A stretch of 64,000 bases of DNA. Origin: Vulcanimicrobiota bacterium (lineage in GTDB: Bacteria > Vulcanimicrobiota > Vulcanimicrobiia > Vulcanimicrobiales > Vulcanimicrobiaceae). The first letter of the stretch is position 1, and each line of letters opens with the position of its first letter. Positions 1 to 64,000 of the stretch are shown piece by piece. Position numbers and translations under genes: made by a program. The notes below the pieces were generated by a model that saw nothing but the letters and a program-made list of their open reading frames with translations, was not told the origin of the DNA and did no database searches. The DNA is taken from positions 32,001-96,000 of the forward strand of contig CAVZQC010000004.1 in assembly GCA_963777315.1 (NCBI GenBank), in the 5' to 3' direction.

Positions 1-2
1 AC

Positions 3-983
3 GACGTCGACGACATTCGCATCGAGGAGCGCGACGTCCCGGCGATCGGCCCCGGAGAATTGCTCGTGCAAACACGCGCGAGCGGCATCTGCACCGGCGA
101 TGTAATGGGTTGGTACATTCGCCGCAAAGCTCCGCTGGTGCTGGGGCACGAGCCGGCCGGCGTGATAGCAGCGGTAGGGAGTGATGGAGCGCAGCACGGC
201 TTCAAGGTCGGCGATCGCGTCTTCGTGCACCATCACGCGCCATGCTTGGAGTGCCGCGCGTGTGCGCGAGGCGATTACGTCCAATGCGCGACGTGGCGCA
301 AAACCGCGATCGTTCCGGGTGGACTGGCTGAATATTTCCGCGTTCCGGCAGAAAACGTGGCGGACACGCTGCGGTTGCCGGACAGCGTACCCTTTGCGGA
401 TGCCGCTTTGGTCGAGCCGCTGGCCTGCGTCGTGAAGTCGCTGCGGCGCAGCGGTCTGCGGCGCGGCGATCGAATGCACGTTATCGGGCTGGGCGTGATG
501 GGCCTCATGCACGCACTCGTCGGCCGGCACATGGGCGCGGACGTTTCAGGCACTGACTTTCTGGAAGACCGGCGCGCATTTGCCCGAGGTTTGGGCGTGC
601 GCGAAATGGCGCCGTCCGAACCGTTCGACGGTGCCGACGTCGTAATTTGTGGTCCCGGTTCCGCTCAAGCCTTGCGCGATGCGATTGCCGCCGCGGCGCC
701 GGCCGGAACCGTGGTGATGTTTGCGCCGATCGAACCCGGCGTAGCACTCACCCTGGACCCAAACGATTTGTACTTTCGCGATATTCGTCTTATTGCCAGC
801 TACTCGTGCGGACCTAACGATACGCGCGAGGCGTTGAATCTGATTATGCGCCGTGTGGTCACGGCGCAGCTCTTGGGCGCGGTGCTGTATCCGCTGAACG
901 AAACTGCGCAGGCCTATTCGGCACTGCGCAGCTGCGAAATCACCAAGCCGATCGTAACGTTTCAGCCGTCGCTTTTCGACTAA
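3..983 (+). CDS. Zinc-dependent alcohol/sugar-alcohol dehydrogenase (MDR family), 5' end runs off the window
   Basis: GICTGD, GHE, CxxCxxC...C structural Zn, GLGVMG Rossmann motif; frame open back to position 3 (DVDDIRIEERDVPAIGPGELLV). Confidence 0.9.
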   Translation, partial: DVDDIRIEERDVPAIGPGELLVQTRASGICTGDVMGWYIRRKAPLVLGHEPAGVIAAVGSDGAQHGFKVGDRVFVHHHAPCLECRACARGDYVQCATWRKTAIVPGGLAEYFRVPAENVADTLRLPDSVPFADAALVEPLACVVKSLRRSGLRRGDRMHVIGLGVMGLMHALVGRHMGADVSGTDFLEDRRAFARGLGVREMAPSEPFDGADVVICGPGSAQALRDAIAAAAPAGTVVMFAPIEPGVALTLDPNDLYFRDIRLIASYSCGPNDTREALNLIMRRVVTAQLLGAVLYPLNETAQAYSALRSCEITKPIVTFQPSLFD

Positions 984-986
984 AAC

Positions 987-1559
987 CTACGCGACGGGTT
1001 TGCCGGTTTGCCAAACCGATGCGATCTGCGCCCGGCTTGCCGCCACGTCGGTGGATGTAATGGGCAGCCCGGTTTGCTGGAGATCGCGCACGACAACCTC
1101 GGGCATAGCGCGTCCGATGTCCATGATGGTTTCGGCGTAGTCGCGCATGTGACGTTCCGCCAACTGAGCAATCTCCGGCGCCCCGTACGCATTTGCGGTC
1201 GAGAGGAGCATGCCGTAGGAAACAGTGCATAGCGAAAGCGCGGTGTAATCGTCGCGCAACGCTTTGGCGATCTTCGTTTTGCGCATTTTGTCGATCGCGC
1301 TTGCAAACCACCCTTCAATGCTCGAAACGGTGCCCTTGACCGCATGCGCCTCGTGACCGCCCGCGGCGGCAAGCGCCGAACGCAGCGACTGAATGTGCGC
1401 GTTGGATAGGTCACTCAAGCGCCGAAGGAGCGCATCGGCCCCGGGATAGTCGGGAAGGTCTTGGTCGTTGAGCTGCGTCTCGAACGGCACGCGCACGTGC
1501 TCTTCGAGTGCCAGCATGTCGCTGATATACGTCTGTAAACTGTGTTGAATGTCGGCCAT
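987..1559 (-). CDS. Ferritin-like DUF892 (YciE/YciF-like) protein
   Basis: All-helical 190 aa; YISDMLALEEH and ERHMRD resemble ferritin-like di-metal helices. Confidence 0.65.
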   Translation of the reverse strand: MADIQHSLQTYISDMLALEEHVRVPFETQLNDQDLPDYPGADALLRRLSDLSNAHIQSLRSALAAAGGHEAHAVKGTVSSIEGWFASAIDKMRKTKIAKALRDDYTALSLCTVSYGMLLSTANAYGAPEIAQLAERHMRDYAETIMDIGRAMPEVVVRDLQQTGLPITSTDVAASRAQIASVWQTGKPVA

Positions 1560-1829
1560 AGTCCAGACCCCTTACCCAACTCGGCTCCTGCGCCTTGAAT
1601 GGCTGGGAAATAATGCCGGCTACCAGCCGCTCGCATGCACTTGGCGCGCCGACGGGACCTTGTTACGTGGCTTGGCTGCAAGCGGACTGCTGTACTGACG
1701 TTGGCGTGCTTGCGGGGCTCCAGCTCAGCCGAACGCAGAAACCCCACGCAGGACGGCTTGGGCTGAGGGAAACCCCACAAGAAGGGCAAGTCAAGGGAGC
1801 GCCACCTTCAAGACCGTCCGCCGCTTGGG

Positions 1830-1899
1830 CAGGTTTTGTACGATAAAAGCGACTTAACAGGCGCTTTTTTGTGCAGCGTGCCGATTTTGTGAGCAGGCG
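1830..1899. repeat. Left copy of ~70-bp degenerate inverted repeat with CTGC(A/T)(C/T)ACAAAA-type sub-repeats
   Basis: Aligns by eye with the reverse complement of 3076-3146; sub-motifs at 1865-1876 and 1885-1896. Confidence 0.6.
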
Positions 1900-2137
1900 A
1901 ACAAGGGGACTGGCTTTAGCCAATCCCCATCCGTAACTTCAAGAACGTCAACCTGCTGGAAAGAGCATGAACTAGAAGGGGCTGTTTCGCAAGACCGATT
2001 ATACCGCGGGCTCATCGTTAAGCGTCGGCTCAATAAACGCGGACGACTGCAGAGCCTGCACTCCCACACGATAAGGGGCGCTTTTTGAACGTGAGGTCGG
2101 CGCGCTGCGAACGCGATGGATAGTCTATGCGTCTACC

Positions 2138-2308
2138 GACAAGCGGGGAATTTGCCCGGTCTGTAAGGGGCACTTCGATATAGGCGACATGGACGCCGAT
2201 CATATTACCTATGGAGTCGAGTAAGGCGGCAAGACAGTGAGTGAGAACTGTCAGATGCTTTGCAAGCCCGATAATAGGGCCAAAGGCGGCAGGTGGTCCG
2301 GCAAGTAA
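2138..2308 (+). pseudogene. HNH endonuclease C-terminal remnant
   Basis: Reads DKRGICPVCKGHFDIGDMDADHITYGVE*GGKTVSENCQMLCKPDNRAKG: CxxC, DH, GG, N and N motifs of HNH, with an internal stop and no start. Confidence 0.75.
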
Positions 2309-2314
2309 GCCCGG

Positions 2315-2353
2315 TGTTGTCATATTGACAGCATTGGATAATCCTGATATTCT
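2315..2353 (+). promoter_or_regulatory. sigma70-type leaderless promoter and operator of higBA
   Basis: TTGACA 2325-2330, 17 bp, TATTCT 2348-2353, GTG start 6 nt later; palindrome TGTTGTCA-tat-TGACAGCA (2315-2333) overlaps the -35. Confidence 0.7.
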
Positions 2354-2359
2354 CGGTCC

Positions 2360-2647
2360 GTGAGGATGTTGGGCGGCGTTGAATTGCAAGCCGGCGCGCG
2401 CAAACACGCAGATGCCGCCAAGCCGTTGTCGCTTTGGCGAAAAATCGTCTTGAGCGCACGATGGGAGTCGCTCGTGCAGTTGCACGGGGACTTTCCATCG
2501 GCCGACTACGTTAGGCCGTTCACGGTGTTTAATATTGGGGGCAACAAGTACCGCCTGATAGCCGTCGTAGACTACGCCGACGGCGTGGTGACGATTCGAG
2601 CGTTCCTAACTCACGCTGAATACACGAAGGGTAGGTGGAAAAAATGA
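2360..2647 (+). CDS. higB: Type II toxin-antitoxin HigB-family toxin
   Basis: FPSADYV...VFNIGGNKYRLI...FLTHAEY signature. Confidence 0.9.
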   Translation: MRMLGGVELQAGARKHADAAKPLSLWRKIVLSARWESLVQLHGDFPSADYVRPFTVFNIGGNKYRLIAVVDYADGVVTIRAFLTHAEYTKGRWKK

Positions 2648-3052
2648 CGGCTGTAGCAGAACGAGAGTACGGAGCTTTGCTCCAAGAGCGACGCCCGCAC
2701 GTGATTCGCTCGAAACGCGCGTACAGCGAAGCGATGCGCGAAATAGAGGCATTGGCGATTCGCGGCAGCGCGCGTTCGTCTGCGGAGACGGAATACTACC
2801 GGGTTCTCTGCGCCTTGGTGGCGGACTACGAACGCTCCGTTGGCGCGGATGAGTGGGAAGTCGAGATGGCGCCGCTCGAAGCGTTGCGAGAGCTTATGGA
2901 GCTGAAAGGGCGTTTCTCAGGCGCAAGTGGCGGAAGCCATCGGGGATCGCGGAAACACGTCGGCTATTCTCAGCGGGCGGAGAAAAATCAGCAAAGCGCA
3001 GGCAAAGGTGCTTGCGAAGCTTTTCCGAGTGGACGCCGGGCTATTTATTTAG
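2644..3052 (+). pseudogene. higA: HigA antitoxin with apparent +1 frameshift at ~2905-2911 (possibly a sequencing error)
   Basis: ATGA overlap with higB; removing one base from AAAGGGC restores HTH VSQAQVAEAIGDRGNTSAILSGRRKISKAQAKVLAKLFRVDAGLFI*. Confidence 0.8.
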
Positions 3053-3075
3053 GGCGGTGCTTTCCCGTTCCCGAG

Positions 3076-3146
3076 CGTCTGCACACAAAATTCGCGCCAC
3101 TGCATACAAAAAGGGAGCCCGCCGAGCCATTTTCTGTGCAAAGCCG
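3076..3146. repeat. Right copy of ~70-bp degenerate inverted repeat
   Basis: CTGCACACAAAA 3079-3090, CTGCATACAAAA 3100-3111, inverted copy 3130-3141. Confidence 0.6.
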
Positions 3147-3201
3147 ACCTGACTCACCAGGGTGCCACACAGGTGGAACAGCCCAAGTATAGGCTTGGAG
3201 C

Positions 3202-4512
3202 ATGGAAACGCCGACCACTCTCCTCCAAGCCGTGACATTCTTTTCCGATCCCGAGCGAGCGTTTGAGTACGCGGTTAAACTGCGCTGGCCGAACGGTATC
3301 GCGTGCCCGCGCATGGGCTGCGGATCGGCAGCGGTACAGTTTATCTCGACCCGCAAGATTTGGCGCTGCAATGAGTGTAAGCGACAGTTTTCCGTAAAAA
3401 CCAAAACTATCTTTGAGGAATCCCCCCTGTCGTTCACCAAATGGCTTCCGGCGATTTGGTTCCTGGCGAATACCAAGAACGGCACATCCTCGCACGAACT
3501 TGGCCGCGCCCTGGGCGTAACGCAGAAAACGGCGTGGTTCATGTTCCATCGTATTCGCGAAGCCATGAAAACGGACGACGGCGCAGCCTTTTCCGGCGAG
3601 GTCGAAGCGGACGAAACCTTCGTCGGCGGCAAAACGCGCACGAATTACTTTTCGCGCAGCGGCTTTCGCAAACTCAAGCACGGACCGGCGACCGGCAAAA
3701 CGACGGTCTTCGGCATGGTTGAGCGCAGCGCCCAGAAAAAACACAGCCGCGTTCGCGCCTTCGTCGTTCCGAACCACAAGGCGTCCGTCTTGTTGCCCAA
3801 GATTTACGCGAACGTCGAGCTCGGCTCGGTTCTCTATACCGACGCCCTTCGGTCGTATCGGCAAGTCGTTCCCGACTACGTTCACGCCTTCGTGGACCAC
3901 TCTATCCGCTACGTTGACGGCCACGTTCATACGAACTGCATCGAAAACTTTTGGTCGTGCCTCAAGCGGACAATCAAGGGGACGTACATCGCTCCGCGTC
4001 CGTTCCACTTAGACCGCTACATCGACGAACAGGTGTTCCGCTTCAATGCCCGCGAGGGCGACGACGCGCAGCGGTTCCTGAATGTACTCAAGAACAGCGA
4101 CGGCAGGCGTGTGACGTATAACGTCTTGCGGAACGAGAACGCGAAACTGCGCGAGGGCAGCGCGGACCTATTCATCAGCCTCCGGCTCTTCCTCGGTAAT
4201 CTCGTCGGTATCGTCGCCGTCTTCTTTTGGGGCCTGGAACAGTTTTCGGCCCAAGTCCTCGAATCGCTTCATGGCTTCATCGCCGTTTACATCGTCATTC
4301 ATTTCGTGCACCTACTGCTCGTCTTTCGGCACAAAGTAGATCAACTTGTACATGACACCGAACCCGGTTTGGCGGCGCGAGCCGTTGCCTTGCACCTCAA
4401 ACCGGCTAATGCGAAACTGAATATGCCTTTCCCCGGGAGCAAGCGCCAAAAAAGGACCACGAGAACATGCCGCCCTGAGATTGGTCGACATAGCCATTAT
4501 TTTCGATACTGA
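3202..4512 (+). CDS. IS1595-family (ISXO2-like) transposase; last ~110 aa are probably read-through antisense to passenger ORFs
   Basis: Zn ribbon CPRMGC/CNEC, T.FE.S, VEADETFVGG, LYTD, HTNCIENFWS, YIDEQVFRFN. Confidence 0.9.
   Translation: METPTTLLQAVTFFSDPERAFEYAVKLRWPNGIACPRMGCGSAAVQFISTRKIWRCNECKRQFSVKTKTIFEESPLSFTKWLPAIWFLANTKNGTSSHELGRALGVTQKTAWFMFHRIREAMKTDDGAAFSGEVEADETFVGGKTRTNYFSRSGFRKLKHGPATGKTTVFGMVERSAQKKHSRVRAFVVPNHKASVLLPKIYANVELGSVLYTDALRSYRQVVPDYVHAFVDHSIRYVDGHVHTNCIENFWSCLKRTIKGTYIAPRPFHLDRYIDEQVFRFNAREGDDAQRFLNVLKNSDGRRVTYNVLRNENAKLREGSADLFISLRLFLGNLVGIVAVFFWGLEQFSAQVLESLHGFIAVYIVIHFVHLLLVFRHKVDQLVHDTEPGLAARAVALHLKPANAKLNMPFPGSKRQKRTTRTCRPEIGRHSHYFRY
4168..4302 (-). CDS. 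Small acidic hypothetical protein (44 aa), absent from the ORF track
   Basis: MNDDVNGDEAMKRFEDLGRKLFQAPKEDGDDTDEITEEEPEADE*; AGGTG upstream; directly follows the passenger gene stop at 4312. Confidence 0.5.
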   Translation of the reverse strand: MNDDVNGDEAMKRFEDLGRKLFQAPKEDGDDTDEITEEEPEADE

Positions 4513-4969
4513 TCGGCGGTCGAAACATGTACGAACGGACCGGCTCAATGTGCCAATAGATGTGAAGTTTACCCTGCGCCGGAAAAACGAAATCGGCTTG
4601 CAGTTCTTGGCCGAATGGATATTGCAAGGGGAATTGATCGATCCAGGGCAACTTCTTTAGGTTGAAATCCCACAGAAGCGATTGCTCCTGAACCGCTTGG
4701 ACGCGAGCGTTGTGCGCCGTCCAACGCTCTACAGTGCTGTTTTTTGGGTGGGACAGCGAATAGAACCCAAGCGCGCAAAGGACTAGGCTTGCAAGGGACA
4801 GCGCCAGCATGACTTTTTCTCTGCCCGTGGGCCGCTCAAGGAGCCCGGCCTTAGCCACGAACTTCTTCGCAACCCGATGGTCGATGCGGAAATAGGCGAG
4901 CGGAGCACCTAGGGCGCCGATAATTGCCAGAATAAATTCGATGTGCGCCGCCATGCTGGCTAGGTCCAT
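4312..4969 (-). CDS. Membrane-anchored hypothetical passenger protein, probably split by an extra base in the A6 run at 4448-4453
   Basis: Two hydrophobic segments in ORF 4406-4969; one-base deletion joins it to the 4312-4548 frame (SFLALAPGERHIQ...PKDEQ*). Confidence 0.5.
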
Positions 4970-5022
4970 ATATCGCGAGGCGCTTAAATCCGCTTGGTGA
5001 GTCAGGGAGTCAGGTATATCAA

Positions 5023-5053
5023 CTTGACAATTGTTAAGCCCGCGGCGTAACCT
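5023..5053 (+). promoter_or_regulatory. Leaderless sigma70-type promoter of the rib/pur cluster with palindromic operator
   Basis: TTGACA 5024-5029, 18 bp, TAACCT 5048-5053, GTG 6 nt later; CTTGACAATTGTTAAG (5023-5038) is a 7/8 palindrome. Confidence 0.7.
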
Positions 5054-5059
5054 TTTGGC

Positions 5060-6490
5060 GTGCCGCCCTTCGCTGAAGAGCTCAAAACCGCCATGGATGC
5101 GGCCGGCCTATCGGCTGCCGACTTGTCCGAGCGCAGCGGCTTAACGGAGGCGGCTATTTCGTATCTGCGTTCGGGTCAGCGCGAACCATCGTATCGTTCG
5201 CTTCAACGGCTCACGCAGGTGCTGCCGGATCTGGCCGGCACGCTCGAACGCGCTTCGCCCTTCGACTCGATCGACGACGCCGTCAAAGACATTCGAGCCG
5301 GCAAGATGGTCATCGTGCTCGACGACGAGGATCGCGAAAACGAGGGCGACCTGGTGATGGGCGCGCAGATGATCACCCCGGACGCCGTCAACTTCATGCG
5401 CAAGCACGCGGGCGGATTGATTTGCGTGCCGATGATCGGCAAGCGGCTGGACGAGCTGCATCTGCCGCAGATGGTCTCCGAGAACAGTGCCGTGCACGAA
5501 ACCGCATTCACCGTTTCGGTTGAAGCGCGCGGCCGAACCACCACGGGTATTTCAGCACACGATCGCGCCGCGACGATTCAAGCGCTGCTCGATCCGGCGA
5601 CGAAACCGTCGGACCTGCTGCGTCCCGGCCATACGTTTCCGCTGCGTGCACGGGAAGGCGGCGTGCTGGTGCGCGCCGGACAGACCGAAGCGTCGGTCGA
5701 TTTGGCGCGGCTGGCTGGCCTGTATCCCGCCGGCGTTATCTGCGAGATCATGGCCGAGGACGGCACGATGGAGCGGCTCGACGGACTGATCGCGTTCGCC
5801 AAACGCCATCAGCTCAAACTCGTCACGGTCAAGGATCTCATCGCACACCGCTGGCGCAACGAGAAACTGCTCAAACGGATCGCCGAGTTCAAGCTGCCCG
5901 CACACACGGGTACCTGGACGGGCTACGCATTTGAGAATACGATCGACGCCAACACTCACGTCGCGCTGGTCATGGGGGACATCGGGGACGGAAAGGACCT
6001 GCTGGTGCGGGTCCACTCCGAGTGTCTGACGGGCGATGCGCTGCATTCGCTTCGCTGCGACTGCGCCGCGCAGCGCGACGGCGCGATGCGAATCATCGCC
6101 AAAGAAGGCCGCGGCGTCTTCTTGTACCTGCGCCAGGAAGGACGCGGAATCGGCCTGGCCAACAAATTGCGCGCGTACCAGCTGCAGGATCAAGGCGCCG
6201 ACACGGTCGAGGCAAATCTTGCGCTGGGTCTTCCCGTCGATAAGCGGGACTACGGCATAGGATCGCAGATCCTGGCCGACTTGGGGGTGCGGGACATGCG
6301 CATCATCACCAACAATCCGCGCAAGATTTTCGGCCTGGAGGGATACGGCTTGAAGATCGTGGGCCGCGTGCCGATGCACACTGAACCGACGCAATACAAT
6401 AAGCGGTATATCGCAACGAAACGCAGCAAATTGGGTCACATGTTCGAGGAGCCCAAGGCCGGTCCGCTGCCGCACGGCGATCACGCGTGA
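5060..6490 (+). CDS. ribBA: XRE-type HTH fused to bifunctional DHBP synthase / GTP cyclohydrolase II
   Basis: N-terminal ~60 aa HTH; DDEDRENEGDL, RPGH, GQTEA (RibB); RVHSECLTGD, RCDC, QEGRGIG, TNNP (RibA). Confidence 0.95.
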   Translation: MPPFAEELKTAMDAAGLSAADLSERSGLTEAAISYLRSGQREPSYRSLQRLTQVLPDLAGTLERASPFDSIDDAVKDIRAGKMVIVLDDEDRENEGDLVMGAQMITPDAVNFMRKHAGGLICVPMIGKRLDELHLPQMVSENSAVHETAFTVSVEARGRTTTGISAHDRAATIQALLDPATKPSDLLRPGHTFPLRAREGGVLVRAGQTEASVDLARLAGLYPAGVICEIMAEDGTMERLDGLIAFAKRHQLKLVTVKDLIAHRWRNEKLLKRIAEFKLPAHTGTWTGYAFENTIDANTHVALVMGDIGDGKDLLVRVHSECLTGDALHSLRCDCAAQRDGAMRIIAKEGRGVFLYLRQEGRGIGLANKLRAYQLQDQGADTVEANLALGLPVDKRDYGIGSQILADLGVRDMRIITNNPRKIFGLEGYGLKIVGRVPMHTEPTQYNKRYIATKRSKLGHMFEEPKAGPLPHGDHA

Positions 6491-6984
6491 CCGGTGCGGC
6501 CAAAGCGAATGCGATTGACTGCAGCGGCAAACGCTTTGCAATCATCAGCGCGCAATTCTACGAAGATGTGGCGGCGTGGCTCGAGGACGGTGCGCGCCGC
6601 GCTTTGGCCGACTGCAACGTGCGCGAGGAGGACATCGCGCGCTATCGCGTTCCCGGATGCTTCGAGCTGCCGCCGGCAGCCAAACGACTGATCGAAGCGG
6701 ATGAGAAGTTGGATGCGCTGGTCGCGCTCGGTGCTGTCGTGCGCGGACAGACGCCGCACTTCGAATACGTGGCCGGAGAGTGCGCGCGAGGCATCATGAC
6801 CGTGCAAATTGCAACCGGCGTCCCCATTGGATTCGGCGTGCTTACGACCGAGACGCTCGACCAAGCGCAGGAGCGGGCCGATCCGGCACGCGGCGACAAG
6901 GGGTATCATGCCGCCATTGCGGCGGCGATTTTGCTGCACGTGCCCGAAGAAACGGCACCCAAGGCATTAGGCTTTCGGGCATAG
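6487..6984 (+). CDS. ribH: 6,7-dimethyl-8-ribityllumazine synthase
   Basis: VPGCFELP, LGAVVRGQTPHFEYV, FGVLT, ERA, DKG. Confidence 0.95.
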   Translation: MTGAAKANAIDCSGKRFAIISAQFYEDVAAWLEDGARRALADCNVREEDIARYRVPGCFELPPAAKRLIEADEKLDALVALGAVVRGQTPHFEYVAGECARGIMTVQIATGVPIGFGVLTTETLDQAQERADPARGDKGYHAAIAAAILLHVPEETAPKALGFRA

Positions 6985-7006
6985 CAGCGCCAAAAGAGGC
7001 TGTAAT

Positions 7007-8023
7007 TTGCAAAACCGCAACCGCGTAGAGACCATTCGCTGGACCGGTGACGCCATCGAGTACATCGATCAGCGGCTGCTTCCGCACGAAGAAGTGGTGC
7101 GGCGCGCGGGCACCGTGGACGAAATCGAAAACGCGATCAAAACGCTGGCCGTACGCGGCGCACCGTGCATAGGCGTGTTCGGCGCATACGGCGTTGCTCT
7201 GCTGCGTCACGTGCTCGACGACGGGGCCGCCTTCCACGCCGCGGTGCATCGGATAAAAAATGCGCGCCCCACCGCCGTGAATCTCACGTGGGCCATCGAT
7301 CGCGTGCTGCGCGCGCAGGACATGGTTGCCGAAGCCCACGCCATTCACGCCGAGCAGCGCGACGTCGACCGGCGAATCGGCGAAGCCGGGGCCGAGTTGA
7401 TCTGCGACGGTGCGACGGTTCTCACGCACTGCAATACCGGCCCCCTCGCCACTGCCGGTGAAGGAACTGCGCTGGGCATTATCATCGCGGCTGCCCGAAC
7501 CGGCAAACGCCTGCGCGTATTCATCGATGAAACGCGTCCGCTGCTGCAAGGAGCGCGCCTAACGTACTACGAGCTCGAGCAGGTTGGGGTCGATGCGGTT
7601 CTAATCGTCGACTCTGCCGCCGCGATGACGATTCAGCGCAAAGGAGTCGACGCCGTTCTGGTAGGCGCGGACCGCATCGCCTGCAACGGCGATACGGCCA
7701 ACAAGGTCGGCACGTACGCCCTGGCAATCGCTGCTGCGCATCACGGCATTCCGCTTTATGTGGCCGCGCCGCGTTCGACGTTCGATTTCTCGCTGCGCGC
7801 CGGCGCGGACGTCGAGATCGAAGAGCGCGCAGCCGACGAGGTCACCGCGTACAACGGCACGCGCACGGCGCCGGAAGGGGCTCACGCATACAATCCGGCG
7901 TTCGACGTTACGCCCGGCCATCTGGTGACGGCCTTCATCACCGAGTACGGGATCGTGCGGCCGCCCTATGCAGAATCGGTGCCGGATCTGCAGACGCGCC
8001 CCATCCTCACGGCGCCGGCATGA
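7007..8023 (+). CDS. mtnA: S-methyl-5-thioribose-1-phosphate isomerase
   Basis: DQRLLP, VRGAP, RPTAVNL, THCNTG, ETRPLLQGARLT, GADRI, ANKVGT, NPAFDVTP. Confidence 0.95.
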   Translation: MQNRNRVETIRWTGDAIEYIDQRLLPHEEVVRRAGTVDEIENAIKTLAVRGAPCIGVFGAYGVALLRHVLDDGAAFHAAVHRIKNARPTAVNLTWAIDRVLRAQDMVAEAHAIHAEQRDVDRRIGEAGAELICDGATVLTHCNTGPLATAGEGTALGIIIAAARTGKRLRVFIDETRPLLQGARLTYYELEQVGVDAVLIVDSAAAMTIQRKGVDAVLVGADRIACNGDTANKVGTYALAIAAAHHGIPLYVAAPRSTFDFSLRAGADVEIEERAADEVTAYNGTRTAPEGAHAYNPAFDVTPGHLVTAFITEYGIVRPPYAESVPDLQTRPILTAPA

Positions 8024-8817
8024 AGCACCGGTACGGAGAAATGACGTGGCCGGAGATCAAGGATGCGGCCGCCGCGGGCCGCGTTGCCGTTATTCCGATT
8101 GCCACGATCGAGGACCACGGTCCGCATCTGCCGGTCGACACCGACGTGATGCTCTGCGTGTCGGTGTGCGAAGCGGCGGTCGAGCGCGCCGGCGATCGCG
8201 CCGTGCTGGTTCCGCCCATCAATCACGGATACAGCCCGCATCACATGGACTTTCCCGGACCCATAACGATCGGCGCGGAGACGCTGATCCGCTACGGCGT
8301 CGACGTGTGCAAAAGTTTGGCGCACCATGGATTCAAACGGATGCTGATCGTCAACGGGCACGGAAGCAATACGCCCTTTGTCGACATCATTGCGCGGTTA
8401 ACGGTGGTGGAAACCGGCTGTCTAGCCGCAGGCGTGAACTACTGGGCCGCTCCGGGTGTACGTGAAATCGTCGAATCGCTGCGCGAATCAGAAAGGGGCG
8501 GCATGAACCATGCCGGCGAGTTCGAAACGTCGATGTACATGATGCTGCGCCCCGATCTCGTCGACATGTCCAAGGCCGTTGCGGAAATGAACCATCGGCC
8601 CACCAAAAATTACTGGACCGATCTGATCGCCGGCGACGGGCCGCTGATGATGATGGAACCGTGGAGCGCTTTGAGCGAAAGCGGGGTCATGGGCGATCCC
8701 AGCAAGGCTACCCCCGAAAAAGGCCGCCGCTTTTTCGAAGCAGCGGTGAACGGAATCGTCGAACTCATCGGAGAGATGCGCGACCGGGCGCCGGCGGTTC
8801 GCAAGGATCGCCATTAG
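8020..8817 (+). CDS. Creatininase-family amidohydrolase
   Basis: EDHGPHLPVDTD, NGHGSN, HAGEFETS, GVMGDP. Confidence 0.9.
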   Translation: MKHRYGEMTWPEIKDAAAAGRVAVIPIATIEDHGPHLPVDTDVMLCVSVCEAAVERAGDRAVLVPPINHGYSPHHMDFPGPITIGAETLIRYGVDVCKSLAHHGFKRMLIVNGHGSNTPFVDIIARLTVVETGCLAAGVNYWAAPGVREIVESLRESERGGMNHAGEFETSMYMMLRPDLVDMSKAVAEMNHRPTKNYWTDLIAGDGPLMMMEPWSALSESGVMGDPSKATPEKGRRFFEAAVNGIVELIGEMRDRAPAVRKDRH

Positions 8818-8818
8818 C

Positions 8819-10456
8819 CTGCGCGCGCTGCACGCTGTAGCGTTTGCAGCGGCGCTGCTGCCCGTTTTGAGCGCGTGTGCGCAGCCCGAGCACGGCGGCA
8901 GGCGCGGCGGCAATCCTTGGACGATTCCGGGCGTGCTGCGCATCGCGGGGCGCCAGCAGCCGGACAACCTGAATCCGCTGCTGGGCACGCAAACCGTCGT
9001 TACCGATCTGTCGATGTTTTGGGGCGGCTATCTGTTCGACTGGAGCGACCGCGACGCGCTGGTTCCCGAGCTGGCCGTGCGCGTGCCGAGCATGGAGAAC
9101 GGCGACATTTCACGCGATGGACTGCGCATAACGTATCATTTGCGCCGCGGTGTAAAGTGGCAAGACGGCGCGCCGTTCGACGCCGGCGACGTCATTTTCA
9201 CCTGGCATGCCATGATGAACCCGCGCAACCTGGTCGTGAGCCGGTTCGGGTACGATTTGATTGCGGCGATCGACGAGCGCGACCCGTACACGATCGACGT
9301 TCATCTCAAAAAGAGGTTCTCAGCGTTCGTCGATACGTTCTTTACCATGGCCAACCACGCCGACTGCATTTTGCCGCGGCATCTGCTCGCGCGCTACCCG
9401 GACATCAACCGCGTAGCGTACAATTCACTGCCCGTGGGCACCGGACCGTTCCGCATGGTCAACAACCAAAAGGGCTCTGCGCTTACGTTCCTGGCCAACG
9501 ATTCGTACTGGCGCGGCCCTCCAAAACTGCGGCGCATAGATTACCGGATCATCGAAAGCGACAACACGATGCTGACCCTGCTGCAAACGCACGCGATCGA
9601 TTTTTACTATCGGGCCTCCGAGAACCAGCTTTCGAGCCTTCGCAACATTCCCGGAACGCGGGTAGTGATTTCGCGGTTCACTCGTTTCGCCGATCTCGGG
9701 CTCAACGCCGCCAACCCCGCGCTGGCGGACGTGCGGGTTCGGCGCGCGCTGGCGTACGCTTTGGATCGAAACGCGCTGGTGCGAAAAGTTACGCACGGGG
9801 TCGCCCTGGTCGCCGACAGCGATCAACCGTCGACGTTTTGGGCATACGATCCGAATATCATGCGCTACCCATACGACCCGAAGCGAGCCGCGGCGCTGCT
9901 CGACCAAGCCGGATGGCGCGTCGCAGGCGGCGGAATCAGAACGAAAAACGGCGCGCCGCTGCGTTTGGAACTGGTCAGTTTCACCGGTTCCGCTACCGCG
10001 GAGGCGACCGAAGTGTTCGTGCAGGAAGCGTGGCATCAAATCGGCGTCGACGTCGCCATCAAGAATTTCTCGTCGTCGCAGCTCTATGCTACACTCGGCG
10101 GCGGCGGCATCGAGCAGTCGGGCAAATTCGACGTTGCCTTCGAGAACTGGGCCAACGGCATCGATCCGGACGACTCGATTCTCTTTCGCTGCGACATGGC
10201 TCCGCCCGCCGGTTGGAACATCTATCATTTTTGCAGCCCGAAGTTGGACCGAGCCGAGGACCGCGCGCTCTCTGCGTACGACCGCCCAACGCGCAAGGCG
10301 ATGTACGCGCGCGTTCAGAGCATCGTCGCGCGGCAATTGCCCATTATCGTTCTGTGGTACCAACGCGAGCTGGACGTGGTCAACACCGATTTTCGCAATT
10401 ACAAGCCGGCGCACGCGGTCACGCCCTTTTGGAACACGTGGGAGTGGGCGATTTGA
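8819..10456 (+). CDS. Peptide ABC transporter substrate-binding lipoprotein (SBP family 5); start uncertain
   Basis: Lipobox LSAC preceded in frame by a hydrophobic stretch; LRRGVKWQDG, PVGTGPF, VRRALAYALDR, YDPKRAAALLDQAGW. Confidence 0.9.
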   Translation: MRALHAVAFAAALLPVLSACAQPEHGGRRGGNPWTIPGVLRIAGRQQPDNLNPLLGTQTVVTDLSMFWGGYLFDWSDRDALVPELAVRVPSMENGDISRDGLRITYHLRRGVKWQDGAPFDAGDVIFTWHAMMNPRNLVVSRFGYDLIAAIDERDPYTIDVHLKKRFSAFVDTFFTMANHADCILPRHLLARYPDINRVAYNSLPVGTGPFRMVNNQKGSALTFLANDSYWRGPPKLRRIDYRIIESDNTMLTLLQTHAIDFYYRASENQLSSLRNIPGTRVVISRFTRFADLGLNAANPALADVRVRRALAYALDRNALVRKVTHGVALVADSDQPSTFWAYDPNIMRYPYDPKRAAALLDQAGWRVAGGGIRTKNGAPLRLELVSFTGSATAEATEVFVQEAWHQIGVDVAIKNFSSSQLYATLGGGGIEQSGKFDVAFENWANGIDPDDSILFRCDMAPPAGWNIYHFCSPKLDRAEDRALSAYDRPTRKAMYARVQSIVARQLPIIVLWYQRELDVVNTDFRNYKPAHAVTPFWNTWEWAI

Positions 10457-11493
10457 AGTTCTACGATTTCGTCGACAAAAAGCCGCCCATCGGCAAGCTC
10501 GTTATCGTCGAAGGCACCGAACGCGTTCTGGCCGACCGGGCACTGGAGCTGGTGCTGGACTGCGTTCTTCCTGCGGACGTGCGCGACATGAATCTCGAGC
10601 GTTTCCCGGCCGAGCAGCTCGACGGTACCACGCGCCTGCGGGAAGCGGTGCAGGCCATGCCTTTTTTGGCCGCGTCCCGCGCGGCAGTGGTTACGGACGC
10701 ACAGACGCTCAAAGCGGCGATGCGCCGCGAGTTGTGGGACGTTGCGCAAACGGTGCCGGACGGCAACACGCTGGTTATTTGCGATTTGCTTTCGCCGCGC
10801 TCAAAACGGCCGGAACCCCTTGGCGCGGGAGGCTCGCACGGCGCTCTGCGCATCGACACGAGCGCCAATGAGGACGTGCGCTCACGGTATATCCGGGAAA
10901 CGCTCGAAGAATTGCACGTTACGGCGCATCCGCGCGTGGTTGCCGTTCTGGCCGGCAGCCAGGCGGATCTGGCGTCGGTTCGAAACGATCTCGAAAAGCT
11001 TGCGCTCGGCGGGCGGAAAATTACGTATGCCGACCTGGAACGGGAAAGTTTGTCGGTGGAAGACCCCAAAGCGTACCAGTACGGCGGCGCGCTGGTGGAA
11101 GGACGCGTAGCGCACGCGATGCAGATTGCGCACGAACTGTTCGCAAACGATCGCCGTTCGGCTGCGATAGCGCTGATCTCCGCCGCCGCGACCGAGTGCG
11201 CAATACTGTGGGAGCTCGCGCGGGGCGGCGAGATTCCGGCGCGGCTGCGCTGGCGCGAGCGCGTTTTGCGACCGATTGCCGCGCGCGTGGGCGAACGCCG
11301 GGCTCGTCGCGCATTCGAGCGCGCCTTGAGCGCCTTTGAAGCCGTCGTGACCGGCAAGGTCGACGACCCTGAACTCGTCGTCGACATGCTCACCGCCGAA
11401 CTCTCCACGCTCGATCCGGCCAGCCGTCGGGCGCACGGTCCCCACGGCACGAGGGCGCCTGTGCCCGAACGCGAAGAGATTCCGACCCCATGA
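10453..11493 (+). CDS. holA: DNA polymerase III delta subunit (divergent)
   Basis: TTGA overlap with upstream gene; G.E..L, QAMPFLA..R.AVV, NDLEKL motifs; ~346 aa. Confidence 0.7.
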   Translation: MKFYDFVDKKPPIGKLVIVEGTERVLADRALELVLDCVLPADVRDMNLERFPAEQLDGTTRLREAVQAMPFLAASRAAVVTDAQTLKAAMRRELWDVAQTVPDGNTLVICDLLSPRSKRPEPLGAGGSHGALRIDTSANEDVRSRYIRETLEELHVTAHPRVVAVLAGSQADLASVRNDLEKLALGGRKITYADLERESLSVEDPKAYQYGGALVEGRVAHAMQIAHELFANDRRSAAIALISAAATECAILWELARGGEIPARLRWRERVLRPIAARVGERRARRAFERALSAFEAVVTGKVDDPELVVDMLTAELSTLDPASRRAHGPHGTRAPVPEREEIPTP

Positions 11494-12905
11494 AATACGA
11501 CACCTACGCTTCTCCGTTCTCGTGGAGATACGGTCGCGCGGAATTGCGCGCGCTTTTTTCCGAAGAGCAGCGGCGCAAGTTGTGGCGGCGCGTATGGGTC
11601 GAGCTTGCGCGCGAGCAAAGCCGCAACGGCTTGGTGACGCCGGCGGAGCTTGCCGACATCGAGGCGCACGCCGGCGACGTCGACATCGACGCCGCTTTAG
11701 CGGTAGAACGCGAAATTCATCACGATTTGATGGCGGAGATTCGCGTGTTTGCCTCGCAGGCTGCGGTGGGCGGCGGAAAGCTGCATATGGGATCGACCTC
11801 GATGGACATCGAAGACACCGTCGAAACCTATCGTCTTCGGCGAGCCTTGTCGGTCGTTGGGAGCGCGCTGGGAGACCTGCTGCGGGCGTTCGGCGGCAAA
11901 ATCCGCGAATACGCCGACTTGGTCTGCATGGCGTTCACGCATTTGCAGCCCGCCGAACCCACGACGCTTGGATACCGGCTTGCGGTCTACGCTCAAGATT
12001 TAGCGATCGACCAAGGCAATCTGCGCTTCGTATTCGACAACTTGACCGCAAAGGGATTGCGCGGTGCGGTCGGTACGTCCGCGTCCTACGAGCAGCTGCT
12101 CAGCGGCAACGGCTCGTCGGCCAAAATGGAACAGGCGGTGCTCGAGCGTTTCGGCATCGACGCACGCGAAGTCAGCACGCAAACGTATCCTCGTAAGCTC
12201 GATTACCTGTTGCTTACCGCGCTTGCCGGTGTGGGTGCGTCGCTGTCGAAATTTGCGGCCGACGTGCGCATCTTGAGCTCTCCGGAGTTCGGCGAAGTGT
12301 TCGAGCCGTTCGAAAAAGCGCAGGTCGGCAGTTCGGCCATGCCGTTCAAACGCAATCCCATTTTATGCGAGCGCATCGGTTCGCTCGCGCGCTTGCTGCC
12401 CGCATATGCCGATGTGGCCTGGCAAAACGCTGCGACCAATTACCTGGAACGCACGCTTGACGACAGCGCGAACCGCCGGACGATACTGCCCGAGGCATTG
12501 CTGTGCACCGACGAGATCGTGTCCATTGCCGGGCGCGTAGTCGTTGGGCTTCGCGTCGATGCGCAGCGCATGGCACAGAATCTGCGCACTTACGGCCCGT
12601 TTGCCGGAACGGAGTCCGTATTGATCGAAGGCGTGCGCGCGGGCGGCAACCGGCAGCAGTTGCACGAAGTGCTGCGCGCGGCGGCAATGGAATCGTGGAA
12701 TGCGATCGCGCAGGGCAAAGACAACCCGCTCGGACGCCTCCTCACCGAGGAGCACGAGCTGACCAGCCGCGTCGATCCGGCCGAAATCCGGCGCATGCTG
12801 GATCCCGGCAAACATATCGGGACGGCAGCGGAGCGAGCGCGTAAACTGGCTGCGCGAATCGATTCGCTGCCTGCGTTTCCCCAGCAAAAGGACGTCGACG
12901 CGTGA
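11490..12905 (+). CDS. purB: Adenylosuccinate lyase
   Basis: HHDLMA, FTHLQPAEPTT, GSSAMPFKRNP, ERTLDDSANRR. Confidence 0.95.
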   Translation: MKYDTYASPFSWRYGRAELRALFSEEQRRKLWRRVWVELAREQSRNGLVTPAELADIEAHAGDVDIDAALAVEREIHHDLMAEIRVFASQAAVGGGKLHMGSTSMDIEDTVETYRLRRALSVVGSALGDLLRAFGGKIREYADLVCMAFTHLQPAEPTTLGYRLAVYAQDLAIDQGNLRFVFDNLTAKGLRGAVGTSASYEQLLSGNGSSAKMEQAVLERFGIDAREVSTQTYPRKLDYLLLTALAGVGASLSKFAADVRILSSPEFGEVFEPFEKAQVGSSAMPFKRNPILCERIGSLARLLPAYADVAWQNAATNYLERTLDDSANRRTILPEALLCTDEIVSIAGRVVVGLRVDAQRMAQNLRTYGPFAGTESVLIEGVRAGGNRQQLHEVLRAAAMESWNAIAQGKDNPLGRLLTEEHELTSRVDPAEIRRMLDPGKHIGTAAERARKLAARIDSLPAFPQQKDVDA

Positions 12906-14104
12906 ACAAAGGCATCGAAATAGCCCGCGGCAAGACGAAGATGCTGTATGAAGCTGCCGGTCAGCCGGACATGCTCGTGATCAAGCAAACCGACGCCATT
13001 TCCGCGGGCGACGGCGCGCGCCGCGACGAGATCGCCGGAAAGGGACGGCTTGCGGCGCAAACGACCGCGCGCGTGTTCCGGCTGCTCAATCTTTGCGGCT
13101 TGCCCACGCACTACTTGAACGGCGGCGAAGACGACGACGACAACGAAATGCTGGTTCGGCGCTGCAACATGATCCCGCTCGAGGTCGTCGTGCGCGGCGT
13201 CGCGGCCGGTTCGCTGGTACGGCGCAATCCTGGCCTGCAGCGCGGTTCTCTTCTGGTGCCGCGCATGGTCGAGTTCTTCGTCAAGAACGATGCCGAGCAC
13301 GATCCGCTGATCGCTCCGGACGCGATCGTCGCGCAAGGCATCGCAAACCCGGCTGAAATCTCCGCGATGACCGAAATTTCGCGCCTGGCTTTTGAGGTGC
13401 TCGCGCACGCCTGGCGCAAGCGCGACGTGCTCCTGGTCGATCTCAAAGTGGAATTCGGGCGGCTGGGAAGCGGAGAGAACAAAGGCCAGCTGGTCATCGC
13501 CGACGTGATCGACAACGACTCCTGGCGAATTTGGCCGCAAGGTCGTGAAGATCGCATGCTCGACAAGCAGATGTACCGCAATCTGGAGATCGTCGACGAT
13601 GGAGCGCTCGCGAGCGTGAAGAGCGCGTACGAGCAGGTCGCCGAAATGGTCGGCGCGTTCCCGGTCATGCGTCCTGGGATGATCGCGCTGATCGCCGACT
13701 CCGCCGACTCGACCGCACAGCTCAACGCCGTAGCGCAGGCGTTGGGACAGCTCGGGCTCCCGGTCATCCGGCACGTTGCCAGCGCGGCGCGCACGCCCGG
13801 GTACGTACTGCAGCTGCTCCAACAGCACGATGCCACCTTTGCGCGGCTGCTGTACATCACGTTCGGCGGTCCGGATCTCGCGCTCTACGCAATGGTGCAG
13901 AACGGCACGAGCAATCCCGTAATCGACGGCTCCGGCGATCCGAGCGGCATCGCGCTGCACTGTGCGAAGATCCTCGCACTCGAGGACACGGTGCTTTTCG
14001 GGCGCACGCTGCTGGTGCAGACCAACGCGCGCTCGGCGGTGCTTGCCGCGGACGCTCAGCTCAACGCCCAGCAGCAACCCGTCCAACAATCCACTCTTGC
14101 ATAG
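12902..14104 (+). CDS. purC: SAICAR synthetase fused to a degenerate PurE-like domain (PAICS-like architecture)
   Basis: GKTK, ISAGDG, IPLEVVVR, DLKVEFG, ADVIDNDSWRIWP, DKQMYR; C-terminal VASAARTP and T.NPVI. Confidence 0.9.
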   Translation: MNKGIEIARGKTKMLYEAAGQPDMLVIKQTDAISAGDGARRDEIAGKGRLAAQTTARVFRLLNLCGLPTHYLNGGEDDDDNEMLVRRCNMIPLEVVVRGVAAGSLVRRNPGLQRGSLLVPRMVEFFVKNDAEHDPLIAPDAIVAQGIANPAEISAMTEISRLAFEVLAHAWRKRDVLLVDLKVEFGRLGSGENKGQLVIADVIDNDSWRIWPQGREDRMLDKQMYRNLEIVDDGALASVKSAYEQVAEMVGAFPVMRPGMIALIADSADSTAQLNAVAQALGQLGLPVIRHVASAARTPGYVLQLLQQHDATFARLLYITFGGPDLALYAMVQNGTSNPVIDGSGDPSGIALHCAKILALEDTVLFGRTLLVQTNARSAVLAADAQLNAQQQPVQQSTLA

Positions 14105-16403
14105 CTTTCGCGTTCTCGGCCTGCGCGACGACGAACTCAAAACCGCCGCCGCACACGCCGGTCTCGCGCTGCGCGTCGACGAACTGCGCCGGATCGCCCG
14201 GCGCCTGGAGCGCGACCCGACAATGGTGGAAGTGCGGGCGTTTGACGCACAGTGGAGCGAGCACTGCTCGTACAAGAGCAGCCGCCACCACCTGCGTAAG
14301 CTGCCCGTGCACGGGCCTACCGTCATGCAGGGACCGGCCGAGGACGCGGGCATTCTGCATTTGGGCGAATGGAACGGCGAGAAGTGGGGCGTCGCCATCG
14401 CGCACGAGTCGCACAACCACCCTTCGCAAGTCGTTCCGTTCGAGGGCGCCGCAACCGGCGTGGGCGGGATCGTGCGCGACGTGCTGTGCATGGGCGCCGA
14501 AGTCGTCGCGCTGGCCGATCCGCTTCGGTTCGGGCGCATCGACGATCCGCAATCCCACCAACGCTACGTCGCGCAGAGCGTGGTCGACGGCATAGCGGCC
14601 TACGGCAATGCCATCGGGGTGCCGAATATCGCCGGCGACGTGTATTTCGACGAAGGCTTCGACGACAATTGCCTGGTCAACGTCGTGGCGCTGGGCTTGG
14701 TAAAGGAAAGCGACGTCATACACTCCGCAGCGCCGGCGCAGTCTGCCGGCTGGGACATCGTGCTCGTGGGCAAGGCGACCGACACCAGCGGTTTCGGCGG
14801 AGCCGCGTTCTCTTCGATCGCCCTCGACCAAGCCAACGAAGATGCCAACAAAGGCGCCGTGCAAGTTCCGGATCCGTTCCTCAAAAACGTGATCATGCGC
14901 GCAACGTACGCCGTGTTCGCCTACTTGCGGGCGAACGCGATTGCGGCCGGTTTTAAGGATCTGGGCGCCGGCGGCATCATGGGCTGCAGCGCGGAACTGT
15001 GCGCGGCTGGCGGCTTGGGCGCGATCGTCGATTTGGACGACGTCAATACCGCCGTTGACGGTATGGCGCCCGAAGTGATTGCGGTCGGCGAAACGCAGGA
15101 GCGGTTGTGCTGGATACTGCCCGGCGACGCGACGGCTCGCGTTCTGCAGATCTATAACGAGGAATATTCACTACCGCAAATCGCGCGAGGCGCTTGCGCT
15201 ACGGTGATCGGTGCGGTACAACCCGAGCCGCGTTACGTGCTGCGCGCCGGCGGTGAGACGGTAATGGATGTGCCGATCGACTTTTTGACCGGTTCGATTC
15301 GCGACGAGCTGCCGGTGCGGGCGATGAGCGAACGCCACGCCGATCGCGCGGAGCAGCGATATATTACCGGCCGCCACCGCGTTGGCGATCTCTTACCGGC
15401 GGTGCTAGCGCATCGCGACGTGTGCTCGCGCGAGCCGCTGTACGTGCGGTACGATGGTGTCGTGCGCGGTACGACGGTCATCGCGCGTGGAGCAGCGTGC
15501 GCGGGGGTTATTGCGCCGCTGCACGGCGCTCCGTTCGGGATAGCGCTCGCAGTTGCAGGCAATCCGCGATACGGCAAGCTCGATCCGATTCTGGCCGCGC
15601 AGCATGCAGTGCTGCACGCCGTCAGAAAGGTCGTTTCGGTTGGCGCTAGGCCGTTGGGGCTTACAGACTGTCTGAATTTCGGCAATCCTCACAACGTCGG
15701 ACAGTATTCGCAGATGGTCGCATGCATTGACGGCCTCGCGCTTGCTGCCGGCCGGCTCGAGGTGCCGTACGTTTCCGGCAACGTCAGCCTGTACAACGAA
15801 TCGCGCGGCGGAGGCGCCGTTCCGGCTTCGCCGATCGTTGCTTGCGTGGGAGCCTTGCAGCACGTCGCCGGGGTGATTACCGCGCCGTTGAAATGCGCCG
15901 GCAGCACGCTGTTTTTGGTGGGGCGTCCGCACAACGCCGTCGGCGGCGCAGCCTTTGCAGAACTGCTCGGGCAAACCGGCGGCCCCGTTGCGCCGATAGA
16001 TTACGACCGCGCAAACGCTGAGATAGCATTTATGCTCAGGGCCGCGCACGACCGACTCGTCCTGTCGGCGAGAAGCGTCGGGAACGGCGGCGCGATTGCA
16101 GCGGTGTGCCGAATGGCATTCGCGACGCCCGCCGACGCGCCGATCGGTGCTGAGCTGTCCGCGGCGCAAACCTGGACGAACGGCGCGGTGGGCGAGCTCG
16201 AAGCGTATTTCGGTGAATCCGGCGGGTTCGTCGTCGAGACCGCGCAGCCCAAAGCGCTCGTGGCGCTTGCGCCGCAAGCGCTCGACTTGATTCCCATCGG
16301 ACATACCCGTTCCGGAGCGCTGCTCGAGATGGCGGAGGCTTCGTTCGACTTGCGCGAACTGCATCGCGCCTGGCAGGCTCCGCTCGCGCAGGTGTATGCG
16401 TAA
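14097..16403 (+). CDS. purL: Phosphoribosylformylglycinamidine synthase subunit PurL (start inferred)
   Basis: WSEHCSYKSS, ESHNHPS, GAATGVGGIVRD, DLGAGG, ETQER, DCLNFGNP, SGNVSLYN. Confidence 0.95.
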   Translation: MHSFRVLGLRDDELKTAAAHAGLALRVDELRRIARRLERDPTMVEVRAFDAQWSEHCSYKSSRHHLRKLPVHGPTVMQGPAEDAGILHLGEWNGEKWGVAIAHESHNHPSQVVPFEGAATGVGGIVRDVLCMGAEVVALADPLRFGRIDDPQSHQRYVAQSVVDGIAAYGNAIGVPNIAGDVYFDEGFDDNCLVNVVALGLVKESDVIHSAAPAQSAGWDIVLVGKATDTSGFGGAAFSSIALDQANEDANKGAVQVPDPFLKNVIMRATYAVFAYLRANAIAAGFKDLGAGGIMGCSAELCAAGGLGAIVDLDDVNTAVDGMAPEVIAVGETQERLCWILPGDATARVLQIYNEEYSLPQIARGACATVIGAVQPEPRYVLRAGGETVMDVPIDFLTGSIRDELPVRAMSERHADRAEQRYITGRHRVGDLLPAVLAHRDVCSREPLYVRYDGVVRGTTVIARGAACAGVIAPLHGAPFGIALAVAGNPRYGKLDPILAAQHAVLHAVRKVVSVGARPLGLTDCLNFGNPHNVGQYSQMVACIDGLALAAGRLEVPYVSGNVSLYNESRGGGAVPASPIVACVGALQHVAGVITAPLKCAGSTLFLVGRPHNAVGGAAFAELLGQTGGPVAPIDYDRANAEIAFMLRAAHDRLVLSARSVGNGGAIAAVCRMAFATPADAPIGAELSAAQTWTNGAVGELEAYFGESGGFVVETAQPKALVALAPQALDLIPIGHTRSGALLEMAEASFDLRELHRAWQAPLAQVYA

Positions 16404-17167
16404 TGATCGCCAGAGTTGCGGTGCTCGTATTTCCCGGCACGAACAGCGAGAGCGAAACGCTGCGCATTTGCCGCGACGTCGGTTTGGACGCCGAAGTCGT
16501 CCACTGGAGTCACGCGCGCAAACTGCCGCAGTTCGACGCGTACGTGCTTCCGGGCGGATTCGCCTATGAAGATCGCATTCGCGCCGGTGCGATTCCCGCG
16601 CACGATCCCATGATGGATTATGTGATTGAAGCAGCCCAAAACGGAAAGCCCGTGCTGGGCGTGTGCAACGGGGCGCAGATCTTGCTCGAAGCAGGATTGG
16701 TGCCGGGCACCGCCGGCGTACGCAAGCCGACTGCGGCGTTCACGCACAACGGTCCGCAGCCGCATTTCGTGTGCAAGCACGTGCATCTGAAGCTGGGCAT
16801 CGAACCATCGCGCTGCGTGCTCACGGCCGCGCTGCGCAGCGATGCGCTGATCCCGGCATGGGCGGCGCACGCTCAAGGGCGGCTGGCGGCCACGCCGGAA
16901 CACTTGCGCGAAATTACCGAAGGCGGTCATGTGGCCTTCGTCTACGCTCACGCCGATGGAACCGTGGACGAAACGGCAACGCCGAACGCTTCGGCACTGG
17001 GCTGCGCGGGACTGACCAACCGCGAAGGCAACGTGCTGGCGATCATGCCGCACCCCGAGCGCGATGCATGGAATTACAACCATCCCGATCGGCGGGAAAG
17101 CTCCGACATGCTTGCTCCGTCGGGCGGTTCGCAACTGTTTGCGGCGTTCGCCGCGGCGTTGAGATGA
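16403..17167 (+). CDS. purQ: FGAM synthase glutaminase subunit
   Basis: FPGTN, PGGFAYED, GVCNGAQIL, MPHPER. Confidence 0.95.
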   Translation: MIARVAVLVFPGTNSESETLRICRDVGLDAEVVHWSHARKLPQFDAYVLPGGFAYEDRIRAGAIPAHDPMMDYVIEAAQNGKPVLGVCNGAQILLEAGLVPGTAGVRKPTAAFTHNGPQPHFVCKHVHLKLGIEPSRCVLTAALRSDALIPAWAAHAQGRLAATPEHLREITEGGHVAFVYAHADGTVDETATPNASALGCAGLTNREGNVLAIMPHPERDAWNYNHPDRRESSDMLAPSGGSQLFAAFAAALR

Positions 17168-17607
17168 CTCGCACGGTTGCGATACGCCTGAAGATTCCCG
17201 ACAATGAGGCCTACACGGCGCTTACGGCGCTGCGGCGTTTGCACGTCGATGTCGAGAACGTGGAACGTGCGGAGATTTGGACGCTCGACGATTCGGGCGA
17301 TGCCCAAAACTTCGTCGCGCGCGTGCAGCGCAACGAAACGCTTTTCAACGTCAACAAACACGCACTCGATCTGCTCGAGCAGGCGCATCCGCGGCAAGGC
17401 GAAGTGTGGATCGAAACGCTGGGGCAGTTCGATGGCGACGATCTGGCCCGCGCGGGCGGAAGAGGGATTGCGGGCGTTTCCCGCGGCCGGCGGTATATCG
17501 GCTGGCGGTTGTTCGGGCCCGATCGCTCGTTTGCCGATGAGTCAACGGTTCGCTGCGCTGCCGAAAAACTGTTGTGCAACCCCGCCATCGAGAGGGCTCT
17601 CTTCTAG
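17164..17607 (+). CDS. purS: Double-length PurS-like protein (147 aa)
   Basis: ATGA overlap with purQ; C-terminal AEKLLCNPAIE matches PurS LLANPVIE; weaker N-terminal repeat ending TLFNVNKH. Confidence 0.6.
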   Translation: MTRTVAIRLKIPDNEAYTALTALRRLHVDVENVERAEIWTLDDSGDAQNFVARVQRNETLFNVNKHALDLLEQAHPRQGEVWIETLGQFDGDDLARAGGRGIAGVSRGRRYIGWRLFGPDRSFADESTVRCAAEKLLCNPAIERALF

Positions 17608-18630
17608 ATGAACAAACCGTACACGATTGCGACGCTGGGCTCACACTCGGCGCTCCAAATCCTCAAAGGAGCGCACGACGAGGGTTTCCGCACGCTCGCG
17701 ATTGCGAATCGCGACACCGAACGCCTGTACCGCTCGTTCCGCTTCGTCGACGAGGTGATCGGCATCGATCGCTATCAGGAATTCCCCAGTTTGCTGGGCG
17801 AACTGCAGAAGCGAAAGATCGTCATCGTGCCGCACGGCTCGTTCGTCGCCTATCTTTCGCTGGACGAGCACAAGCGAATGACGGTCCCGTACTTCGGGAA
17901 TAAAGCGGTCCTGGACTGGGAAGCCAGCCGCGAGCTGCAGCGCCAGTGGCTCTCGCGCGCCGGACTGACGCTGCCGCGCCAGTTCACCGGCGGCGGCGAG
18001 ATCGACCGCCCGGTGATCGTCAAACTCTACGGCGCCGCGGGCGGCAAGGGTTACATGTTCATTCGCGACGCAACCGACTTCGAGTCGCGAGTCCGCGATC
18101 TCAAAGAAGCCTACATCATTCAAGAATACATCATCGGCGTGCCGCTCTACATCCACTATTTCTATTCGCCGTTGGAAGACAAGCTGGAAATCATGAGCAT
18201 GGACAGGCGCTACGAAACCAACGTGGACTCGCTGGGGCGTATTCCGGCGGCGGCTCAGGAAGGCATGGACGTCAGCCCAGACTACGTGGTGGTCGGCAAC
18301 TCGCCGGTATCGCTGCGCGAGTCGATGCTTGCGCAGGCATACCGCATGGGGGAGGACGTCGTGCGCGTCAGCAAAGAAATCTGCGGTCCCAAAGGGTTGT
18401 TCGGCGCGTTCTGCATCGAAACGATCATCACGCCGGACATGCAGTTCTACGTGATGGAGATTTCGGCGCGCATCGTTGCGGGTACGAACCTGTTCATCGA
18501 CGGCTCGCCGTACTCGTACTTGAACTACTCCGAGCCGATGTCGACCGGGCGGCGAATCGCCCGGGAACTCAAAAACGCACTTTTGACCAACAATCTCCGT
18601 TTCGTATTAGATGATTCGAGCGTCCTGTAA
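17608..18630 (+). CDS. purP: Archaeal-type formate-dependent FAICAR synthetase (ATP-grasp, DUF1246/DUF1297)
   Basis: IATLGSHSALQILKGA, PHGSFVAY, GGKGY, DRRYETN, VVGN, LRES, EISARIVAGTN, MSTGRRIA. Confidence 0.9.
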   Translation: MNKPYTIATLGSHSALQILKGAHDEGFRTLAIANRDTERLYRSFRFVDEVIGIDRYQEFPSLLGELQKRKIVIVPHGSFVAYLSLDEHKRMTVPYFGNKAVLDWEASRELQRQWLSRAGLTLPRQFTGGGEIDRPVIVKLYGAAGGKGYMFIRDATDFESRVRDLKEAYIIQEYIIGVPLYIHYFYSPLEDKLEIMSMDRRYETNVDSLGRIPAAAQEGMDVSPDYVVVGNSPVSLRESMLAQAYRMGEDVVRVSKEICGPKGLFGAFCIETIITPDMQFYVMEISARIVAGTNLFIDGSPYSYLNYSEPMSTGRRIARELKNALLTNNLRFVLDDSSVL

Positions 18631-19729
18631 AGTCTTGGCCTTGGCGCTGTGCGCCCTCCTCGCCGTCGCCCCGCTGCGTTCGCGGGCGGCCTTCATGGCC
18701 GATCCCGATGCGTTGTACCGCGAGATGAAGGCGGCGTACGAAAAGGGGAACGCGCAAGGCTGGACGTTTTATAACCAGGAGTACTATCTCTCGACGCTGT
18801 TCAACGCCGGGCGCGCGTATTCTCTGCAGCGTCCCGACGATCCGGCGTACGCGCCGATCCAACAGACGACCGTCGACGTCGCGGCGGGCGTTCATTACGA
18901 TCCGCTGGTCAACCACGAAGCGGTTCCGTGGTACGTGCGGGAGGCAGCGCTGTACGTGCAGCGCGTCAACGCCAATCCGGCGGAGGTCTCAAAGGCCAAA
19001 GACTTGCTGGCGCGCGTCGATGCGCTGGAGGATCCGGCGGCGCTCGCGCGCTTTGCGGACGAAGATGCCGCCGCCAACGAGGCGCAGTACCCGCACGACT
19101 TCAATGCGACCTTGCAGCGAGTCGAAGCGAACTGGCGCGGATGGCTGATCACGCATGACACGTCGTGGCGCAGTTTGGCGCTGGAACGCGCCGCTGCGCC
19201 GGAATTCCCAATCGCCGATCTGCCCACGTCCTGGGGTCCGGCCTTCCTCAAAGCGGTAACGGACGCGGCCGCCGGCGCGGACGGCTATACCGCCGGAGAT
19301 CAGTCCAACGCCAAAACGATCGTGGATCGCATCGAGAAAATAACCCCGCTCAAAACGATCGAAAGCGTCATAGCGGCGCCTTCGCACGCACGCCAGATGA
19401 CCACGCTCGCGCCCGCGGACGAATACTTCGGTCCGATGGGCATGTCGATCTTAGGCATACGCAACGAGCTCAATCACGTCAACTACATGATCGGCTACGG
19501 GTACGCGCGTCAAGAGAGCAGTATCGCCGTGCAGATCGCCGTTTCGATCGACGATTTGCACAAGGTGTATCCGCGGGATCGCGATCTGCCCAAACTGTTG
19601 GCCGACGTTTACGACACGCTGACCAAGATTGATACCTCGGACGCGCAGGCAGCGCGCGCGCACGTGCGAGCGATTTTGACCGTGGAGTACCAGGACAGCA
19701 AACAGGCTCAAGATTTGCTGCACGCCTGA
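18611..19729 (+). CDS. Secreted helical hypothetical protein
   Basis: Signal-peptide-like N terminus; 372 aa open frame continuing the operon. Confidence 0.7.
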   Translation: MIRASCKVLALALCALLAVAPLRSRAAFMADPDALYREMKAAYEKGNAQGWTFYNQEYYLSTLFNAGRAYSLQRPDDPAYAPIQQTTVDVAAGVHYDPLVNHEAVPWYVREAALYVQRVNANPAEVSKAKDLLARVDALEDPAALARFADEDAAANEAQYPHDFNATLQRVEANWRGWLITHDTSWRSLALERAAAPEFPIADLPTSWGPAFLKAVTDAAAGADGYTAGDQSNAKTIVDRIEKITPLKTIESVIAAPSHARQMTTLAPADEYFGPMGMSILGIRNELNHVNYMIGYGYARQESSIAVQIAVSIDDLHKVYPRDRDLPKLLADVYDTLTKIDTSDAQAARAHVRAILTVEYQDSKQAQDLLHA

Positions 19730-19732
19730 TCC

Positions 19733-21028
19733 CTACGGCTGAACTGCGGCCAGCGAGCCTTCGAATGCCTCCAGAAATTCGCGCGAATCGTCGTCGGTGA
19801 AGATCAGCGGAGGCTGAATGCGGATGATGTTGCTGAAGCGGCCGCCCTTACCGACCAGGACGCCGCGCGTGCGCATCTCTTCAAGCAGGCGTGTTGCCTC
19901 CTTGGCGGCATGAGCTTTGGTGCTGCGGTCGGTGACCAGTTCGACGCCGATCATCAGGCCGCGGCCGCGCACGTCGCCCACGATGGGATACCGCGTCTGC
20001 AAATCGCGCAGTCCGGCCAGCAGCCTTTCGCCCTGGCGCTTCGAGTTGCCGATCAGGTCGCGCTTTTCGACGACGTCGATCGTCACCTTCGCGGCCCGGC
20101 TGGACAGCGGATTGCCCCCGAACGTGTTGATGTGCGGGCCTTTGAAGACGTCCGCCAATTCCGGGCGGGTAATGGTGATGCCGATAGGCACTCCCGATCC
20201 CAAACCCTTGGCCGACGTGATGATGTCCGGCACGACGCCGTACGTCGAACTGATGCCGAACATTCCGTCTCCAAGGCGGCCCCATCCGGCCTGCACCTCA
20301 TCGGCGATGAGCAGCGTGCCGAACGGTTCGAGCGTTTCGCGCAAGACTTTGAAGTATTCCGGCGGAGGCGCGATGATGCCGCCGACGCCCGCGATCGTCT
20401 CGGCAATCATGGCCGCGGGCGCGCCGTCGGTTTGCGTTTCGATCGTTCGTTTAGCCGACTTCGCGCAGGCGATCCCGCAGGACGGATACGTGAGGTTGAG
20501 CGGACAACGGTAGCAGTAGGGAGCGGGCACGAATGCTACGTGCGGATACTGCGCCGCGAAGTTGCGCCAGTTGCTTTGCCCGGCCATTGCAACGGTGTAC
20601 ACGGTGCGCCCATGATAGGCGTTTTCGAGCGCCAGGAAATCGGGCGACTTGCGGACCGAACGCGCGACGAGCGCCGCGACCTCGTTGGCTTCCGATCCCG
20701 AATTGCTAAAGAAGCTCTTGGTCATTCCCTGGGGAGCCACGTCGGCCACTTTTTCAGCCAGATCCAGCATCTCGTCGGTCAAATAGAGCGTTGAAACGTG
20801 AATCAGCTTTTGAGCTTGCTCCGCGACGGCTTGCGCGACTTCGGTGTCGCCGTATCCGACGGTGTTGGTGGCGATGCCCGCAAATGCGTCCAAGTAGTCG
20901 CGTCCGGCATCGTCGCGCACGCGCGCGCCTTCGCCGCCGGTGAGCGTGAGCGGCTGTTCGTAATACGTCGCCTGCGAGGCGAAGAGATGATCTTTGGCGC
21001 GCTTGGCGTTGTTCTTGAGTAATCGCAT
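19733..21028 (-). CDS. Class III PLP aminotransferase (probable beta-alanine aminotransferase)
   Basis: YLDAFAGI, NSGSEANE, AYHG, ADEVQAGWGR, SAKGLG, NTFGGNP; last gene of the pyrimidine catabolism operon. Confidence 0.9.
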   Translation of the reverse strand: MRLLKNNAKRAKDHLFASQATYYEQPLTLTGGEGARVRDDAGRDYLDAFAGIATNTVGYGDTEVAQAVAEQAQKLIHVSTLYLTDEMLDLAEKVADVAPQGMTKSFFSNSGSEANEVAALVARSVRKSPDFLALENAYHGRTVYTVAMAGQSNWRNFAAQYPHVAFVPAPYCYRCPLNLTYPSCGIACAKSAKRTIETQTDGAPAAMIAETIAGVGGIIAPPPEYFKVLRETLEPFGTLLIADEVQAGWGRLGDGMFGISSTYGVVPDIITSAKGLGSGVPIGITITRPELADVFKGPHINTFGGNPLSSRAAKVTIDVVEKRDLIGNSKRQGERLLAGLRDLQTRYPIVGDVRGRGLMIGVELVTDRSTKAHAAKEATRLLEEMRTRGVLVGKGGRFSNIIRIQPPLIFTDDDSREFLEAFEGSLAAVQP

Positions 21029-21032
21029 CCGG

Positions 21033-22523
21033 TTAGGCCTCCGTGGGAAGGAGCGTTGAAGGTGATTCTTCGGCAGTAGCGGATCGCCGTTCGCCGCGCA
21101 TGAGCAGCCAATATGCCAGCGAACCGCCCAGCAGGCTGAAAATCCAGCCGCCGCTCCACAAAAAACGCAGCGCCGGAAAGGCCAGTCCCAGCAGAGCGAC
21201 GCCCCATCCGGCCAGCAGCGCCAGAACCGCGCGCACGTTGAACCCGCGCGCGTACGAATATATTCCGCCCGGTTTGTAGAGCTGCAAAAGGTCGAGCCGT
21301 TTCTTGCGCACCAGCCAGTAATCCGCAATCGCTATGCCGTCGAACGAACCGAGCATTGCCCCATACGTTCCCAGCCAAGTGAAGATGTACGTCGCGAACG
21401 TTGCCAGCACGTACCACGGCTGCATGGCTAGGCTCAGCAAACCGGTGATAACGGCGCCGGCCGCAAAGGTGACGCGCTGCGGCCAGACGTTCTCAAACGC
21501 GCGCGCAGGCGCCATGACGTTTGCGCCCACGTTGATCGTCACCGACGACAAAATAACGATGATGCCCGCCACGACGGCAACGCCCGTGGGGAACTTGACG
21601 ATAAGATCGATTGGATTCCACAGCGCCGTTCCAAAGAGCAGCACGGTGGCCGAGGTCACGGCAATGCCGACGAACGAAAAAATCGCCATCGTGACGGGCA
21701 TGGACAACGCTTGTCCCAGCATTTGGCCGCGTTGGGTGCGCGCGTAACGGGTGTAGTCGGGAATGTTCAGCGCCAGCGTCGCCCAAAACGCGATCACTCC
21801 TACGACCGAAGGGTAGAAGGCGTTCCAAAATGCCGGGCCGTGCAGTTTAGCCGGCGTCGACAACATCGGCCCGAAACCGCCCGCGCTTACCGCCGCCCAT
21901 GCCAGCAATGCAGCGGCGCCGAGCGCTAGCGTGGGAGCGGCAATCTGCGCGAGTCTTCCGATTGCCTGTGGGCCTCGCGCTGCAATTGCGACGTTGATGA
22001 TCCAAAAGACGGCGAACGCGATGGGAAGATGTGCCGCAAGCGTGTGCCATGATGGTACGGTCCTGAGCAGTATGGCGTCCAACGCTTGACCGCCGAACCA
22101 GGAGTTGATACCGAACCAGCCCGCGGCAATGAGCGCGCGCGCGAGCGCAGGTACGTGCGCGCCCCGCGTGCCGAACCACAGGCGCGCGAACACCGGATAA
22201 GGGATGCCGTACTTCGTTCCCGCGTGCGAGACCAGCAGAATGGCGCCCATGACGACGATGCTTCCGGTAAAAACCGTGAGAACCGATTCCCACCAGTTCA
22301 TACCCAGCGCAATCATGCCGCTGGCCAGCGAGTACGTCGGCAGGCACAAGCACATTCCGATCCACAGCGCGGCGAACTTGCCGCCCGGCCACGAGTGTTC
22401 GGCAATCGTGCAGGGGCGCAAGTCTTCATTCCACATCGAGCCGTTCTGCGCCGCAGCTGCCTGCGCTTCGTCGGTCAGCACGATGAAGTCGCCTACGCGC
22501 ACCTGCGTGATCGGCGGTTGCAT
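21033..22523 (-). CDS. NCS1 nucleobase:cation symporter
   Basis: NEDLRP, GTKYGIPYPV, FWATLALNIPDYTRY, ADYWLV; multiple TM helices. Confidence 0.92.
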   Translation of the reverse strand: MQPPITQVRVGDFIVLTDEAQAAAAQNGSMWNEDLRPCTIAEHSWPGGKFAALWIGMCLCLPTYSLASGMIALGMNWWESVLTVFTGSIVVMGAILLVSHAGTKYGIPYPVFARLWFGTRGAHVPALARALIAAGWFGINSWFGGQALDAILLRTVPSWHTLAAHLPIAFAVFWIINVAIAARGPQAIGRLAQIAAPTLALGAAALLAWAAVSAGGFGPMLSTPAKLHGPAFWNAFYPSVVGVIAFWATLALNIPDYTRYARTQRGQMLGQALSMPVTMAIFSFVGIAVTSATVLLFGTALWNPIDLIVKFPTGVAVVAGIIVILSSVTINVGANVMAPARAFENVWPQRVTFAAGAVITGLLSLAMQPWYVLATFATYIFTWLGTYGAMLGSFDGIAIADYWLVRKKRLDLLQLYKPGGIYSYARGFNVRAVLALLAGWGVALLGLAFPALRFLWSGGWIFSLLGGSLAYWLLMRGERRSATAEESPSTLLPTEA

Positions 22524-22527
22524 GCGC

Positions 22528-23412
<885 letters not shown>

Positions 23413-23428
23413 ATTACTCTCCTCGGCT

Positions 23429-24820
23429 CTAGAGAGCCGCCGGATGGAACGCGGCGCTCTTTTGGAACCGGCCCGCGCCCTTTTTGCCCACGAACGCATT
23501 GCCGTCGGCAACCATGCGGCCGCGCGAAAATACGTAGCGCGGACAGCCCTCGATCGTCATGCCTTCGAACACGTTGTTGTCGACGTTCATGTGATGTGTT
23601 TGCGGCGAAATGGTGCGCTTCTTGGCGGGATCCCACACGACGATGTCCGCATCGCTTCCGACCGCGATCGTTCCCTTGCGCGGAAATAAGCCGAAAAACT
23701 TCGCGGGATTGGTCGAGCCCAGCGCCACGAAGTTGTTCAACCCCAAAACGTTGCGGTTCACGCCCACCTCGTACAGGATCGATAGACGGTCCTCGATGGT
23801 AGGCGCGCCGTTGGGGATCTTCGAGAAGTCGTTTCTGCCCAGTTCCTTTTGCCCGCATAAATTGAACGAGCAGTGGTCCGAACCGAAGCTGTGCAGTTCC
23901 ATGTTCATCAGCTTGCGAAGGAGCACGTCCTGGTTCCATTTGTCGCGAATCGGGGGCGACAGCACGTATTTGGCTCCCTCGAAATTGGGACGTTCGTAAT
24001 CGGCGAATTCGCAGACCAAATATTGCGGACACGTTTCACCGTAGACGTGCAGGCCGCGCTTGCGGCCGTCGGAGATCGCGTCGGCCGCCATGGCGCTGGA
24101 AACGTGCACGACGTAGAGCGGTGCGCCGGCAATCTCCGCCAACCGAATCGCGCGCTCCGTCGCCTCGCCTTCGCACTCCACCGGACGGGTGAGCGCGTGC
24201 CATTTCGGCTCCGTCTTGCCTTCCGCGAGAGCTTGCTTTGTGATCACGTCGATCACGTCCCCGTTCTCGGCGTGCACTTGAACCAAACCCCCGTGCTTGC
24301 CGCACGTCTGCAGGGTCTTGAAAATCGTTTCGTCGTCGACTTGCAGCACGTGTTTGTACGCCATGAAAACCTTGAACGAGTTCACGCCGTGCTGCGCGAT
24401 CATTACAGGAATCTCGTTCATGGTATCCTCGCGGCCGTCCGCGATGGTCAAATGGAAGGCGTAGTCGATGCACGCTTTTCCGGAGGCCTTCTCGTGCCAA
24501 GCGTCCAGTGCGTGCGCGAGGGAATCTCCGCGCGTGTGAAGCGCGAAATCGACGATGGTCGTCGTTCCGCCCATGGCGGCGGCTCGCGTGCCGCTTTCGA
24601 AGTCGTCGGCGGTGACCGTTCCTCCGAACGGCATGTCCAAATGCGTGTGCGGGTCGATGCCGCCCGGAAAGACGTAACCGTCGCTTGCGTCGACGATTTC
24701 GTGCGCCGCGCCGTCGAGATTGCGCCCGATCGTCGCAATGCGCTCCCCTTCGATGAGAACGTCGCCGCGGTACATGTCGCTTGCGGTCACCACCGTACCG
24801 CCCCGGACCAATGTGCCCAA
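23429..24820 (-). CDS. hydA: Dihydropyrimidinase
   Basis: PGGIDPHTH, SFKVFMAY, HAENGD, VVHVS, SDHC, IPNG. Confidence 0.95.
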   Translation of the reverse strand: MGTLVRGGTVVTASDMYRGDVLIEGERIATIGRNLDGAAHEIVDASDGYVFPGGIDPHTHLDMPFGGTVTADDFESGTRAAAMGGTTTIVDFALHTRGDSLAHALDAWHEKASGKACIDYAFHLTIADGREDTMNEIPVMIAQHGVNSFKVFMAYKHVLQVDDETIFKTLQTCGKHGGLVQVHAENGDVIDVITKQALAEGKTEPKWHALTRPVECEGEATERAIRLAEIAGAPLYVVHVSSAMAADAISDGRKRGLHVYGETCPQYLVCEFADYERPNFEGAKYVLSPPIRDKWNQDVLLRKLMNMELHSFGSDHCSFNLCGQKELGRNDFSKIPNGAPTIEDRLSILYEVGVNRNVLGLNNFVALGSTNPAKFFGLFPRKGTIAVGSDADIVVWDPAKKRTISPQTHHMNVDNNVFEGMTIEGCPRYVFSRGRMVADGNAFVGKKGAGRFQKSAAFHPAAL

Positions 24821-24830
24821 CGCAGTTTCC

Positions 24831-26084
24831 TTACGGCGGCGACGCCGCCGCGCGCTCTTTCCAGGATTGCGGCGGCAAGCCGGTGTCTATTTCGACCATT
24901 TCGATGCAGTGTTCGACTGGGCACACCATGTGGCACAGGTTGCACCCCACGCAGTGCTCTTCGTCCACGACCACCATCGCCGAACCGTTGGCGCCGATGC
25001 GGTCGATGCACTGGTGAGCCGCGTCTTCGCACGCGATGTAGCACTTGTTGCAGCGAATGCACTTGTCCTGATCGATGCGCGCGACGACCTTGTAGTTCAG
25101 ATTGAGATTCTCCCAGGTCGTGACGCGGTCTGCTGCGGCGCCCTGCAACTGTGAAACGCCGGCCATCCCGCGCGAGTCCAAGTACGAGGACAGCCCGTCG
25201 ATCAGATCGTCCGCGATCCGGAAACCATGGTGCATGACCGCAGTGCACACCTGCACGTTGGTCGCGCCCAGCAAGAGAAACTCGGCTGCATCGCGCCACG
25301 TTTCGATGCCGCCGATGCCGGAAATCGGAACGTTCACCTGTGGATCGCGCGCGCAGTCGTTGACCATGTTGAGCGCGATGGGCTTGACCGCCGGTCCGCA
25401 GTATCCTCCGTGGCTGGTTTTTCCGTCGACCTGCGGGATGGGGTCCCACGATTCCAGATCCACCCCGATGATGCTGTTGATCGTGTTGATCAGACTGATT
25501 GCGTCGGCTCCGCCCTGCGCCGCGCCGCGGGCGGCCCACCGGATGTCCGTGATGTTGGGCGTGAGCTTGACGATAACGGGTACGCGTGCAGCCTCTTTGA
25601 CCCACTGCGTGACCTGCGCTATCAGATCGGCGTGCTGTCCCACCGCGGAACCCATCCCGCGTTCGCTCATGCCGTGCGGGCAGCCGAAGTTCAGCTCGAA
25701 GCCGTCGATATCGACTTCTTGAACCCGCCGGACCAGCTCGTGCCAGGCCGCGCGCTCGCAGCGCTCCATCAGCGAAGCGACGATCGCGCGATCGGGAAAC
25801 GCAGCTTTACACTCGGCGATTTCGCGCAGGTTATCTTCGAGCGGCCGGTCCGTAATCAGCTCGATGTTGTTCATTCCGACGATCTTAGTCTGCCTGTAAT
25901 CCAGCGCTGCGAAGCGCGACGTGACGTTGACGATGGGCGTGCCGAGCGTTTTCCATACCGCTCCGCCCCAGCCGGCTTCGAAGGCGCGCATGACTTGATA
26001 TCCGCTGTTGGTCGGCGGCGCCGATGCCAGCCAAAACGGATTGGGGCTCACGATGCCGGCAAGGTTCGTGCGCAAGTCTGCCAT
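24831..26084 (-). CDS. preA: NAD-dependent dihydropyrimidine dehydrogenase subunit PreA
   Basis: NPFWLASAPPT, NNIELITDR, ELNFGCPHGMSERGMG, two C-terminal 4Fe-4S motifs. Confidence 0.95.
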   Translation of the reverse strand: MADLRTNLAGIVSPNPFWLASAPPTNSGYQVMRAFEAGWGGAVWKTLGTPIVNVTSRFAALDYRQTKIVGMNNIELITDRPLEDNLREIAECKAAFPDRAIVASLMERCERAAWHELVRRVQEVDIDGFELNFGCPHGMSERGMGSAVGQHADLIAQVTQWVKEAARVPVIVKLTPNITDIRWAARGAAQGGADAISLINTINSIIGVDLESWDPIPQVDGKTSHGGYCGPAVKPIALNMVNDCARDPQVNVPISGIGGIETWRDAAEFLLLGATNVQVCTAVMHHGFRIADDLIDGLSSYLDSRGMAGVSQLQGAAADRVTTWENLNLNYKVVARIDQDKCIRCNKCYIACEDAAHQCIDRIGANGSAMVVVDEEHCVGCNLCHMVCPVEHCIEMVEIDTGLPPQSWKERAAASPP

Positions 26085-26086
26085 GG

Positions 26087-27400
26087 CTAGCGCGCTCTTT
26101 CAACCGACGACACGTACGCGTCGACGCTGCGGGCCGCGCGTTTGCCTTGTTCGGCCGCTTCGACGACCATCGCCTCGCGCATCCCTTTTTCGAAAATGCA
26201 GTCGCCTGCGGCAAAAATTCCCGGGCGCGTGGTTTGCAGCTGCGCATCGACGCGCACGACGCCGTCGTCGTGCGCAATGCGCAACCCATCGAATATGCCG
26301 AGCAGCCGGCTTTGGCCCACCGCACGAATGACGGTGTCGGCCGCTTCGACGAATTCGCTGCCCGAAATCATTTCCGGTACGGCGCGGCCTTCCCGTAAGA
26401 CGGTGCGGACGAACTCGACCGCGCTTGCGCGGCCGTTCTGCGCGATGATGCGCGTGGGCATGCAGAAGAAGCGGAATTCGACACCTTCCTGTTTGGCGAA
26501 CGCGTACTCGAACTCGTAGGCCGTCATCTGCTCCTGACCGCGCCGGTAGTAGCACGTCACTCGCGCCGACGGAGCGATCCGTTTGCTGCACGTAAGCGCA
26601 TCGATTGCGGTATTGCCTGCGCCGATGACCGCGACCCGCTGCCCTAACGGTCCCACGTCCTCTCCGAGCTTGGCGCGTTCGATGAAGTCGAGGGCGTCCC
26701 ACACTCCTTGCAAGTCTTCGCCGGGAACGTTCAATCGGGGAACGCTGCCCATCCCGCACGCCAAAATGACCGCATCGTAGTCGCGCGTCAGATCTTCGAT
26801 GCGAACGTCTTCGCCGACGCGCGTGGACGTACGGACCGTAACGCCCATCGCCGCGACCTGGGCGGCTTCCCAGAGCGCGGTTTCCAAATCGAGCCGGAAG
26901 GGAACGATGCCGTACGTGTTCAAACCGCCCAGCGCATCGTGCGCCTCGAAAATGGTTACGGCATGGCCCATGCGCCGCAAGTCGCGCGCTGCCGAAAGAC
27001 CTGCCGGGCCGCCGCCGACGATTGCGACGCATTTGCCCGTTTCCGCCCCGGCTTCGAATAGCGTTGCAGCATCGCGCATCACGCTGTCGACGGCGTAACG
27101 CTGCAAGTCGCCGATGCGGATCGGCGAGTCCCCGGCCGCGTTGTACACGCACGCGCCTTCGCACAGCTGCTCGGTCGGGCAAACTCGCGCGCAGCTGGCT
27201 CCCATCGGGTTTGCATCCATGATCACGCGCGCGCTGCCTTTGACGTTGCCGGTGGTGATCTTGCGGATGAAGGACGCGACGTCGATATGCGTGGGACATG
27301 CGTTCATGCAGGGCGCGTCGTAGCAGTTCAGGCACCGGTTGGCTTCGAGCCGCACCTCCACGTCGGAGAGCGTGCGGTGAATGGATTCGCCCAAAATCAC
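26087..27400 (-). CDS. preT: Dihydropyrimidine dehydrogenase subunit PreT (GltD-like)
   Basis: [36 protein letters not shown] overlaps the upstream TGA at 27397. Confidence 0.9.
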
Positions 27401-28900
27401 GTGGGGAAGCCTAAGTTGATTCCCGCGCCGGCATCGTGCCAGCGCGCAGTTATCGCTTTTCCGCGCGTGTAAAACCGGAATCCGTCCTCGCCGTAAACGT
27501 GCAAATCGCCGAAGAGCGACGCCTTCCAGCCGCCGAAGTCTGTAGTAGCCCACAGGTACGGGGATTGGGACGTTGATGCCGACCATGCCGGCATCGACCT
27601 CGCTTTGAAATCGGCGCGCTGCCGCGCCGCTTCGCGTGAAGATCGACGCGCCGTTGCCGTACGGGTTTGCGCGCAAAACCGCGAGCGCAGCCTCGAGCGT
27701 GTCGACCCGCACGTTCACCAGGACGGGACCGAAGATCTCGTCACGGTAGATCGACATCCCGGCGTCCACGCCGTCGAACAGCGTTGGACCGACGAAAAAG
27801 CCGCTTTCATGCCCGGCAACACGCAGCGAACGTCCGTCGAGCACCAGCGTTGCGCCTTCGCGCTGTCCCTGCTCGATGTACTTGACGATGCGCTCGCGTG
27901 CGGCGCCGCTGATAACGGGGCCCATGTCGTTGCTCGCGTCGTGTCCGGGGCCGATCTTCAGTGCGCGCACACGCGATTTCACGCGTTCGAGCAGCGGTTC
28001 CGCCGCCGAACCGACGCAGACCGATGCCGAGATCGCCATGCAGCGCTGGCCGGCGGATCCGTACGCAGCCGAAACCAGCGCGTCGGCGGCGGCGTCCATG
28101 TCCGCATCGGGCATGACGACCATGTGGTTTTTGGCTCCGCCCAGCGCCTGCACGCGCTTACCGTTCGCGGCAGCGGCGGCGTAAACGTATTTCGCGATCG
28201 GCGTCGAGCCTACGAAACTCACCGCGTTGACCAGCGGGTGTGCGAGCAGCGCATCGACGGCGGCTTTGTCGCCGTGCACGACGTTGAATACGCCGGGCGG
28301 AAGCCCGGCGCGTTCGAGCAACTGCGCGACCAGCACCGAAGCGGACGGATCGCGTTCGGACGGCTTGAGCAGGAACGTATTGCCGCACGCGAGCGCGATC
28401 GCGAACATCCACGCGGGCACCATCATCGGAAAGTTGAACGGCGTAATGCCGGCGCACACGCCGACGCTCTGGCGAATCGAATACGTGTCGACGGCCGTGG
28501 AAACGTTTTCGCTGTATTGCCCTTTGAGCTGGTGGGGCAGCGAGCATGCGAAGTCGACGACCTCCAGCGCCCGCGTCACCTCGCCCGCGGCGTCGCTCAC
28601 GATCTTGCCGTGCTCGGCCGAAACGATTTGCGCCAGCTGCGCCGCGTTGTCTTTGAGCAGCGCGCGGAAGGCAAAGAGAACCTCGGCGCGCTTGCCGAGC
28701 GGCGTGCGGCTCCAGGCGGAAAAGGCGCCGGCGGCGGCCCGGACGGCAGTATCGACGGTCGCTTCGTCGGCAAGCGGAACGCGCGACTGCACGCAGCCCG
28801 AAGCGGGGTCGAAGACCTCGCCGAAACGCCCGGTTTGCGCATGGTCCAGCCGTCCATCGATGTAGTGCGCGACGGTGCGAATCGTTGCCGGAGCTTCCAT
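27397..28900 (-). CDS. mmsA: CoA-acylating (methyl)malonate-semialdehyde dehydrogenase with apparent frameshift at ~27540
   Basis: [42 protein letters not shown]-terminal [11 protein letters not shown] lies in the next frame. Confidence 0.9.
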
Positions 28901-28959
28901 ATTTTGAGATTCTCTTATGAGGCGGGGAGCTCCCGTAGCAGCGTCTAAGCTGCCGCCTC

Positions 28960-30084
28960 GTGAACGACGGCTTGCTCGCGGATTACGACCGCAACGGCCT
29001 CGCGCTGTGCTGCATAGGCAGTCACTCGGCGCTGGAAGTGGCATACGGAGCACGGGCGCAAGGCCTGCGCAGCCTCATCGTCACCGCGCGCGGCCGCGAA
29101 AAAACGTACGCGAACTATTACGCGCGCAAGAGCGATCCCACGCGCGGCTGCGTCGACGAAACGCTGGAGCTCGAGGCGTTCACCGATCTGCTTTCCGAGC
29201 CGGTCCAAAAGGAACTTCGCAATCGCAATGCGATCTTCGTGGCCAGCCGCTCGTTCGAAGTCTACTTGCACCAGAAGTTCAGCTATGATGAAATCGAGCG
29301 CGGCATGCAGGTTCCGATGTTCGGCAATCGCAGGCTGCTGCGCGCCGAAGAGCGGGACGAGGCCGACAACCAGTATGCGCTTCTGCAGCGTGCCGGAATC
29401 CGGCACCCGCTGCAGTTTGCGTCGCCCGATGCCATCGACCGGCTCGTTATGGTCAAAGCGCCGCACGCGAAGATCAGCTTCGAGCGCGCGTTCTTTTTGT
29501 GCGCTTCGCCCCAAGACTATCGCAGCGTTTCCTCGCGCATGATGCGCGAAGGCATGCTCGATGCCGCCGGCTTAGCCGGCGCAGTCATCGAGGAATATGC
29601 GCTCGGACCGTCGATCAATCTGAATTTTTTTTACGCGCCGATTTCGGGCGAACTCGAGCTGTGCGGTACGGACACGCGACGCCAGACGAACCTCGAAGGG
29701 TTTCGCAACGTGCCGCCCTCGGCGTGGGAGTCGCTGCGCAGCGTTCCAATGCGTCTGGAGGAAGCCGGCCATATACCGGCGACCCTCACCGAATCCATGC
29801 TCGAAAAAGCGTTCGACATGGGCGAGCGCCTCGTGCGCGTTGCGCGCGAGCTCTATCCGCCCGGGATAATCGGACCCTTTGCGCTGCAGTGCATCATCGT
29901 CGCGGGTCCGCCCAAAGAGTTCGTGTGCTACGACGTCTCGCTGCGCATCCCGGGATCGCCGGGAACGCGCTATACGCCGTATTCGGCCTATCGCTGGGGC
30001 CGCGACGTTTCGGTGGGCGAGCGCATCGCAATGGAGATCGTTTTCGCCCGCGATGCCGGCCGGCTGCCCGAGGTGCTCACGTGA
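28960..30084 (+). CDS. purP: Second, divergent PurP-family ATP-grasp protein (DUF1246/DUF1297)
   Basis: IGSHSALEV, RSFEVY, FGNRRLLRAEER, ERAFF, GPFALQ, GERIAMEI. Confidence 0.8.
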   Translation: MNDGLLADYDRNGLALCCIGSHSALEVAYGARAQGLRSLIVTARGREKTYANYYARKSDPTRGCVDETLELEAFTDLLSEPVQKELRNRNAIFVASRSFEVYLHQKFSYDEIERGMQVPMFGNRRLLRAEERDEADNQYALLQRAGIRHPLQFASPDAIDRLVMVKAPHAKISFERAFFLCASPQDYRSVSSRMMREGMLDAAGLAGAVIEEYALGPSINLNFFYAPISGELELCGTDTRRQTNLEGFRNVPPSAWESLRSVPMRLEEAGHIPATLTESMLEKAFDMGERLVRVARELYPPGIIGPFALQCIIVAGPPKEFVCYDVSLRIPGSPGTRYTPYSAYRWGRDVSVGERIAMEIVFARDAGRLPEVLT

Positions 30085-31629
30085 CGTCCCCGGCAACGGT
30101 GTTCATTTTGGACTTCGGCGCGCAGTACAGCCAATTGATCGCGCGGCGAACGCGTGAATCCAACGTCTATTGCGAAATCGTGCCGTACGACACGCCCTGG
30201 CGAACGCTGGCCGAGCGCAGTCCCGCAGCGGTGATTCTCAGCGGCGGTCCCGAAAGCGCACTGGTTCCCGGAGCGCCGCGCATGGACGTCGGCATCCTGC
30301 GCGGCGGCGTGCCGGTTCTCGGCATTTGCTACGGCATGCAGTTGATGGCGCACGAACTGGGAGCGCGTTTGGTCAAGCTGGACCACGCCGAGTACGGCCC
30401 TGCAACGTTGCGCACGGAAAACGCGCAAACCCCGCTGTTCGACGGTATCCCGGCCGAGTCGCGGGTGTGGATGTCGCACGGCGATTCGGTCGTGGAACTG
30501 CCCGCAGGCTTCTCGGCGGCCGGCTCGACCGAGCGATGTGCCGTCGCCGCGATGGCCGACGACCGGCGCAGGATGTACGGCGTGCAGTTTCATCCCGAAG
30601 TCGTCCACACGGATTGCGGTCGCCGGCTGCTGAGCAACTTTCTGCACGGCATTGCCGGCATATCGCCGGATTGGCGAATGGACAACTTCGTCGAAACGGC
30701 CATTAGCGATATCCGGCGCAAGGCCGGAGCCGGCAAAGTGATCTGCGCGCTTTCGGGCGGCGTGGATTCCGCGGTGGCCGCCACGCTGGTCGCGCGCGCC
30801 GTCGGAAAACAGACTCACCTGCATCTTCGTCGACCACGGGCTGCTGCGAAAAGACGAAGCTGCGCGCGTGCTCGAGGCGTTTCGCGACGTGATGCATCTG
30901 GACGTAATCGCGGTGGATGCGCGCGAACGTTTTGTCGGCAAGCTTGCCGGCGTGAGCGATCCCGAACGCAAGCGCATCATCATCGGGCACGAGTTCATCG
31001 CGGTGTTCGAGGAACAAGCGGCACGCATCGCGGGGGTCCGCCATCTCGTGCAAGGCACGCTGTATCCCGACGTCATCGAGTCGAAAACGCCCGAAAGCAA
31101 AGCGGGACACAAGATCAAGTCGCACCACAACGTCGGCGGCCTGCCGGAGACGATGAAGTTGGAACTGATCGAACCGCTGCGCGCGCTGTTCAAGGATGAA
31201 GTGCGCGAGCTGGGTCGAGTACTGGGCCTGCCCGAACACATCGTCGAGCGCCAGCCGTTTCCCGGTCCCGGTTTGGCGGTGCGCATCATCGACTCCGTAA
31301 CGGAGGAGCGGCTCGCAATCGTTCGCGGGGCCGATGCGATAGTGTGCGAAGAGATTGAGAGCGCGCAGCTCGATCCTAAACCCTGGCAGTATTTCGCGGT
31401 GCTGACGCCGGTGAAAAGCGTGGGCGTGATGGGCGACGGTCGCACGTATTCGAATTTGGTCGCCGTGCGAGCCATCACGAGCGAAGACGGTATGACGGCC
31501 GACTGGGCTAGGCTGCCGCACGACCTGCTCGAGCGCATCAGCACGCGCCTGATCAACGAAGTGCCCGGCGTGAACCGAGTAGCCTACGACGTCACGTCCA
31601 AACCGCCGTCGACCGTCGAGTGGGAATAG
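30081..31629 (+). CDS. guaA: GMP synthase (glutamine-hydrolysing) with apparent frameshift at ~30813
   Basis: LDFGAQY, GICYGMQ, QFHPEV, SGGVDS, then next frame [35 protein letters not shown]. Confidence 0.95.
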
Positions 31630-31633
31630 CGCC

Positions 31634-32902
31634 GTGAGGATTCTCGTCGTCGGCAGCGGCGCGCGCGAGGACGCATTGTCGTGGCGGCTGGCGGCTTCGC
31701 CGTCGTGCGATGCGATTTTCGCGGCTCCCGGAAACGCCGGCACGGCTGCGCGCGGGCAGAACTGGAACCTGAGCGCCACAGACGGCAAAGCGATCGTGGA
31801 TCGCTGCCGCAGCGAACGCATCGACCTCGTGGTTCTGGGGCCGGAATCGTCGATCGCGTCCGGCGTGGGCGATCGCCTGCGTGAGGCTCGGATTGCAACG
31901 TTCGGCCCAAACCGCTCGGGTGGCCGGCTTGAATCCAGCAAAGTCTTTTCCAAGCGTTTCATGGAGCGGCACGCCGTTCCCACCGCGCGCGCCGTCATCG
32001 TCCATTCGCTCGACGGCGCGCTCAAAGCGCTCGCGAGCTGGCAAGGCGCGTGCGTGGTAAAGGCCGATGGACTTGCTTCGGGCAAAGGCGTGATCGTCTC
32101 GCCCGATGCTCGCGCGGCGCAAGAGGTGCTGCGCGGCTGGTACGGCCGGGACGGTGTTCCCGGCGGCGGAAGCGACGTGCTGCTCGAAGAGAAACTCGAG
32201 GGACGCGAGCTCAGCGTGTTTGCGATCTGCGATGGGCGCGCGATGTATCCCATTGCGTCCGCATGCGACTACAAACGCGCCGGCGACGGCGATACCGGAC
32301 CGAACACGGGCGGGATGGGGGCGTATTCACCGCCGGTCGGCTTTGCGGCCGATCTCGACGATCGCGTGCGCGAACGGATCGTTGCGCCGGTGCTGCGCGG
32401 ACTGCTGGCCGAAGGCGAGCAGTACATCGGTGTGCTGTATTGCGGCTTGATGTCGACGGCGAACGGTCCCTACGTCATCGAATTCAACGTGCGGTTCGGC
32501 GATCCGGAAACGCAAGCGCTGATGCCGCGCGTTACGGGCGATTTTGCCCAGTTGCTCAAATCCGCGGCTGACGGCGCAGTCGATCTCGGCGCGGCGGCAT
32601 TCAGCTCGCGTGCCTGCGTGAGCGTCGTGCTCGCCGGCGACGATTATCCGCGTGCCGCCACGCCGATACGCGGGTTACCCGCGAGCGTGCAGCCGGGACC
32701 GGACGCGAACGTTTTTTGGGGCGGCTCGAAGGTGGAACCCGACGGCACGATCGCATCGAGCGGCGGCCGCGTGCTCACCGTGTCGGGGCTGGGAGATACT
32801 GTGGAAACGGCGCGCGCACGCGCATACGAAGCGGTCCGGGCGCTCGCGAGCGAATTCTCTACCCGCCGGCTGACGTACCGTACCGATATCGGCAGCTTAT
32901 AA
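31634..32902 (+). CDS. purD: Phosphoribosylamine--glycine ligase
   Basis: GSGARE, APGNAG, LESSK, KADGLASGKGV, GPNTGGMG, EFNVRFGDPE, YRTDI. Confidence 0.95.
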   Translation: MRILVVGSGAREDALSWRLAASPSCDAIFAAPGNAGTAARGQNWNLSATDGKAIVDRCRSERIDLVVLGPESSIASGVGDRLREARIATFGPNRSGGRLESSKVFSKRFMERHAVPTARAVIVHSLDGALKALASWQGACVVKADGLASGKGVIVSPDARAAQEVLRGWYGRDGVPGGGSDVLLEEKLEGRELSVFAICDGRAMYPIASACDYKRAGDGDTGPNTGGMGAYSPPVGFAADLDDRVRERIVAPVLRGLLAEGEQYIGVLYCGLMSTANGPYVIEFNVRFGDPETQALMPRVTGDFAQLLKSAADGAVDLGAAAFSSRACVSVVLAGDDYPRAATPIRGLPASVQPGPDANVFWGGSKVEPDGTIASSGGRVLTVSGLGDTVETARARAYEAVRALASEFSTRRLTYRTDIGSL

Positions 32903-33112
32903 CGCGTCGCCGTACCGTTCGCGCACCATGCGCACGTATTCATCGGCGTAAAATTGTAATGCCTTGTCGGGCAGCGCGCCGAGTCCCTCGCTCGATACGA
33001 TCCGACGCACGCGCCGCAGCGCGTGTTCGTGCGTCACCGAGCCGTTCTCGTTTGCCGCCGTCTGCTTGAGCGCCGTCCAAATGCGTTCCGCAGGTTGATC
33101 GCCTGTCATCAC
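32897..33112 (-). CDS. Small hypothetical protein
   Basis: 71 aa; TAAGCT sits 6 nt before the GTG (leaderless pattern). Confidence 0.55.
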   Translation of the reverse strand: MMTGDQPAERIWTALKQTAANENGSVTHEHALRRVRRIVSSEGLGALPDKALQFYADEYVRMVRERYGDAL

Positions 33113-33259
33113 GCCTGCAGCTTAACGCCGCGGGACCGGCGCGCAGTATACTTAAAAGGGAGTACGGGACGGGGGGCTCGGCGGCTCCATGGAGGGCCAT
33201 CGCGGCGGCGGCCCCTTGCGTCGAAACTTCACGGCACTGCGGCGGTTATAGAGAACCAA

Positions 33260-33928
33260 ATGGCTATGCGCTTCCAAGCACCGCCCGGCGCCTACGGCTA
33301 TGCGCCCGCGGTTTCCGTCCAAACGCTGCTCGGGCAAGTGCTCGGCATTACTGCCGTCGGCTTGCTCATTACCGCCGTTGCAGCATATCTGTTCCAGGGA
33401 ATCAGCTACGGCGCCGGCCTATTGGCCATGATCGTGGGTTTTTTGGTGCTCATCGCGATCAATGCGGCGCGCGCCAACGAAGCGCTTTCGCTCGCGCTGT
33501 TTTACGCATTTGCCGCCCTCGAGGGCGTGGGAATCGCGCCGACCATCCATTACTACATGGCCAACGTCGGCAGCGGCGTGGTGGTCGACGCAGCGGCGAC
33601 CACGGGTCTTGGCATGCTGGCCCTGGGCTGCGTCGTCTACATGACGGGCTTGGACCTGCGGCGTTTTCAGGGCTACTTTTTCTTGGCGCTCATCGGTCTG
33701 GTACTGGCCGGAATCGTCTCCGCCTTCACGCACTGGATCCATCCCACGACGTACTCGTGGCTGACGCTGATCGTCTTTAGCGGTTTGGTTCTCATCGACT
33801 TCGCCCGCATCCGCGCGGGTGGATCCGGATTCACTCCCGTTCAGCTCGCCGTTCAAATCTATTTGGACGCGATCAACATCTTCTTGGCGCTGCTGCAACT
33901 ATTCGGCTCGCGACGCAGCGAGGACTGA
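33260..33928 (+). CDS. Bax inhibitor-1/YccA family membrane protein
   Basis: About seven TM helices; C-terminal AVQIYLDAINIFLALLQL. Confidence 0.9.
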   Translation: MAMRFQAPPGAYGYAPAVSVQTLLGQVLGITAVGLLITAVAAYLFQGISYGAGLLAMIVGFLVLIAINAARANEALSLALFYAFAALEGVGIAPTIHYYMANVGSGVVVDAAATTGLGMLALGCVVYMTGLDLRRFQGYFFLALIGLVLAGIVSAFTHWIHPTTYSWLTLIVFSGLVLIDFARIRAGGSGFTPVQLAVQIYLDAINIFLALLQLFGSRRSED

Positions 33929-33975
33929 ATGTCGCTGCCGGAACGCTCCGGGCAGTGTTAGAATAGGGCATCCTC

Positions 33976-35337
33976 ATGTGCGGCGTTACGGGAATCTACG
34001 CACCGAACCATGACGCCGCGCGTCTGGCGTTCTTTGCGCTGTATGCCCTGCAGCATCGCGGTCAAGAGTCTGCCGGCATCGCGGCTGCCGACGGAGGCAC
34101 GATTCACTGGCATAAGGACATGGGGCTCATCGGCGCCATTTTCGACGAAGAGATCTTGAGCCGGCTGAGCGGATATATTGCCGTGGGGCATACGCGCTAC
34201 TCGACCACCGGTTCGTCGATCGTCGTCAACGCTCAGCCGCTGCTCGAACGTACCGAGCTCGGCGATTTCGCGTTCGCGCACAACGGCAACATCACCAACA
34301 CCGACGAGCTGCGGGAAACGCTTTCGCCGGCCGTCACGCTGCAAGCGACGTCGGACTCCGAAGTCATGGCCAAAGTCCTGGTAGAGTCCGAAGGGACGAT
34401 GCTCGAACGCATTGCATCCGTGCTGCGCAAAGCGCGCGGCGCATACTCGGTCGTGCTCTGCACCAAAGACGAGCTGTACGCATTCCGCGACCCGTGGGGC
34501 GTGCGCCCCTTGTGTATCGGCAGGTACGGGGCCGGCTGGGCCGTCGCGTCCGAATCGTGCGCGTTGTCGACGATTGGAGCGACCTACGAACGCGAGATCG
34601 AGCCTGGCGAGATCGTGCGCGTTCACGCGGGCGGCATCGAATCGATCAGAGTCAGGGTCGAAGAGCCGCCGGCGCTGTGCATGTTCGAGTACATCTATTT
34701 CGCTCGGCCCGACTCCAAACTCAAAGACCAATCGATCTACATGGCTCGCTATCGCATGGGACAGCGGCTTGCGCGCGAGTATCCCGTGGACGCCGACGTC
34801 GTCATCGCCGTTCCCGATTCGGCCGTACCGGGCGGCATCGGCTATGCCGCGCAAGCCGGCCTGCCGTACATCGAAGGTTTGATCAAGAACCGGTACATCG
34901 GCCGGACCTTCATCAGCCCCGACCAGCGCATGCGCAATCGCGGCGTGCAGCTCAAATTCAATCCGATCGTCGAGAATTTGAGCGGTCAGCGCATCGTGGT
35001 CGTGGACGATTCGATCGTTCGGGGCACGACGACGCCGCGGATCGTCGCGCTGCTGCGCGAGGCGGGCGCCAAGGAGGTCCACGTCCGCGTTACGTCGCCG
35101 CCGATCAAGCATCCGTGCTATTTAGGCGTCGACATGGCGTCCTACGACGAACTGATCGCCGCAAATTACACGGTCGAAGAAATTCGCGGAAAAATCGGCG
35201 CCGACTCGCTGGGATATTTGAGCCTGGAAGGTTTGATCGAATCGACCGGCCGCGACGCGGGCGAGATGTGCTTGGGCTGCCTGACCGGCGCGTATCCCAA
35301 CGTTCCGGCGGCGCACAAATCGCGTGCGTTAGTTTAG
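33976..35337 (+). CDS. purF: Amidophosphoribosyltransferase
   Basis: N-terminal MCG, LQHRGQE, GHTRYST, AHNGN, FEYIYFARPDS, VDDSIVRGTT. Confidence 0.97.
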   Translation: MCGVTGIYAPNHDAARLAFFALYALQHRGQESAGIAAADGGTIHWHKDMGLIGAIFDEEILSRLSGYIAVGHTRYSTTGSSIVVNAQPLLERTELGDFAFAHNGNITNTDELRETLSPAVTLQATSDSEVMAKVLVESEGTMLERIASVLRKARGAYSVVLCTKDELYAFRDPWGVRPLCIGRYGAGWAVASESCALSTIGATYEREIEPGEIVRVHAGGIESIRVRVEEPPALCMFEYIYFARPDSKLKDQSIYMARYRMGQRLAREYPVDADVVIAVPDSAVPGGIGYAAQAGLPYIEGLIKNRYIGRTFISPDQRMRNRGVQLKFNPIVENLSGQRIVVVDDSIVRGTTTPRIVALLREAGAKEVHVRVTSPPIKHPCYLGVDMASYDELIAANYTVEEIRGKIGADSLGYLSLEGLIESTGRDAGEMCLGCLTGAYPNVPAAHKSRALV

Positions 35338-35362
35338 CCGAGATCGCGGGCAACAGCTCGCC

Positions 35363-37030
35363 GTGGTCGATGCAGTAAAAATCCGAATCGGCGCAACGGG
35401 CGAGCGAAGGCGCTGGTGGGCGCTGGGCAACGCCTGTATCTCGGTCCTCATGGCGTTGCTCGACGTGACCATCGTCAACGTCGCGCTTCCCACTCTGCAG
35501 CGAGATTTGAACGCGCGGTTCGATCAGCTCGAGTGGATCGTGAACGCATACGCGCTTGCGCTTGCCGTCGTACTCGTGACCGGAGGCCGCCTGAGCGATA
35601 TGTTCGGACGGCGCCTGTTTCTCATCATCGGCCTTTGCATTTTTACGCTCGGTTCGGTGCTGGCCGGACTGTCCGGGGTGTTTTCCTTCGGCTTCATTCC
35701 GAAAATCGATGCGTTGCTGGGAGCGCGCGTCATTCAAGGAGCGGGATCCGCCATCATGCTGCCGGTATCGCTTGCCATCGTATCGCAGGCATTCGAAGGC
35801 CGCAGCAAAGGAGTCGCGATCGGATTGTGGGGCGCCATGAGCGGCCTTGGACTCGCAGCCGGGCCGCTGGTAGGCGGATTACTGATTTCGCGCTTCGGAT
35901 GGCCTTCGATTTTCTTTTTGAATGTGCCGATCGGCATCGCATCGATTCTGCTCAGCTTGCTGACGATCGACGAAAGCCGCGACGAGCATGCGGGCAGCGC
36001 CGTCGACTGGTGGGGAACGCTCGCGCTCTCAACGGCAATCTTTATGCTGGTATGGGGCCTGATCCGGCTCGACGCCATACAAGGCCGCTCGATTGCCGAT
36101 ATCGCATGGCCGTTTGCCGTTGCGGCCGCGTCGTTTGCCGTTCTGGTGTGGGTCGAACTGCGCATCGAACAGCCCATGATCGATTTCAATCTTTTTCGCA
36201 ACCGAAGCTTCACGGGCGACGCACTGGCCGTTTTCTCGCTTTCGGCGGCGCTGGTCGCATTTATATTCTTCCTGACGCTGTATCTGCAGAACGCGCTCGG
36301 CTTCGATCCGCTGCAGACCGGCATTCGCCTGTTGCCCATGACCGTGCTCGTGGGAATCTGCGCCCCGATCGCAGGCCGGTTCACCGACGCCGTCGGTCCG
36401 CGCTGGATCATCACGTGCGGACTTGCGCTGGCGGCGGTGGGCGCCTATCTGGCAACGCGCATTACTCCGGCGGACACCCAAGCGCAGTGGAGCGTGCTCG
36501 TTCCCACGTTCGTGTTGCTCGGCATTGGCTTGGGCGCCGCGAACGCGCCGATCAATACGGTGGCGGTCGGAACGGTAGACGAAGGCAGAGCAGGCCTTGC
36601 GTCGGGGGTGATCAACGTCTGCCGGCAAATCGGAACCGCTTTCGGTATCGCGTTTCTCGGACTTTTTCTGACCAATCATTACGACGCGGCCGTCGCACGG
36701 ACCATTGCGCACGTTCGCGCGCCGCAGCTGGACGCGCAGCGCAGGACGCATTTGACCGGCGCTATCGTCAAAGCGGGGCCGCAAGCAGGGAGTGCGGGTC
36801 TCGCGCAAGCGCCGCGCCGCCTCAAGCAGCTGCCGCTGTTTCCGCAAATATCGAAGGCGACGCGCGCAGCCTGGATCGAGAGCTTTGCCCTCACGATGAA
36901 GATTTCAGCCGCCCTGGTCTTGGCCGGCGCATGCGCTGCGGCGCTGCTGATCAGGCGCGAAGACTTGCGCTCGACTGCGAACGGCGATCAGGATTCCGGG
37001 AAGCGCCGCAAACGTACGTCATCGGCGTAG
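35363..37030 (+). CDS. DHA2-family MFS efflux transporter
   Basis: LDVTIVNVALP, GRLSDMFGRR, WPSIFFLNVPIG. Confidence 0.9.
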   Translation: MVDAVKIRIGATGERRRWWALGNACISVLMALLDVTIVNVALPTLQRDLNARFDQLEWIVNAYALALAVVLVTGGRLSDMFGRRLFLIIGLCIFTLGSVLAGLSGVFSFGFIPKIDALLGARVIQGAGSAIMLPVSLAIVSQAFEGRSKGVAIGLWGAMSGLGLAAGPLVGGLLISRFGWPSIFFLNVPIGIASILLSLLTIDESRDEHAGSAVDWWGTLALSTAIFMLVWGLIRLDAIQGRSIADIAWPFAVAAASFAVLVWVELRIEQPMIDFNLFRNRSFTGDALAVFSLSAALVAFIFFLTLYLQNALGFDPLQTGIRLLPMTVLVGICAPIAGRFTDAVGPRWIITCGLALAAVGAYLATRITPADTQAQWSVLVPTFVLLGIGLGAANAPINTVAVGTVDEGRAGLASGVINVCRQIGTAFGIAFLGLFLTNHYDAAVARTIAHVRAPQLDAQRRTHLTGAIVKAGPQAGSAGLAQAPRRLKQLPLFPQISKATRAAWIESFALTMKISAALVLAGACAAALLIRREDLRSTANGDQDSGKRRKRTSSA

Positions 37031-37764
37031 GCGCGCAGCGCATCGGTGACCGCGTCGCCGATTTGGGCGTAGCGCTTGACGAATGCAGGCGCGTTCGGGT
37101 ACATGCCCAGGAGGTCGTACAGCACCAGGACTTGCGAGTCGCAATTCGGCCCAGCGCCGATTCCGATGGTTGGAATTCCGACTGTTTGGGTGATCTCGCG
37201 TGCGGCCTCATGGTCGACCACTTCAAGAACGACGGCATACGCGCCGGCGCTTTCAACCGCTTGCGCATCCGCGAGCAGCGTTTCGCGATCGCTGCGCATT
37301 TTGTAGCCCGGGCCCAAGCCCGCGGTCTGCGGCGTGACGCCGATGTGCCCCACGACAGGGATGCCGGCGCCGGTGATTGCGCGAATGCGTTCCGCGGCGC
37401 GCTCGCCTCCCTCGATCTTCACCGAGCATGCTCCGCCTTCTTTGACCAGCCGAATCGCGCTCCGAACGGCGTCTTCGTTGCAGGCTTGGTACGAACCAAA
37501 CGGCATGTCGACGACGATGTGCGCGTGCTGCGTTCCGCGGCACACGGCGCGCGCATGATGAATCATATCGTCGAGCGTGACGGGCATGGTTTCGTCGTAA
37601 CCGAGCACGACGTTTCCTACGCTGTCGCCCACGAGGATGACGTCGATGCCGGCCGCTTCAACGAACCCGGCGAACGGGGCATCGTAGGCGGTGACGACCG
37701 CGAACGGCTCGCGCCCCTTTCGGCGCCCAACGCTTGCCGCGGTGATGCGGCGCGAAAGAGTCAT
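36988..37764 (-). CDS. panB: 3-methyl-2-oxobutanoate hydroxymethyltransferase
   Basis: TAYD, LVGDS, DMPFGSY, VKIEGG, GHIG, IGIGAG. Confidence 0.95.
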   Translation of the reverse strand: MTLSRRITAASVGRRKGREPFAVVTAYDAPFAGFVEAAGIDVILVGDSVGNVVLGYDETMPVTLDDMIHHARAVCRGTQHAHIVVDMPFGSYQACNEDAVRSAIRLVKEGGACSVKIEGGERAAERIRAITGAGIPVVGHIGVTPQTAGLGPGYKMRSDRETLLADAQAVESAGAYAVVLEVVDHEAAREITQTVGIPTIGIGAGPNCDSQVLVLYDLLGMYPNAPAFVKRYAQIGDAVTDALRAYADDVRLRRFPES

Positions 37765-37845
37765 GGCGTGGTGTCCATAATGGCCTTTGCGAGTTGGCTA
37801 CGCACGGCTTTCCTCCTCGGGTTCATCCCGTGACGGTCGCGCGCC

Positions 37846-38532
37846 TTATGCCGCATCGTGAAAGATGATGCCGAGCGTGCGCCGATGCCCCCAATGCACC
37901 GTGCTCACGCCGTGCCGCAGCGTCACGCGATAGCTGCCCCGCGTTCCCTGCACGGGGCGCTGATGCGCTGCGAATACGACGGCCTCGCCGCGTCGGAGCG
38001 GTACCACGTGAGCGCGCGACTGCATGCGCGGCCGCTGCTCGGTCATCACGAATTCGCCGCCGGAAAAATCTTCGCCGGGTTGCGAGAGCATGATCGTGAG
38101 CTGCAGCGGAAAAACGTGCTTGCCGTACAGATCCTGGTGCAGAGCGTTGAAGTCACCCTGACCGTACGAAAGCAGCAGCGGCGTCGGACGCGTTTGGCCG
38201 GCGTTATGGCAGCGTTCTAAAAACTCCGCGAGCGTTTGCGGGTACCGGACCGATACCCCCATCGCTTCGTTCCAGCGATTGGCGATGGGAACCAAATGCG
38301 GGTAAATCGACGTTCGCAGCCGGTCGACCTCGCGGGGCAGCGGATATGCAAAGTACCGGTACTCGCCCGACCCGAAACCGTGGCGCGCCATCACCACGCG
38401 GCTGCGAAAGACAGCATCGTTTTCGTATAGCGAAGCCAGAGCTGTGCAGTGCTGCGGGCTGAGCACGTGGTCGATCGTCGCCCAGCCCGCGGCGTCCAGC
38501 TCGATCGACACGCGCGGCCAGTCATGCGTCAT
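37846..38532 (-). CDS. 2OG-Fe(II) oxygenase (DUF2086-like)
   Basis: HQD...H facial triad, GGEFVMTEQRPRMQSR, RHGVS, GIIFHDA. Confidence 0.85.
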   Translation of the reverse strand: MTHDWPRVSIELDAAGWATIDHVLSPQHCTALASLYENDAVFRSRVVMARHGFGSGEYRYFAYPLPREVDRLRTSIYPHLVPIANRWNEAMGVSVRYPQTLAEFLERCHNAGQTRPTPLLLSYGQGDFNALHQDLYGKHVFPLQLTIMLSQPGEDFSGGEFVMTEQRPRMQSRAHVVPLRRGEAVVFAAHQRPVQGTRGSYRVTLRHGVSTVHWGHRRTLGIIFHDAA

Positions 38533-38999
38533 CGCTGTCCGGTAGCCGGCCGCGGCTGGTACGTTCCCGGCACCGATCGAAAACTGATCGCCATTCGGTT
38601 CCAGCCGTTGATCGCTATCACGGCCAGCGTGAGCATAACGAGCTCCGCTTGCGAAAACCGCTCGAGCGCCTGCGAGTAAAGATCGTCTGAAACGCCGGTA
38701 TCGGCGATGCAGGTCACTGCCTCGGCCCATGCCAGCGCAACCCGTTCACGGTCGCTGAAAAAAGGCGCTTCGCGCCATGCCGACAGCGCGTAAAGCCGCT
38801 GCTCGCTCTCTCCTGATGCGCGCGCGTCCTTGCTGTGCATGTCGATGCAGTACGCACAGCCGTTGATCTGGCTCACGCGCATGCGGACCAGTTCCAAAAG
38901 CGGCGCTTCAAGGCCGCTGCGGCGCACCGTCCGCTCCAGTTCCCGCATTGCTTGGGTCGCTTCGGGCTGGGCGGCAGCATAGTCCAATCGTTGTTGCAT
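38529..38999 (-). CDS. Carboxymuconolactone decarboxylase / AhpD-family protein
   Basis: ELVRMRVSQINGCAYCIDMH, INGWNR. Confidence 0.9.
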   Translation of the reverse strand: MQQRLDYAAAQPEATQAMRELERTVRRSGLEAPLLELVRMRVSQINGCAYCIDMHSKDARASGESEQRLYALSAWREAPFFSDRERVALAWAEAVTCIADTGVSDDLYSQALERFSQAELVMLTLAVIAINGWNRMAISFRSVPGTYQPRPATGQR

Positions 39000-39071
39000 C
39001 TGATTCACCTCGTGCCGGCACGTCGAGTTCTCACTGCGTTCCCAAGAAGGTTGCGGTTCCAACGCTACGCT

Positions 39072-39092
39072 GGTGCAGGGTGCAGGGTGCAG
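39072..39092 (+). repeat. Three tandem GGTGCAG heptamers upstream of the heme-copper operon
   Basis: GGTGCAG x3, directly before TATCGT (39094-39099). Confidence 0.75.
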
Positions 39093-39118
39093 GTATCGTG
39101 TCGTTGTAGGAGTTTGCG

Positions 39119-39628
39119 ATGTCCGGACTGTTGATATTGGAGCTGTTCCTGATCATCGCAGCCGCAGCGATCGCCGTGATGATCTTCGTTGCGCTGTATG
39201 GAGCGAACCGGCCCGCGCCTCAAGGCGTCGTTTCGGCCAAGGGATACGCTATCCGGCGATATTGGTTCTGGACGGTGCTGGTCGTGGCGGTGGCCGGGTT
39301 CATCGTTACGATTCCGCGCTTTCCGTACGGAACCGCTCGCACGATAGGGCGCCACTATGCCGTAATCGCGCAGCAATACAGCTTCGCGCTTCCGCCTAGC
39401 GTGCCCGCCGATACACCGGTCGTTTTTGACGTCACTTCGCGCGATGTCAATCACGGTTTTGCGATCTACGATCCGCAAGGGCGGTTGGTCGGACAAGTCC
39501 AGGCAATGCCCAGCTACGTCAATCATCTGCCGTTTCGGTTTCACGCGCGCGGCCGCTACACCGTGCGGTGCCTTGAGTATTGCGGTATCGCCCATGCCGC
39601 AATGGAAGGAGGTTTCCAAGTCCGATGA
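39119..39628 (+). CDS. Heme-copper oxidoreductase subunit II (CuA)
   Basis: Two TMs; DVNHGF and CLEYCGIAHAAM CuA ligands. Confidence 0.9.
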   Translation: MSGLLILELFLIIAAAAIAVMIFVALYGANRPAPQGVVSAKGYAIRRYWFWTVLVVAVAGFIVTIPRFPYGTARTIGRHYAVIAQQYSFALPPSVPADTPVVFDVTSRDVNHGFAIYDPQGRLVGQVQAMPSYVNHLPFRFHARGRYTVRCLEYCGIAHAAMEGGFQVR

Positions 39629-41124
39629 GCGCCATCGCGATCGACGTCGGCTCCCCCGCTGCGTCGACGGGCGCCCAATTGCGTGTCGCGCGAACGGTCA
39701 TGTGGACGTACATCGGCACGGGTTTGGCGATCTTTTTGCTGATGATGCTGCTCGGAATCGTCATGCGGGCCGAACAAGCGGGATGGATCGCGCTGGACCC
39801 GGGCTGGTTCTACGCGCTGCTGAGCCTGCACGGCATTGGTATGGTCACCGCCATGGCGATCGCCGGCTTAGGGACGTTGTGGTACCTCGTGCGCCGTGAA
39901 ACGGCCATCGATCCGCACATCGCGTATCTTGCGTACGGCTTTTTCTTAGCGGGCGTCGTGTGCGTGATCGTCAGCGTGTTCCCAGGCAAATTCGGATCGC
40001 TGTGGACGATGCTGTACCCGCTGCCCTTCGTGGGAACGTTCTGGCCGAGTTGGGCAACCGGCACCTGGCTGGTCGGCAACGCGCTGGTGATGATCGGTTT
40101 CATGGTGTGGTGCGCGCAGATCCTGGGCGCGCTGCTCGCGCGCTACGGCGGCATACAAGGCGTGCTGGGAATCGACTACGTCTTTGCCGGCCGCAAGTTT
40201 GCGGCACAGCGCCGGGAACCGCCGCCGCCGCAAATGTTCGCGGCTGCGATTACGGCCATCGACGGAATCATCGGCAGCACCTTCGGCTTAGCCGTCGGCG
40301 TGGGCATGCTGGTTCACTGGATCGATCCGTCGGTTGCGATCGATCCCTTATGGGCCAAGAATCTGATCTACCAGTTCGGGCATACGTTTGCCAATCTGAC
40401 GATGTACATGGCGGTCGCCGGCGTATACGTGGGCCTGCCGCTGTGCACGAAGCGCGAATATCACACGTCCGTGCCGCTGGTGATTGCGTGGTGGGGCACG
40501 CTGATCTTCGTAATCATCGCGTACTTTCACCACCTGTACATGGATTTCGCGCAAGCCGTAACCGTGCAGTTCATCGGCGAAATCGCCTCATACTTGGCGG
40601 CCATTCCGGTGGTTGTCGTAACGGTGTTTTCGGGCGCAATGCTCGTTCATCGCTCGGGCATGCGCTGGAGCTTGGGCTCGATGTTCCTCTATGCGGGGAT
40701 GATCGGATGGGTCGTCGGAGGCACGGCCGCCGTGCTCGACGCAACCATTCCCGTCAATCTGGATTTGCACAACACGCTGTGGGTGCCCGGACACTTCCAC
40801 ACGTACCTGCTGCAAGGCGTCCTGCTGTTTACGATCGGCTGGGCCTTTGTGAACTTGGAGCAGCGCAGCGGCGAGCTGTCGTCGCCGGCAACACGTTGGC
40901 TGGTGGGCAGCGCCATTTTCGGCGGCGCCGCGCTATTTTTAATCTCGTTCTATATCGCCGGCGCCGAAGGCGTTCCGCGCCGGTATGCCGTCGAACCGGG
41001 CAGCGGTCCGGCATTTGCCGGCATCGCGACGATCGGTGCGCTGATTTTGCTCGTCGGCTTGATTTTGGCCGCCGTCGAAGCGGCGCGCTTGCGGCGGCTT
41101 CCCGCGATCTCCGAGGCGGCATGA
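39625..41124 (+). CDS. Heme-copper superfamily subunit I, probable sNOR-type nitric oxide reductase
   Basis: Six His ligands (SLHG, FGH, FHHL, GHFH); helix VI reads HTFAN rather than HPxVY. Confidence 0.8.
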   Translation: MSAIAIDVGSPAASTGAQLRVARTVMWTYIGTGLAIFLLMMLLGIVMRAEQAGWIALDPGWFYALLSLHGIGMVTAMAIAGLGTLWYLVRRETAIDPHIAYLAYGFFLAGVVCVIVSVFPGKFGSLWTMLYPLPFVGTFWPSWATGTWLVGNALVMIGFMVWCAQILGALLARYGGIQGVLGIDYVFAGRKFAAQRREPPPPQMFAAAITAIDGIIGSTFGLAVGVGMLVHWIDPSVAIDPLWAKNLIYQFGHTFANLTMYMAVAGVYVGLPLCTKREYHTSVPLVIAWWGTLIFVIIAYFHHLYMDFAQAVTVQFIGEIASYLAAIPVVVVTVFSGAMLVHRSGMRWSLGSMFLYAGMIGWVVGGTAAVLDATIPVNLDLHNTLWVPGHFHTYLLQGVLLFTIGWAFVNLEQRSGELSSPATRWLVGSAIFGGAALFLISFYIAGAEGVPRRYAVEPGSGPAFAGIATIGALILLVGLILAAVEAARLRRLPAISEAA

Positions 41125-41855
41125 AGCGCCGCGCGCTGGGCGGCATCGTGCTGGGTTTGACGATCCTCTTTGCGCTGGCTCCGGTGTATCGCGGACAAGC
41201 GGAGATTCCGGTTCGCGTGCACCATCTGCTGCATGCGGTCGTTCTCATCGGCGCCGCGCTCTCCGGTTTGCTCATCGCGCAGCCGCGAATTTCGGCGCCG
41301 TCGCGAATGCGAACGGCATGGCTCGTCCTGTGTGTGGTTGCGCCGATGCTTGCCATGCTGTTGATGTGGCCGTCTGAGTATTCACCGCTGGAAAAGCTTC
41401 CGGCGGCGCATACCGCCGAACACTTGGGGCTGGTAGTGTTCGGGTTTCTCACGGCGTATGCCGGCCAGCAGTACGCAGCCGGCGTAGGAACCGCGATGTC
41501 GCTGAGCTTATGGGCGATGGCGTTCCTGGCTGCGTGGGGTTTCGGCGTAAGCCCGCCGCTGCGCATCCCTGCCGCAGCCGCCGAAGCTGCGCCGGCCGCT
41601 GCGCCGGCGCCCGCAGCTGCGGGCAACGCGGCACACGGCGCAGCGATCTTTGCGCAGAATTGCTCGGCTTGTCACGGTGCGCACGGCCAGGGCGGCATGG
41701 GGCCGTCCCTTATCGGTGAGAGCTCGCGCAAGAATCTACAGCAGGCGGTGGAGTGGATCGAAAATCCGCAGCCTCCGATGCCCAAGCTGTTTCCGGGCAC
41801 GATCAGCGCTCGAGACGTGCGCGACGTCGCCGCCTATGTGGAATCGCTGAAGTAG
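41121..41855 (+). CDS. His-rich membrane domain fused to class I cytochrome c
   Basis: HHLLH and HTAEH in TM domain; Ala/Pro linker; CSACH and PPMP. Confidence 0.8.
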   Translation: MKRRALGGIVLGLTILFALAPVYRGQAEIPVRVHHLLHAVVLIGAALSGLLIAQPRISAPSRMRTAWLVLCVVAPMLAMLLMWPSEYSPLEKLPAAHTAEHLGLVVFGFLTAYAGQQYAAGVGTAMSLSLWAMAFLAAWGFGVSPPLRIPAAAAEAAPAAAPAPAAAGNAAHGAAIFAQNCSACHGAHGQGGMGPSLIGESSRKNLQQAVEWIENPQPPMPKLFPGTISARDVRDVAAYVESLK

Positions 41856-41875
41856 GGCTTCGATAGTTCTCCTCC

Positions 41876-42226
41876 GTGGCGATGCACCGAAGCGCGCGCG
41901 TAGTAAAAGCGCACAATGCCCGGCCGGGCCCCGTGCTCGAGTTGGAGCGCGGACAAACGGTTGGCGTCGGCCGGCGGGACGATCGATGGCCGCAGTTTAT
42001 TTGGTGCGTAGCGAAGGGCGTCGGCGGGTGGACCCCGGAACGATACCTGCGCGTTACCGGCGCGCAAGCAACGGTGAAACAACGGTATACGAGCCGAGAA
42101 CTTTCGGTTTCGCTCGGCGATCTGGTCAGGATCGAGAAGCGAATAGGAGGTTGGAGCTTCGGCCAGCGCGGGGACGGCGCCGGCGGATGGATCCCCGACG
42201 AATGTCTCGACTTCTCCTCAGTCTGA
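41876..42226 (+). CDS. Tandem SH3-like domain protein
   Basis: Two repeats ending GWTPERYL and GWIPDECL; ELSVSLGD. Confidence 0.7.
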   Translation: MAMHRSARVVKAHNARPGPVLELERGQTVGVGRRDDRWPQFIWCVAKGVGGWTPERYLRVTGAQATVKQRYTSRELSVSLGDLVRIEKRIGGWSFGQRGDGAGGWIPDECLDFSSV

Positions 42227-42613
42227 ACGGCGCTGCGATGAATGCCGCGACACGAGCCGCTCGAACACTTCCTGCAGCACTACGGCTTGGTTGTGTTCGG
42301 TGTCCTTGGCGCTGTAAACCAACGTGATTGCGGGCGCGCCTTCGGCCTGGTCGACGATCTGCGCGATCTTCGTTTGAACCGCGCCGGCCTTTAACTCCGC
42401 AAGATACCGCTTGTGAAATTCACTCCAGCGGCTGGGATCGTGGCCGAACCACTGGCGCAGCTTGGTACTGGGAGCGATGTCCTTGGCCCACAGCTTAACG
42501 TGCAAGTCCTCCTTGCGAACGCCGCGGGGCCACATACGATCGACGAGCACGCGAAAGCCGTCGGCTCTTTTGGGCGCATCGTACGCGCGCTTAATGTGAA
42601 TTTCGGGCCTCAT
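42218..42613 (-). CDS. DUF488 (YeaO-like) protein
   Basis: IKRAY, RVLVDRMWPRG, APSTKLRQWFGHD, HNQAVVL; GGAGG upstream. Confidence 0.9.
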   Translation of the reverse strand: MRPEIHIKRAYDAPKRADGFRVLVDRMWPRGVRKEDLHVKLWAKDIAPSTKLRQWFGHDPSRWSEFHKRYLAELKAGAVQTKIAQIVDQAEGAPAITLVYSAKDTEHNQAVVLQEVFERLVSRHSSQRRSD

Positions 42614-42715
42614 ATTTGCTACCTCCATCACTCACGCCCTCGCTCGTAAAGAAACGGCTAACCGGGTTCACTTCGCCGGCCGCGGGTCGATATGTGAGGG
42701 CGAGAGGTATCGCAC

Positions 42716-42856
42716 ATGTCTTTATTGCCCCAATTTCCCTCGTTGCTTTCCGCTCTTCGCGCCGGCTACCAGGTATATGACAAAACGCCCGACGGCTACC
42801 TGGTTCGCACGCGCACCGCGACAGGGTGGGCGGTCGCAATGGTGAACTGCCGATAG
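42716..42856 (+). CDS. Small hypothetical protein (46 aa), absent from the ORF track
   Basis: MSLLPQFPSLLSALRAGYQVYDKTPDGYLVRTRTATGWAVAMVNCR*; GAGAGG RBS. Confidence 0.6.
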   Translation: MSLLPQFPSLLSALRAGYQVYDKTPDGYLVRTRTATGWAVAMVNCR

Positions 42857-42938
42857 GCGGTACGCGCCCAAACACTTCAAGGCCGCGCAACGAGCGCGGC
42901 CTTTTTGCGTCACTTGAAGGCCGATCGAAAACGGACGA

Positions 42939-43472
42939 ATGCCGACCATTGAAACGCCCCGCCTCTTGCTGCGCAGCTGGAACGACGACGACGTTCGCGC
43001 ATGGGCGCAAATGAACGCGGATCCGCGCGTCATGGAATACTTTCCGGGAACGCAGCAGCCCCAACGCTCGATGCAAGCTGCGTCGGTGCTGCGCGAAGAG
43101 CTGGAACGTGCAGGCTACGGCTGGTTTGTCGCCGAGGTCAAAGGTCGCATTCCGTTTGCGGGCGCGATAGCATTGCAGCCCGTGCCGTTCGAGGCTCCGT
43201 TCACGCCTGCCAACGAAATCGGCTGGCGCTTTGTCGCCCATGCGTGGGGCAACGGCTATGCGACCGAAGCGGCCGCGGCTGCCCTGCACTACGCATTCGA
43301 TCGCTTGGGCTGGACGCAGGTCGTTGCCATGACGGCCGAGATCAATCTGCGCTCCCGGCGCGTCATGGAGCGTTTAGGCATGACGCACGATCCGAACGAC
43401 GATTTCGATCATCCCCGGCTCGAGCGCGGACATCGTTTGCGCCGGCACGTACTTTACCGCGCTCTGCGCTAG
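42939..43472 (+). CDS. GNAT (RimJ/RimL-type) N-acetyltransferase
   Basis: ETPRLLLR, EIGWR, WGNGYATEAA, NLRSRRVMERLGM. Confidence 0.9.
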   Translation: MPTIETPRLLLRSWNDDDVRAWAQMNADPRVMEYFPGTQQPQRSMQAASVLREELERAGYGWFVAEVKGRIPFAGAIALQPVPFEAPFTPANEIGWRFVAHAWGNGYATEAAAAALHYAFDRLGWTQVVAMTAEINLRSRRVMERLGMTHDPNDDFDHPRLERGHRLRRHVLYRALR

Positions 43473-43966
43473 CGTTCAAGCAGCTTCTCCATGGCGACGA
43501 CGTCGACGTAGCGCCCATCCAAAATTCCGTGCTCCTTGAATACGCCGACTCGAGCGAAACCGGCTTTGCGGTACAGACGCTTTCCATGCTCGTTGGCGTC
43601 CAGCGCGTGCAGCACGATTTTGTGAAATCCCGCGGCCCCCGCCCTGCGGACGAGTTCGGTCAACAGTGCCGTCCCCACGCCGCGGCCGCGCTGCGCGCGC
43701 GCCACGTAGACTGACGCATCGGCAATTCCTCCGTGAGCGCACCGCTGTGAAAAGCGGTTGAGCGAAGCCCATCCAACGACTTCGTCTGCTTGGAGCGCAA
43801 TCAAGACGACGTAGCGTTCGTCATGCTGAGCCCACCAGGCGGCCATATCGTCGAGCGAGCGCGGATCCGCTTCCAGGGTGGCGACGCGATCCGCGATACC
43901 TTCGTTGTAGATGCGGCGTACCGCATCGAGATTGCCGGCAGCCGCACCGCGAACGGTAAGGGGCAC
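43469..43966 (-). CDS. GNAT phosphinothricin/ArsN1-like N-acetyltransferase
   Basis: IYNEGI, ATLE, SVYV, RGRGVG, GF..VG, DVVAMEKLL. Confidence 0.85.
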   Translation of the reverse strand: MPLTVRGAAAGNLDAVRRIYNEGIADRVATLEADPRSLDDMAAWWAQHDERYVVLIALQADEVVGWASLNRFSQRCAHGGIADASVYVARAQRGRGVGTALLTELVRRAGAAGFHKIVLHALDANEHGKRLYRKAGFARVGVFKEHGILDGRYVDVVAMEKLLER

Positions 43967-45934
43967 CTAAAAGTTTGTTACGAAGTTCGCTAAACCAAAC
44001 GCGAGAAACAACCAGATCCCATAAATCGCGGCCAGTCCCACGACGATCTCGCCGATTCGCACCAACCACCCGCCGGGACCGTGGACTAGGCGCAAAACGG
44101 TTTCCGCAACCATAGCTATGCCGCCGATGATTGCTACTACACCGACTGCGTAGAGCACGTCGGCCTTAAAAACCAATGACGGCTGGAGCAGCGCATTTTC
44201 GTTGGAGAGCAATGCTGCCCACCCGGCGAGCGCGAGCAAGAACGCGATCGCGCCAATGCGCGCTGCCAGATGAATCCAGCGCTCGTAGCCGGCCAGCTCG
44301 AGCCGCAGGTGCAAGCGCCGTCGCGCAATCCATCCGCCCAGGCGAATCAGCAGTGAAACCACCAGCACGGCGATGAAGAGCAGCAGCAGCGTTTTGAGCG
44401 ATCCCAACGCTTTTAGCCCGTTGACTCGCTGGTAGATGAAGACCGGTTCGAAGTCGTCGGTGGTCCACGACAAGATCCGTCCGTCCGGAGCGGCAGTAAA
44501 CTTCAGATGAGTTTGGCCGTTGACTTGCCGGTAGTAGAGCGGACCAACTTCCCGCCAGCGAAGCGGGCTGCCGGCCGGATCGAGCAGCATGCTCACCTCG
44601 AGCGTGCCGTCGTGCTGCGCCGAAACGCTCGCTTGTCCCAGCGCGAAAACCAAACCGAGCGCGCGCTCCTCGCGGCGGCTGCTCTCGTACCACCCTGCAA
44701 CTCTTCGCGCGTCGGGCTGCGGATTGGCGACGGTGCGTTCGGCGGGCGGAGTAAACGGAAAATAGCGATCGAGAAATGCGCGGAAAACCTGCGTGCGAAC
44801 CTGTTCCACCGCGCCCGCTTTGCCGGCGCTGTTGAAGGACATGAAGACGCCGATGTGCTTGCGGGGAAGAAGGTGAAGGTCGCTATGAAACACGTTGGTG
44901 TCGCCGGCGTGCCCGACGATCGTTTGCCCGTTGCGGTTTTCTTGATAAAAACCGAGATCGAATCCGTTCATGCCGGGTGCGGGAGCCACTTGCAGCGTGA
45001 ACATCTGCGAAATAGTCGCGGGTCTGAGGATGCGCGCGCCATCGAAGCTTCCGCCGCCTAAGTACGCGATCATGAAATGTGCCATGTCGGTCGCCGTCGT
45101 GGAGGCGGCGCCTGCAGGCGCAGGCTCGACCAGTTCGAACGGCACGGGCTTCGCACTTGACGCGGTGACGTAGCCGCTTGCCATGGCCGCGACGAGATTC
45201 GCCGGCAGCGGCTGCACGAACGTCGTGTGGCGCATGCGTAACGGAACCAGAATGTGGCGTTCGACGTACTGATCGAACGGCTCGCCGGAGACGCGTTGGA
45301 CGATGTAACCGGCTAGTGCTGCTCCGTAGTTCGAGTATGCGATCACCTTTCCGGGCGGAAAGATCCGATCCGGCATTCGCCTGATGAGATACTCGCGCAA
45401 CGGGTAGAGCCGGCTCTTGTCCTTGAAAATGAGATCTCGAACGACTTCCGCGAAGCCGCCGGTGTGCGTCATGAGGTTGCGCAGCGTAATGGGCTTGCCG
45501 TACTTCGGCGGAATTGTGAAATCGAGGTAGGCATTCACGTCCGTGTCGAGATTGAGTTTCCCGGCTTGGACGAGCTGCATGACCGCGGTCCACGTGAAAA
45601 CCTTCGAAACCGATCCCGGGCGAAACAGCGTTGCGTCCGGAACGACCGGCGAGCGCTTTGCAACGTTCGCGTATCCGTAACCTTTGGCAAGGACGATCCG
45701 GCCGTCCTCGACGACGACGATTACCCCGCCCGCGATGTCGCCTCGCTGGATGGCATACGGCACCAGGCCGTCGAGGAACGCGTCGAGGTCGCGCGCCGTC
45801 AGCGCTGCGGGCGTCGCGTGCGCCGGCGCGGCTTGAGCCTGCGATACGGGCGCGGGGGGCGGTCCAACGGCACGATGAACGGCGCTCTGCAAAAGGCCCG
45901 AGAGCGCCAGCAGCGGCCAAACCGAACGGATCAT
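43967..45934 (-). CDS. Beta-lactamase-family serine hydrolase with C-terminal TM helices
   Basis: GSVSK (SxxK), YSN, HAG; signal peptide; C-terminal hydrophobic helices. Confidence 0.9.
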   Translation of the reverse strand: MIRSVWPLLALSGLLQSAVHRAVGPPPAPVSQAQAAPAHATPAALTARDLDAFLDGLVPYAIQRGDIAGGVIVVVEDGRIVLAKGYGYANVAKRSPVVPDATLFRPGSVSKVFTWTAVMQLVQAGKLNLDTDVNAYLDFTIPPKYGKPITLRNLMTHTGGFAEVVRDLIFKDKSRLYPLREYLIRRMPDRIFPPGKVIAYSNYGAALAGYIVQRVSGEPFDQYVERHILVPLRMRHTTFVQPLPANLVAAMASGYVTASSAKPVPFELVEPAPAGAASTTATDMAHFMIAYLGGGSFDGARILRPATISQMFTLQVAPAPGMNGFDLGFYQENRNGQTIVGHAGDTNVFHSDLHLLPRKHIGVFMSFNSAGKAGAVEQVRTQVFRAFLDRYFPFTPPAERTVANPQPDARRVAGWYESSRREERALGLVFALGQASVSAQHDGTLEVSMLLDPAGSPLRWREVGPLYYRQVNGQTHLKFTAAPDGRILSWTTDDFEPVFIYQRVNGLKALGSLKTLLLLFIAVLVVSLLIRLGGWIARRRLHLRLELAGYERWIHLAARIGAIAFLLALAGWAALLSNENALLQPSLVFKADVLYAVGVVAIIGGIAMVAETVLRLVHGPGGWLVRIGEIVVGLAAIYGIWLFLAFGLANFVTNF

Positions 45935-45972
45935 CAGCTCTGTAAATCGCGAACCGCCGCGGCCGTTCCTTC

Positions 45973-45996
45973 AAAAAATCGCCGAGCGCGGTGATA
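45973..45996 (-). terminator. Probable intrinsic terminator of hppA
   Basis: Minus strand ATCACCG-cgct-CGGCGAT followed by a T run, just after the hppA stop. Confidence 0.6.
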
Positions 45997-46006
45997 TTTT
46001 GGCTGT

Positions 46007-48142
46007 CTAGTGCACCAAAGCCGCCACCAGCAGCAGCGCCACGATGTTGAGCACCTTGATCATCGGATTGATCGCGGGGCCCGCCGTATCTTTATAGGGA
46101 TCGCCGACCGTGTCGCCGGTGACGGCGGCTTTGTGCGCGTCCGAACCTTTGCCGCCGTTGTGGCCGTCCTCGATATACTTTTTCGCATTGTCCCACGCGC
46201 CGCCGCCGCTGGTCATCGCGATCGCCAAGAACAGGCCGGTCACGATCGCGCCCATCAATATGCCGCCCATCACCTGCGCGCTGGAAATGCCCGGCAGTAC
46301 GTGAATCGCGCCCAGAATGACGATGATGACCGGAACGCCTACGGGAATCAGTGCGGGCAGCACCATCTCCTTGAGCGCCGCGCGCGTAACGATGTCGACC
46401 GTGGACGCATAGTCCGGTCGCGCCGTTCCGGCCATGATGCCGGGATTGCTTTTGAACTGCATGCGCACGTTTTCCACCACCTTGCCGCCCGCGCGTCCCA
46501 CCGCTTCCATCGAAAGCGAAGAGAAGAAGAACGGCAATAGGCCGCCGATCAGCAGTCCGGCGAGGACGTACGGGTTTTCGATGCTGAACAATCCGCTCGT
46601 CACCACGCACCCTGCAACTGCGCCGCACCGGTCGGTGAGCTCTTGCGAGAACGACGCAAACAGCACGATCGCAGCCAGACCCGCAGAACCGATCGCATAG
46701 CCTTTGGTAACGGCTTTGGTCGTGTTGCCGACCGCATCGAGCGGATCCGTTACGCCGCGAACTTCGGCCGGAAGGTCGGCCATTTCTGCAATGCCGCCCG
46801 CGTTGTCCGTGATCGGCCCGAACGAATCGATCGCGACGATGATGCCCGCCATTGAAAGCATCGCCATGACGGCAATGCCCACGCCGTAGAGGCCGACCAG
46901 CGCGTATGACGCCAGAATGCCGAACACGATCGCCAGCCCGGGCAGCGCGGTGGCCTGCATCGAAACCGCCAGACCGCTGATGATATTGGTAGCATGTCCG
47001 GTGATCGAAGCGTCGGCGATGCGCCGTACCGGTGAATATTGCGTGCCGGTATAATACTCGGTGATCCAGGTGATCAGGCCGGTCACTGCCAGACCGATGA
47101 TCGCGCACGCCCAAATGTGCAGCGGCAAAACGGTGTGAGCGGCAGCGCCGGTACCGACTGTAATGCCCGCGTCGCCGAATTCTTTGATCGTGACCCAATA
47201 GAACACGCCGGCCGAAATGATTCCGGCCACGCCCAATCCCACGTACAGCGAGCTCATGATCCTGCTGCGGTCGATCTTGCCGATTCCCACGAAGAGCGTG
47301 CCGATGATCGAAGCGATGATCGAAACGGCGCCGAGCACGATCGGAAACGTCGTCGAGCCGCCGACCCGGCCCAGCAGCAGATTGCCCAGCAGCATCGCCG
47401 CTACCGTCGTGACGACGTACGTTTCGAACAAATCCGCGGCCATGCCGGCGCAGTCGCCGACGTTGTCGCCGACGTTGTCTGCGATTACTGCGGGATTGCG
47501 CGGATCGTCTTCGGGGATTCCGGCCTCGACTTTGCCGACCAGGTCCGCCCCGACGTCGGCGGCTTTGGTGTAGATGCCGCCGCCCAAACGAGCGAACACG
47601 GAGATCAGCGAACACCCAAACGCCAGCCCGACCATTGCGTTGAGCGATTTTGCCGCATCGCCCGCATTGACGGCAAGAAGGATCCAGTAGTATCCCGCTA
47701 CGGCGATGATCCCCAAGCCCACGACCAGCAGCCCCGTGATGGCGCCGCCACGAAAGGCGGTGTGCAACGCGGGACTCAAGCCGCCGCGCGCCGCTTCGGC
47801 GGTGCGCACGTTCGCGCGCACCGAGATCGTCATGCCGATGAACCCTGCGGCGCCCGAAAGAATCGCTCCGATCAAAAACCCGACCCCGGGCTGCCACCCG
47901 AGGCCGACGGCGATGACGATGAAAAGTGCGACGGCAACCAGGCCGATCGTCATGTATTGACGGCGCAAAAACGCCATCGCGCCCTCTTGGATCGCCCCGG
48001 CGATTTCCTGCATCCGGGCGTTCCCCGGCGAAAGGCGCATGATCCAGCTTATAAGGTACAGGCCGTACAGAATGGCGACCACGCCGGCTCCCAAGCCCAA
48101 ATAAATAGCGACGTAGGTGCCAATCCCACTCACAGAGCTCAT
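46007..48142 (-). CDS. hppA: Membrane-bound proton-translocating pyrophosphatase, K+-independent type
   Basis: [34 protein letters not shown] (Lys variant), [10 protein letters not shown]. Confidence 0.95.
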
Positions 48143-48301
48143 TCGATTCCTTACGGGTAAGTGCAGTAAATAGCCCGCCTACCCGGTCGGGGTGCTTGGC
48201 GAGCGCGCTGGTCGCTCGGATTGCCCCAGACCGGGACGCCTTCCTGCTGCGTGCTCGCAGGCTTTTCGAAACATTCGACACCACGGTCTCGTACACGACG
48301 C

Positions 48302-50167
48302 ATGAACGCCAATCACACTGCTTTGGCCTGCGCGGCTGTTGCGAGCTTGCTCGCGTTCGCGGCGACATCCGCGGCGGCGGCTCCCGCAGATCCGGTCGCC
48401 CGCGTGTTAAACGGGTCGCGGACGGCGCTGGGCGGCCCCGCGCTGCAGCGCGTAAGAATACTCGAGCTGGACTCGAAGATCGTGGCGGGCGGCCTTCCCG
48501 GTACGGGCCGTTCGTGGCAGCAGATCGGCGGTCTGCATTTTGCCGAATCGTATTCCAACCCGCCGATCGCAGGCGGCGACGGTTACGATGGGACCGACGC
48601 GTGGAATCGTGATGGTTCGGGACTGGTCTGGATCGACGGCGGTACGGCGGGCCGCTCCCAAGAAATCAGTCAGGCATTTGCAAGCAACTATGCGCTGTGG
48701 GCTCCCAATCGCGGCGGTGCGTCCGTTACGTGGGGCGGCACGAAAACGCTCGCAGGCAAAGCGTGTGACGTTCTCGTCGTTACCGCGCCGGGTTCGGCGG
48801 TTCCGTTCGAGTTCTGGTTCGACCGATCCACGCATCTGCCCGTGCAATACGTGCAGACCATCGGCCCGGACACGGTCACGACGATGCTTTCCGATTACCG
48901 GCCGGTCGATGGCGTAAAGATTCCCTACAAGACGCATACCGCGACGACCAGCGGAAACACGATCGATGCAACCGTGGTGCGCGCGGTGGCAAATCCGCCC
49001 GGCGGTCGAGCGCATCTCGCAAAACCGGCTTCCGACGTCCACGATTTCTCGATTCTCGGCGGTGCGACGCAAACCAGCGTTCCGATCGACCTCGTCGAGA
49101 ACCACGTTTACCTGTCGCTCGAGCTCAACGGCAAAGGACCGTATCGCTTCATTTACGACACCGGCGGTGCGAACATCGTCGATCCTGCCGTCGCAAGCGA
49201 GATCGGTGCTTTGGGCCACGGTTCGGTTCAAGGCGGCGGCGTCGGCGCGAAAACCGAATCCGTGAGCTTCGCCACGGTGGATTCAATGCAAATCGGCGAT
49301 GCGATCGTGAAGCATCAGCTTTTCGGCGTGGCGCCCACGCGCATGGGTTTCGGCGTGTCCGCGGGACAGCGCGTTGACGGCTTGATCGGTTTCGAGGTGC
49401 TCTCGCGCTTCATTACCACGTTCGACTACGCGCACGATCGCGTCGTTCTTCAGATGCCCGGGGCTGCTTCGGCTGCGGGCAGCGACGTGCTGCCGTTCGT
49501 CCTGGACGGCAGACAGCCGCAATTCGCGTGCGGCATCGACGGCATCGCAACGCAATGTACGGTCGATACCGGCGCCCGCGATTCGATCACGCTCATGGGG
49601 CCGTTCATTGCCGCCCATCCGCGCGTCGTGCCGCAAAAGACGAGCGCGATAGGCGTAAGCGGCTTCGGTTTCGGCGGTCCGGCGCTGGGCAAACTCGGAC
49701 GACTGCAATCGCTTGGCATCGGTACGTTCGCGCTGCCGGACATCGTCGCCGACTTCACGACGCAAGAGAAGGGCGCGTTTGCGCAGCCGTTCGTTGCGGC
49801 CAACGTCGGCGGCAACGTTTGGCGGCGTTTCACGCTGACGCTGGATTACGGCAAGCGGACGATGGCGCTGACTCCCAATGCGGATTTCTCCACTCCCGAC
49901 TCATACGAGCGCGCCGGTATGTTTTTGCTCAACCAGGGCGGCAAATACGTGGTGCTGGACGCGCGCCCCGGAACGCCTGCGGCGCAGGCGGGTATCGTGC
50001 CGGGCGACACGATCGACACGATCGATGGAAAGGCCGCTTCCTCGATGAGCCTTCAGGCCGTGCGGCAACTCTTCTTCGGAGCGCCGGGTACGGCTTTGCA
50101 TCTTGGCCTGACGGCAAAAGACGGAACGCGGCGCACGGTTACGCTGACGCTGCGCGACTACGTTTAA
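48302..50167 (+). CDS. Secreted double retropepsin-like aspartyl protease with PDZ domain
   Basis: Signal peptide; YDTGG and VDTGA; C-terminal PAAQAGIVPGD. Confidence 0.8.
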   Translation: MNANHTALACAAVASLLAFAATSAAAAPADPVARVLNGSRTALGGPALQRVRILELDSKIVAGGLPGTGRSWQQIGGLHFAESYSNPPIAGGDGYDGTDAWNRDGSGLVWIDGGTAGRSQEISQAFASNYALWAPNRGGASVTWGGTKTLAGKACDVLVVTAPGSAVPFEFWFDRSTHLPVQYVQTIGPDTVTTMLSDYRPVDGVKIPYKTHTATTSGNTIDATVVRAVANPPGGRAHLAKPASDVHDFSILGGATQTSVPIDLVENHVYLSLELNGKGPYRFIYDTGGANIVDPAVASEIGALGHGSVQGGGVGAKTESVSFATVDSMQIGDAIVKHQLFGVAPTRMGFGVSAGQRVDGLIGFEVLSRFITTFDYAHDRVVLQMPGAASAAGSDVLPFVLDGRQPQFACGIDGIATQCTVDTGARDSITLMGPFIAAHPRVVPQKTSAIGVSGFGFGGPALGKLGRLQSLGIGTFALPDIVADFTTQEKGAFAQPFVAANVGGNVWRRFTLTLDYGKRTMALTPNADFSTPDSYERAGMFLLNQGGKYVVLDARPGTPAAQAGIVPGDTIDTIDGKAASSMSLQAVRQLFFGAPGTALHLGLTAKDGTRRTVTLTLRDYV

Positions 50168-50255
50168 CCGTCTTGTAACCGGCGCTCGCCTTTACGCTGC
50201 TGCAGGACTTTAACGAACGTCCGCGCGTACAAAACGCTAGAATGCGCCGGCAGCC

Positions 50256-51449
50256 ATGATCGAAGAGGTCGAGTTTCTGGTCGTGGGATGCGGGCCGGCC
50301 GGCGGCACGGCCGCGCGGGAAGCGGCGCGCGCAGGCGTTGAAACGCTCGTGCTGGACAAGGACGCCGTCATCGGGGCCAAACGCGTGTGCGCGGCGGGTT
50401 TGCGTCCGGGGTTTTGCCGCGACTTCGATTTGCCGCGGTCGATCGTGCACTGCGATACGCCGCGTCTGGCGCTGTTCGATCTCGATCTGCGCGAATACGA
50501 ACTGTTCTTCGGGCCCGGACATACGAGCACGCGCGAGGAGCTCGACGGTACGATCGGAAGTCTTGCCGCGCACGAAGGCGCGCAAATACGCACGTCCGCG
50601 TTGTTTCGCGCCCTCGCACGCGACGGCGAGCGCATCGTAGCGGAATATGCCGATTTGCGCAGCGGGGAGCGCAAGCGCGTTGCCGCGCGCAACGTCTTTT
50701 TGGCTCAAGGCTCGACCGCGAAGCTCGACGGCACGCAGTTCGAGTACGCACCCTGGAACAGCGGTCTGGTAACCACGCTGCAGTACCGCGTGTACTTGGA
50801 GCGGCCCGCCGCGGCCATCGCCTACCAAACGCTGGAAATGCATTATTTCCCGACCCGCGACGGGCGAATGACGGTGGCATGGATGTTTCCCAAGCGCGAT
50901 CACTTGGCGATCGGCCTGGGCGTCATGGGGAAGATGCCCGGAGCGCAGCTGCGCGAAGAGCTCGATCGATTTACCGAGCGCGTGCGTGCCCGGCTCTATC
51001 CCGGAGTCGCGCACACGATAAAAACCGAAGGTCACCTGCTCTACGGCAGCGAGCCGCGCTCGGCGATCGCCTCGCCGGGCGCCATGGTCGGGGGCACGGC
51101 CGCCGGTCTGGTCGATGCGACCAACGGCGAGGGCATTTACGAGGCGGCCATGAGCGGGCGCATCGCGGCGCAGGCGGTTGCGCAATCGCGCGACGTGCCG
51201 CAAAAGGCGCACGCAGCCTACGATGCGGCGGTCAAGCGGCGATTCTACCGGCGGCTGCGCCATCGAGCGCAGTTGATGCGCTACCTCGAGCGCCGCCCGG
51301 CCCGTTACGCGCTGCTCTTCGAGCAACTAGCGAACGCTCCGCGGTTTGCCGATATTCTGCAGCGAGAAGACCAAGAACGCACGATGCTCGATCGCCTTTA
51401 TTTGTACGGACAAGCGTTGCGCTTTGCCGCGCGCGCCGGACGCGTCTAG
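50256..51449 (+). CDS. Geranylgeranyl-reductase-like FAD-dependent oxidoreductase
   Basis: VVGCGPAG, CAAG, WMFPK, AAGLVD..NGEGI. Confidence 0.85.
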   Translation: MIEEVEFLVVGCGPAGGTAAREAARAGVETLVLDKDAVIGAKRVCAAGLRPGFCRDFDLPRSIVHCDTPRLALFDLDLREYELFFGPGHTSTREELDGTIGSLAAHEGAQIRTSALFRALARDGERIVAEYADLRSGERKRVAARNVFLAQGSTAKLDGTQFEYAPWNSGLVTTLQYRVYLERPAAAIAYQTLEMHYFPTRDGRMTVAWMFPKRDHLAIGLGVMGKMPGAQLREELDRFTERVRARLYPGVAHTIKTEGHLLYGSEPRSAIASPGAMVGGTAAGLVDATNGEGIYEAAMSGRIAAQAVAQSRDVPQKAHAAYDAAVKRRFYRRLRHRAQLMRYLERRPARYALLFEQLANAPRFADILQREDQERTMLDRLYLYGQALRFAARAGRV

Positions 51450-51459
51450 TGGCTGCTGC

Positions 51460-52293
51460 TTGCTAGTTGCGATTTCCGATGTCGATTTTCACCGCCTTCG
51501 CGATGCCATTCGCGAGCGTTTCGGCATTTTTTACGACGACACCAAGCAGTTCTTGCTGCAGAGCCGTCTGCAGACGCGGCTGGTCAAGTGCAGCTTGCCG
51601 GACTTCGAGCAATACTATCGATTTCTGATGACGCATCCCGGCCGCCACGACGAGTGGAACGAGCTGGCTTCGGTACTCTCCAACAACGAAACGTATTTCT
51701 TCCGCGAACGCGCCCAGCTGGAGATTCTCACGACCGAGGTGATCGAGGACTGCCGGCGCCGCGGCAACGCCAAGCTGCGGGTCTGGTCGTCTGCGTGTTC
51801 GACGGGCGAGGAGCCGTTTTCGCTGGCCATTGCGCTGTTGGAAACGCGGCGGCTGGCGCCTTCGCAGATCGAGATCAAGGCCAGCGACATCTCGCCCCGC
51901 GCGCTGGAGAAATGCGACGAGGGGCTCTATCGCGAACTCAGCTTCCGCGCCACGCCGCCCGAAGTCATACAGCGGTACTTTCGCGCTTTTTCGGGCGCAT
52001 TCGCAATCTCCAACGACGTTAAGCGGATGGTGCATTTTTTTCGAATGAATCTGCTGGACGAATCGGCGGTGAGCCGAGTCGGGCCGGTCGATGCGGTGTT
52101 CTGCCGCAACGTGCTGATCTATTTCGATAAGCCCACGCAAAAGCGGGTCGTCGAAGCGTTCGCCCGCGTTCTGCGTCCGGGCGGCTATCTATTCCTGGGG
52201 CACGCCGAATCGATCATGCGGCTCACCGAATTGTACGATCCGTTCGTTACGCCCAAGGCCATCTACTATAGGCGCAAGGCCGATGCCGGTTAA
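51460..52293 (+). CDS. cheR: Chemotaxis protein-glutamate O-methyltransferase (start inferred)
   Basis: NETYFFRE, WSSACSTGEEP, FCRNVLIYFD, LGHAES. Confidence 0.95.
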   Translation: MLVAISDVDFHRLRDAIRERFGIFYDDTKQFLLQSRLQTRLVKCSLPDFEQYYRFLMTHPGRHDEWNELASVLSNNETYFFRERAQLEILTTEVIEDCRRRGNAKLRVWSSACSTGEEPFSLAIALLETRRLAPSQIEIKASDISPRALEKCDEGLYRELSFRATPPEVIQRYFRAFSGAFAISNDVKRMVHFFRMNLLDESAVSRVGPVDAVFCRNVLIYFDKPTQKRVVEAFARVLRPGGYLFLGHAESIMRLTELYDPFVTPKAIYYRRKADAG

Positions 52294-53353
52294 GGTTCTC
52301 GTCGTCGACGATTCGGCGTTCATGCGCCGCGCCATCTCCAAGATGCTCGAAGGCGAGCCGGACATTGCCGTTTGCGCAACGGCGCGCAACGGAGAAGAGG
52401 CCATTCTCAAAACCCGGCGGTTCGTGCCGGATATCGTTACGATGGACGTCGAGATGCCCGGCATGGGCGGTTTGGATGCCGTACGCGAAATTACCGCGCA
52501 TTCCGACGTTCCGATCATCATGGTCAGTGCGCTCACGCAGAACGGCGCAGAAACGACGTTTCGCGCCTTGGAAGCCGGCGCCGTCGATTTCATCGCGAAA
52601 CCGGACACTGCGTATGCCGACATCGAGCGCGTGGCGCGCGATCTCGTTGCCAAAGTTCGGGCCTGCGCTCAGCGCGGTACACGGCGCCGCAGCGCACCCT
52701 CGGCAAAGGCGGTGCCCCCTGCGGTTGAAACCGCGCGCCGCGCCGAGCGGGAACGCGAACCATTTGCTTGCCTTGCGGTCGGCACGTCCACCGGCGGTCC
52801 CGTTGCGCTCTCGAAGATCGTTCCGGCACTGCCCGCCGATTTTCCGATTCCAATCGTCATCGTGCAGCACATGCCGGCCGGCTTTACGCGCCCGCTGGCC
52901 GATCGTTTGAACGCTTCGAGCGCGTTGCGCGTGCGCGAGGGCAAGGAAGGCATGGTGCTGCGAGCGGGCGATGCAATCGTGGCGTGCGCCGGGATGCAGA
53001 TGGGACTTCGCCGCGTGCACGGCAGCGACGACGTCGAAATCACGTTCGCCCAAGACGACGGGCGTTCGCTGCACGTTCCGAGCGTCGACGTATTGATGAC
53101 GGCAGTCGCCGATACGTACGGTGCTGCGACGCTGGCCGCGATTCTTACCGGCATGGGTCAGGACGGCGTCGCGGGTTTACGCCGGGTAAAGGATCGCGGA
53201 GGTTTCGTCCTGGGCCAAGACGAGGCGACCTCCGTCGTGTACGGCATGCCGCGCGCAGCCGCCGCTGCAGGCCTGGTCGATCGCGAGCTGGGGCTCGATC
53301 AAATCGCGCCCGCGCTCTGCGAATTAACGAACACTTCCTTCGCACGCTCTTAA
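52283..53353 (+). CDS. cheB: Chemotaxis response regulator methylesterase
   Basis: REC domain; GTSTGGP, QHMP, PSVD, LTGMGQDG, VVYGMP. Confidence 0.95.
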   Translation: MPVKVLVVDDSAFMRRAISKMLEGEPDIAVCATARNGEEAILKTRRFVPDIVTMDVEMPGMGGLDAVREITAHSDVPIIMVSALTQNGAETTFRALEAGAVDFIAKPDTAYADIERVARDLVAKVRACAQRGTRRRSAPSAKAVPPAVETARRAEREREPFACLAVGTSTGGPVALSKIVPALPADFPIPIVIVQHMPAGFTRPLADRLNASSALRVREGKEGMVLRAGDAIVACAGMQMGLRRVHGSDDVEITFAQDDGRSLHVPSVDVLMTAVADTYGAATLAAILTGMGQDGVAGLRRVKDRGGFVLGQDEATSVVYGMPRAAAAAGLVDRELGLDQIAPALCELTNTSFARS

Positions 53354-53400
53354 CGGAATCTATGTTGTTCGAGTAGGAGCGATGCGCCAAGCGGGCAATA

Positions 53401-54279
53401 ATGCCCATACCTACGGTTGCACAACTACTCGGAGCGTCGATGAAGCCAGACCGCAGTTCGCACCGTTACGTCATTGGTGGTGTAGAACTTTCGCGAGAAG
53501 AAATCGTGCACAAATACTTGCACTTGGTCAAGTATGTAGCCGGCCGCATCTCGGTGAACCTGCCTCCGAACGTCGAACTCAACGATCTCATCAACGACGG
53601 GATCCTAGGCCTTATCGACGCGATTGAAAAGTACGACGACGACCGCGGCGTCAAATTCGAAACGTATGCCATCACGCGCATCAACGGCGCAATCTTAGAT
53701 GCGCTGCGCTCGCTGGACTGGGTGCCGCGCGCCGTCCGCCAGCGCGCGCGCGAACTGGAGCGCGCGCACCAAGAACTCGAGGCGCAATTGGGGCGCATGC
53801 CTACCGGCGAAGAGCTTGCGCAGCGGCTCGGAATTTCCATGAAAGAGTACGACACGCTCGTTCAGCGCGTTCGGGGCACGGCGATGCTTTCTCTCGAGGA
53901 ATTTCTTCCCAACGAGAAAGGCTACGACATTCCGCTGGTGGACACGCTCAAGGACGCGGACAGCGACGTCACGGGCGCGGTCGAGGCGGGAGAGGTGCGC
54001 GCGGCGCTGGTCAAAGCCGTGGAAGAGCTGCCGCAGCAAGAGCGCACCGTCATCTCGCTGTATTACTTCGACGGGCTGACGCTCAAGGAGATCAAGAGCG
54101 CGCTCAACGTGTCCGAGTCCCGCGTTTCCCAGATTCACGCCCAAGCGGTCATCCATTTGCGCCAGAAGCTGCGCGAATTGCGCTCGGATCTGGGGTACCG
54201 TGAGGGCGACCCCAACGTCAAGCAGAAATATTTGCGGAAAACGCCGCCGGCGGCCGATACAGTAATAAGGACGGGTTAA
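53401..54279 (+). CDS. fliA: FliA/WhiG-family RNA polymerase sigma factor
   Basis: GLIDAIEKYD, RINGAILDALRSLDWVPR, SESRVSQIH. Confidence 0.92.
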   Translation: MPIPTVAQLLGASMKPDRSSHRYVIGGVELSREEIVHKYLHLVKYVAGRISVNLPPNVELNDLINDGILGLIDAIEKYDDDRGVKFETYAITRINGAILDALRSLDWVPRAVRQRARELERAHQELEAQLGRMPTGEELAQRLGISMKEYDTLVQRVRGTAMLSLEEFLPNEKGYDIPLVDTLKDADSDVTGAVEAGEVRAALVKAVEELPQQERTVISLYYFDGLTLKEIKSALNVSESRVSQIHAQAVIHLRQKLRELRSDLGYREGDPNVKQKYLRKTPPAADTVIRTG

Positions 54280-54313
54280 ACCGGACCCTTTTCCGCAGGC
54301 GAGACTCTGTGCT

Positions 54314-54607
54314 ATGGCGATTCGACCGGTAGATCTTCAGCTGGCGTACTTGGCCGCTCCGCAAAACGCGGCCATATTGAGCAGCGCCCAAGAGGCCCCG
54401 CAGGCTGCCCAGCAAGCGGCCGCGTCGGCATTTGCGGCCGAGGTCAAGCGCCGGGAAGAGCATATCGGCGAGCCCGACAAGATTCACGGCGGCAAGGTGC
54501 GCGCGCGTGAAGAGCGCGACGGCACCGGGGATAGGCGCCGCCAAGGCCATCACCGCGAGGCCGACGACTCCGGTGAAGACGGCCACCTCATCGACGTAAC
54601 GGCCTAG
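54314..54607 (+). CDS. Hypothetical protein in flagellar gene cluster
   Basis: MAIRPVDLQ...GHLIDVTA; abuts the next gene. Confidence 0.65.
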   Translation: MAIRPVDLQLAYLAAPQNAAILSSAQEAPQAAQQAAASAFAAEVKRREEHIGEPDKIHGGKVRAREERDGTGDRRRQGHHREADDSGEDGHLIDVTA

Positions 54608-56008
54608 TGCCGGACGCTAGCGTGTCCGGAGCAGATCGGCTCGTCGCAGCGGTCGATGCGCAGGTTTTCCAGTCCGTTCTCGATCTCGGCGGTTCCTCGC
54701 AGCTGCTGCAGGGCGGGATCGAGCTGGGAGACGTGCTCGAGGCCGTCGTTCTGCCGGCTCAAAACGGTCACGACGTTCTTGAAATATTCGGCCGCCCGGT
54801 CGCGGCCGCGCTGCCCACGGAAGTGCGTCCCGGGCAACTGCTCCGGCTGGAAGTTACCGCCTTTGACGGCCGGCGGATCGTCGTGCGCAACGTCACGGAT
54901 GCCGGCCGCAATGCCGAGCCGCGCACGCCCGGCAGCCGAGCTTCCGCGCGTCCCGTCTCCCCGCCGCGCGAAGTCTTCGTCGCCGCGTCGGTGCGGCCGG
55001 CGCCTGCAGGAGCGCAGCGTACGACGCCCCCGTCCGGCATGCGTACGCAGGTGCAAAGCGCAGTCGCGCAAATCGCTCAACGAGTCACGCGCAGCGCCGG
55101 CGATCCGCTGCGCGCCATGCGCGTTCCGGAAACGCCGATTACCCGCGTTGCAATTGCAATTGCGCCGAAGGCGCCCGAGCGTCTCAGCTGCGGTTTTGGC
55201 ACGCCTGCAAGCCGCACTGCCCGAAGAATCCGGCGATCCGCGCATCGCCACGCTCAAAACGCTGGCCGCATTTACCGCGCGGCTGGACCCCGCGAGCGAG
55301 CCGACTCTGCCCGCGCAAATCTCATCGTACGTCTCCAACGCGATTGCGGGAGCTGAATCAAAACTCCGGCAGCTGCTCGAAGCGCTCTCGCATGCGGCTG
55401 CTCCGGGCGCGCACTTGCAGTCGCAGCGCCTGCCGATGCATGCGCAAGTTCGCGCCGCGGAACGTGCCGCCGCAATCGACCACGATCTCAAATCGCTCGT
55501 GCTGTCCGTTCTGCGCGATCCGGGTGCGGCGCGTACGCCGGATTTGACTCGAGCACTGAACGAAACGCTCGTAACGCTCACTGCGGTGCAGCTCAACGCG
55601 CTATCGTCCGCCGACGCGGCAACGGGCACGATCGCTATCGCGCTGCCGGTGTTCTTCCGTCAAAACGGCAACGCCGCGCAACTTCGAATTTCACGCGACG
55701 CCGGATCGCGCGCGCGCAAGCTCGAGGCGGACGATTTCCATCTGGCATTCGTGCTCGACACGGCCAACCTCGGAACGGTTGCCATCGACGTGCAGACCGT
55801 GGGCCGCACGGTCAAACTCGAGGTGAAGACGGAAACGCAAGCTGCGGCCGGAGCCTTCGAACGAACCCTCGACACGCTGCGCGGACGCTTGGAAAGCTTG
55901 CGCTATCGGGTCGCTTCGTGGAAAGCCGCGGTGCTCGTCCGCGCTCCCGCGGCGACGCGATCCGAGCCGAAGGCACGGTGTTCCGCAGGCGTGGATTTGC
56001 GCGCATGA
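54607..56008 (+). CDS. FliK-like flagellar hook-length control protein with apparent frameshift at ~55174-55176
   Basis: Low-complexity N terminus; C-terminal LDTANLGTVAIDV...LRGRLESLRY; precedes an FlhB-C-like gene. Confidence 0.6.
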
Positions 56009-56319
56009 GCGGTCGCTTTTATGATTTTCGCAAGAACGTCGGCCGGCAGCCGGCCGTAGCTGCGCTCAAATACGATCCCGTGGGCGACGATGCGCCGCAG
56101 GTCGTCGCGGCCGGACGCGGCCTGATGGCCGACGAGATCGTGCGCGTGGCGCGCGAACACAACGTTCCGCTGCACGAGGACGCGCATTTGGTCGAGGCGC
56201 TTTCCCGGTTGGAATTGGCCGAATCGATTCCGCGCGAATTGTACGCGGTCGTGGCTGAAGTGCTCGCCTATGTGTTCCGGCTGGACGCGCAGGCCGCCGA
56301 ACGCAGCCACGCGCGCTAG
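56005..56319 (+). CDS. FlhB C-terminal-like (EscU/YscU/HrcU switch) protein
   Basis: ALKYD, APQVVAAGRG, IPRELYAVVAEVL. Confidence 0.9.
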   Translation: MSGRFYDFRKNVGRQPAVAALKYDPVGDDAPQVVAAGRGLMADEIVRVAREHNVPLHEDAHLVEALSRLELAESIPRELYAVVAEVLAYVFRLDAQAAERSHAR

Positions 56320-56332
56320 CCGTTACTCGGAA

Positions 56333-56605
56333 CTAGACCGCTTCGCCGTTGTGCAGGCGCCTGCGGAAACCCGCGTTCACCGGATCTCCGTCGAAAAAAT
56401 CGAAGGTCCGCTCGTCGTCTTCGGCAACCTGCGACAACAGGGGACGATGGTAATCGCACGGTGTGACCGCGTATTTTTTTCTCCCGGATTGCATTCCGAC
56501 GCAGCCGCAGCTCCAGTGCATCCAGGCAGCGCCCGCGTGATAGCCTTTCGCTTCGGGCGAGCAGAGGAGCAGTCGAAGTTGGTATTCAGCAAATCGTAGC
56601 ATCAC
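56333..56605 (-). CDS. Small hypothetical protein with Cys/His motif
   Basis: WSCGC...PCDYH; fills the gap divergent from the Crp gene. Confidence 0.45.
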   Translation of the reverse strand: MMLRFAEYQLRLLLCSPEAKGYHAGAAWMHWSCGCVGMQSGRKKYAVTPCDYHRPLLSQVAEDDERTFDFFDGDPVNAGFRRRLHNGEAV

Positions 56606-56688
56606 CGTATTAGCATGGCACCCGGTGCGGCAGCGTTCCGTACGCTGGCGTACGCCGCGCGCGATGTTCGTGCAGCATAATAACTGCA

Positions 56689-57423
56689 GTGATGGAACAC
56701 AGCAGCACTATGCCGCACAACTTTCTGCTTGCTTCCTTACCTGCCGAGGAATGGGCGAAATGGCATCCGCACTTCGAACGCGTGCCCCTCAAGTACCGTC
56801 AGGAACTTTTGCGTCCGGGCGAGCCGCTTTCGCACTTGTGGTTTTTGGAAAACGGCATCGCCTCGCAAGTAATTGAAACGGTGGACGGCGCGAGCGTGGA
56901 GGTGGCGGTGATCGGCGCGGAAGGTCTGATCGGGCTGCCTGCAGTTTTCGGCGTCAACTATACCGCCCTGCGCACCGTCATACAAATGGAAAGCTCGGCG
57001 CTGCGCGTCGACGTCGACGCATTTCACCGCAACCTGCATCGCAAGCATCCGCTGCTGCGCCGCATCGAACGATACGCGGTTGCGGTGATGGGCGGTTTAG
57101 CGCAGGTTGCCGCGTGCAACAGGCTGCACCGCGTGGAACAGCGCTTGTGCCGCTGGCTGCTTGCGGTTCACGATCGGGTGCAGTGCGATCGCATTCCGAT
57201 GACGCACGAGTTTCTCTCGTTCATGCTCGGCACGCGCCGCGCTTCGGTCTCCGACGCGGCCCAGGCGCTGGCCGAGCGCAACCTCATTCGATACGAACCC
57301 GGGACGATCGAATACGTCGATATCGCGGGGCTCGAAGAGTTCGCATGCGAGTGCTACACGGTGATCCGCCGCCTCTATCGCGAAGCTTTGCCGCGCGGCG
57401 AAAGGGGTTCGGGCCCGCCCTAG
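56689..57423 (+). CDS. Crp/Fnr-family transcriptional regulator
   Basis: NFLLASLP, GAEGLIG, ACNRLH, RLCRWLL, THEFLSFMLGTRR. Confidence 0.92.
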   Translation: MMEHSSTMPHNFLLASLPAEEWAKWHPHFERVPLKYRQELLRPGEPLSHLWFLENGIASQVIETVDGASVEVAVIGAEGLIGLPAVFGVNYTALRTVIQMESSALRVDVDAFHRNLHRKHPLLRRIERYAVAVMGGLAQVAACNRLHRVEQRLCRWLLAVHDRVQCDRIPMTHEFLSFMLGTRRASVSDAAQALAERNLIRYEPGTIEYVDIAGLEEFACECYTVIRRLYREALPRGERGSGPP

Positions 57424-57517
57424 CAGCCCGGAAATTCTTTGAATCGAACAGGAGTTCGATTGCCGGCGGCAAAGAGTCTCAATCCGTGAGGCAACGAGCG
57501 GATAAGGAGCGCGCGCG

Positions 57518-58435
57518 ATGAGCTGGCTGGCCAAGCTGCGCGCCTCGTTCGGCAAAGCTCGTGAAACGCTGGCCGGCGTTCAGGCCTTCGGCCGCGCGCG
57601 CAAACCGATTACGCCGGAAGTGTGGGAGGAATTGGAAGAGCTTTTGCTGCTTGCCGATTTCGGCGTTGCCACGACCGAGAAGATCGTGGGCGGCCTCAAG
57701 ACGGTCGCCAAGCAAGAACTCTGGCGCACCAGCGACCAAATCGTCGAACGCTTTCAAAAAGACGTCGAGCGTTTTCTCACGTTGCCCAATGCGCAGCTCG
57801 AACTGAGCGCCAAGCCCGCCGTCGTGCTGGTCGTGGGAGTGAACGGCAGCGGCAAAACCACCACCATCGGCAAACTTGCGGCGCGTCTGAGCGGCGAGGG
57901 CAAACGCGTTCTTTTGGTTGCCGCCGATACGTTTCGGGCGGCTGCAGCCGAACAGCTCGCAATTTGGGCCGAACGCAGCGGCGCGGACTACGTTCGCGGC
58001 AAAGAGGGCGCCGATCCGGCATCGGTAGTGTACGACGGTTTGCAAGCCGGTAAATCTCGCTCTGCCGACGTCATTCTGATCGACACCGCCGGGCGGCTTC
58101 AAACCAAAACCAATCTCATGGAAGAACTCAAGAAGATGCGCCGCATCATCGAACGCGAAATGGGCGCACCGCCGCCGGAAACGCTGCTGGTGCTCGACGG
58201 CACGACCGGCCAGAACGCGATCTCGCAAGCGCGCTTGTTCAACGAGGCAACGGCGCTGAGCGGCGTCGTGGTCACCAAACTCGACTCCACCGCCAAGGGC
58301 GGCGTGCTCGTGGCCATCGTCGACACGCTCGAGATTCCGATCAAATTCGTGGGCTTGGGCGAATCGGCCGACACGCTGCGTCCGTTCGTGCCTGCGGAAT
58401 TCATCGAAGCACTCTTTGAGGAGAGCGCCTTTTGA
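57518..58435 (+). CDS. ftsY: Signal recognition particle receptor
   Basis: GVNGSGKTTT, DTFRAAA, DTAGR, TKLD, KGG. Confidence 0.97.
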   Translation: MSWLAKLRASFGKARETLAGVQAFGRARKPITPEVWEELEELLLLADFGVATTEKIVGGLKTVAKQELWRTSDQIVERFQKDVERFLTLPNAQLELSAKPAVVLVVGVNGSGKTTTIGKLAARLSGEGKRVLLVAADTFRAAAAEQLAIWAERSGADYVRGKEGADPASVVYDGLQAGKSRSADVILIDTAGRLQTKTNLMEELKKMRRIIEREMGAPPPETLLVLDGTTGQNAISQARLFNEATALSGVVVTKLDSTAKGGVLVAIVDTLEIPIKFVGLGESADTLRPFVPAEFIEALFEESAF

Positions 58436-58510
58436 ACGCGAACAGTGACACCCCCTTGGCATGCCCGCCCGCTAACGTGATAGAAAAACGCACGTCCTTA
58501 GGAGAACAGC

Positions 58511-59548
58511 ATGGCAGCACAAGATGAACGGCAAGTCGCGCTGAGCAATGCGCTCGCGCAAATCGAGCGCCAGTTCGGCAAAGGGTCGATCATGCGCATG
58601 GGCGAGATTCAGGAGCGCATGGCGTTCGACGTCGTCCCGTCCGGTTCGGTCGCGCTCGATTTGGCGCTGGGTGTGGGCGGTTTTCCGCGCGGGCGCATCG
58701 TCGAAATCTACGGGCCGGAATCCAGCGGTAAAACCACGCTGGCGCTGCATGCGATTGCCGAAGCGCAGAAAACGGGCGGAACGGCGGCCTTCATCGACGT
58801 GGAACACGCACTCGATCCCAATTACGCCGCCGCTCTGGGCGTCGATCTCGACAATCTGCTGGTTTCTCAGCCCGACACCGGCGAACAAGCGCTCGACATA
58901 GCCGAGATGCTCGTACGCAGCAATGCCGTCGACGTCATCGTGGTCGATTCCGTCGCCGCGCTGGTCACCAAGGCCGAACTCGAAGGCGATATGGGCGACA
59001 CGCACGTCGGCCTGCAGGCGCGCTTGATGTCGCAAGCGCTGCGCAAACTCACCGCGGCGATTTCGCGCAGCAAATCCGTGATGGTCTTCATCAACCAGCT
59101 GCGCGAGAAGGTCGGCGTCATGTTCGGCAGCCCGGAAACCACCTCGGGAGGCCGCGCGCTCAAGTTCTACGCCTCGATCCGCCTCGACGTACGTAAACTC
59201 GAGCAAATAAAAGTCGGGCAAGAAGTCGTCGGTTCGCGCACGCGCGTCAAAGTCGTCAAAAACAAAGTCGCGCCGCCGTTCCGCCAAGCCGAGTTCGACA
59301 TCACTTACGGCCACGGCATCAGCAAGATGGGCTCCATTCTCGACGTCGCGCTCGATCGCAACATCGTGGGCAAGAGCGGCTCGTGGTACACGTACGGCGA
59401 GACGCGCATCGGTCAAGGGCGCGAGAATGCCAAAGCGTACCTCGAAGAGCACAACGATCTCGCCGACGAAATCTCCGGAAAAATTCGCGAAGTTATTGCG
59501 GGCAGCGTTTCCCGCAACGGCTCTTCGGCCGCAGCCCCGACCGAGTAG
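58511..59548 (+). CDS. recA: Recombinase A
   Basis: [43 protein letters not shown]. Confidence 0.99.
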
Positions 59549-59553
59549 ATTTT

Positions 59554-60030
59554 CTGCCCGGCCCCACGGCATATCTGCGGGCGCTGCAACTGCTCGCGCA
59601 GCGCAGGCTCACGCAAGCGCAGCTGTGGAACAAACTCGAGCGCAAGGGCTTTGCGCCCGAGGACGTTCGTGCGGCGGTGGAGCGCTGCACGGCCGACGGC
59701 TACTTGGACGATCGGCTCTTCGCGCAGCTCTACGTCGAGCAAAAGCGCAAAGCCGTAGGCAATTCGCGCTTGATCGGCGAGCTCGTGCGCAGAGGGATCG
59801 ACCGCGACGCGGCGCACGCCGCGGTGCAATGCAGCGCAACGCGCGAATCCGAACGTTTGAACGACGCTCTGGACAAGATCCTTCGCACCAAACCCGGGGC
59901 CAGCTATCCGTCGGCGGCCCGAGCGTTGGAACGATTGGGTTTTCCGGCTTGGCTGATCTATCGCACTCTGCGCGAGCATGCGGCCCGGTTCGGGCCGTTT
60001 GCCGGCATGCCGCGCGCAGCCGAAGAGTGA
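59554..60030 (+). CDS. recX: Regulatory protein RecX (start uncertain)
   Basis: Follows rec[31 protein letters not shown]. Confidence 0.85.
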
Positions 60031-60031
60031 T

Positions 60032-60922
60032 CTACGTGCCCTGGGAGTTTTCGGACTCGGGCACCACCTGCCCGTAGTTGAGAATGGCGACGAGCAGCAC
60101 GCCGCCCACGCAGTTGCCCAAGAACACCGGAATCAGGAAACTGATCACGTACTGCGTCCATGGCCACGCGCCCGCCGACACGGCGTAGAGCGCTTCCACC
60201 GACCCGGCGATGATATGGCTCAAGCCTGCGGCTCCGACCAGCCAAGTGATGATCAGCACGATCCAAACCCGCTGCGGATTGGCTGCCGGCAATAACCAAA
60301 CCATGAGCGCGATGAGCCAGCCGGCCAGTATGCCTCTCCCGAAAACCTCACCGAATGTCGGCGCGAGCGCCTGCAGGCCGACCTGAAGAAACGCCGCCTT
60401 GACGTGCTCGGGGAAGATCGCCGTGTGCGCGCAGACTTGCGCGAATGCCGCCGCGCCGACCAAATTGGTGACGAGCACGATGCCCCACAGCCGCAGCATC
60501 TGCACGAGCTTTTTGGTTTTGTCGGGATCGTCGAGTACGGGCAGAATGGCCGTGAGCGTGTTTTCGGTGAACAATTGCTGACGTCCCAAGACGACGATCA
60601 TAAAGCCTAACGTATAACCGAGGTTTTCGAACAGCGTGCGCCACGGCGCGTCGGGCGCGTACGCGCGCAAAACGCCGATGCCCACCAGCGAAAAACCCAT
60701 CGACAATCCCGCCGCCAACCCGGAAAAAGCCAGCGCCAGCGCAGGGCGAGTGATCTCGCCTTCGCCTTCGCGGCGAACGGTTTCGAACACGACGGCGGCG
60801 CGCAGCGACGAACGCTTGCGGACTTCATGTTCCTCGTCCTTGGTCAGCTGAACCAGATTGCCCGGAGTTTCTTGAGGCTGCTCTGCGCCTTTGTCGGGTT
60901 CGCTTTCGGACTTGTCCGCCAC
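60032..60922 (-). CDS. Formate/nitrite transporter family protein (YfdC-like)
   Basis: QLFTENT, AGWLIALMVW, HIIAGS, GNCVGG. Confidence 0.9.
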   Translation of the reverse strand: MADKSESEPDKGAEQPQETPGNLVQLTKDEEHEVRKRSSLRAAVVFETVRREGEGEITRPALALAFSGLAAGLSMGFSLVGIGVLRAYAPDAPWRTLFENLGYTLGFMIVVLGRQQLFTENTLTAILPVLDDPDKTKKLVQMLRLWGIVLVTNLVGAAAFAQVCAHTAIFPEHVKAAFLQVGLQALAPTFGEVFGRGILAGWLIALMVWLLPAANPQRVWIVLIITWLVGAAGLSHIIAGSVEALYAVSAGAWPWTQYVISFLIPVFLGNCVGGVLLVAILNYGQVVPESENSQGT

Positions 60923-60977
60923 GGCGCCACTTTACCCCGTGTCCGCATCCGGATAACGTCCGGGCACTATCCGCGAC

Positions 60978-61667
60978 ATGCCCGCTTTGAAAGTGCTGGT
61001 TGCAGAAGACGATCCGGCCATTCGCGAGCTGCTGGAACATCATTTGAAGCGCGAAGGGTTCGACGTGATACTCGCCGGCGACGGAAATGTCGCGCTGCGC
61101 TGCTCGCGCGACGTCGCGGACGTCGTCATCTTGGACGTCGGATTGCCGGCGATTGACGGGTTTGAAGTTGCGCGCCGTCTGCGCCGGGAAAAACGCGACG
61201 TTCCGATCGTCATGCTCACGGCCAGAACCGATGAAATCGATCGCATCGTCGGCATCGAGCTCGGAGCGGACGATTATATTTGCAAACCCTTTTCGCCACG
61301 CGAAGTCGTCGCGCGGGTCAAGGCCGTCATGCGGCGCGCCGGCCAACCCTACGAGAGGCGCCCCAGCATCATGAACTTCGGGCGCCTGGAGATCGACGAA
61401 GCGGCGCGCGAGGTGCGCATCGACGGGCGCGACGTCAAGCTCAAGCCGCGCGAATTCGTCCTGCTGTCCGTGCTGGCGGCTAATGCCGGCGTCGCGCTTT
61501 CGCGGCGCACGCTGCTGGAAAAGGTGTGGGGTTTCGATTTCGAGGGCGACGAGCGCACCGTCGACGTACACGTGCGCCGGCTGCGCTGCAAGCTCGAAGA
61601 AGAGAGCGAGCTGCCGCCCATGCTGCAGACGGTTCATGGCTTCGGGTACAAGTTCGCGCGCGCATAA
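60978..61667 (+). CDS. OmpR/PhoB-family response regulator
   Basis: REC domain (ED, D, GADDYICKPF) and winged helix RTVDVHVRRLR, TVHGFGY. Confidence 0.95.
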   Translation: MPALKVLVAEDDPAIRELLEHHLKREGFDVILAGDGNVALRCSRDVADVVILDVGLPAIDGFEVARRLRREKRDVPIVMLTARTDEIDRIVGIELGADDYICKPFSPREVVARVKAVMRRAGQPYERRPSIMNFGRLEIDEAAREVRIDGRDVKLKPREFVLLSVLAANAGVALSRRTLLEKVWGFDFEGDERTVDVHVRRLRCKLEEESELPPMLQTVHGFGYKFARA

Positions 61668-62808
61668 GCGCCCGGCGCGGCTGCGCACGCTCTTGGCGCC
61701 GGTTGCGCGGGCGTGCTCGCACGTTGCGGTGCCGCTGCTGGTGTTGCGCTTGCCGCAATTCGAACGGATCGCCTGGCGGCAAGGCAAACGCGCCGCTCAG
61801 CGTCTGGAAAGAGCGACGACCACAGCGTTCGTCGACACTTGCGAGCGTGCGCTTCGCACGGGTGATTTGATCGCGCATGATACGGGCAGCGACGTCTTCG
61901 CAATCGTCATGGCTTCTCCGTCCCGCAAACTGCGCATTCCTTCGTCGGTCGACTGCCGTTCGGTGCTCGAGCGCGTCGCGGCCGCGATGTCGCTGTACGG
62001 CGACACCCCGGTGGAAACGGGCTGGACGCTGCTGCGAGAATTCGATGCGGCGTCGGGTTTTGCGCGCGAAATCGAACGCGCGCTCGAAAGGGGCGCGCGC
62101 GAGCGCGAACGCTACGAGTTTTTTGCAGCCATTGCGCACGAACTGCGAACGCCCCTCACTTCCATTCGCGGATACCTGGAAACGCTGCTCGAGCCGCAGG
62201 TGGACCGCGCGACGGCTCGCCGTTTCCTCGAGACGGCGCGGCGCGAAGCATTGCGCATGGGGCGTCTGCTCGACGGCATGTTCGAGTTCTCGTTGCTCGA
62301 TCTTTCGGCGCAAGCGGTGTTCGGCCGCAGTTGCGAGATCTCGGGGCAAATCGATTTGGCGTGCGAGGTCGTCCGGCCGCTCGCGCAGCAGCGCGGCGTG
62401 GCGCTGAGCGCCGGTGCGCGCCAAGACGTTTTCGCCTGCATCGAGCCCGATGCGTGCCTGCAATTGCTGGTGAACTTGCTCGACAATGCGATCAAATACG
62501 GGCGTGAAGGCGGCACCGTCCGCATTGCCGCCATCGTCGAGCGCGACGCCGTTGCCGTACTCGTCGACGACGACGGTCCGGGGATTGCCGCGGCCGAGCG
62601 CGAGTCGGTTTTTGGACTGCGAGTGCGGGGTGCGCAGGCTTCGAGCCGGCCGGGCACCGGCATCGGGTTGGCAATAGTAAAAATGATCGCCGAACGCGCC
62701 GGAGGCGCCATCAGCGTGGCGGAGTCGCCGATGGGCGGTGCGCGCTTTCGAGCCGAGCTCCCGCTGCGAGCGGCGTCGGGGGCGGAATCGACCACGAACG
62801 CGTCGTAG
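61636..62808 (+). CDS. Cytoplasmic sensor histidine kinase with degenerate GGDEF-like input domain (start inferred)
   Basis: AHELRTPLTSI, NLLDNAIKY, DDGPGI, GTGIGL; no TM; N-terminal LRTGDLIAHDTGSDVFAIVM. Confidence 0.9.
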   Translation: MASGTSSRAHKRPARLRTLLAPVARACSHVAVPLLVLRLPQFERIAWRQGKRAAQRLERATTTAFVDTCERALRTGDLIAHDTGSDVFAIVMASPSRKLRIPSSVDCRSVLERVAAAMSLYGDTPVETGWTLLREFDAASGFAREIERALERGARERERYEFFAAIAHELRTPLTSIRGYLETLLEPQVDRATARRFLETARREALRMGRLLDGMFEFSLLDLSAQAVFGRSCEISGQIDLACEVVRPLAQQRGVALSAGARQDVFACIEPDACLQLLVNLLDNAIKYGREGGTVRIAAIVERDAVAVLVDDDGPGIAAAERESVFGLRVRGAQASSRPGTGIGLAIVKMIAERAGGAISVAESPMGGARFRAELPLRAASGAESTTNAS

Positions 62809-62818
62809 ATAACCGCCC

Positions 62819-63151
62819 GTGGCAATTCACCGGCCGCGGTTCGCGCACTGCAGCGAAGCGCAGTTCGCCCGACTCCTGGATTTTTACCACGTTCAATGGC
62901 TGTACGAGCCCTGCACGTTCCCCATCGCCTGGGACGCAAGCGGCAACGTCGTCGAATGGTTCGCGCCGGACTTTTACCTTCCGCAGTACGACTCGTTTTT
63001 GGAAATAACGGTTCAGAGCGCGCGGCTGCAATCCCGTAAGAACCGCAAGATCCGGCTGCTCCGGCAAGCGTATCCCGACCTCGCGATCAAACTCTTTACG
63101 CGGCACGACGTCGAGCGCGTGTTTTCGAATAGGTTCTCCCGCGCTTCGTGA
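62819..63151 (+). CDS. Small PD-(D/E)xK-like fold protein coupled to hpt
   Basis: SE..FA, YEP, PDFYLP, LEIT; GTGA overlap with hpt. Confidence 0.7.
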   Translation: MAIHRPRFAHCSEAQFARLLDFYHVQWLYEPCTFPIAWDASGNVVEWFAPDFYLPQYDSFLEITVQSARLQSRKNRKIRLLRQAYPDLAIKLFTRHDVERVFSNRFSRAS

Positions 63152-63690
63152 TCGCGGACAAGCTCTTTGACGAAGCGGCCATAGCGGCCCGCGTCCGCGA
63201 ATTGGGCGCCTGCATCGACGCAGATTATGCCGGCGATTATCCGATGATCGTTGGAGTGCTTACCAGCTCGGCCGTCTTCGTGGCGGATCTCACGCGGGCG
63301 ATCGAGATACCCTGCGAGTTCGATTTCATCGCGCTCAGCCGGTACCGGGAGGCGCCGGACCATACGGCCGGCCGGTCCGAGGGCATCCGCTTCGTGAAAG
63401 ATACTTCGGCTTCGGTCGAGGGCCGGCACGTGATTCTCGTGGAGGATACGATCGATACCGGGCTTACGCTGCAATACGTCACGAAAACGCTGCTTGCGCG
63501 CGAACCCGCGTCGCTGGAGGTGTGCACCCTGCTCGATCGCCCGCACCGGCGGATCGCCGGCGTTCAGGTGAAGTACCGCGGGTTCGAGATACCCGACGTG
63601 TTCGTCGTCGGATACGGCTTGGATTACCAAGGCCGTTATCGCGAACTGCCCGAGATTTACGCGCACGGAAGCTGGCCGCAGCAGTCGTGA
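63148..63690 (+). CDS. hpt: Hypoxanthine phosphoribosyltransferase
   Basis: VEDTIDTGLT, LLDR, FVVGYGLDY, YRELP. Confidence 0.93.
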   Translation: MIADKLFDEAAIAARVRELGACIDADYAGDYPMIVGVLTSSAVFVADLTRAIEIPCEFDFIALSRYREAPDHTAGRSEGIRFVKDTSASVEGRHVILVEDTIDTGLTLQYVTKTLLAREPASLEVCTLLDRPHRRIAGVQVKYRGFEIPDVFVVGYGLDYQGRYRELPEIYAHGSWPQQS

Positions 63691-64000
63691 AACGCACGCT
63701 TGTTCTTTTCTTGTGCTTAGTTGCGGCCACTGCGGGATTCCCGCAAGCGCTCGAACTGCAGTCGATCGCTCAAGCCGCGGCCGGCTATCAAAACTCCAAC
63801 GCGCATTTGCAAGAGATGTTTCGCGCCGCGCTGCTCGATACGGCCGGCCTCGCACAGGTTGCGCCGGACGGCACGGCCTACGTAAAGACCGGCGACATAC
63901 CGGCTGAATGGCTGCGCGATTCCAGCGCTCAAGTGCGCCCGTACCTGTATTATGCCAAGCACGACGCCGCAACGCGCCGGCTGCTGCAAGGCATCATCGC
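63687..64000 (+). CDS. Glycoside hydrolase family 125 protein, runs off the window (absent from the ORF track)
   Basis: Signal peptide, then YVKTGDIPAEWLRDSSAQVRPYL. Confidence 0.8.
   Translation, partial: MKRTLVLFLCLVAATAGFPQALELQSIAQAAAGYQNSNAHLQEMFRAALLDTAGLAQVAPDGTAYVKTGDIPAEWLRDSSAQVRPYLYYAKHDAATRRLLQGII

Follow-up and report, generated by a model that had tools for sequence, protein, structure and literature searches.

The gene at 5060–6490 on the forward strand of the window (the whole 64,000-nucleotide stretch of Vulcanimicrobiota DNA analysed here) encodes a 476-residue protein, read from a GTG start, in which an XRE helix-turn-helix (HTH) runs in frame into RibB and RibA. The regulator-enzyme fusion is real and clade-wide, and its predicted self-operator is well supported by comparison of upstream regions. 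We consider it very probable that HTH-RibBA is both a bifunctional enzyme and an autorepressor of ribBA-ribH.

The domain assignment was taken from Pfam and NCBIfam. Pfam placed HTH_3 at residues 8–55 (E 4.5e-7, 30.3 bits against a cut-off of 23), DHBP_synthase at 73–262 and GTP_cyclohydro2 at 273–438, and no domain other than HTH_3/HTH_31 and these two was found by Pfam in the fused protein. The bifunctional RibBA model of NCBIfam, PRK09311, scored 615.9 bits against a cut-off of 569. With both catalytic domains above curated cut-offs, the protein classes as a bifunctional RibBA. All parts lie on the forward strand: the XRE/HTH_3 domain covers residues 4–56 (5069–5227; Pfam and an AlphaFold2 model), the RibB (DHBP synthase) domain residues 68–264 (5261–5851; Pfam, NCBIfam and alignments to solved structures) and the RibA (GTP cyclohydrolase II) domain residues 273–461 (5876–6442; Pfam, NCBIfam, Foldseek and a residue check). 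The AlphaFold2 model, at a mean pLDDT of 91.9, showed five helices ahead of the RibB fold (residues 4–15, 19–26, 30–38, 45–54 and 56–65), as is characteristic of HTH_3, and the PDB matches of the HTH, though weak, were every one XRE-type. The recognition helix is T29-E30-A31-A32-I33-S34. This helix and the loop that follows it are almost fixed across loci, and F4, L8, G27, T29, S34, R41, P43, L51 and P56 were invariant in 68 loci. In 18 close pairs, dN/dS was 0.126 for the HTH and 0.109 for the enzyme, and the HTH is under purifying selection comparable to that on the enzyme part. The fused gene is the single ribBA match in the source genome (89.9% complete), and public annotation of the fused proteins leaves the HTH out.

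The residues expected of an active enzyme were all found: C322/C333/C335, Y373, R396 and the RibB acidic loop D88-D97, whose roles as Zn ligands, catalytic Tyr and Arg and acidic loop we take over from the E. coli enzymes, are present in the fused protein and invariant among 104 fused proteins, and the RibB Cys and His of bifunctional RibBA are also in place. One position departs from solved structures: RibB carries GQTE (Q208), and five solved RibB domains differ there, PDB 4i14 having His in GHTE, as E. coli RibB presumably does at the matching position. A Gln at position 208 also occurs in unfused proteins (e.g., P0023) and is not specific to the fusion. From family scores and residues, the RibB/RibA part is predicted to make both riboflavin precursors. 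The sequence-only reading had proposed an in-frame XRE/HTH_3-RibB-RibA fusion with intact domains, and Pfam, NCBIfam and the catalytic residues agree with it. Two side observations concern this part of the protein. Tyr222 of RibB (5723–5725) is kept in 91% of fused proteins and in most outgroup proteins and is altered in L032, L033 and L034, the three lineages from which the HTH was lost, a weak hint that it might contact the HTH. In one genome of the same genus (L079; G199:C1:823168-824593), a frameshift close to residue 250, which may be a sequencing error, breaks the fused gene.

The fusion was followed in a sample of 201 genomes drawn from the phylum. Among the 113 genomes of the same family, 112 gave a match, and in 108 of these 112 the alignment begins at query residue 1–4, which answers the concern of the sequence-only reading that relatives might start RibBA without an HTH. 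Three family genomes are unfused (L032, L033 and L034), and in one further genome (L031) a contig end cuts the protein, with a fusion-type linker kept. The fusion was present in 3/3 genomes of the sister family and in 0/15 of the next family in the class, each of these two tallies taking in one unpublished genome (G178, G128). Likewise, the reading frame runs from the HTH into the RibB motif in 77/80 GTDB loci; two of the misses lie at a contig edge, and the third is a 446-aa frame in which the motif pattern was missed, 80% identical to the query over 463 columns. An assembly artefact or a one-off fusion was ruled out by the family-wide alignments from residue 1–4 together with the 77 in-frame GTDB loci. 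Named relatives are Vulcanimicrobiota/Eremiobacterota, and fused RibBA is common to a large group of soil bacteria.

A quick tree built on the enzyme core left outside the fused clade all 14 unfused next-family genomes that had been fetched; the three unfused family members nested within it, two of them (L032 and L034) as long branches. HTH history on this tree took four changes, two of them forced by starred branches: one gain and up to three losses. No HTH of the fused type was found elsewhere in the genomes of the three unfused family members. Relatives were seen among the best 80 of 245 GTDB loci and the best 120 of 193 matches. Spread beyond the phylum found no clear support there: four of the best 80 GTDB loci bear titles of other groups, three of them 74–77% identical to the query at full length, and L215 is a frameshifted copy in a bin with further ribBA matches, most likely reflecting contamination. 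A stand-alone HTH ancestor was also sought, and the six short matches look like fragments or frameshifts. Among the best 150 representatives at 50% identity, searched with the whole protein, the HTH appeared in just two fragments.

Upstream of the gene, a predicted operator dyad, CTTGACAATTGTTAAG, occupies 5023–5038. Its consensus across loci, S-TTGACR-NN-YGTHAA-S (that is, STTGACR-NN-YGTHAAS), gives the half-site S-T-T-N-A-C-R. The left half contains a sigma-70-type −35 box, TTGACA (5024–5029, forward strand), followed after an 18-nt spacer by a predicted −10 box, TAACCT (5048–5053, forward strand), 6 nt ahead of the GTG. Upstream DNA is otherwise unalignable, and the dyad was found wherever the flank of a fused locus was long enough, its conservation across genera amounting to 2.4 bits per base in 68 loci. 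The best-scoring site lay 29–42 nt before the start codon in 68/69 fused loci, the remaining one (L021) being without flank, and 35–36 nt before it in 49/68. Since the anchor for these positions had been picked by score, a fixed-window test was run on 78 further GTDB loci, some from genomes already represented in the initial set (of the 145 loci, 127 are distinct): the dyad was present in 78/78 under relaxed and 72 under strict scoring, against 2/2568 control windows. Exact TTGACA-NN-TGTHAA occurs once in the 2.83-Mb source genome, which holds 170 TTGACA hexamers, two of them with a right half at ≤1 mismatch; two sites with two mismatches exist, and none elsewhere with fewer. A degenerate operator pattern with one mismatch allowed does not discriminate in GC-rich genomes.

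The composition of the dyad suggests two readers. Left and right half-site columns matched closely (C/G 57/10 versus 55/12; A/G 63/5 versus 63/5), and the halves agree except at the third base, fixed as G on the left by TTGACA and free on the right. Such a pattern is what a site recognised by sigma and by a dimeric protein alike would be expected to show. Moreover, in 18 close pairs the right half was identical at 90/90 positions, against 85/144 for the remaining spacer. A TAnnnT motif was found in 53/68 loci, 6 nt ahead of the start codon in 36 of those 53, and a generic promoter scanner called no promoter at ribBA. A −10 box 6 nt from the start is the geometry of a leaderless message, and it points to a leaderless-type transcript that would begin at or beside the start codon.

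The dyad comes and goes with the HTH. The exact pattern was present in 93/113 family genomes against 4/15 of the next family; of these four sites, three were retrieved, two of them before arsR and one within an ORF. With two mismatches allowed, no dyad was found at 18 of the 19 unfused loci L032–L050, nor at L090; the exception, L050, has two weak matches about 2 kb distant. This absence is partly trivial because in most unfused loci ribE lies directly upstream of ribBA with no promoter between them. The sole clean control is L032, a long branch in the quick tree, which keeps TTGACA-17-TAGCCT-6-ATG and in which the right half-site has decayed.

No operator site was found at ribD-ribE (C4:28835-30515), about 6.5 kb upstream and outside the window, and a wider regulon was rejected, the extra sites of other genomes lying before arsR, before a Fur-like gene or in an ORF. 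The predicted regulon is the single ribBA promoter. Some dyads elsewhere deserve mention in their own right. TTGACA-NN-TGTCAA precedes arsR in arsenic-type clusters (L098:3284, L100:3254), and TTGACA-NN-TGTAAA precedes a Fur-like gene beside sulfide-oxidation-like genes (L096:3265, L097:3153); these names were given by eye, that of the Fur-like family on its motifs. Like sites are therefore used by other repressors. Separately, a second palindrome, ATACTTGAAAC-N4-GTTTCAAGTAT, lies 20–310 nt upstream of the dyad in eight loci (L013, L014, L018, L019, L028, L029, L083 and L086), before a divergent gene that by eye resembles a TetR-type regulator, and is most likely the operator of that regulator itself.

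One recognition-helix residue co-varies suggestively with one operator base. Residue 31 occupies the second position of the recognition helix and, in alignment, matches the second Gln of the corresponding helix in the 434 repressor, a Gln that contacts a DNA base. With Ala or Gly at this residue, operator position 12 was T in 59/65 loci, and with Ser in 5/62, a rule broken by 11/127 loci. On a FastTree tree of 118 cores (9/127 loci having been dropped for an incomplete core), nine independent pairs show a change at residue 31, with the operator base shifting the same way in about five, the opposite way in none and not at all in about four. A sign test gave a median p of 0.0625, or 0.031 if the inverted operator is counted, under a half-site definition that was set post hoc. 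The lead itself was spotted by eye, and residue 31 ranks first for co-variation among the 33 variable HTH positions. The sequence-only reading took the enzyme to double as a transcription factor; this proposal is supported and gains a predicted target, the dyad on the −35 box of the gene's promoter, which appears and disappears together with the HTH and apparently co-varies with its recognition helix.

The same data bear on an alternative in which a separate ArsR- or Fur-like repressor binds the dyad in trans and the fused HTH acts otherwise or elsewhere. Some genomes of the class, unfused ones included, do have like dyads ahead of arsR and Fur-like genes, but such a repressor would not account for one site per genome placed at fused ribBA, for the loss of the site where the HTH is gone or for its co-variation with the fused recognition helix, and we regard this alternative as very unlikely.

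An even slimmer chance attaches to the idea that the HTH binds the dyad but activates, or chiefly targets other, looser sites. RbkR is proposed to be an activator (PMC5397151), and wBmxR1/2 increased ribA-lacZ output (PMC3518464). The two sites with two mismatches in the source genome could be looser targets; no second conserved site, however, was found across genomes. The position of the dyad speaks against activation, as it spans the −35 hexamer and the start of the spacer and this −35 is near consensus. An operator over a near-consensus −35 hexamer is the usual layout of a repressed promoter.

A transposon lies at the very same place. An IS1595-family outer end, AGGTATATCAACTTG, occupies 5012–5026 on the forward strand, and its last four bases are the CTTG of the operator and −35 box; the 8-bp target core (5027–5034) is the central 8 bp of the dyad. 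The transposase (3202–4512, forward strand; NF033547, 182.7 bits against 75) belongs to an operator-homing clade and is accompanied, inside the element, by a passenger ORF (4406–4969, reverse strand) with no Pfam family. Of the other end of this copy, only an inner remnant is left (3147–3158), and no second outer end was found in the source genome. A survey of the 201 genomes returned 54 transposase matches. The 13 at ≥64% identity represent 12 elements in 10 genomes, and 11 of these elements lie ≤3 kb upstream of a fused gene by coordinate comparison; the twelfth (L128) is at a contig start, and its ends face the same 8-bp core. Among the 41 weaker matches, one lay within that distance upstream of a fused gene, and none of the 20 fetched had such an end. 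The central 8 bp of the dyad is directly duplicated in four of the five elements with both ends visible (L101, L140, L127/L087 and L126), and in the fifth (L063) it is inverted. Two loci carry the operator itself inverted (L157 and L193; TTAACA left, TGTCAA right), both with Ala31, and together with L063 they hint at IS-driven flips.

By transposase, terminal inverted repeats and 8-bp repeat, these elements class as IS1595, the window's copy being without one outer end. An 8-bp target duplication fits the family (PMC12561309). CTTG being the last four bases of the IS end, insertion restores the −35 box together with the left arm. It also leaves a second dyad, open to further insertions; tandem stacks do occur, and passenger genes are carried. 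The target of this IS1595 clade is the dyad's 8-bp core, and the dyad is rebuilt on insertion, in the window as elsewhere. The operator thereby serves one transposon clade as a constant landing place, and the element's end restores the promoter; as site-specific transposition, this is a compact example. We know of no case of site-specific transposition in the IS1595 family, and no operator-homing IS1595 was found in the IS1595-targeting literature, covered mainly through open-access main texts. As a side observation, a higB-higA-like toxin-antitoxin pair (2360–3192; HigB by Pfam match), whose antitoxin frame appears frameshifted, lies directly upstream of the truncated left end and may have arrived as cargo with a second insertion, one that took away the outer IS end.

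The slimmest chance of all goes to the dyad being a mere transposon product, CTTG-N8-CAAG, kept as promoter plus insertion scar and not as an operator: an IS-end-like sequence does supply the CTTG of the left half in 23/68 loci and head-to-head junctions recreate the full dyad (L063, L087, L127 and L128), but the right half is host DNA, retained in 44/45 loci without an IS end and in compact ribD-ribE-promoter-ribBA loci (L068, L069 and L077), scars would not be maintained at such conservation across genera, and A or T prevails at position 12 in place of the C that an IS end would put there. Since the right arm is kept in loci without an IS end, the dyad does not depend on the element.

Returning to autorepression, the mechanism we propose is simple. 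RibB and RibA are homodimers, and a RibB/RibA homodimer would hold two XRE heads, which could bind the two dyad halves across the −35 box and block RNA polymerase. Once enough free enzyme had accumulated, ribBA-ribH, and perhaps the genes from mtnA onward, would be turned down. Three signals can be envisaged. No sign was found that the protein senses GTP, ribulose-5-phosphate or a flavin, the ligands which the sequence-only reading had raised as possibilities. Comparison of fusion-specific residues of the enzyme core revealed no clear ligand pocket, and plain negative feedback on the concentration of the enzyme was for that reason taken as the default, with roughly even prospects. Release by a substrate, GTP or ribulose-5-phosphate, with the idle enzyme repressing, seems a reasonable but lesser candidate, and co-repression by a flavin, the least likely of the three, is improbable. 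A broader proposal, tentative at best, combines ligand gating, in which active-site GTP or ribulose-5-phosphate or a flavin would re-orient the heads, with homing of the IS1595 clade to the operator as a safe harbour, its ends mimicking half-sites and the repressor possibly guiding it. If true, ligand gating would equip bacteria with a sensor made of protein at the first step into riboflavin synthesis.

What is known of riboflavin genes in bacteria concerns chiefly their control by riboswitches. The FMN riboswitch RF00050, recovered in 7/14 by the search control, was found in 0/1 source genome, in 0/141 phylum genomes and in none of the 20 fetched loci L031–L050, and the locus does not class as an FMN-riboswitch-controlled rib operon. 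There would be no room for a riboswitch either, because the transcript is predicted to start at or next to the start codon. As unfused relatives in the phylum are also without an FMN riboswitch, the fusion looks like a gain of control rather than a riboswitch swap. For lineages without the riboswitch, pathway control gains a named candidate protein, a predicted 16-bp site, a residue predicted to read a base, and deletion controls provided by nature.

Downstream, ribH (lumazine synthase; 6487–6984, forward strand) overlaps the ribBA stop codon by 4 nt and follows fused ribBA in nearly all loci. It is followed on the same strand by mtnA (methylthioribose-1-phosphate isomerase; 7007–8023, forward strand), a creatininase-family gene, an ABC binding protein and purB-purC. 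Across loci, mtnA is commonly the next or near-next gene and may be co-transcribed with ribBA-ribH. The creatininase-family gene (8020–8817), two genes past ribH, scored under all NCBIfam cut-offs, gave a weak match to the archaeal riboflavin deformylase ArfB (E 2e-6) and, among loci reaching that far, occurs at this place in the same genus only. Further on, and in the same orientation as ribBA-ribH, comes a purB-purC-purL run, in which the gene at 12902–14104 encodes PurC with a C-terminal PurE-like piece (weak match).

How does this arrangement compare with known systems? No HTH-RibBA was found in the riboflavin-regulation literature, covered mainly through open-access main texts, and the terms 'helix-turn-helix' and 'DNA-binding' are absent from the main text of two recent riboflavin reviews (PMC12542839, PMC13028884). 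For the transposon, ISApl4 of the IS1595 family has the same zinc-ribbon DDE transposase, terminal inverted repeats and 8-bp duplication (PMC12561309). In that source, ISApl4 inserts at many A/T-rich sites, whereas the clade described here sits at one host operator and, unlike ISApl4, has an end that rebuilds the −35 box. For the enzyme, M. tuberculosis RibBA (4i14), which has both catalytic domains, matched at E 8.4e-135 and was, in a separate comparison, the top Foldseek match; unlike HTH-RibBA, neither it nor PRK09311 has an HTH. The Wolbachia factors wBmxR1 and wBmxR2 are XRE-type and bind the promoter of a bifunctional ribA; they differ in being stand-alone activators that co-regulate type IV secretion and leave their own promoters unbound (PMC3518464).

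BirA, NadR and PutA are listed as trigger enzymes in PMC5397151. Each joins a DNA-binding domain to an active metabolic enzyme and represses genes of the same pathway, as is predicted for HTH-RibBA. They differ in enzyme and pathway, none being a GTP cyclohydrolase II or DHBP synthase, and their known effectors are substrates or products of the enzyme part. The head of NadR is XRE-type. In HTH-RibBA, too, the HTH is joined to an intact enzyme of the pathway that it is predicted to regulate, as in trigger-enzyme fusions. The nearest parallel is RbkR of Archaea, likewise a riboflavin-pathway enzyme with an N-terminal DNA-binding domain, which, according to PMC5397151, binds palindromic operators at rib genes in hosts without FMN riboswitches and has lost its DNA-binding domain again in some lineages. 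RbkR is recognised by a winged HTH together with a CTP-dependent riboflavin kinase domain, a combination that HTH-RibBA does not show: the former, a sensor of FMN/CTP and proposed activator of a regulon, has its winged HTH on riboflavin kinase, the enzyme of the last step, whereas the latter, in bacteria, puts an XRE HTH on first-step RibBA and has one predicted site, over its own −35 box. With HTH-RibBA, the first-step enzyme of riboflavin synthesis would join the short list of enzyme-regulator fusions.
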